20,000 nucleotides of DNA, taken from the IMG/VR virus record IMGVR_UViG_3300042298_001940. One strand, written 5' to 3'. Made by a program: the position numbers and the translations under genes. Below are positions 1 to 20,000 of the stretch, piece by piece. The stretch comes from an uncultured virus (IMG/VR IMGVR_UViG_3300042298_001940) (lineage: Duplodnaviria; Heunggongvirae; Uroviricota; Caudoviricetes). The notes beneath the pieces were generated by a model. The model saw nothing but the letters and a program-made list of their open reading frames with translations. It was not told the DNA's origin and ran no database searches. Numbering within the stretch: the stretch's first letter is position 1; each line of letters begins with the position of its first letter.

Positions 1-1
1 G

Positions 2-385
2 GCAATTAAAAATGGAATACCTTCGCTTTATCTACAATCCTATAAGGATCTTTACAATACTAGTAGTTGGAACTGGGATCATTCTTTCTGCATCGACAAT
101 GTTTTGTATGTCCATGGTGACGGTTGGTCTTCTGAGTATCCTGCATTCAATGCGGCAAAAGCCCACATGCAGTCGGTAGTCAGCGGTCACACCCATTCCA
201 AGTTTAGCATCAACTGGGCACAGGGTCCCAACAACAACTCAATCTTTGGGATGAATGTTGGTAGTGGGGTAGACCTAAACAACCCTGTATTCAAATACTC
301 ACAGCCACACCTCAAGAAAGCCATCCTTGGATGTGGTATTGTAATTGATGGCAAGTATCCTTATTTGGAGAAAATGTATGTCTGA
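2..385 (+). CDS. Calcineurin-like metallophosphoesterase, C-terminal part (5' end outside window)
   Basis: Frame is open from position 2 (AIKNGIPSLY...). Contains the YVHGD and SVVSGHTH motifs (the last two metal-binding motifs of the family) followed by a GMNVGSG strand. Confidence 0.75.
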   Translation, partial: AIKNGIPSLYLQSYKDLYNTSSWNWDHSFCIDNVLYVHGDGWSSEYPAFNAAKAHMQSVVSGHTHSKFSINWAQGPNNNSIFGMNVGSGVDLNNPVFKYSQPHLKKAILGCGIVIDGKYPYLEKMYV

Positions 386-548
386 GCAACCCCAGGTTCC
401 CGCAGTTCCAGTAGAGGCCGTAGTACTCTACCTGACGGACATGGCTAAGATGGTTGAATCTATCCATGCAAATCTAATCAACAACATCAACACGCTTCGG
501 CCTAAGGTCGAGGGAGAAATCGTAAATGCCAGCAGCACCGAAGAGTAA
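378..548 (+). CDS. Hypothetical protein (56 aa, MSEQPQ...)
   Basis: ATG at 378 after GGAG (367-370); overlaps both neighbours tightly; helical-looking sequence. Confidence 0.6.
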   Translation: MSEQPQVPAVPVEAVVLYLTDMAKMVESIHANLINNINTLRPKVEGEIVNASSTEE

Positions 549-996
549 TTATGGTAAGTCCTTTGTGACGGGAAATGTCACGGTCAAGTGGTCACATCTT
601 ATGTCGCCAGACGACAAGTATGGCAACCCAAACCACTCGGTCACTGTAGAGGTTACGCCAGAACTCAAGAAGCAGATCGACTCTGCCGTCAAGTCTCTTG
701 GTGGCAAAAAGATCAATGGCTTCAAGGAGCAGGATGGACTTAAGACCATCAAGTTTAAGAATACCTTGATTGCCAAGAGCGGTGAAAAGACATTCCCCGT
801 TACTGGTCCTGATGCCAAGCCAACCACAACCGTTCCTTTTGGTACTGATGTGGTTCGCGTCAAGGTAACCCCAGGTCTTATTGCCCGTGATAACTCGGTG
901 TCCTTCTATCTTGAAGGCATTCAGCTTATCGAACGGAACTATGTAGGCAATGATTCGGACTTCAAGCCAGTTGAAGACACCGAGTCACCGTTCTAA
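526..996 (+). CDS. Single-stranded DNA-binding protein, T7 gp2.5-like
   Basis: KWSHLMSPDDKYG..HSVTV N-terminal pattern, SFYLEGIQLIE strand, acidic C-terminal tail ending in Phe (DSDFKPVEDTESPF); sits in a T7-like replication module. Confidence 0.75.
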   Translation: MPAAPKSNYGKSFVTGNVTVKWSHLMSPDDKYGNPNHSVTVEVTPELKKQIDSAVKSLGGKKINGFKEQDGLKTIKFKNTLIAKSGEKTFPVTGPDAKPTTTVPFGTDVVRVKVTPGLIARDNSVSFYLEGIQLIERNYVGNDSDFKPVEDTESPF

Positions 997-1007
997 GTAG
1001 GTGACGG

Positions 1008-1388
1008 ATGATGGAGTACAGGTTTCCAATAAATCCCATAGCTGCATCACGACCAAGAGTCAGCAGATATGGCGCGTATTTTACTGGACCCTATAAGAAG
1101 TTCCGTTCCGAGGCATCCTTGATAATTAACAGGGTACTCGGACGGAACTTCACTCCATTGTCTGGAAAGCTTGCAGTAGACATCGAGTGTCATGTAACAA
1201 GACCTAAGACAACAAAGCTAGAATATCCAAGGGCTGATGTGGACAACTACAGCAAGTCCATTCTAGACTGTCTTAATGGTAAGTTGTGGGATGACGATTC
1301 ACAGATCGTCGCTTTGTTCATTTCAAAGAAGTGGGCAAAGGAAGGTGAAAGTGGATACTTCACCGTATCTGTAGAAAAGATCAAGTAA
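1008..1388 (+). CDS. rusA: RusA-family Holliday junction resolvase
   Basis: N-terminal RPRV; catalytic DVDNYSKSILDCLNGKLWDDDSQIV motif (DxDN-x-K...D...DDxQI). Confidence 0.9.
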   Translation: MMEYRFPINPIAASRPRVSRYGAYFTGPYKKFRSEASLIINRVLGRNFTPLSGKLAVDIECHVTRPKTTKLEYPRADVDNYSKSILDCLNGKLWDDDSQIVALFISKKWAKEGESGYFTVSVEKIK

Positions 1389-1759
1389 TGAACATCGAAA
1401 AGTACAGCAAACTAGCCTGGACTGAGCTCAACAAGGTTGGTCTTCTTAGGAACTACAACCATGTGTCTGTCATACTGAGAAACAACGATGTTGTTTCCCT
1501 TGGTATCAATAGACGAAAGACACATCCTCTTGCCATGAAATATGGCTATAGGAATCAAGAACTCCACAGTGAGTTGGATGCCTTGATAAAGATTCCAAGG
1601 ATTCACAGAAACAATCTTGTTCTGCTCAACTTTAGGTTTGGTACACAGGGAGAGTTAAAGATGTCAAGACCATGCAGCCTATGCTTGCCTTGGTGCATTG
1701 CAACATTTGATGAGATATATTACTCTGTCCCTGATGGACTTGTCCAGATGGTGCTATAG
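1388..1759 (+). CDS. Zinc-dependent deaminase (cytidine/dCMP deaminase superfamily), substrate unknown
   Basis: HSE (HxE) in LHSELDAL, PCxxC in SRPCSLC, and an N-terminal HVSVIL..VVSLGIN strand typical of the CDA fold. Confidence 0.8.
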   Translation: MNIEKYSKLAWTELNKVGLLRNYNHVSVILRNNDVVSLGINRRKTHPLAMKYGYRNQELHSELDALIKIPRIHRNNLVLLNFRFGTQGELKMSRPCSLCLPWCIATFDEIYYSVPDGLVQMVL

Positions 1760-1768
1760 GGTTAGTGT

Positions 1769-1840
1769 GGAGGGTTGCCTGAGCGGTCAAGGAGTCGGCA
1801 TATAACCGACCACAGACAGGTTCGACTCCTGTACCCTCTA
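1769..1840 (+). tRNA. tRNA-Ile(UAU), atypical (A33, G48)
   Basis: Acceptor GGAGGGT/ACCCTCT, discriminator A; D-arm CCT..AGG with GG; anticodon stem GTCGG/CCGAC with loop CA-TAT-AA; T-arm ACAGG-TTCGACT-CCTGT. No encoded CCA. Confidence 0.75.
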
Positions 1841-1845
1841 TTGTT

Positions 1846-1929
1846 GGATCTGTGGCTGGAATTGGCAGACGCAGCGGACTCAAAATCTGCTTCCTATACG
1901 GAGTGTGGGTTCGACTCCCACCAGATCCA
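1846..1929 (+). tRNA. tRNA-Leu(CAA)
   Basis: Acceptor GGATCTG/CAGATCC, A73; Leu-type D-loop GGAATTGGCAGAC; stem GCGGA/TCTGC with loop CT-CAA-AA; long variable arm; GTGGG-TTCGACT-CCCAC. Confidence 0.93.
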
Positions 1930-2046
1930 TTCTCTAGTATGCTGAGCCTAAATGCATAAAGAACTCTAGAGTCCAAACCCGAGGGGCAACGACTTACAGT
2001 TCACAGGAGGGGTTGCGTTTAATCCTTAGAAGAACGCACATGGTTA

Positions 2047-2113
2047 ACGATCTTCGTCTAATGGTAAGGCGGCATCGACGGATGTAATGTAGGTTCGATT
2101 CCCACAGATCGTG
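2047..2113 (+). ncRNA. tRNA-like RNA lacking a normal anticodon loop (4-nt loop GACG); tRNA mimic or pseudo-tRNA
   Basis: Perfect acceptor ACGATCT/AGATCGT plus G; D-arm GTCT-AATGGTA-AGGC; stem GCATC/GATGT closing only GACG; 3-nt variable region; T-arm GTAGG-TTCGATT-CCCAC with one A.C mismatch. Confidence 0.75.
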
Positions 2114-2118
2114 TTGTT

Positions 2119-2192
2119 ATTCCTGTAGCTCAAGTGGATAGAGCAACAGCCTTCTAAGCTGTGGGTTACAGGTTCAAGTCCTGTCAGGAATG
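2119..2192 (+). tRNA. tRNA-Arg(TCT)
   Basis: Acceptor ATTCCTG/CAGGAAT; D-arm GCTC-AAGTGGATA-GAGC; stem ACAGC/GCTGT with loop CT-TCT-AA; ACAGG-TTCAAGT-CCTGT. Confidence 0.95.
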
Positions 2193-2208
2193 TTAAAGGA
2201 GGATACAC

Positions 2209-2439
2209 ATGCCAACCTATGAAGAAGACAAAGCAAGTTTGCAAGCAACTATCAATATACTTAATGATGAGTATGCACTACTTGAGCGAGAGTTGCTTGA
2301 CACAAGAAAGAAACTGGCTCAAGCCCGTAGAGAGATTTGCCAAAGAACGGCAGGATATTCACAATATCCACACGGTGCTCATGTAGAAGCAAAGATGCGT
2401 GGATGGGATTGCTGGGAGGAACGTTATGACGACAACTGA
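2209..2439 (+). CDS. Hypothetical coiled-coil protein with C-terminal ARRxxC...RGWDC motif
   Basis: Strong SD AAAGGAGG upstream; motif shared with 4184..4597. Confidence 0.75.
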   Translation: MPTYEEDKASLQATINILNDEYALLERELLDTRKKLAQARREICQRTAGYSQYPHGAHVEAKMRGWDCWEERYDDN

Positions 2440-2650
2440 AGAAATGCTAAATGCAATAGACAATGCCCGTAACTTTATGTATAGGTTGCTTGATCCCAAG
2501 CAGACACCTAGGGTTCCAAAGTCTGTAAGAAAAGACGCAAGAAACAGACTCAAGCATTTTCCACACAAATCTGATGTCCAGACAATCAAGGAATCCCTTG
2601 AGTTTGAAGATAAGGTTAGAAATATGTGGCCATTTAGAAACGGAGAATAG
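2426..2650 (+). CDS. Conserved small phage protein (resembles BPSL0761-like family)
   Basis: ATG at 2426 after GGAGG; pattern AIDNARNFMYRLLDPKQTPRVPKSVRKDARNRLKHFP. Family recalled from memory, not searched. Confidence 0.65.
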   Translation: MTTTEEMLNAIDNARNFMYRLLDPKQTPRVPKSVRKDARNRLKHFPHKSDVQTIKESLEFEDKVRNMWPFRNGE

Positions 2651-2845
2651 ATGACTACTAAATTGTATATCGATCCACCATCTGGTTGGAAGTATGGATT
2701 TCCTAAGCCAGCACCAGACAACCTTACAAAAATGAACCAAGCCCAGCTCAATCAATGGTTTATTGAAAACGGATACCCAGAAATTGAACTTAATAGTTTC
2801 AAGTATGGAATGCCTTTTAGGGTAATCGAAGGAGACTATGAATGA
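2651..2845 (+). CDS. Hypothetical phage protein (IDPPSGWKYGFPKP motif)
   Basis: SD GGAG upstream; abuts the previous stop codon; ATGA overlap with the next gene. Confidence 0.7.
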   Translation: MTTKLYIDPPSGWKYGFPKPAPDNLTKMNQAQLNQWFIENGYPEIELNSFKYGMPFRVIEGDYE

Positions 2846-3090
2846 AGATGTTTGTTGTTCACTATAGAAAAGAATGGGAAGATAATTTCTTCCTCAACGA
2901 GTACGACATTCTTTTTGCAAACGATGCCGATCAGGCAATGCAAATCTACAAGGAGTCCTATAGTAAAGACGAGTTTCTCGTGGCTGTCTATGAAGCTAAA
3001 ATGGTGTGGAAAGATCCGTTGACAACTCTGACAGAACTAGATGAAGGGACTGATGGTTATGATGACGATTGTGAAAGGAAACAACTATGA
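2842..3090 (+). CDS. Hypothetical acidic protein
   Basis: SD AAGGAG; ATGA overlaps at both ends. Confidence 0.65.
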   Translation: MKMFVVHYRKEWEDNFFLNEYDILFANDADQAMQIYKESYSKDEFLVAVYEAKMVWKDPLTTLTELDEGTDGYDDDCERKQL

Positions 3091-3323
3091 GTGATGGCAA
3101 ACCGCACCGTGTAGTTGTAGAGAAGTTTGGCAAGCGAAGACTTTGCAGGGTTACTGCATACGGCGAACCCCAATTAAGTTACACATCAGAGCAAATCTTG
3201 TGGGTTGAGCGTGGAGAAGATGAATATGCCATACCTCACTACAAGCCACCGTTCTGTGTCCTGTACCGAGAAGACTGGCTTATGGGTCAGGATCAACTGC
3301 AATCAAGCAAGGAGAACAAGTGA
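3087..3323 (+). CDS. Hypothetical protein
   Basis: ATGA/GTGA coupling with neighbours; AAGGA SD. Confidence 0.65.
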   Translation: MSDGKPHRVVVEKFGKRRLCRVTAYGEPQLSYTSEQILWVERGEDEYAIPHYKPPFCVLYREDWLMGQDQLQSSKENK

Positions 3324-3583
3324 AAGACAACCACAGCAATAGCGATTATGTCGAGACGGACACAAAAAAAAGGTGGGAGCAAGGCATCCCCCATCACCCA
3401 GAGTCTGAGAAGATTTTTGCCTTCCTCCGAAAGGCAGACGAGAAGTACGACTTCTTCGACTGGAAAGCGGGAGGTGACGGGGACAATGGAGAGGAGCTGA
3501 TGTATGCCCTTGATGTCTATTTTGACCTCAAGGATCGTGAAAACAAGGAGAGCAAGCGCCGTGCAAAGGAGGTGCAGCGATGA
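3320..3583 (+). CDS. Hypothetical protein (GIPHHP...WKAGGDGDNGEELMY motif)
   Basis: GTG start with AAGGAG SD; coupled to both neighbours. Confidence 0.7.
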   Translation: MKDNHSNSDYVETDTKKRWEQGIPHHPESEKIFAFLRKADEKYDFFDWKAGGDGDNGEELMYALDVYFDLKDRENKESKRRAKEVQR

Positions 3584-3711
3584 GCGACTACTGGGAACTG
3601 GATCTAGACCGCCTTGTGGGGTGCGGGCTTCCGCTATTGGCGGTCGCGCTCCTCGCCATCGGCGCAGCCGTGGGGCTGCTGATCGCGTACCTGATCTGGG
3701 GTGTCGCATGA
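3580..3711 (+). CDS. Small membrane protein, 43 aa (MSDYWELDLDRLVGCGLPLLAVALLAIGAAVGLLIAYLIWGVA); not in ORF track
   Basis: Translated by hand. SD AAGGAGG, ATGA overlaps at both ends, one long hydrophobic helix. Confidence 0.7.
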   Translation: MSDYWELDLDRLVGCGLPLLAVALLAIGAAVGLLIAYLIWGVA

Positions 3712-4187
3712 GCGACAACACAGACATCGTGCAGCGGCTTCGAGGACAGAGCGTCGGGGACTACTCCGTTTTGCTGTGGGAAGCCGCAGACGAAATTGAG
3801 CGCCTCCGCGCCAACCTCCCGCAGTTGTGGAGAACCAAGACAACCAACGCCAAGCTCCGCGCCGAACTCGCGCAGCGCACCGCCGAGCGCGACGCTCTCG
3901 CAGCCGAACTCGCCGCGCTCAAGGCCCACGACCCGCTCGCGGAGATGTGGCGGGAACTTGCGGAGTACCAGACGCAAGCCGACGCGGACGGACACGGGGA
4001 GTCGTGGCGCATCATGTGCAGCGAGCGGACGACACCAGCGGCGTGGGAGGCATGGGGTGATGCGGTACGGGTTTTAGCGCGCCACGAAGCGCGGGTTGCG
4101 GCTAGGTCTGCTGGCGATGCCGCGTCGTTACATTCGGCGTTTGACGCGGTCACCGCGATCCGTAAGGCGAAGGAGGCGAAGCGATGA
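3708..4187 (+). CDS. Hypothetical coiled-coil protein (MSDNTDIVQRLR...EAADEIERLR), high GC
   Basis: ATG at 3708 overlaps the previous TGA. The track's upstream extension from 3504 is a shadow of other genes. Confidence 0.7.
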   Translation: MSDNTDIVQRLRGQSVGDYSVLLWEAADEIERLRANLPQLWRTKTTNAKLRAELAQRTAERDALAAELAALKAHDPLAEMWRELAEYQTQADADGHGESWRIMCSERTTPAAWEAWGDAVRVLARHEARVAARSAGDAASLHSAFDAVTAIRKAKEAKR

Positions 4188-4445
4188 GCGACAACACTCT
4201 GACAAGAGAGAACCAGTTCTACGCGGAGATTGCCGCGCTCCGCACCGAACTCGCGACTGTAACTCAGGCGTTTAAAGCCAAGGCGGCGGAGCTCGCGCAG
4301 CGCACCGCCGAGCGCGACGCTCTCGCAGCCGAGAACGCCGACCTCAAGGACCGAATTGCAACGGCGTTGTTCGACAAAGCGGCGGTCGAGCGCGGCGTCA
4401 TGCGCCTCCGCGCCGACCTCGCGCAGCGCACCGCCGAGCGCGACG
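3867..4445 (+). repeat. Dispersed direct repeats encoding LAQRTAERD
   Basis: 41-bp exact copies at 3867-3907 and 4292-4332; their 28-bp core CTCGCGCAGCGCACCGCCGAGCGCGACG recurs at 4418-4445. Confidence 0.9.
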
Positions 4446-4597
4446 AGGCGCGGCGTGCTCTCTGCGTTTCCCAAGCCGTTGATTATTTGTGCGAAACGAA
4501 TCCAGACGAACCGATCTCGTACGACGAGACTCGCCGCATCGCAGCCGAGTTTGCCGCCGAGCGCGGCTGGGACTGCTTCAAGAAGGAAAACAAGTGA
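4184..4597 (+). CDS. Hypothetical coiled-coil protein with ERDEARRALC...RGWDCF motif, high GC
   Basis: SD AAGGAGG; ATGA overlap; C-terminus related to 2209..2439. Confidence 0.75.
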   Translation: MSDNTLTRENQFYAEIAALRTELATVTQAFKAKAAELAQRTAERDALAAENADLKDRIATALFDKAAVERGVMRLRADLAQRTAERDEARRALCVSQAVDYLCETNPDEPISYDETRRIAAEFAAERGWDCFKKENK

Positions 4598-4800
4598 GCA
4601 ACGAAGTTTGGTATCTGTTGTTTGATGGAACCAGTGTTGACGGTACAGGACCTGGAGAATACATAGGACGCACAACCGACTATGAAGAAGCACGCAAGCA
4701 CTATAAAAAGTGCGAGCGCAATCCATACAGTGTTGGAAAAGTAATCATTGTAACAGACACAAGACACGACCGTGCTTGGAGTCAAGATTGGAAGCATTAA
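4594..4800 (+). CDS. Hypothetical protein (MSNEVWYLLFDG...)
   Basis: GTG at 4594 overlaps the previous TGA; SD AAGGA. Confidence 0.6.
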   Translation: MSNEVWYLLFDGTSVDGTGPGEYIGRTTDYEEARKHYKKCERNPYSVGKVIIVTDTRHDRAWSQDWKH

Positions 4801-4802
4801 AC

Positions 4803-5063
4803 ATGGTAACAATTGAACATAACTTTGAAATTGAATTTGAAGGCGAGTTCTACTCTGGTATTCTTATCATCGACGCTGTTGTAGAGGAAGATCAGATGCT
4901 GTACGAGAACAATACAAGGTACATCCGTACCGCAAAGATCTTTGGTACTGAGTTGTTTGAGGTAACTCCAACACCAAGTGGACCAAAGACATTGAACAAA
5001 CTAATTGAAACAATTCTGATTGTTGATGAAGAAGAAATTGAATCCAGAATCCTACAGGAGTGA
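4803..5063 (+). CDS. Hypothetical highly acidic protein (MVTIEHNFEIEFEG...)
   Basis: ATG at 4803, two nt after the previous stop; Glu/Ile-rich. Confidence 0.6.
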   Translation: MVTIEHNFEIEFEGEFYSGILIIDAVVEEDQMLYENNTRYIRTAKIFGTELFEVTPTPSGPKTLNKLIETILIVDEEEIESRILQE

Positions 5064-5070
5064 AGCGACG

Positions 5071-5706
5071 ATGGTAATTGTTGAATACATTGATCACATG
5101 GGAACAGACGAGGATGTGTGCGATGCAGCACGGGTATCTATGAACAAGTCGGCTGATCTGTTCACAGTAAATCAAAACTACAAGTTGATTGAGTATCTAG
5201 CCAAGCACAACCACTGGAGTCCATTTGCCCACGTCACCGTAAAGATGCGCTTCCGCGCTCCCATCTTTATTGCTAGGCAGTTGGCCAAGCATCAAGTTGG
5301 CTTTGCGTGGAACGAAGTAAGCAGACGATACGTCAAGAATGAACCCGAGTTCTGGTGGACAAACCAGTTCAGAAATTCTGCCGAAAACATCAAGCAAGGT
5401 TCTTCTTCAGAGATTAACAGATCTGCCGACGACTTTGCCTCTAGTCTCAGGTTTATCAACAACTATACGAGAACATTGTATGAGAACGCGGTAAGCAGCG
5501 GCATCTGTCCTGAACAGGCAAGAGCCATTCTTCCCCAGTCAATGATGACCGAGTGGATCTGGACTGGTTCTCTGTACGGTTGGTCAAGAATGTACGCACT
5601 TAGGGCTGATCCGCATACCCAGAAAGAGACGCAGGAATATGCACACCGAGTCGGAGAGATCTGTTCTAAGTACTTCCCAATAAGCTGGAGTGCCCTGACA
5701 TCATGA
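5071..5706 (+). CDS. thyX: FAD-dependent thymidylate synthase
   Basis: AARVS, HNHWSPF, APIFIARQLAKHQVG, WNEVSRRY, PEQARAILPQ and HTQKE motifs; ATG at 5071 after AGGAG. Confidence 0.95.
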   Translation: MVIVEYIDHMGTDEDVCDAARVSMNKSADLFTVNQNYKLIEYLAKHNHWSPFAHVTVKMRFRAPIFIARQLAKHQVGFAWNEVSRRYVKNEPEFWWTNQFRNSAENIKQGSSSEINRSADDFASSLRFINNYTRTLYENAVSSGICPEQARAILPQSMMTEWIWTGSLYGWSRMYALRADPHTQKETQEYAHRVGEICSKYFPISWSALTS

Positions 5707-5882
5707 ACTATACCCCAGAAGAAGTAGTGGTTTTGCTGGAAAACGCAATTGAATTTAACCAACATGAAAAATACCATGCTGGATACACAGCCAAGGAACT
5801 GCATACCATGGCCTACAAGGTCATCAAGGATATGCTAAAAGAAAGGAACAGTAAGAATGACAAGTCGCGTTACGACCTCTAA
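5703..5882 (+). CDS. Hypothetical protein, 59 aa (MNYTPEEVVVLLENAIEF...); not in ORF track
   Basis: Translated by hand. ATGA overlap with the thyX stop; fills the gap before the primase. Confidence 0.6.
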   Translation: MNYTPEEVVVLLENAIEFNQHEKYHAGYTAKELHTMAYKVIKDMLKERNSKNDKSRYDL

Positions 5883-7566
5883 AAGATGTCCAAAATGTGC
5901 GGCTAATGGAGGCGACACATCTGGTGACAACCTAAAGGTATATGACGATGGTCATGCGTATTGTTTTGCTTGCAATTTTTATGTGAAAGGAAACCAACCA
6001 ACCATGGTTGAAGAAACTAGCTCGGTGTTCGCTACGGAGTCATTTAGACAAGGAACCATCAAGGAGTTGCCGCATAGGCGGATTACAGAAGACACGGCCA
6101 AGCATTACGGCTATGCCACTGGAATCAATAACTCCGAGATTGAAAACTTCTATGGACCAGACGGAAAGATCCAAGCCCAGCATATTCGTTATGATGGCAA
6201 GAAGTTTGCGTGGATCGGAAACACAGACAATCTTCCGTTGTTTGGTCAGCATCTTTTCAGTGCTGGCGGCAAGCGTCTACTGATTACAGAAGGCGCGATT
6301 GACTGCTTGACAATGTCTCAGGTGTTTGGCAACAAGTACCCAGTTGTGTCGATCCCCAATGGAGTAAGCTCTGCTGTTCGTGCAATCAAGGACAACTACG
6401 AGTTTGTCTCTTCCTTTGAGACAATCGTTCTCTGCTTTGACATGGACGATCCTGGTCAAAAGGCTGTTCGGGATGTGGCTGAGATCCTTCCTGCTGGCAA
6501 GGTAAAGATCATGTCCCTGCCGCGAAAGGATCCAAATGAGATGCTTGTACACGCGGAGCAGACCGCCCTTGTTCAGGCATACTGGAATGCAAAAGGCTAC
6601 AGTCCAGACTCCATTCTCCATGTGAGTGAAATCGTTGGCTCGGAGAACACGGAAAAGAATCTTGATGTCTTCGAGTATCCTTGGGATAGCCTGACTACAT
6701 TCATGATCGGGCAGGATAAGCGGCGGCTTAATCTTTGGACAAGCGCCACGGGTCACGGCAAGTCCACTATCATCAGAGAGCTTGTGTCCGATCACCTCAA
6801 TGCTGGTCGTGCCGTAGGTGGCGTCTTCCTTGAAGAGTCCCCAGAACAAACCGTAGACGACCTTATCTCCCTTAAGATCGGCAAGCCAGTGTCAAAGATC
6901 AAAGCCCAGCGAATCCTCAATGAACTCAGGTCAAAGAAAGGCAAGAGCCTGATTGACGAGGTAAACGACACGCTAACCGAAGAAGAATACAACACTGCCA
7001 AGGCAGAAATTAGTTCCAAACCACTGTATCTATATGACCACATCGGCAATGCAAACATTAACAACATCATCAACAGGCTTGAGTACATGGCTATGGGTCT
7101 TGATTGTCAGGTCATTTTCCTTGATCACATCACCCTTCTTGGCAATATGCTGCTGTCCAGTGGATCTGATTTTGGTAATGATGAGCGTCTGGTTCTTGAC
7201 TCTGTCATGAAGAAACTAAGAGAGATCATCGAAAGAACCAATGTAACAATCCATGTGATTGCCCATATCAAGAAGACCGATAAGAATGTTGACGAGGGTG
7301 ATCGAATCTCCCTCAGTGATCTTCGTGGTTCTGGTTCTCTTGGTCAGATCTCAGACAATGTGTTTGCCCTTGAGCGCAATGCCCAGCACCCAGACCCGTT
7401 GATCAGAAACACAACCAACCTAAGGTGTCTTAAGAATCGTCGTGGTGGCCGAAGAGGCATCGCTTCTGCCCTATGGTATAACGAGCAGACCAGCAAGCTT
7501 GTCGAGGTGCCGTTTACCATTACCCCTGAAAACGAAGTATTGTACAGACACGAACTTGTAATGTAA
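5857..7566 (+). CDS. T7 gp4-like DNA primase-helicase
   Basis: Zn ribbon CPKC...YCFAC; TOPRIM ITEGAIDC and FDMDDPG; SF4 helicase Walker A SATGHGKST, FLDHI, DLRGSGSLGQISD and KNR. Confidence 0.95.
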   Translation: MTSRVTTSKRCPKCAANGGDTSGDNLKVYDDGHAYCFACNFYVKGNQPTMVEETSSVFATESFRQGTIKELPHRRITEDTAKHYGYATGINNSEIENFYGPDGKIQAQHIRYDGKKFAWIGNTDNLPLFGQHLFSAGGKRLLITEGAIDCLTMSQVFGNKYPVVSIPNGVSSAVRAIKDNYEFVSSFETIVLCFDMDDPGQKAVRDVAEILPAGKVKIMSLPRKDPNEMLVHAEQTALVQAYWNAKGYSPDSILHVSEIVGSENTEKNLDVFEYPWDSLTTFMIGQDKRRLNLWTSATGHGKSTIIRELVSDHLNAGRAVGGVFLEESPEQTVDDLISLKIGKPVSKIKAQRILNELRSKKGKSLIDEVNDTLTEEEYNTAKAEISSKPLYLYDHIGNANINNIINRLEYMAMGLDCQVIFLDHITLLGNMLLSSGSDFGNDERLVLDSVMKKLREIIERTNVTIHVIAHIKKTDKNVDEGDRISLSDLRGSGSLGQISDNVFALERNAQHPDPLIRNTTNLRCLKNRRGGRRGIASALWYNEQTSKLVEVPFTITPENEVLYRHELVM

Positions 7567-7575
7567 GGAAACTGG

Positions 7576-9291
7576 ATGAAAACATATGCCTTTGACATAG
7601 AAGCCAATGGCCTTCATGAAATCATCAAGGACAAGAAAGGCTATAAAAAGGAATTTGACACCATCTGGTGTCTTTCTCTTGTCGATGTAGACACGGGAGA
7701 ATCCCTGTTGTTTGAACGAGACAACATCTCCTATGGTGTGAAGATTCTAGAGGAAGCCGATATCATTGTCGGTCATAACATCTATGGATTTGATCTTCCT
7801 GCGCTGATTAGGAAGTTCAACCTAAAGATCAAGGATCCATTCACAAATGTAGTCGATACCCTTATCCTCAGCCGTCTTATCTATGGAGATGATCCGCCAA
7901 CCAAGGATAATAGCCATTCATTGGAAGCCTGGGGTGAGTTTCTTGGGAACAAGAAGGACAATTACACCAATGGATGGGATGAATACACCAATGAAATGGG
8001 TAACTATTGCGTCCAGGATTCAAGGGTAACCAAAGATCTATATCATTTCTTGGTGAAGGAAGCAAAGAAAAAAAACCTAAGCCAGCAAGCAATGCGTCTT
8101 GAACATGTCGTTGCAAACATAGTAATGGGTCAGGTCGAGAATGGATTTGCCTTTGATGTGGATGCGGCTGAAAAGCTAGTCATGGAGTTACAGTATGAGA
8201 TTTGTAAGATCAACGACGAAATGCAAAAAACATTCCAACCAATCGTCACTCCTCGATATCATAAGACAACTGGAAAACCCCTCAAGGACAAAATCGAAGT
8301 CTTCAACCCAGGAAGTAGACAACAAATTGCAAAGAGGTTGTTTGAAAAGTATGGGTGGGAAGCAACCGAGACCGAAAAGGGAAACCCAAAAGTCGATTAT
8401 GAGGTTCTATCTAAGCTAGAGTTTCCAGAAGCAAAGATCCTTTGCGAGTATTTCGACAAGGAAAAACTCAAGTCTCAGGTGGAAGACTGGATCAATAGAG
8501 CCAATCTTTCTAGAGATAGTCGTGTCCATGGTCTTGTAAACACTCTGGGTGCCGTAACTGGTCGCATGTCCGCAAGAGAACCAAACCTACAGAATGTCCA
8601 TTCGGATCCAAGAGCAAGGGCTTGTTTTGTCGCAAGCAAAGGAAAGAAAATCGTAGGTGCAGACCTAAAGGGTCTGGAACTACGGATGCTTGCCCATTAT
8701 CTATTCCAATACGATGGTGGTACATATGTCAAGGAAGTAACCCAAGGCGATGTACATGTCCTTAACCAGAAAGCCATGGGCGTTGATTCTAGAAACACAG
8801 CAAAGACAGGCATCTATTGCTATCTGTACGGTGGTGGCGATGCCAAGTTTGCCAAGACAATCAGTGTATCTGAACACAAGGCACGAAAAGTCAAGGAAAA
8901 CCTGACAAACAACATCGTCGGATTAAAGAAAGTGGTTGAAAACTGCAAGTTTGATGCCATTGCAAACGGCTTTGTAAGGCCGTTTGACTGGAGACCCGTA
9001 TATGTAAGAAAGCAACACGCTGCCTTGAACACTTTGCTGCAATCTTCTGGTGCTCATATTGCAAAGGCGTGGTTGTGCATTGCCGATACAAATCTAAGAA
9101 ATTCAAAACTACCTTATAGATGGTTGGCAAATGTTCATGACGAAGTTCAGGTAGAGACTGATTCAGAACACGCGGAAGAAATCGGTAAGATTATCTGCAA
9201 GGCTGCTACAATTGCTGGTGAATACTTCAAGTGTAGCTGCCCCATCGAAGCAGAATACAAAGTAGGAAACAACTGGTCGGAGACACACTAA
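7576..9291 (+). CDS. Family A DNA polymerase with 3'-5' exonuclease (T7 gp5-like)
   Basis: ExoI FDIE, ExoII GHNIYGFD, ExoIII YCVQD; TGRMS..PNLQN; motif A DLKGLELR, motif B RNTAKTGIYCYLYG, motif C VHDE. Confidence 0.96.
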   Translation: MKTYAFDIEANGLHEIIKDKKGYKKEFDTIWCLSLVDVDTGESLLFERDNISYGVKILEEADIIVGHNIYGFDLPALIRKFNLKIKDPFTNVVDTLILSRLIYGDDPPTKDNSHSLEAWGEFLGNKKDNYTNGWDEYTNEMGNYCVQDSRVTKDLYHFLVKEAKKKNLSQQAMRLEHVVANIVMGQVENGFAFDVDAAEKLVMELQYEICKINDEMQKTFQPIVTPRYHKTTGKPLKDKIEVFNPGSRQQIAKRLFEKYGWEATETEKGNPKVDYEVLSKLEFPEAKILCEYFDKEKLKSQVEDWINRANLSRDSRVHGLVNTLGAVTGRMSAREPNLQNVHSDPRARACFVASKGKKIVGADLKGLELRMLAHYLFQYDGGTYVKEVTQGDVHVLNQKAMGVDSRNTAKTGIYCYLYGGGDAKFAKTISVSEHKARKVKENLTNNIVGLKKVVENCKFDAIANGFVRPFDWRPVYVRKQHAALNTLLQSSGAHIAKAWLCIADTNLRNSKLPYRWLANVHDEVQVETDSEHAEEIGKIICKAATIAGEYFKCSCPIEAEYKVGNNWSETH

Positions 9292-9512
9292 TGCCAAGAG
9301 ATTACAAAGATGAGTACAAGAAGTTCCAATCCTCGGAAAAATCAAAGAAAGACCGAGCGCACCGTAACAAGGTTCGCCGCGAAGCCCTGAGAAAAGGTCG
9401 TGTAAAGAAAGGTGATGGCAAAGACATCGATCACAAAGATGGAAATCCTAGAAACAATAGTAGATCTAATCTTCGTGTAGTTTCCAAGTCAACCAACAGG
9501 GCAAAGAGATGA
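9291..9512 (+). CDS. Small basic HNH-motif protein
   Basis: DIDHKDGNPRNNSRSNLRVVSKSTNR. Confidence 0.75.
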   Translation: MPRDYKDEYKKFQSSEKSKKDRAHRNKVRREALRKGRVKKGDGKDIDHKDGNPRNNSRSNLRVVSKSTNRAKR

Positions 9513-9721
9513 ACTCTGTTTTGTTTATGAAACAGATAACCGACTTTATAGCAAAGCATTCGGACCATCCAATGATTGTTGAGTACAATAAAGGTAACAT
9601 TGGACTTGGGTATATCATTAGAAACTGGGACAAACTACAAAATGAGACTAATTCAAATCTCTGGGATTGGAAGAGTTGGGAAAACAACCCTAGCTCATAT
9701 GGTGTGCAAAGAAGCATTTGA
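9509..9721 (+). CDS. Hypothetical protein (3' end overlaps the kinase gene by 80 nt)
   Basis: ATGA overlap with the HNH stop; fills the gap before the kinase start. Confidence 0.5.
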   Translation: MNSVLFMKQITDFIAKHSDHPMIVEYNKGNIGLGYIIRNWDKLQNETNSNLWDWKSWENNPSSYGVQRSI

Positions 9722-10283
9722 ACTTGGATATAGACCAGTCATTATTCCTTTTGCGGATGCGATTAAGAAAGCCGCTGCCAAAAAAGGATTAACCAAGGAA
9801 TCCAATAGCGAAGAGTACAGAAAGTTTTGCCAGAAGATTGGGGCTAGCAAGAGAAAGAAAAACCCAGATCACTGGGTGGATGAAACGGAAAAGGCAATCC
9901 TTGAGTACATGGAAAAGGAAGTAAACAATAAACGCAAACTGCTCACTAACTGGGAGTATGTTATCGTGCAGGACGATGTTCGATACATGAACGAACTTGC
10001 CTTTGGCCGCAAGCTAGCCGCTATCCAGTTGTTTATCTATGCTGGTGATCGGAAAATACCAGAACACGACGCAGAATGGAGAACACATGAATCGGAAACC
10101 CTGGCTAACCAAGTGTCGGCTTTTATGGGCATGGCTAACTCTGAGTACGACGATCTTTATGATGCCGTTTTGTACAACTCGGGAACAATAAAGGACCTTG
10201 AGGAAATGGTCAAGAACAATGTTCAGGACTGGCTTAATTCGTCTTGGATCGAACTAGAGGAAGACAATGGAAGCAATACTTGA
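9642..10283 (+). CDS. Deoxynucleoside monophosphate kinase (P-loop)
   Basis: Start taken as ATG 9642 (MRLIQISGIGRVGKTT). FADAIK, DDVRYMNE and HESE motifs of phage dNMP kinases. Confidence 0.8.
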   Translation: MRLIQISGIGRVGKTTLAHMVCKEAFELGYRPVIIPFADAIKKAAAKKGLTKESNSEEYRKFCQKIGASKRKKNPDHWVDETEKAILEYMEKEVNNKRKLLTNWEYVIVQDDVRYMNELAFGRKLAAIQLFIYAGDRKIPEHDAEWRTHESETLANQVSAFMGMANSEYDDLYDAVLYNSGTIKDLEEMVKNNVQDWLNSSWIELEEDNGSNT

Positions 10284-11043
10284 CGGAGATATCATAGCCT
10301 ATAGGGCTGCGTTCTGGGCTGATGTGGAGGGTGTTGACGAGCTGCCCCACAGGATCAAGAAAGACATAGAACTATGGACACCCAAGGGTTCTACAAATGT
10401 TATTGTTGCCATGTCTTGTCCTCGTTCCGATAACTTTAGGCGAGACTTCTGGCCTAGATACAAGCAGCACAGGGATGACTTTAAATCCCCAGACTCCATG
10501 AAGGTTGCCCTAGAGTGCATTTACAACACCTGCACAACACGTTGTGTTGCCAGACTGGAGGCGGATGACCTTATTGGCATGCTTGTCAGCTCTGGCAGGG
10601 CAATTGGCGTGACGGTTGACAAAGACCTTAGGCAGATTCCTGGGATTCATTGGAACCCAGATAAGGAACCAGAGCCTGTTACAATATCCCAAGAAGACGC
10701 TGATTTTTACTTTTATCAACAGTGGATGACTGGGGATACTACCGATAACATCTGGGGTTTGTGGAAGATTGGTCCAGCTAAGGCCAAAAAACTTCTTATG
10801 CTAAAGCCAAGAGAAGCTTGGGATTCAATTATCATGGCAATGTACCAGGACGAAGACTGGTCCAAAAGACCAGAAGAAAAGCGTCCATTGGAAATGTACA
10901 GGGAAGAGTTTGCCCTGTCCCAAGCACGGTGCGTAAGAATTCTAAGGAATGGGGATTACAACAAAGAAACAGGGGAGATTAAGTTATGGACCCCTAATAA
11001 CAATGTAATTAGAGACATTTTGGAGAACAAGGATGAGCAATAA
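10267..11043 (+). CDS. 5'-3' exonuclease, T7 gp6-like
   Basis: LDGDIIAY, NFR..Y K..R, EADD, DKDLRQIPG, GDTTDN and IGPAKA. Confidence 0.92.
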   Translation: MEAILDGDIIAYRAAFWADVEGVDELPHRIKKDIELWTPKGSTNVIVAMSCPRSDNFRRDFWPRYKQHRDDFKSPDSMKVALECIYNTCTTRCVARLEADDLIGMLVSSGRAIGVTVDKDLRQIPGIHWNPDKEPEPVTISQEDADFYFYQQWMTGDTTDNIWGLWKIGPAKAKKLLMLKPREAWDSIIMAMYQDEDWSKRPEEKRPLEMYREEFALSQARCVRILRNGDYNKETGEIKLWTPNNNVIRDILENKDEQ

Positions 11044-12946
11044 ACTACTAAATGAAGTCGTGGCGGTCGATAAGTATTGCAGGTGGCGGGATGACCTAGG
11101 TCGAAGAGAGACCTGGCATGAGGCCGTTGACCGTTATTTTGGTTATTTAATCAATAGGTTTAACCTTAAGAAACTACCTGTTGAAGCTCAGAAAGCCCTG
11201 CATGATGCCAGAAATCTTATGTACAACAAGGAGATTTTTGGTTCCATGCGGGCACTCTGGTCTGCTGGTCCAGCCCTTGACCGTGACGATGTGTGTGCCT
11301 ATAACTGTGCTTACATGCCAACCAAGTCATTCCTAGACTTTCAGTGCGCCATGTACATTCTTTCCTGCGGTACTGGTAATGGTTTCTCGGTAGAGGGTAA
11401 GTATGTCTATCAGCTACCAGACCTACCCAAGCACCTGGATTATTCTGGTGTTATTGTAGTAGAAGACTCCAAGGAAGGATGGGCTGGCGCTCTTCGTCAG
11501 TTCTTGGATAGCGTATTCAACGGTGTCGTGCCTGTCGTAGATGCTTCTAAAGTTCGTCCCAAGGGAGCAAGACTAAAGACATTTGGCGGCAGAGCCAGTG
11601 GTCCTGAGCCATTTATCAGGCTTATTGATTTCATTACTAAGACCGTAGAAAGAGAAATGAAAGAAGGACATACCAAGCTTACCCGTGTAAGCGCCCATAA
11701 AATTCACTGCATGATTGCAGATGTTATCGTATGTGGTGGTGTCCGTAGGTCTGCCGAGATTTCTCTCAGTGATCTTGAAGATGATCAGATGGCTGCGGTA
11801 AAGTCTGGTAACTGGTGTGACAAGGAGTTGTTCTTGTCCAACAGCAACAACTCGGCTGTCTACGAGCAGAAGCCCAGCATGTCTACCTTCCTCAAGGAGT
11901 GGTCTTCGTTGTACAATTCATTCAGCGGAGAGCGTGGTATCTGCAACCGTCAGGCCATGAAGACAATTGCCAAGGCAGTTGGTCGTGATGACTCGTATGA
12001 TTTTGGTACAAACCCATGCAGCGAGATCATCCTACGTCCTTATCAGTTCTGCAATCTTTCTACAATTGTAGTCAGAGAAGACGATACCCCTGTTACCTTG
12101 ATCAAAAAGATCACGGCAGCCACCATCCTTGGTACTCTCCAGAGTGCAATGACAAACTTCACATATTTTGAAAAGATCGGGGCAACGGACTGGAAGAAAA
12201 ACTGTGAAGAAGAACGTCTACTTGGCGTGTCCATGACTGGTATTTTTTCCAACAATCTAATGAATGGTGGTCATGGTGCAGAGGAATTGCAAAAGATTCT
12301 TACAGCACTGAGATCGGTTACAAAAGTTGTGAACGCGGAGTGGGCCGAATACATCGGGATCAACCCATCCAAGTCAATCACCTGTGTCAAGCCAGAAGGA
12401 ACTACATCCAGTGTTGCTGGGTGTCCGTCTGGCATCCACCCAGAGTACGCTCCTTACTTTATTCGTCGCGTTCAGTTCAGCAAGAACGAACCAATTACCC
12501 AGTTCTTGATGGATCAGAACGTACCATGGGAAACCTTGAATGGCAAGCCAGATATGGTTGTCTTTGAGTTTCCCTGCAAGGGTCAAGGTGTCACGGCAGA
12601 CCAAGTCGATGCCATCGGTCAGCTCAACCTGTGGCTTGCATACCAGCTTTGGTACTGCGACCACAAACCAAGCATCACCGTTTACTATAGAGACAACGAG
12701 TTTATGCGGGTCGGTGACTGGGTCTGGAATCATTGGGATCTTGTTTCTGGTGTTGCATTCCTGCCAAAGGATGACAATGTCTATACGCAAACTCCCTTTG
12801 AAAAAATCTCGGAAGAAAGGTATAACGAGCTCATGACGAAGATGCCAAAGGAAATCAATTGGAGTCTTTTGTCTTTGTATGAGGTAGAAGACAATACCAC
12901 TGGATCTCAAGAATTCGCCTGTGTTGGGGATTCCTGTAAAATCTAG
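11033..12946 (+). CDS. nrdJ: Class II (adenosylcobalamin-dependent) ribonucleotide reductase
   Basis: RRETW, SMRAL, YNCAY, GGRASGPEP, GGVRRSA, GTNPCSEI, FCNLS, ERLLGVS, TCVKP, C-terminal CxxxxC (CVGDSC); no adjacent beta subunit. Confidence 0.9.
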   Translation: MSNKLLNEVVAVDKYCRWRDDLGRRETWHEAVDRYFGYLINRFNLKKLPVEAQKALHDARNLMYNKEIFGSMRALWSAGPALDRDDVCAYNCAYMPTKSFLDFQCAMYILSCGTGNGFSVEGKYVYQLPDLPKHLDYSGVIVVEDSKEGWAGALRQFLDSVFNGVVPVVDASKVRPKGARLKTFGGRASGPEPFIRLIDFITKTVEREMKEGHTKLTRVSAHKIHCMIADVIVCGGVRRSAEISLSDLEDDQMAAVKSGNWCDKELFLSNSNNSAVYEQKPSMSTFLKEWSSLYNSFSGERGICNRQAMKTIAKAVGRDDSYDFGTNPCSEIILRPYQFCNLSTIVVREDDTPVTLIKKITAATILGTLQSAMTNFTYFEKIGATDWKKNCEEERLLGVSMTGIFSNNLMNGGHGAEELQKILTALRSVTKVVNAEWAEYIGINPSKSITCVKPEGTTSSVAGCPSGIHPEYAPYFIRRVQFSKNEPITQFLMDQNVPWETLNGKPDMVVFEFPCKGQGVTADQVDAIGQLNLWLAYQLWYCDHKPSITVYYRDNEFMRVGDWVWNHWDLVSGVAFLPKDDNVYTQTPFEKISEERYNELMTKMPKEINWSLLSLYEVEDNTTGSQEFACVGDSCKI

Positions 12947-12954
12947 GAGTCGCC

Positions 12955-13167
12955 ATGTCTCAGTACTTTATTGAAACAGAGTATGATCTTGATCTTGTCA
13001 CGGCAGAGACAATCAAGCTTATCAAGCTCAACCACACTACCGTCAACATCGGTTTTCACAACAAAAAGATGGTCAAGATTTTTTTAGACAACCTAAATGC
13101 AACACTGGAAGAACAACAGGTTGAAAAGAACAAGAAAGTAAATATCAACATTTCGGTAATCACATGA
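12955..13167 (+). CDS. Hypothetical protein
   Basis: SD AGGAG; ATGA overlap with the next ORF. Confidence 0.65.
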   Translation: MSQYFIETEYDLDLVTAETIKLIKLNHTTVNIGFHNKKMVKIFLDNLNATLEEQQVEKNKKVNINISVIT

Positions 13168-13421
13168 ACAGACTAGAAATACTCTTAGCCCGATTAAAGA
13201 ACAACCAGATCCTTGATCCAGACCTTAAACTAGCACTTAGTATTATTCTAAAGGACAGATTGCATGGCATTGATGATCACAAAGGAACTCCTGGAATACC
13301 TGACAAAACTGATAACGCTGAATCCATCGGACCTAAAGTTAAAGGACTACGAAAGGGGATTCAAGGCAGGGCAGATAGAGGTGGTGGAGAAGATCAAGGC
13401 ACTTTACGAGAAGGAGAATAA
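13164..13421 (+). CDS. Hypothetical protein; C-terminal 158 nt overlap the next gene
   Basis: ATGA-coupled start. The first ~33 aa look helical; the remainder looks like off-frame sequence. Confidence 0.45.
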   Translation: MNRLEILLARLKNNQILDPDLKLALSIILKDRLHGIDDHKGTPGIPDKTDNAESIGPKVKGLRKGIQGRADRGGGEDQGTLREGE

Positions 13422-13434
13422 ACATGGGAGGTAA
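13264..13434 (+). CDS. T7 gp6.5-like small protein, 56 aa (MALMITKELLEYL...GFKAGQIEVVEKI); not in ORF track
   Basis: Translated by hand. SD AAGGA upstream; ITKELLEYL...AGQxxVV pattern and position two genes before the portal. Confidence 0.7.
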   Translation: MALMITKELLEYLTKLITLNPSDLKLKDYERGFKAGQIEVVEKIKALYEKENKHGR

Positions 13435-13780
13435 AGCACCTAAGGGACCAACGCAAGCTGAAATGGATGCCCAGATGCGTCGAAACGAAGAGTTTCAGAT
13501 GCGTCAGTTTAACCTACAGCAGCAGTACCAGCTAGAAGCAGAACAAAGAATGAGAGACGAACGGGAAAGACTAAGGATTTCTGAAGAACTGTCAAGACAG
13601 AGAGCAGCTGAAGAAAAGAGAGTAAGGCTGACCCGTGAAGAACAGCAAGAAACCGCGATGTTCCAGGAAATGACTGCTCAAAGCAAAAAGCCAACCAGCG
13701 ATGAGTTCGGTGGTGGATCTAACCTTGCAATGCCTACAATTGAAAGACCTGGTTACGAGACCGAAAACAGACCAATCTAA
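13424..13780 (+). CDS. Putative virion/assembly protein (gp6.7/7.3 position), Q/E/R-rich coiled coil
   Basis: MGGKAPK start, SD AAGGAG, immediately upstream of the portal. Confidence 0.6.
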   Translation: MGGKAPKGPTQAEMDAQMRRNEEFQMRQFNLQQQYQLEAEQRMRDERERLRISEELSRQRAAEEKRVRLTREEQQETAMFQEMTAQSKKPTSDEFGGGSNLAMPTIERPGYETENRPI

Positions 13781-13789
13781 GGAGAGTAC

Positions 13790-15397
13790 ATGAAGTCTGA
13801 AAAAACCATTAAAGAAAGGTGGGAGAAGCTTGATGCAAAAAGAACAACCCGTCTAGACAAAGCACGGGCTTGTTCAGCCATCACCGTCCCAAGCCTGTTG
13901 CCGTACCACTCCATGAGTGGAGAAGACAACCTTATTCAGACTTACTCTTCCGTGCAAAGCAGAGGAGTTACTTCCCTTGCCAGCAAGATCCTAAGTGTTT
14001 TGATTCCACTTAATGACACTCCTTTCTTTTCCTTTGGTCTTAAGAATGGACGGGAACCAACCAATGAAATCAAAGAATACTTGGAAAATCTGTCATTCCA
14101 GGTGTATCGAAAGTTGATGTCAAACAACCTAAGAGAAACCGCTTATTTGGCGATGCAACATGCAATTGTAGTTGGCGATGTTCTTATTGTAATGGAGAAT
14201 GATTTTTCATTCAGGTTGATCAGACTTGATCAGTTTGTTGTTCGCAGGGATGTAAATGGTTCCATAAAAGAATTCATATATCTTGAGTTTATTTCCCCAA
14301 GTAATGAAGAAGATGCAAGTGCCTACGAGTTCATGTCGGGTGAGACAAACCAGCACGGGTACAAAACCGTGTACATCAGAGTCTATCAAACTAGTTCTGG
14401 ACAATGGGCTGTTGAAAAAGAGGTTGACGACAACATAATAGAGGTCGGCTACTATGATGTCTTGCCATATGTTATAATCAGGTGGGCCAGTGTGGCTGGT
14501 GAAGACTATGGTAGATCCCATGTAGAGGATATCTATGCCGATATCAGAACCCTGGAAGCGTATACCAGAGCGGCAACACAAGGTATGGCGGCTGGTTCTA
14601 CTTTCTTTATGGGTGTCAATCCAAGCGGCGTGACCGAAATAGACGACCTTGCTGGTGCTCAGAACGGCACCTGGGTTGCAGCCAGAAAAGAAGACGTCTT
14701 TACCATATCCCCCTCGGATACCATCAATCCCCAGGTTCAGATATCAACAGCCGCCGTTGGTGAAATGAGAAAGGAAGTTGGTCAGGGTTTCTTGCTCCAA
14801 ACCGCAGCAATGCCCACAGGAGATCGTGTAACAGCCACAGCCATCAGAGCCGTTGGCAACGAGCTTGAGACCGTGCTTGGAGGCACCTTTTCTGCCATTG
14901 CCAGGGACTTTATGGTTCCGATCATTAAGAGAACAGTATACCTGATGCTGGAAAACGGTGAAATTGATCAAAAACTAAGTCAGCAGTTTGATGAAAAAGA
15001 CGGTATTTTAAACATTGAGATCCTTACTGGTCTTCAGTCTCTTAGCAGGGAATCGGACATTACCAAGCTTCTTCAAATGGGCGAAATGGTTCGTAATCTA
15101 CCGCCAGAAGCAGCCGCTTCCTTCAAGTGGGAAGAATACGCCAGATCCTTAATTACTTCCCTTGGTTTTGATCCACAAAACTGGGTTCGTAGTCGGGAAG
15201 AAATCGCAGCAGAGCAACAAGCTTTGGCCGCACAGCAACAGAAGATGGAAATGCAGAAAATCTTTGCTCAGAATGCAGCTGGTGCAATGGGTGCTGCTGC
15301 TCAGCAAGACATTATGGCAACGGGTGGACAGAATATCCCACCTGAAATGGCTGAACAAGCAATGCAGATGCTGCAAGGAGGAATGAGTGGCCAGTAA
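13790..15397 (+). CDS. Portal (head-tail connector), T7 gp8-like
   Basis: 535 aa; SVQSRGVTSLASK..L.P..PFF, FVVRRD..G, RW...GEDYGRS, RVTATAIR..ELETVLGG and Q-rich tail. Confidence 0.93.
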   Translation: MKSEKTIKERWEKLDAKRTTRLDKARACSAITVPSLLPYHSMSGEDNLIQTYSSVQSRGVTSLASKILSVLIPLNDTPFFSFGLKNGREPTNEIKEYLENLSFQVYRKLMSNNLRETAYLAMQHAIVVGDVLIVMENDFSFRLIRLDQFVVRRDVNGSIKEFIYLEFISPSNEEDASAYEFMSGETNQHGYKTVYIRVYQTSSGQWAVEKEVDDNIIEVGYYDVLPYVIIRWASVAGEDYGRSHVEDIYADIRTLEAYTRAATQGMAAGSTFFMGVNPSGVTEIDDLAGAQNGTWVAARKEDVFTISPSDTINPQVQISTAAVGEMRKEVGQGFLLQTAAMPTGDRVTATAIRAVGNELETVLGGTFSAIARDFMVPIIKRTVYLMLENGEIDQKLSQQFDEKDGILNIEILTGLQSLSRESDITKLLQMGEMVRNLPPEAAASFKWEEYARSLITSLGFDPQNWVRSREEIAAEQQALAAQQQKMEMQKIFAQNAAGAMGAAAQQDIMATGGQNIPPEMAEQAMQMLQGGMSGQ

Positions 15398-15677
15398 AAA
15401 GAACATGCCTTGTAATAAACCAAGACCCTCCACATCTCCAGGTAAGAAGAAAATGGTTAAAGCCTGTGCCAACGGTCAGGAAAAAATCATTCATTTCGGC
15501 GCTAAGGGATATGGCCATAACTATAGTCCAGAAGCTAGAAAGAGTTTTAGAGCTAGACACAACTGCTCTGGTGCGACAAACAAGTTATCTGCTAGATATT
15601 GGGCTTGTAAAAACTTGTGGGCTGGTCCAGGTGGTTCTAAGCAATCATGCCCTAAAGGCAGGAAATGCAAGGGATGA
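15387..15677 (+). CDS. Small basic Cys-rich phage protein (IHFGAKGY...ARKSFRARH...SARYWAC)
   Basis: GTG start after AAGGAGG; motif resembles a widespread viral family of unknown function. Confidence 0.7.
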   Translation: MASKKNMPCNKPRPSTSPGKKKMVKACANGQEKIIHFGAKGYGHNYSPEARKSFRARHNCSGATNKLSARYWACKNLWAGPGGSKQSCPKGRKCKG

Positions 15678-17395
15678 AAAATCAAAAACAATCGGCAATT
15701 AGCAGACGATTGTCAAAAACCAGTTCATCGTCTGTTTTTCAAAACCTCGAAACAAGAATTGAAAGCATTGAAAATACTGTTCTAGAGACAGTTAATCAGG
15801 TATCGCAAACAACCAATACTCTTGCTTCAGTCAAAGAAGCAACGGAATCAACCCAGTCTTTACTGTCTAACCAACTAAACTCAAGCAATTCTGGGTCTGT
15901 TGTTGCCGAGATAGAAGAACTGAAGCAAAGTCTTGACGATGTAGGAAGTGGTGGTATCGACCCAACAGACCCATCACAGCCAATTCTTATTTTTGATAAC
16001 TTTGTATCCCAGAGTAATGGAAATCCGTCTGGAAGTCTTCTCTATTTTCCTACCCACCCAGAAGGGGTTTTGACTGGCTCACAGTTGTTAAATCCAAATG
16101 GTCCTGTAATTCTTGAAGCACCATCAGAAACAGACCATGTGGGTGTTGTTAGATGCTATACCGACGTAAATGGATATCTGAGTATAAACAATGGTAACAC
16201 TCTTGATTCTGTAAACTGGGAAAACTTTAATAGAGCTTACTTTATAATTAAACCACTGTCTACAGACTCTGACTATACAATTCAACTTGGATTATTCGAT
16301 GATATAGACGCACCGACAAAAGGTGTTTACGTCACTGGTACTAGGGGTGGTGATTGGGAATTTGAAACCAAGGATACAGGAACAACAACTGAAACAGCAA
16401 CTGGTTTTGCCAACGATTGGATAAAGATCAGAATAGAAAAACTGAGTGCAACCAGTGCTGTGTTTCAAATCAACAACGATACCGAAGTCATAATAACCAC
16501 CGATGTCCCCTCTGGGTATTTTACGTTTGGTATTAGATGCGTTATTGATACCGATCCTTTTGAGTTTCTTATTGATTTTTTTAGTTTAAAGCTTGGTGAA
16601 ACAACACCAGTTGTTCCAAGTGGCACTACAATAGAAGGCACGGCAAACGAAGTCGAGGTGACTACAACTGGTAGCACGGTTACAATCGGACTCCCACCAA
16701 GTATAACTGTAGACGAAGTAAAGACTGACGAGGTTTCGTTCGACACAACGATCACAGCTCCTACCCTTCTTCCTGGTCAGATGTCATGGGATACCGAGCA
16801 CGATACCGTTATCCTACAGGGAAGTTCAACCGTGCATATTCCTTTAGGCCACGGCCTTTACCAGCATGTACACAACAACTCTGGTGGTTCGATTTCCAAG
16901 GGAGAAGTTGTCTATATCTCTGGATCCCAGGGAACAGACAGACTACGCATAGCCAAGTCACTTGCAACATCGGAAGCAACATCAGCTCCTACTGTTGGAT
17001 TAGCCGCAGAGACAATCGCAAACGGTTCGGATGGGTATGTTATAACCTATGGTTTGCTTACTGGTTTGAACACTAATACCTACACGGCAGGGCAACCATT
17101 GTTTCTGTCGGACACAACCCCTGGTGGTTGGAGAACAACCTTCCCAACCGCACCAAACCACGGAACATTTATTGGTTGGGTTGTCAAGTCCGCTGGTAGT
17201 GGTGCTGGTTCTGTCTTTGTAAAGATAAACAACTACAACGAGATTTCTGAATTATCAGATGTTTTGATTTCATCTCCATCCAATGACCAAGCTCTTGTTT
17301 ACGAATCTTCGTCTGGAGTATGGAAAAATAAAACAATAGCTGGTGGTGGTGTTGATGAAGATTTTGTAATAGCCATGGCTATCGCCTTAGGATAA
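15674..17395 (+). CDS. Multidomain structural protein (fibre/decoration-like)
   Basis: ATG 15674 overlaps the previous TGA. N-terminal coiled coil, beta-rich middle, GTANEVEVTTTGSTVTIGLP spacer, NNSGGSISKGEVVYISG domain, LSDVLISSPSNDQALVY..WKN repeat and FVIAMAIALG end. Confidence 0.65.
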   Translation: MKNQKQSAISRRLSKTSSSSVFQNLETRIESIENTVLETVNQVSQTTNTLASVKEATESTQSLLSNQLNSSNSGSVVAEIEELKQSLDDVGSGGIDPTDPSQPILIFDNFVSQSNGNPSGSLLYFPTHPEGVLTGSQLLNPNGPVILEAPSETDHVGVVRCYTDVNGYLSINNGNTLDSVNWENFNRAYFIIKPLSTDSDYTIQLGLFDDIDAPTKGVYVTGTRGGDWEFETKDTGTTTETATGFANDWIKIRIEKLSATSAVFQINNDTEVIITTDVPSGYFTFGIRCVIDTDPFEFLIDFFSLKLGETTPVVPSGTTIEGTANEVEVTTTGSTVTIGLPPSITVDEVKTDEVSFDTTITAPTLLPGQMSWDTEHDTVILQGSSTVHIPLGHGLYQHVHNNSGGSISKGEVVYISGSQGTDRLRIAKSLATSEATSAPTVGLAAETIANGSDGYVITYGLLTGLNTNTYTAGQPLFLSDTTPGGWRTTFPTAPNHGTFIGWVVKSAGSGAGSVFVKINNYNEISELSDVLISSPSNDQALVYESSSGVWKNKTIAGGGVDEDFVIAMAIALG

Positions 17396-17398
17396 CGC

Positions 17399-17902
17399 AT
17401 GAAAGCACTATTAGGAATTGATTTCAATGGGTCTTATACCTTTGATCCAGCAAACAATAAGGTAATTTTTAAAAACCTAGATGATGCTATTTCACTTAGC
17501 AACATTCTGGTAATTACAAATGTCACGGCAAACACCGTGATCTATAATTTTGCATCATCCACAAAAGGTGCGGTTTCGTTTAATGGAACGGAACTGGTGC
17601 TGGACTACAATACATCCAGCATGAATGCTAATGATCAACTTCAGATCTATCTTGATGTCAAGCATGAAGGAAACTCGCTGCTGAGAAGAATCCTAGCTGC
17701 GCTACTAGCCCCTCTTGGGTATGATAAGTTGATTCAGCGGTTTAGAAATACCGCAATATTAGAGTCTGGAACATTGACTACCTGTAGCACAGTTACCACA
17801 GCTTCAAACTTGGTAAACCTAAACGGTTTACCAGCTGATCGTATCGTTTTAAATCAGAACTTAGCAGCTTGGGCTGCAATACATAGAGCAAGGATAACCT
17901 GA
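17399..17902 (+). CDS. Putative structural protein (YTFDP...ITNVTANTVIYNF...LDYNTSSM domain)
   Basis: Beta-rich domain of a type seen in phage structural regions; coupled to the next gene. Confidence 0.6.
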   Translation: MKALLGIDFNGSYTFDPANNKVIFKNLDDAISLSNILVITNVTANTVIYNFASSTKGAVSFNGTELVLDYNTSSMNANDQLQIYLDVKHEGNSLLRRILAALLAPLGYDKLIQRFRNTAILESGTLTTCSTVTTASNLVNLNGLPADRIVLNQNLAAWAAIHRARIT

Positions 17903-19521
17903 TGGCCAATATATTTAAGAAAGTAATCGACAGAATGATGTGGGTATCGGTTCCTCCCCTGCCCACAGCACACTCCACAGCCGTAGCTATGTGTTCCGAT
18001 TTAAGATCGGATATCTCAAGAAACCCGTTTGTCTATCAATTGGCAAGCAACAGCGTTCTCAACAGATACAACATCGTGACAAAGGGATCAAACTTTGTGC
18101 AGTCTCCAGCTTTGACTGGTACATTCGGTGCTGGTGCTGCGATGGCGTTTGTTCCGTCCTTTGGTGCTGTAGGAACAATTGCCGCTGGCGCTACGACTAC
18201 CTCTGTAGTTCTTAGTACCGCGCTTGCAACAGCTGTCGGTGTAAACATGTTGGCAAACCGTGGTGGTTCTGGTGATCGTGGTTTCAAGCTACGAATCATC
18301 GACACAGTTGCTGGCAAGACAGCTGAACGCTACATCGTTGCAAACACTGGTGGAACAACCCCGACTATTACCGTCGAGTCATCTTTTGGTTTTACTCCAG
18401 CAACTGGTGCTCGCTATGAGCTTGTAGCTGGTCGTGTGTTCATGCTCGGTGCTGGTACTACGGCAGCAAACATCTGGAGATCGCTAGAGGTATCAACGAA
18501 TACCCTGTCTAGCGGTCTTTCAACAACTGGTCTTCCAGCAACCATAAGCACCGATTCTCATATCCTTGTGCTAGATGAGCAGTATACACCGTACGATTGT
18601 AATCCTGGCGATGGATTCATCAAGGGTGCGTACAACTATGACACAGGTGTTGTACAGAGATTCGCTCTTACCGCAACCGCGTCCGCTGCTGGTACCTTGA
18701 CAGGTCAAGCATCGGCTGGTGATGCAGTGGTTGCTGCAAACGAGTTTAGAAACTTCCAGATCAGAATCGTAGAAGATACCGTTACACCAACCGCCGTAGG
18801 TCAGCGGAGAATTATTTCCTTGCATACTGCTGGTCCATCGCCCGTGTATACACTAGGTGGTGGTAACTGGACAGTTACTCCGTCTTCCAGCGCGAAGTTC
18901 GTTATTGAGTATCCAAATCTCATTGTGGTTCGTAGCACGGCTAACACAACCACCTATACTTACAACTATATGGATGCCACGATTAACAATGGCACCAACA
19001 GTATTGCCACAAACGCATGGTCAACCACATATTTTGGCGCTGGCTCTGCAAACAACGCAGCTGGTGGTTTTTGGGTTCCATCTTTTGGAATCAGACCAGA
19101 CACACCAAGAAATTCTCGTAACTCGTTCTGTTATTACTTCCGTGGGGGTAACACAGCTACCGTCGATCTATTTGATATTGCTGGTGGTACCACTGGTTCG
19201 TGGACAGCCAACATCGTAATCGACGGTGCCGTAGCAATGAACACTGGTTCATGCGCTGCATATGCTCCTTTCGGTCAGGAAGGTAGAATGGGATACATCA
19301 ATTCCTATGTTGCATCTGGTATTAGCCAGATCTTTAGATTTGATGTTAAGAACAGGGTTCTTAGTCCATACACCCCAACAGATGATTTACAGGCTGGTAC
19401 TGCTGCGGTTGGAAACAGACTTGCAGCGTATGTAGCTTTGGATGGAACAGATGTCTATGATGTCATTCTGTTGCAGTCACACTTAGTTGCTAGAGCACAG
19501 GAACTCATACCATTGGTTTAA
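17902..19521 (+). CDS. Putative tail/receptor-binding structural protein, T/G/A/S-rich beta protein
   Basis: 539 aa; two internal repeats ending in TP..G/SA.Y/F.I/L; propeller-like blades. Confidence 0.6.
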   Translation: MANIFKKVIDRMMWVSVPPLPTAHSTAVAMCSDLRSDISRNPFVYQLASNSVLNRYNIVTKGSNFVQSPALTGTFGAGAAMAFVPSFGAVGTIAAGATTTSVVLSTALATAVGVNMLANRGGSGDRGFKLRIIDTVAGKTAERYIVANTGGTTPTITVESSFGFTPATGARYELVAGRVFMLGAGTTAANIWRSLEVSTNTLSSGLSTTGLPATISTDSHILVLDEQYTPYDCNPGDGFIKGAYNYDTGVVQRFALTATASAAGTLTGQASAGDAVVAANEFRNFQIRIVEDTVTPTAVGQRRIISLHTAGPSPVYTLGGGNWTVTPSSSAKFVIEYPNLIVVRSTANTTTYTYNYMDATINNGTNSIATNAWSTTYFGAGSANNAAGGFWVPSFGIRPDTPRNSRNSFCYYFRGGNTATVDLFDIAGGTTGSWTANIVIDGAVAMNTGSCAAYAPFGQEGRMGYINSYVASGISQIFRFDVKNRVLSPYTPTDDLQAGTAAVGNRLAAYVALDGTDVYDVILLQSHLVARAQELIPLV

Positions 19522-19533
19522 GAGTAACAAATC

Positions 19534-19692
19534 ATGAAAATAGAAGAAATAATCCATATCCTAGAAAACAAACTTAGTTTTCTAAATATACAAAAAACCA
19601 TATCAGAAGCACAGGGTGATTTACTTCTTGTTGAAAAAATCAGTGAAGAAATCCTAAATACCGAATTATCTCTGCTTAAACTTAAATCATAA
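19534..19692 (+). CDS. Small helical protein, 52 aa (MKIEEIIHILENKL...); not in ORF track
   Basis: Translated by hand; amphipathic helical hairpin pattern. Confidence 0.65.
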   Translation: MKIEEIIHILENKLSFLNIQKTISEAQGDLLLVEKISEEILNTELSLLKLKS

Positions 19693-19717
19693 AGACACAA
19701 AACAAGGTAGATAGAAC

Positions 19718-19894
19718 ATGGCAAAAAAGAATTGGATTTCCAAAGCTATTAAAAGACCAGGTGCTTTGACTAAGAAAGCAAAAGCCGCTGGTAAATCCAT
19801 AGGAGCTTACTGTAAGTCTGGTAGCCTAAGTACCCAGACAAAAAGACAATGCAACCTAGCCAAAACCCTAAAAGGATTTCAAAAGAGAGGATAA
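19718..19894 (+). CDS. Small basic protein, 58 aa (MAKKNWISKAIKRPGAL...NLAKTLKGF); not in ORF track
   Basis: Translated by hand; AAGG upstream; WIxxAIKxPGAL motif of small basic phage proteins. Confidence 0.7.
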   Translation: MAKKNWISKAIKRPGALTKKAKAAGKSIGAYCKSGSLSTQTKRQCNLAKTLKGFQKRG

Positions 19895-19895
19895 C

Positions 19896-19973
19896 ATGTA
19901 TAAGAAGAAATCAACCAAAAAGCAAACCCAGTCAAAGTCAAAGCATAAGTGCATGTGCGGGAGGAAGAAATGA
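19896..19973 (+). CDS. Tiny Lys-rich peptide, 25 aa (MYKKKSTKKQ...CMCGRKK)
   Basis: GAGG SD; ATGA-coupled to an ORF starting at 19970 that runs off the window. Confidence 0.45.
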   Translation: MYKKKSTKKQTQSKSKHKCMCGRKK

Positions 19974-20000
19974 TTCCACAAAGCGGATCCATTGATATAA

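Follow-up and report, generated by a model that had tools for sequence, protein, structure and literature searches.

An A33-type tRNA-Ile(UAU) in a T7-like phage is a recurrent variant of a known phage tRNA

The gene at positions 1769-1840 is a real tRNA-Ile whose anticodon is UAU, having an A at position 33, and A33 is a recurrent minority among viral UAU tRNAs that is tied to one anticodon stem. The window, by which is meant the whole 20,000-nt stretch of DNA that was analysed, lies within the complete genome of a 70,995-nt virus with terminal repeats. The relevant features, in window coordinates, are these:

1388..1759, plus strand: deaminase-like ORF of 123 aa (HSE...PCxxC), ending 10 nt upstream of the tRNA and marking the syntenic slot in relatives
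1769..1840, plus strand: tRNA-Ile(UAU) gene, A33 type, from ARAGORN, Rfam and reading of the sequence; A73 is at 1840 and CCA is unencoded
1769-1775/1833-1839, plus strand: acceptor stem, with G1·U72 and G4:C69
1778..1792, plus strand: D arm, with C10:G25, C11:G24, U12:A23 (1780/1790), G13·A22 and a D loop of 7 nt
1794..1810, plus strand: anticodon arm, GUCGG (1794-1798) with CCGAC (1806-1810), including C29:G41, G30:C40 and G31:C39
Within that arm, plus strand: anticodon loop of C32 (1799), A33 (1800), U34-A35-U36 (1801-1803), A37 and A38, from the sequence and Rfam
1816..1832, plus strand: T arm, with an ACAGG/CCUGU stem and A51:U63
1846..1929, plus strand: tRNA-Leu(CAA) with U33, from ARAGORN and Rfam, in the same cluster
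2047..2113, plus strand: tRNA-like element with a 4-nt anticodon loop, from Rfam, in the same cluster and outside the A33 claim
2119..2192, plus strand: tRNA-Arg(UCU) with U33, from ARAGORN and Rfam, in the same cluster

ARAGORN calls a tRNA-Ile(tat) at 1768-1841, and the Rfam RF00005 covariance model matches 1769-1840 at 43 bits (E 2.7e-6), above its gathering score of 29. The stems covary across nine distinct homologues, with 100% of positions paired, 18 two-sided changes and 0 of 500 shuffles scoring as high. It is on the covariance model and this covariation that the assignment rests, rather than on free-energy folding, which alone did not recover the cloverleaf (z -1.56). A shifted anticodon, in the AUA or CAU register, was rejected because the slipped stems fail to pair, with controls falling to 43-51% paired. 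The loop C-A-UAU-A-A, the GUCGG/CCGAC stem, A73, U12:A23, C29:G41, G48 and the short D loop are all confirmed as the preliminary description had read them. The gene itself encodes UAU in a 7-nt loop, as would be expected of a TilS-independent tRNA-Ile(UAU). From the set of bacterial tRNA-Ile identity elements in PMC9976931, the gene has A35, U36, A37, A38, A73, C29:G41 and U12:A23, and lacks C4:G69 (a minor element in E. coli, according to the same source), G16 and G34 or lysidine 34, having G4:C69, C16 and U34 instead. The preliminary description passes over the lack of C4:G69. Two general features of tRNAs are absent: position 33 is A (1800) rather than U, and G15 (1783) faces G48 (1815) in place of a purine15-pyrimidine48 pair.

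Assembly error is ruled out as the origin of A33. Firstly, the gene is spanned without a single difference by contigs of X12 and X13, DNA runs that were not marked as its source; X17 and X19 left it uncovered. Secondly, a related phage is represented in the RNA libraries X20 and X22 by contigs that may derive from DNA and cannot reveal mature tRNA; these differ at 17 listed upstream positions and at none within the tRNA, while X18 and X23 left the gene uncovered. Thirdly, the gene is identical at 72 of 72 positions in two further relatives, L552 and L642, in which the DNA identity of the upstream ORF is 86% and 75% respectively, and three related phage lineages are fixed for A33. The cluster's tRNAs for Leu and Arg are conserved about as much between these relatives, and therefore the identity points to an absence of decay rather than to special selection on A33. 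A promoter and terminator scan returned chance-level hits only.

The UAU anticodon was thought to be rare when the sequence was first read, and this is not so in phages: the UAU pattern has about 2600 matching viral stretches overall, and in a capped sample of 120 loci, from 3 of the 64 parts of the set, ARAGORN called tRNA-Ile(tat) at 94, comprising 89 with U33, three with C33 and two with A33. The survey of A33 conservation that had been suggested therefore gave a divided answer. The variant is not unique to this contig, the case in which the initial description would have been refuted, since it recurs beyond the three related lineages in 55 distinct CGG-stem sequences; nor is it a conserved feature of phage UAU tRNAs, being present in two of the 94 sampled, and 27 of the 29 closest relatives carry U33. 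A complete viral scan for A33 gave 106 matches, of which 30 were tRNA-Ile(tat), ten of them from one near-identical family. Over all anticodons, A33 occurs in approximately 0.3% of viral tRNAs (about 180 versus 52,000 stretches). In the cleaned set, Ile-box anticodons account for 24 of 68 A33 tRNAs (UAU 9, AAU 8, GAU 7) against 7 of 144 U33 tRNAs, three of the latter being GAU, and outside UAU tRNAs G31 accompanies A33 (22/59 versus 20/140).

Two further scans, covering A33 patterns only, preselected the stem, and their counts give no cellular rate of A33. Across 185,579 prokaryote genomes (GTDB), an A33 pattern restricted to G30:C40 produced 11 matches and three ARAGORN calls; the sole intact-looking cellular A33 tRNA-Ile(UAU) found (L542:2950-3070, Aliikangiella coralliicola) sits between rtcB-rtcA RNA-repair genes, directly before it, and an SPFH gene. 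In metagenomes, the CGG-stem A33 arm gave 75 matches, 66 of them called Ile(tat), on contigs unclassified as to viral origin. The 99 neighbouring tRNA calls at these metagenome loci comprised 94 with U33, five with C33 and none with A33, and a phage-wide loss of U33 was rejected accordingly. Every pattern demanded a variable loop of 5 nt together with a GGTTC T arm, apart from one scan that used GTTC with a spacer for 5- to 8-nt variable loops, and therefore other tRNA shapes were missed. BLAST searches against 50,697 cultured phage records found T-arm matches only for this tRNA, in four records, and no match above 90% for two other A33 tRNAs. Separately, the identical 17-nt stem-loop occurs in a shared AT-rich, non-tRNA context in ten viral contigs (L001, L003, L004, L006, L007, L008, L011, L012, L013 and L017), and the tRNA-Ile of Pectobacterium phage PhiM1 (L737:141-238) has a UAU arm with an A31·A39 mismatch together with a second arm, the loop of which is CA-GAU-AA.

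The CGG/CCG stem (C29G30G31/C39C40G41) is probably typical of bacterial tRNA-Ile2(CAU). With position 33 left free, a complete viral scan for UAU loops on this stem gave 31 matches, 28 of which are ARAGORN tRNAs; position 33 in these is A in 16, U in 10, C in one and G in one (13, 9, 1 and 1 distinct sequences), leaving 18 of the 28 without U33, and the stem was not found among 95 sampled U33 UAU loops. In stem-unbiased sets, all three inner pairs were G-C in 15 of 21 A33 against 12 of 85 U33 tRNAs (p 6e-7, although relatedness of the sequences means that p-values overstate independence), and U63 was present in 16 of 21 against 10 of 85. In ordinary U33-type UAU tRNAs, a pair at 29-31 departs from Watson-Crick pairing in 50 of 90, compared with 11 of 143 other viral tRNAs and 5 of 46 whose anticodons are AU-rich; such U33-type tRNAs have U·G at 30:40 or 31:39 in 44 of 95 versus 3 of 154 other viral tRNAs, and G1·U72 in 29 of 85. 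Stem energy was rejected as the explanation of A33, because nearest-neighbour values separated these groups at best weakly, with no significant difference between A33-UAU and U33-UAU tRNAs (p 0.17, uncleaned set) or between U33-UAU tRNAs and those with other anticodons rich in A and U (p 0.22). The 55 distinct CGG-A33 sequences, from viral and metagenome contigs, form 37 clusters at 80% and 12 at 70% identity, averaging 52% identity outside the arm, with acceptor stems that vary yet remain paired. Hence A33 has outlasted the divergence of the rest of these tRNAs. A73 is kept in 62 of 66 A33 members, and C4:G69 occurs in 38 of 66 A33 versus 43 of 85 U33 members.

The sister tRNAs in the same genomic slot locate the difference more narrowly. 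In a survey anchored on the upstream deaminase-like protein (the best 80 of 298 loci), all 29 closest loci have a tRNA-Ile(UAU) within about 450 nt downstream, with U33 and U29·G41 in 27 and with A33 and C29:G41 in the two that belong to this clade. The 27 U33 sisters have four stem variants, and therefore represent few independent events; calls of 'Thr' tRNAs at these loci were rejected as misregistered tRNA-Ile(UAU). The odd D arm (CUGA...AGG, with G13·A22) is common to this tRNA and its U33 sisters, and therefore the short D loop and odd core characterise a body family, while A33 belongs to a stem module. A second such pair of sisters is formed by L286 and L259, with A33, and L562 and L578, with U33.

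The anchoring protein is weakly dCMP-deaminase-like, and its family (HSELDA...PCxxC) had no confident Pfam or PHROG match. At 77 of the best 80 of 298 loci of its homologues, ARAGORN at a relaxed threshold called a tRNA within 4 kb. The gene was present at 3 of 136 loci from three A33-pattern scans, all three from this clade, and relatives with the deaminase mostly have U33; a link between the deaminase and A33 was rejected on these grounds. Elsewhere in the cluster, the element at 2047-2113 scores 34.8 bits with Rfam, is missed by default ARAGORN and has the arm GCAUC-GACG-GAUGU; it is kept at 88% in L552, with changes that preserve pairing, and is absent from L642 and the phage of X20 and X22. 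Other short-loop tRNA-like elements stand just before tRNA-Arg(UCU) in L553 (6368) and L571 (6744). Further downstream, a GC-rich block at approximately 3500-4600 (about 55% versus 45%), with short coiled-coil-like ORFs, two of them with similar starts (MSDNT...), suggests an acquired module, and the match of an 87-aa ORF at 3320-3583 to PF02917 (20.3 bits, under the cutoff of 21.3) is probably due to chance.

The virus is T7-like, with genes for a ssDNA-binding protein, primase/helicase, Pol A, exonuclease and portal, and its sequence occurs in lake-water metagenomes; no host assignment was obtained, the nearest cultured portals being about 30% identical. Its tRNA set comprises tRNA-Lys(UUU), Ile(UAU), Leu(CAA) and Arg(UCU), and the complete genome has no match to TilS, class Ia synthetase (PF00133) or CCA-enzyme families. 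Of the Ile codons, AUA makes up 170 of 756 in the late structural genes, compared with 38 of 437 in the early and middle ones and 0 of 36 in two genes whose position and size led us to regard them as those for capsid and scaffold. The late genes are also richer in AGA, UUG and AAA, as well as in UUA (0.03 to 0.12), though the phage has no UUA tRNA, and therefore the codon signal is not specific. Slot, companion tRNAs and codon use together indicate that this is probably a working AUA decoder. The original suggestion of a TilS-independent decoder is partly supported, in that it agrees with the slot, with codon use and with the lack of a phage TilS.

Our preferred account of A33, a tentative one of rather less than even confidence, is that the host charges this AUA decoder and that A33, fixed in the family with the C29G30G31 stem, putatively damps misreading of AUG. 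Host RNases, CCA-adding enzyme, TsaBD and IleRS would mature and charge the tRNA, as might be expected of a phage without TilS, class Ia synthetase or CCA-enzyme matches, and tRNA-Ile(UAU) would then read, independently of TilS, the AUA codons of late phage genes. With a perfect Ile2-like stem, the UAU anticodon would be prone to wobble onto AUG; A33 would remove the U33 contacts of the U-turn, the base read by U34-modifying enzymes, or both, such that the weak U·G pair would fail and U-A would still work. In most other phage UAU tRNAs, a wobble pair at 29-31 would serve the same purpose, with U33 kept. The slot shared with U33 sisters, the coupling to CGG, the restriction of A33 to this gene among its neighbours, the covariation of the stems, the survival of A33 through divergence of the bodies, the stem wobbles of U33-UAU tRNAs and the AUA-rich late genes all argue for this account. 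The relevant background is that a UAU tRNA binds AUG on E. coli ribosomes (PMC3575796), that U33 makes U-turn contacts to positions 35 and 36 and is needed for a normal U-turn (PMC5041475), and that MnmM reads the U33 base (PMC9976899). TsaBD is described as independent of U33 (PMC13276492), and t6A37 should therefore survive. Rare G33 and A33 are known in mistranslating tRNAs, in which G33 curtails decoding, and a tRNA-ProX with A33 still translates in E. coli (PMC11415595).

Several observations count against a damping role. Firstly, U33 is retained in ten CGG-stem UAU tRNAs, and the 12 of 85 sampled U33 tRNAs with other all-GC stems would, scaled up, outnumber all A33 tRNAs; therefore stem strength alone does not force A33. 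Secondly, the enrichment of A33 extends to GAU tRNAs, which run no risk at AUG. Thirdly, CmoM is reported not to need U33 (PMC10516636), MnmM also favours U35, and a B. subtilis UAU suppressor derived from an ordinary tRNA-Ile1 is unmodified and barely reads AUG (PMC3919564). Fourthly, this tRNA is without C4:G69 and has G15·G48, and E. coli IleRS charges UAU at about 1% (PMC3575796). The U33 on CGG and other strong stems, together with A33 in GAU tRNAs, favours instead nuclease evasion, a founder effect or a fit to IleRS1. The broader generalisation, that phages have two mutually exclusive routes to a safe unmodified UAU tRNA, either U33 with U·G at 29-31 or a perfect Ile stem without U33, and that the A33/CGG class is a modification-free, AUA-specific decoder, is a speculative and rather unlikely one.

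Evasion of a nuclease, which we consider unlikely at about a fourth part of the balance, would leave the tRNA as a working AUA decoder, with A33 escaping a host anticodon nuclease that recognises a host-like Ile stem-loop (C29G30(G/C)31 with U33) and the stem wobbles of U33 relatives acting as other escapes. It would account for a coupling to the specific CGG/CCG sequence more than to stem energy, for the C33 and G33 also found on that stem, for the concentration of A33 in all Ile-box anticodons, for its near absence from cells in the stem-restricted genome scan, and for the position of the one intact cellular copy directly after rtcB-rtcA. There is precedent in the loop mutations of phage tRNAs near cleavage sites (PMC10264068), in Cash, which cleaves the loop of tRNA-Ile(CAU) ahead of a UC motif and is impaired by A substitutions (PMC13462974), and in HepS, for which tRNA-Ile(GAU) is a secondary target (PMC13043305). 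However, Cash cuts chiefly the T loop, which is standard in this tRNA, AriB cuts the stem of Lys, Thr and Asn tRNAs (PMC12409363), the phage's own Leu, Arg and Lys tRNAs have ordinary loops, and the literature searched described no nuclease specific for the UAU loop or needing U33 there.

A founder effect is improbable. Under it, A33 would have been tolerated in one ancestral anticodon-arm module, thanks to a stiff G31:C39 stem, and would have spread by phage recombination without benefit, which agrees with the 13-nt core common to most A33 members, with the presence of 37 of the 55 sequences in one cluster at 70% identity, with the company that G31 keeps with A33 in other anticodons, and with the low general level of A33 in viral tRNAs. 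Yet A33 persists despite acceptor stems rewritten with compensatory pairs, and the bodies that carry it are of at least two distinct D-arm types, one being the G13·A22 family, the other members of which have U33; moreover, the need for U33 in a normal U-turn (PMC5041475) means that reversion should be favoured. More doubtful still is that A33 improves charging by a bacterial-type IleRS, compensating, by means of a contact that links positions 33 and 36, for poor recognition of U34. S. aureus IleRS1 is reported to read U36 through the tRNA's own U33 (10.64898/2026.02.03.703510), from which an A33-U36 pair might be envisaged, and both the similar enrichment of A33 in AAU, GAU and UAU tRNAs and the CA-GAU-AA loop of the second PhiM1 arm are in keeping with such a role. 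It leaves the link to the CGG stem and U63 unexplained, however, and A33 in the PhiM1 arm may simply block decoding by that arm.

Least likely, and very improbable, is a non-decoding RNA, whether one that acts as decoy or sponge towards a nuclease, a synthetase or a toxin, or a substrate edited at 32-34 by the adjacent deaminase: the irregular core (G15·G48, short D loop, no C4:G69), the deaminase-like ORF 10 nt upstream and the 4-nt-loop element in the cluster would suit it, but the A33 tRNA occupies the slot where relatives have an ordinary U33 tRNA-Ile(UAU), U33 relatives have the irregular D arm as well, cores are standard in most A33 members, other A33 loci lack the deaminase, and 1799-1801 are unchanged in the two RNA-library contigs, which cannot show mature tRNA, so that the editing substrate envisaged at the outset gains no support.

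The A33 tRNA-Ile(UAU) is thus genuine and recurrent, and seems to be an undescribed variant within a known kind of phage tRNA, no description of A33 in a phage tRNA-Ile(UAU) having been found in a full-text literature search that covered main texts, mostly of papers outside subscription journals (the tRNA tables of PMC10264068 may bear on the point). U33 is regarded as near-invariant, and the 2024 review PMC11415595 calls the role of A33 unexplored. The natural family described here retains A33 in bodies that have diverged, and its U33 sisters occupy the same genomic slot, which allows a direct comparison of fidelity, charging and nuclease escape. Should A33 damp wobble, it would provide a design rule for phage tRNAs and a codon-reassignment tool; should it block a nuclease, it would point to an Ile-targeting defence not yet known. 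Were the two-route reading true, sister tRNAs differing only in the module would make the role of A33 directly testable, and the module would be a portable part for splitting the AUA/AUG box.

This tRNA resembles several known systems in part. It shares UAU, A37-A38 and A73 with the tRNA-Ile2 of Mycoplasma mobile (PMC3575796) and the G34U suppressor of B. subtilis (PMC3919564), as well as, in its putative role, the reading of AUA without lysidine. Those tRNAs are chromosomal and charged, with U34 unmodified and an adapted IleRS and ribosome, and the parts of the reports available make no mention of A33; the phage tRNA differs in being phage-borne, in relying on foreign host machinery, and in having A33 with a fixed CGG/CCG stem. 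In Streptomyces tRNA-ProX (A33) and Candida tRNA-Ser(CAG) (G33), as described in PMC11415595, a purine likewise replaces U33 where decoding is risky, and tRNA-ProX also has an odd 15-48 pair. However, these two have a mismatch between body and anticodon, and tRNA-ProX has its own synthetase, whereas the body and anticodon of the phage tRNA are both Ile. A dual identity of the tRNA-ProX type does not apply here, as most Ile elements are present and the genome has no PF00133 match (class II families being outside that search). The mycobacteriophage tRNAs of PMC10264068, the main text of which has no mention of U33, A33 or UAU, and the T5 tRNA-Lys that faces the AriB nuclease of PARIS (PMC12409363) have anticodon arms that depart from the host pattern, as here; the phage tRNA-Ile(UAU) would be a candidate member of this nuclease-resistant group, no nuclease being known for it. 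The closest comparison is with the ordinary U33 phage tRNA-Ile(UAU), which makes up about 95% of sampled viral UAU tRNAs: the anticodon is the same, 27 close relatives occupy the same slot with a homologous body, and the differences are that around half of these ordinary tRNAs have a wobble or mismatch at 29-31, and that most have G51:C63 rather than U63.
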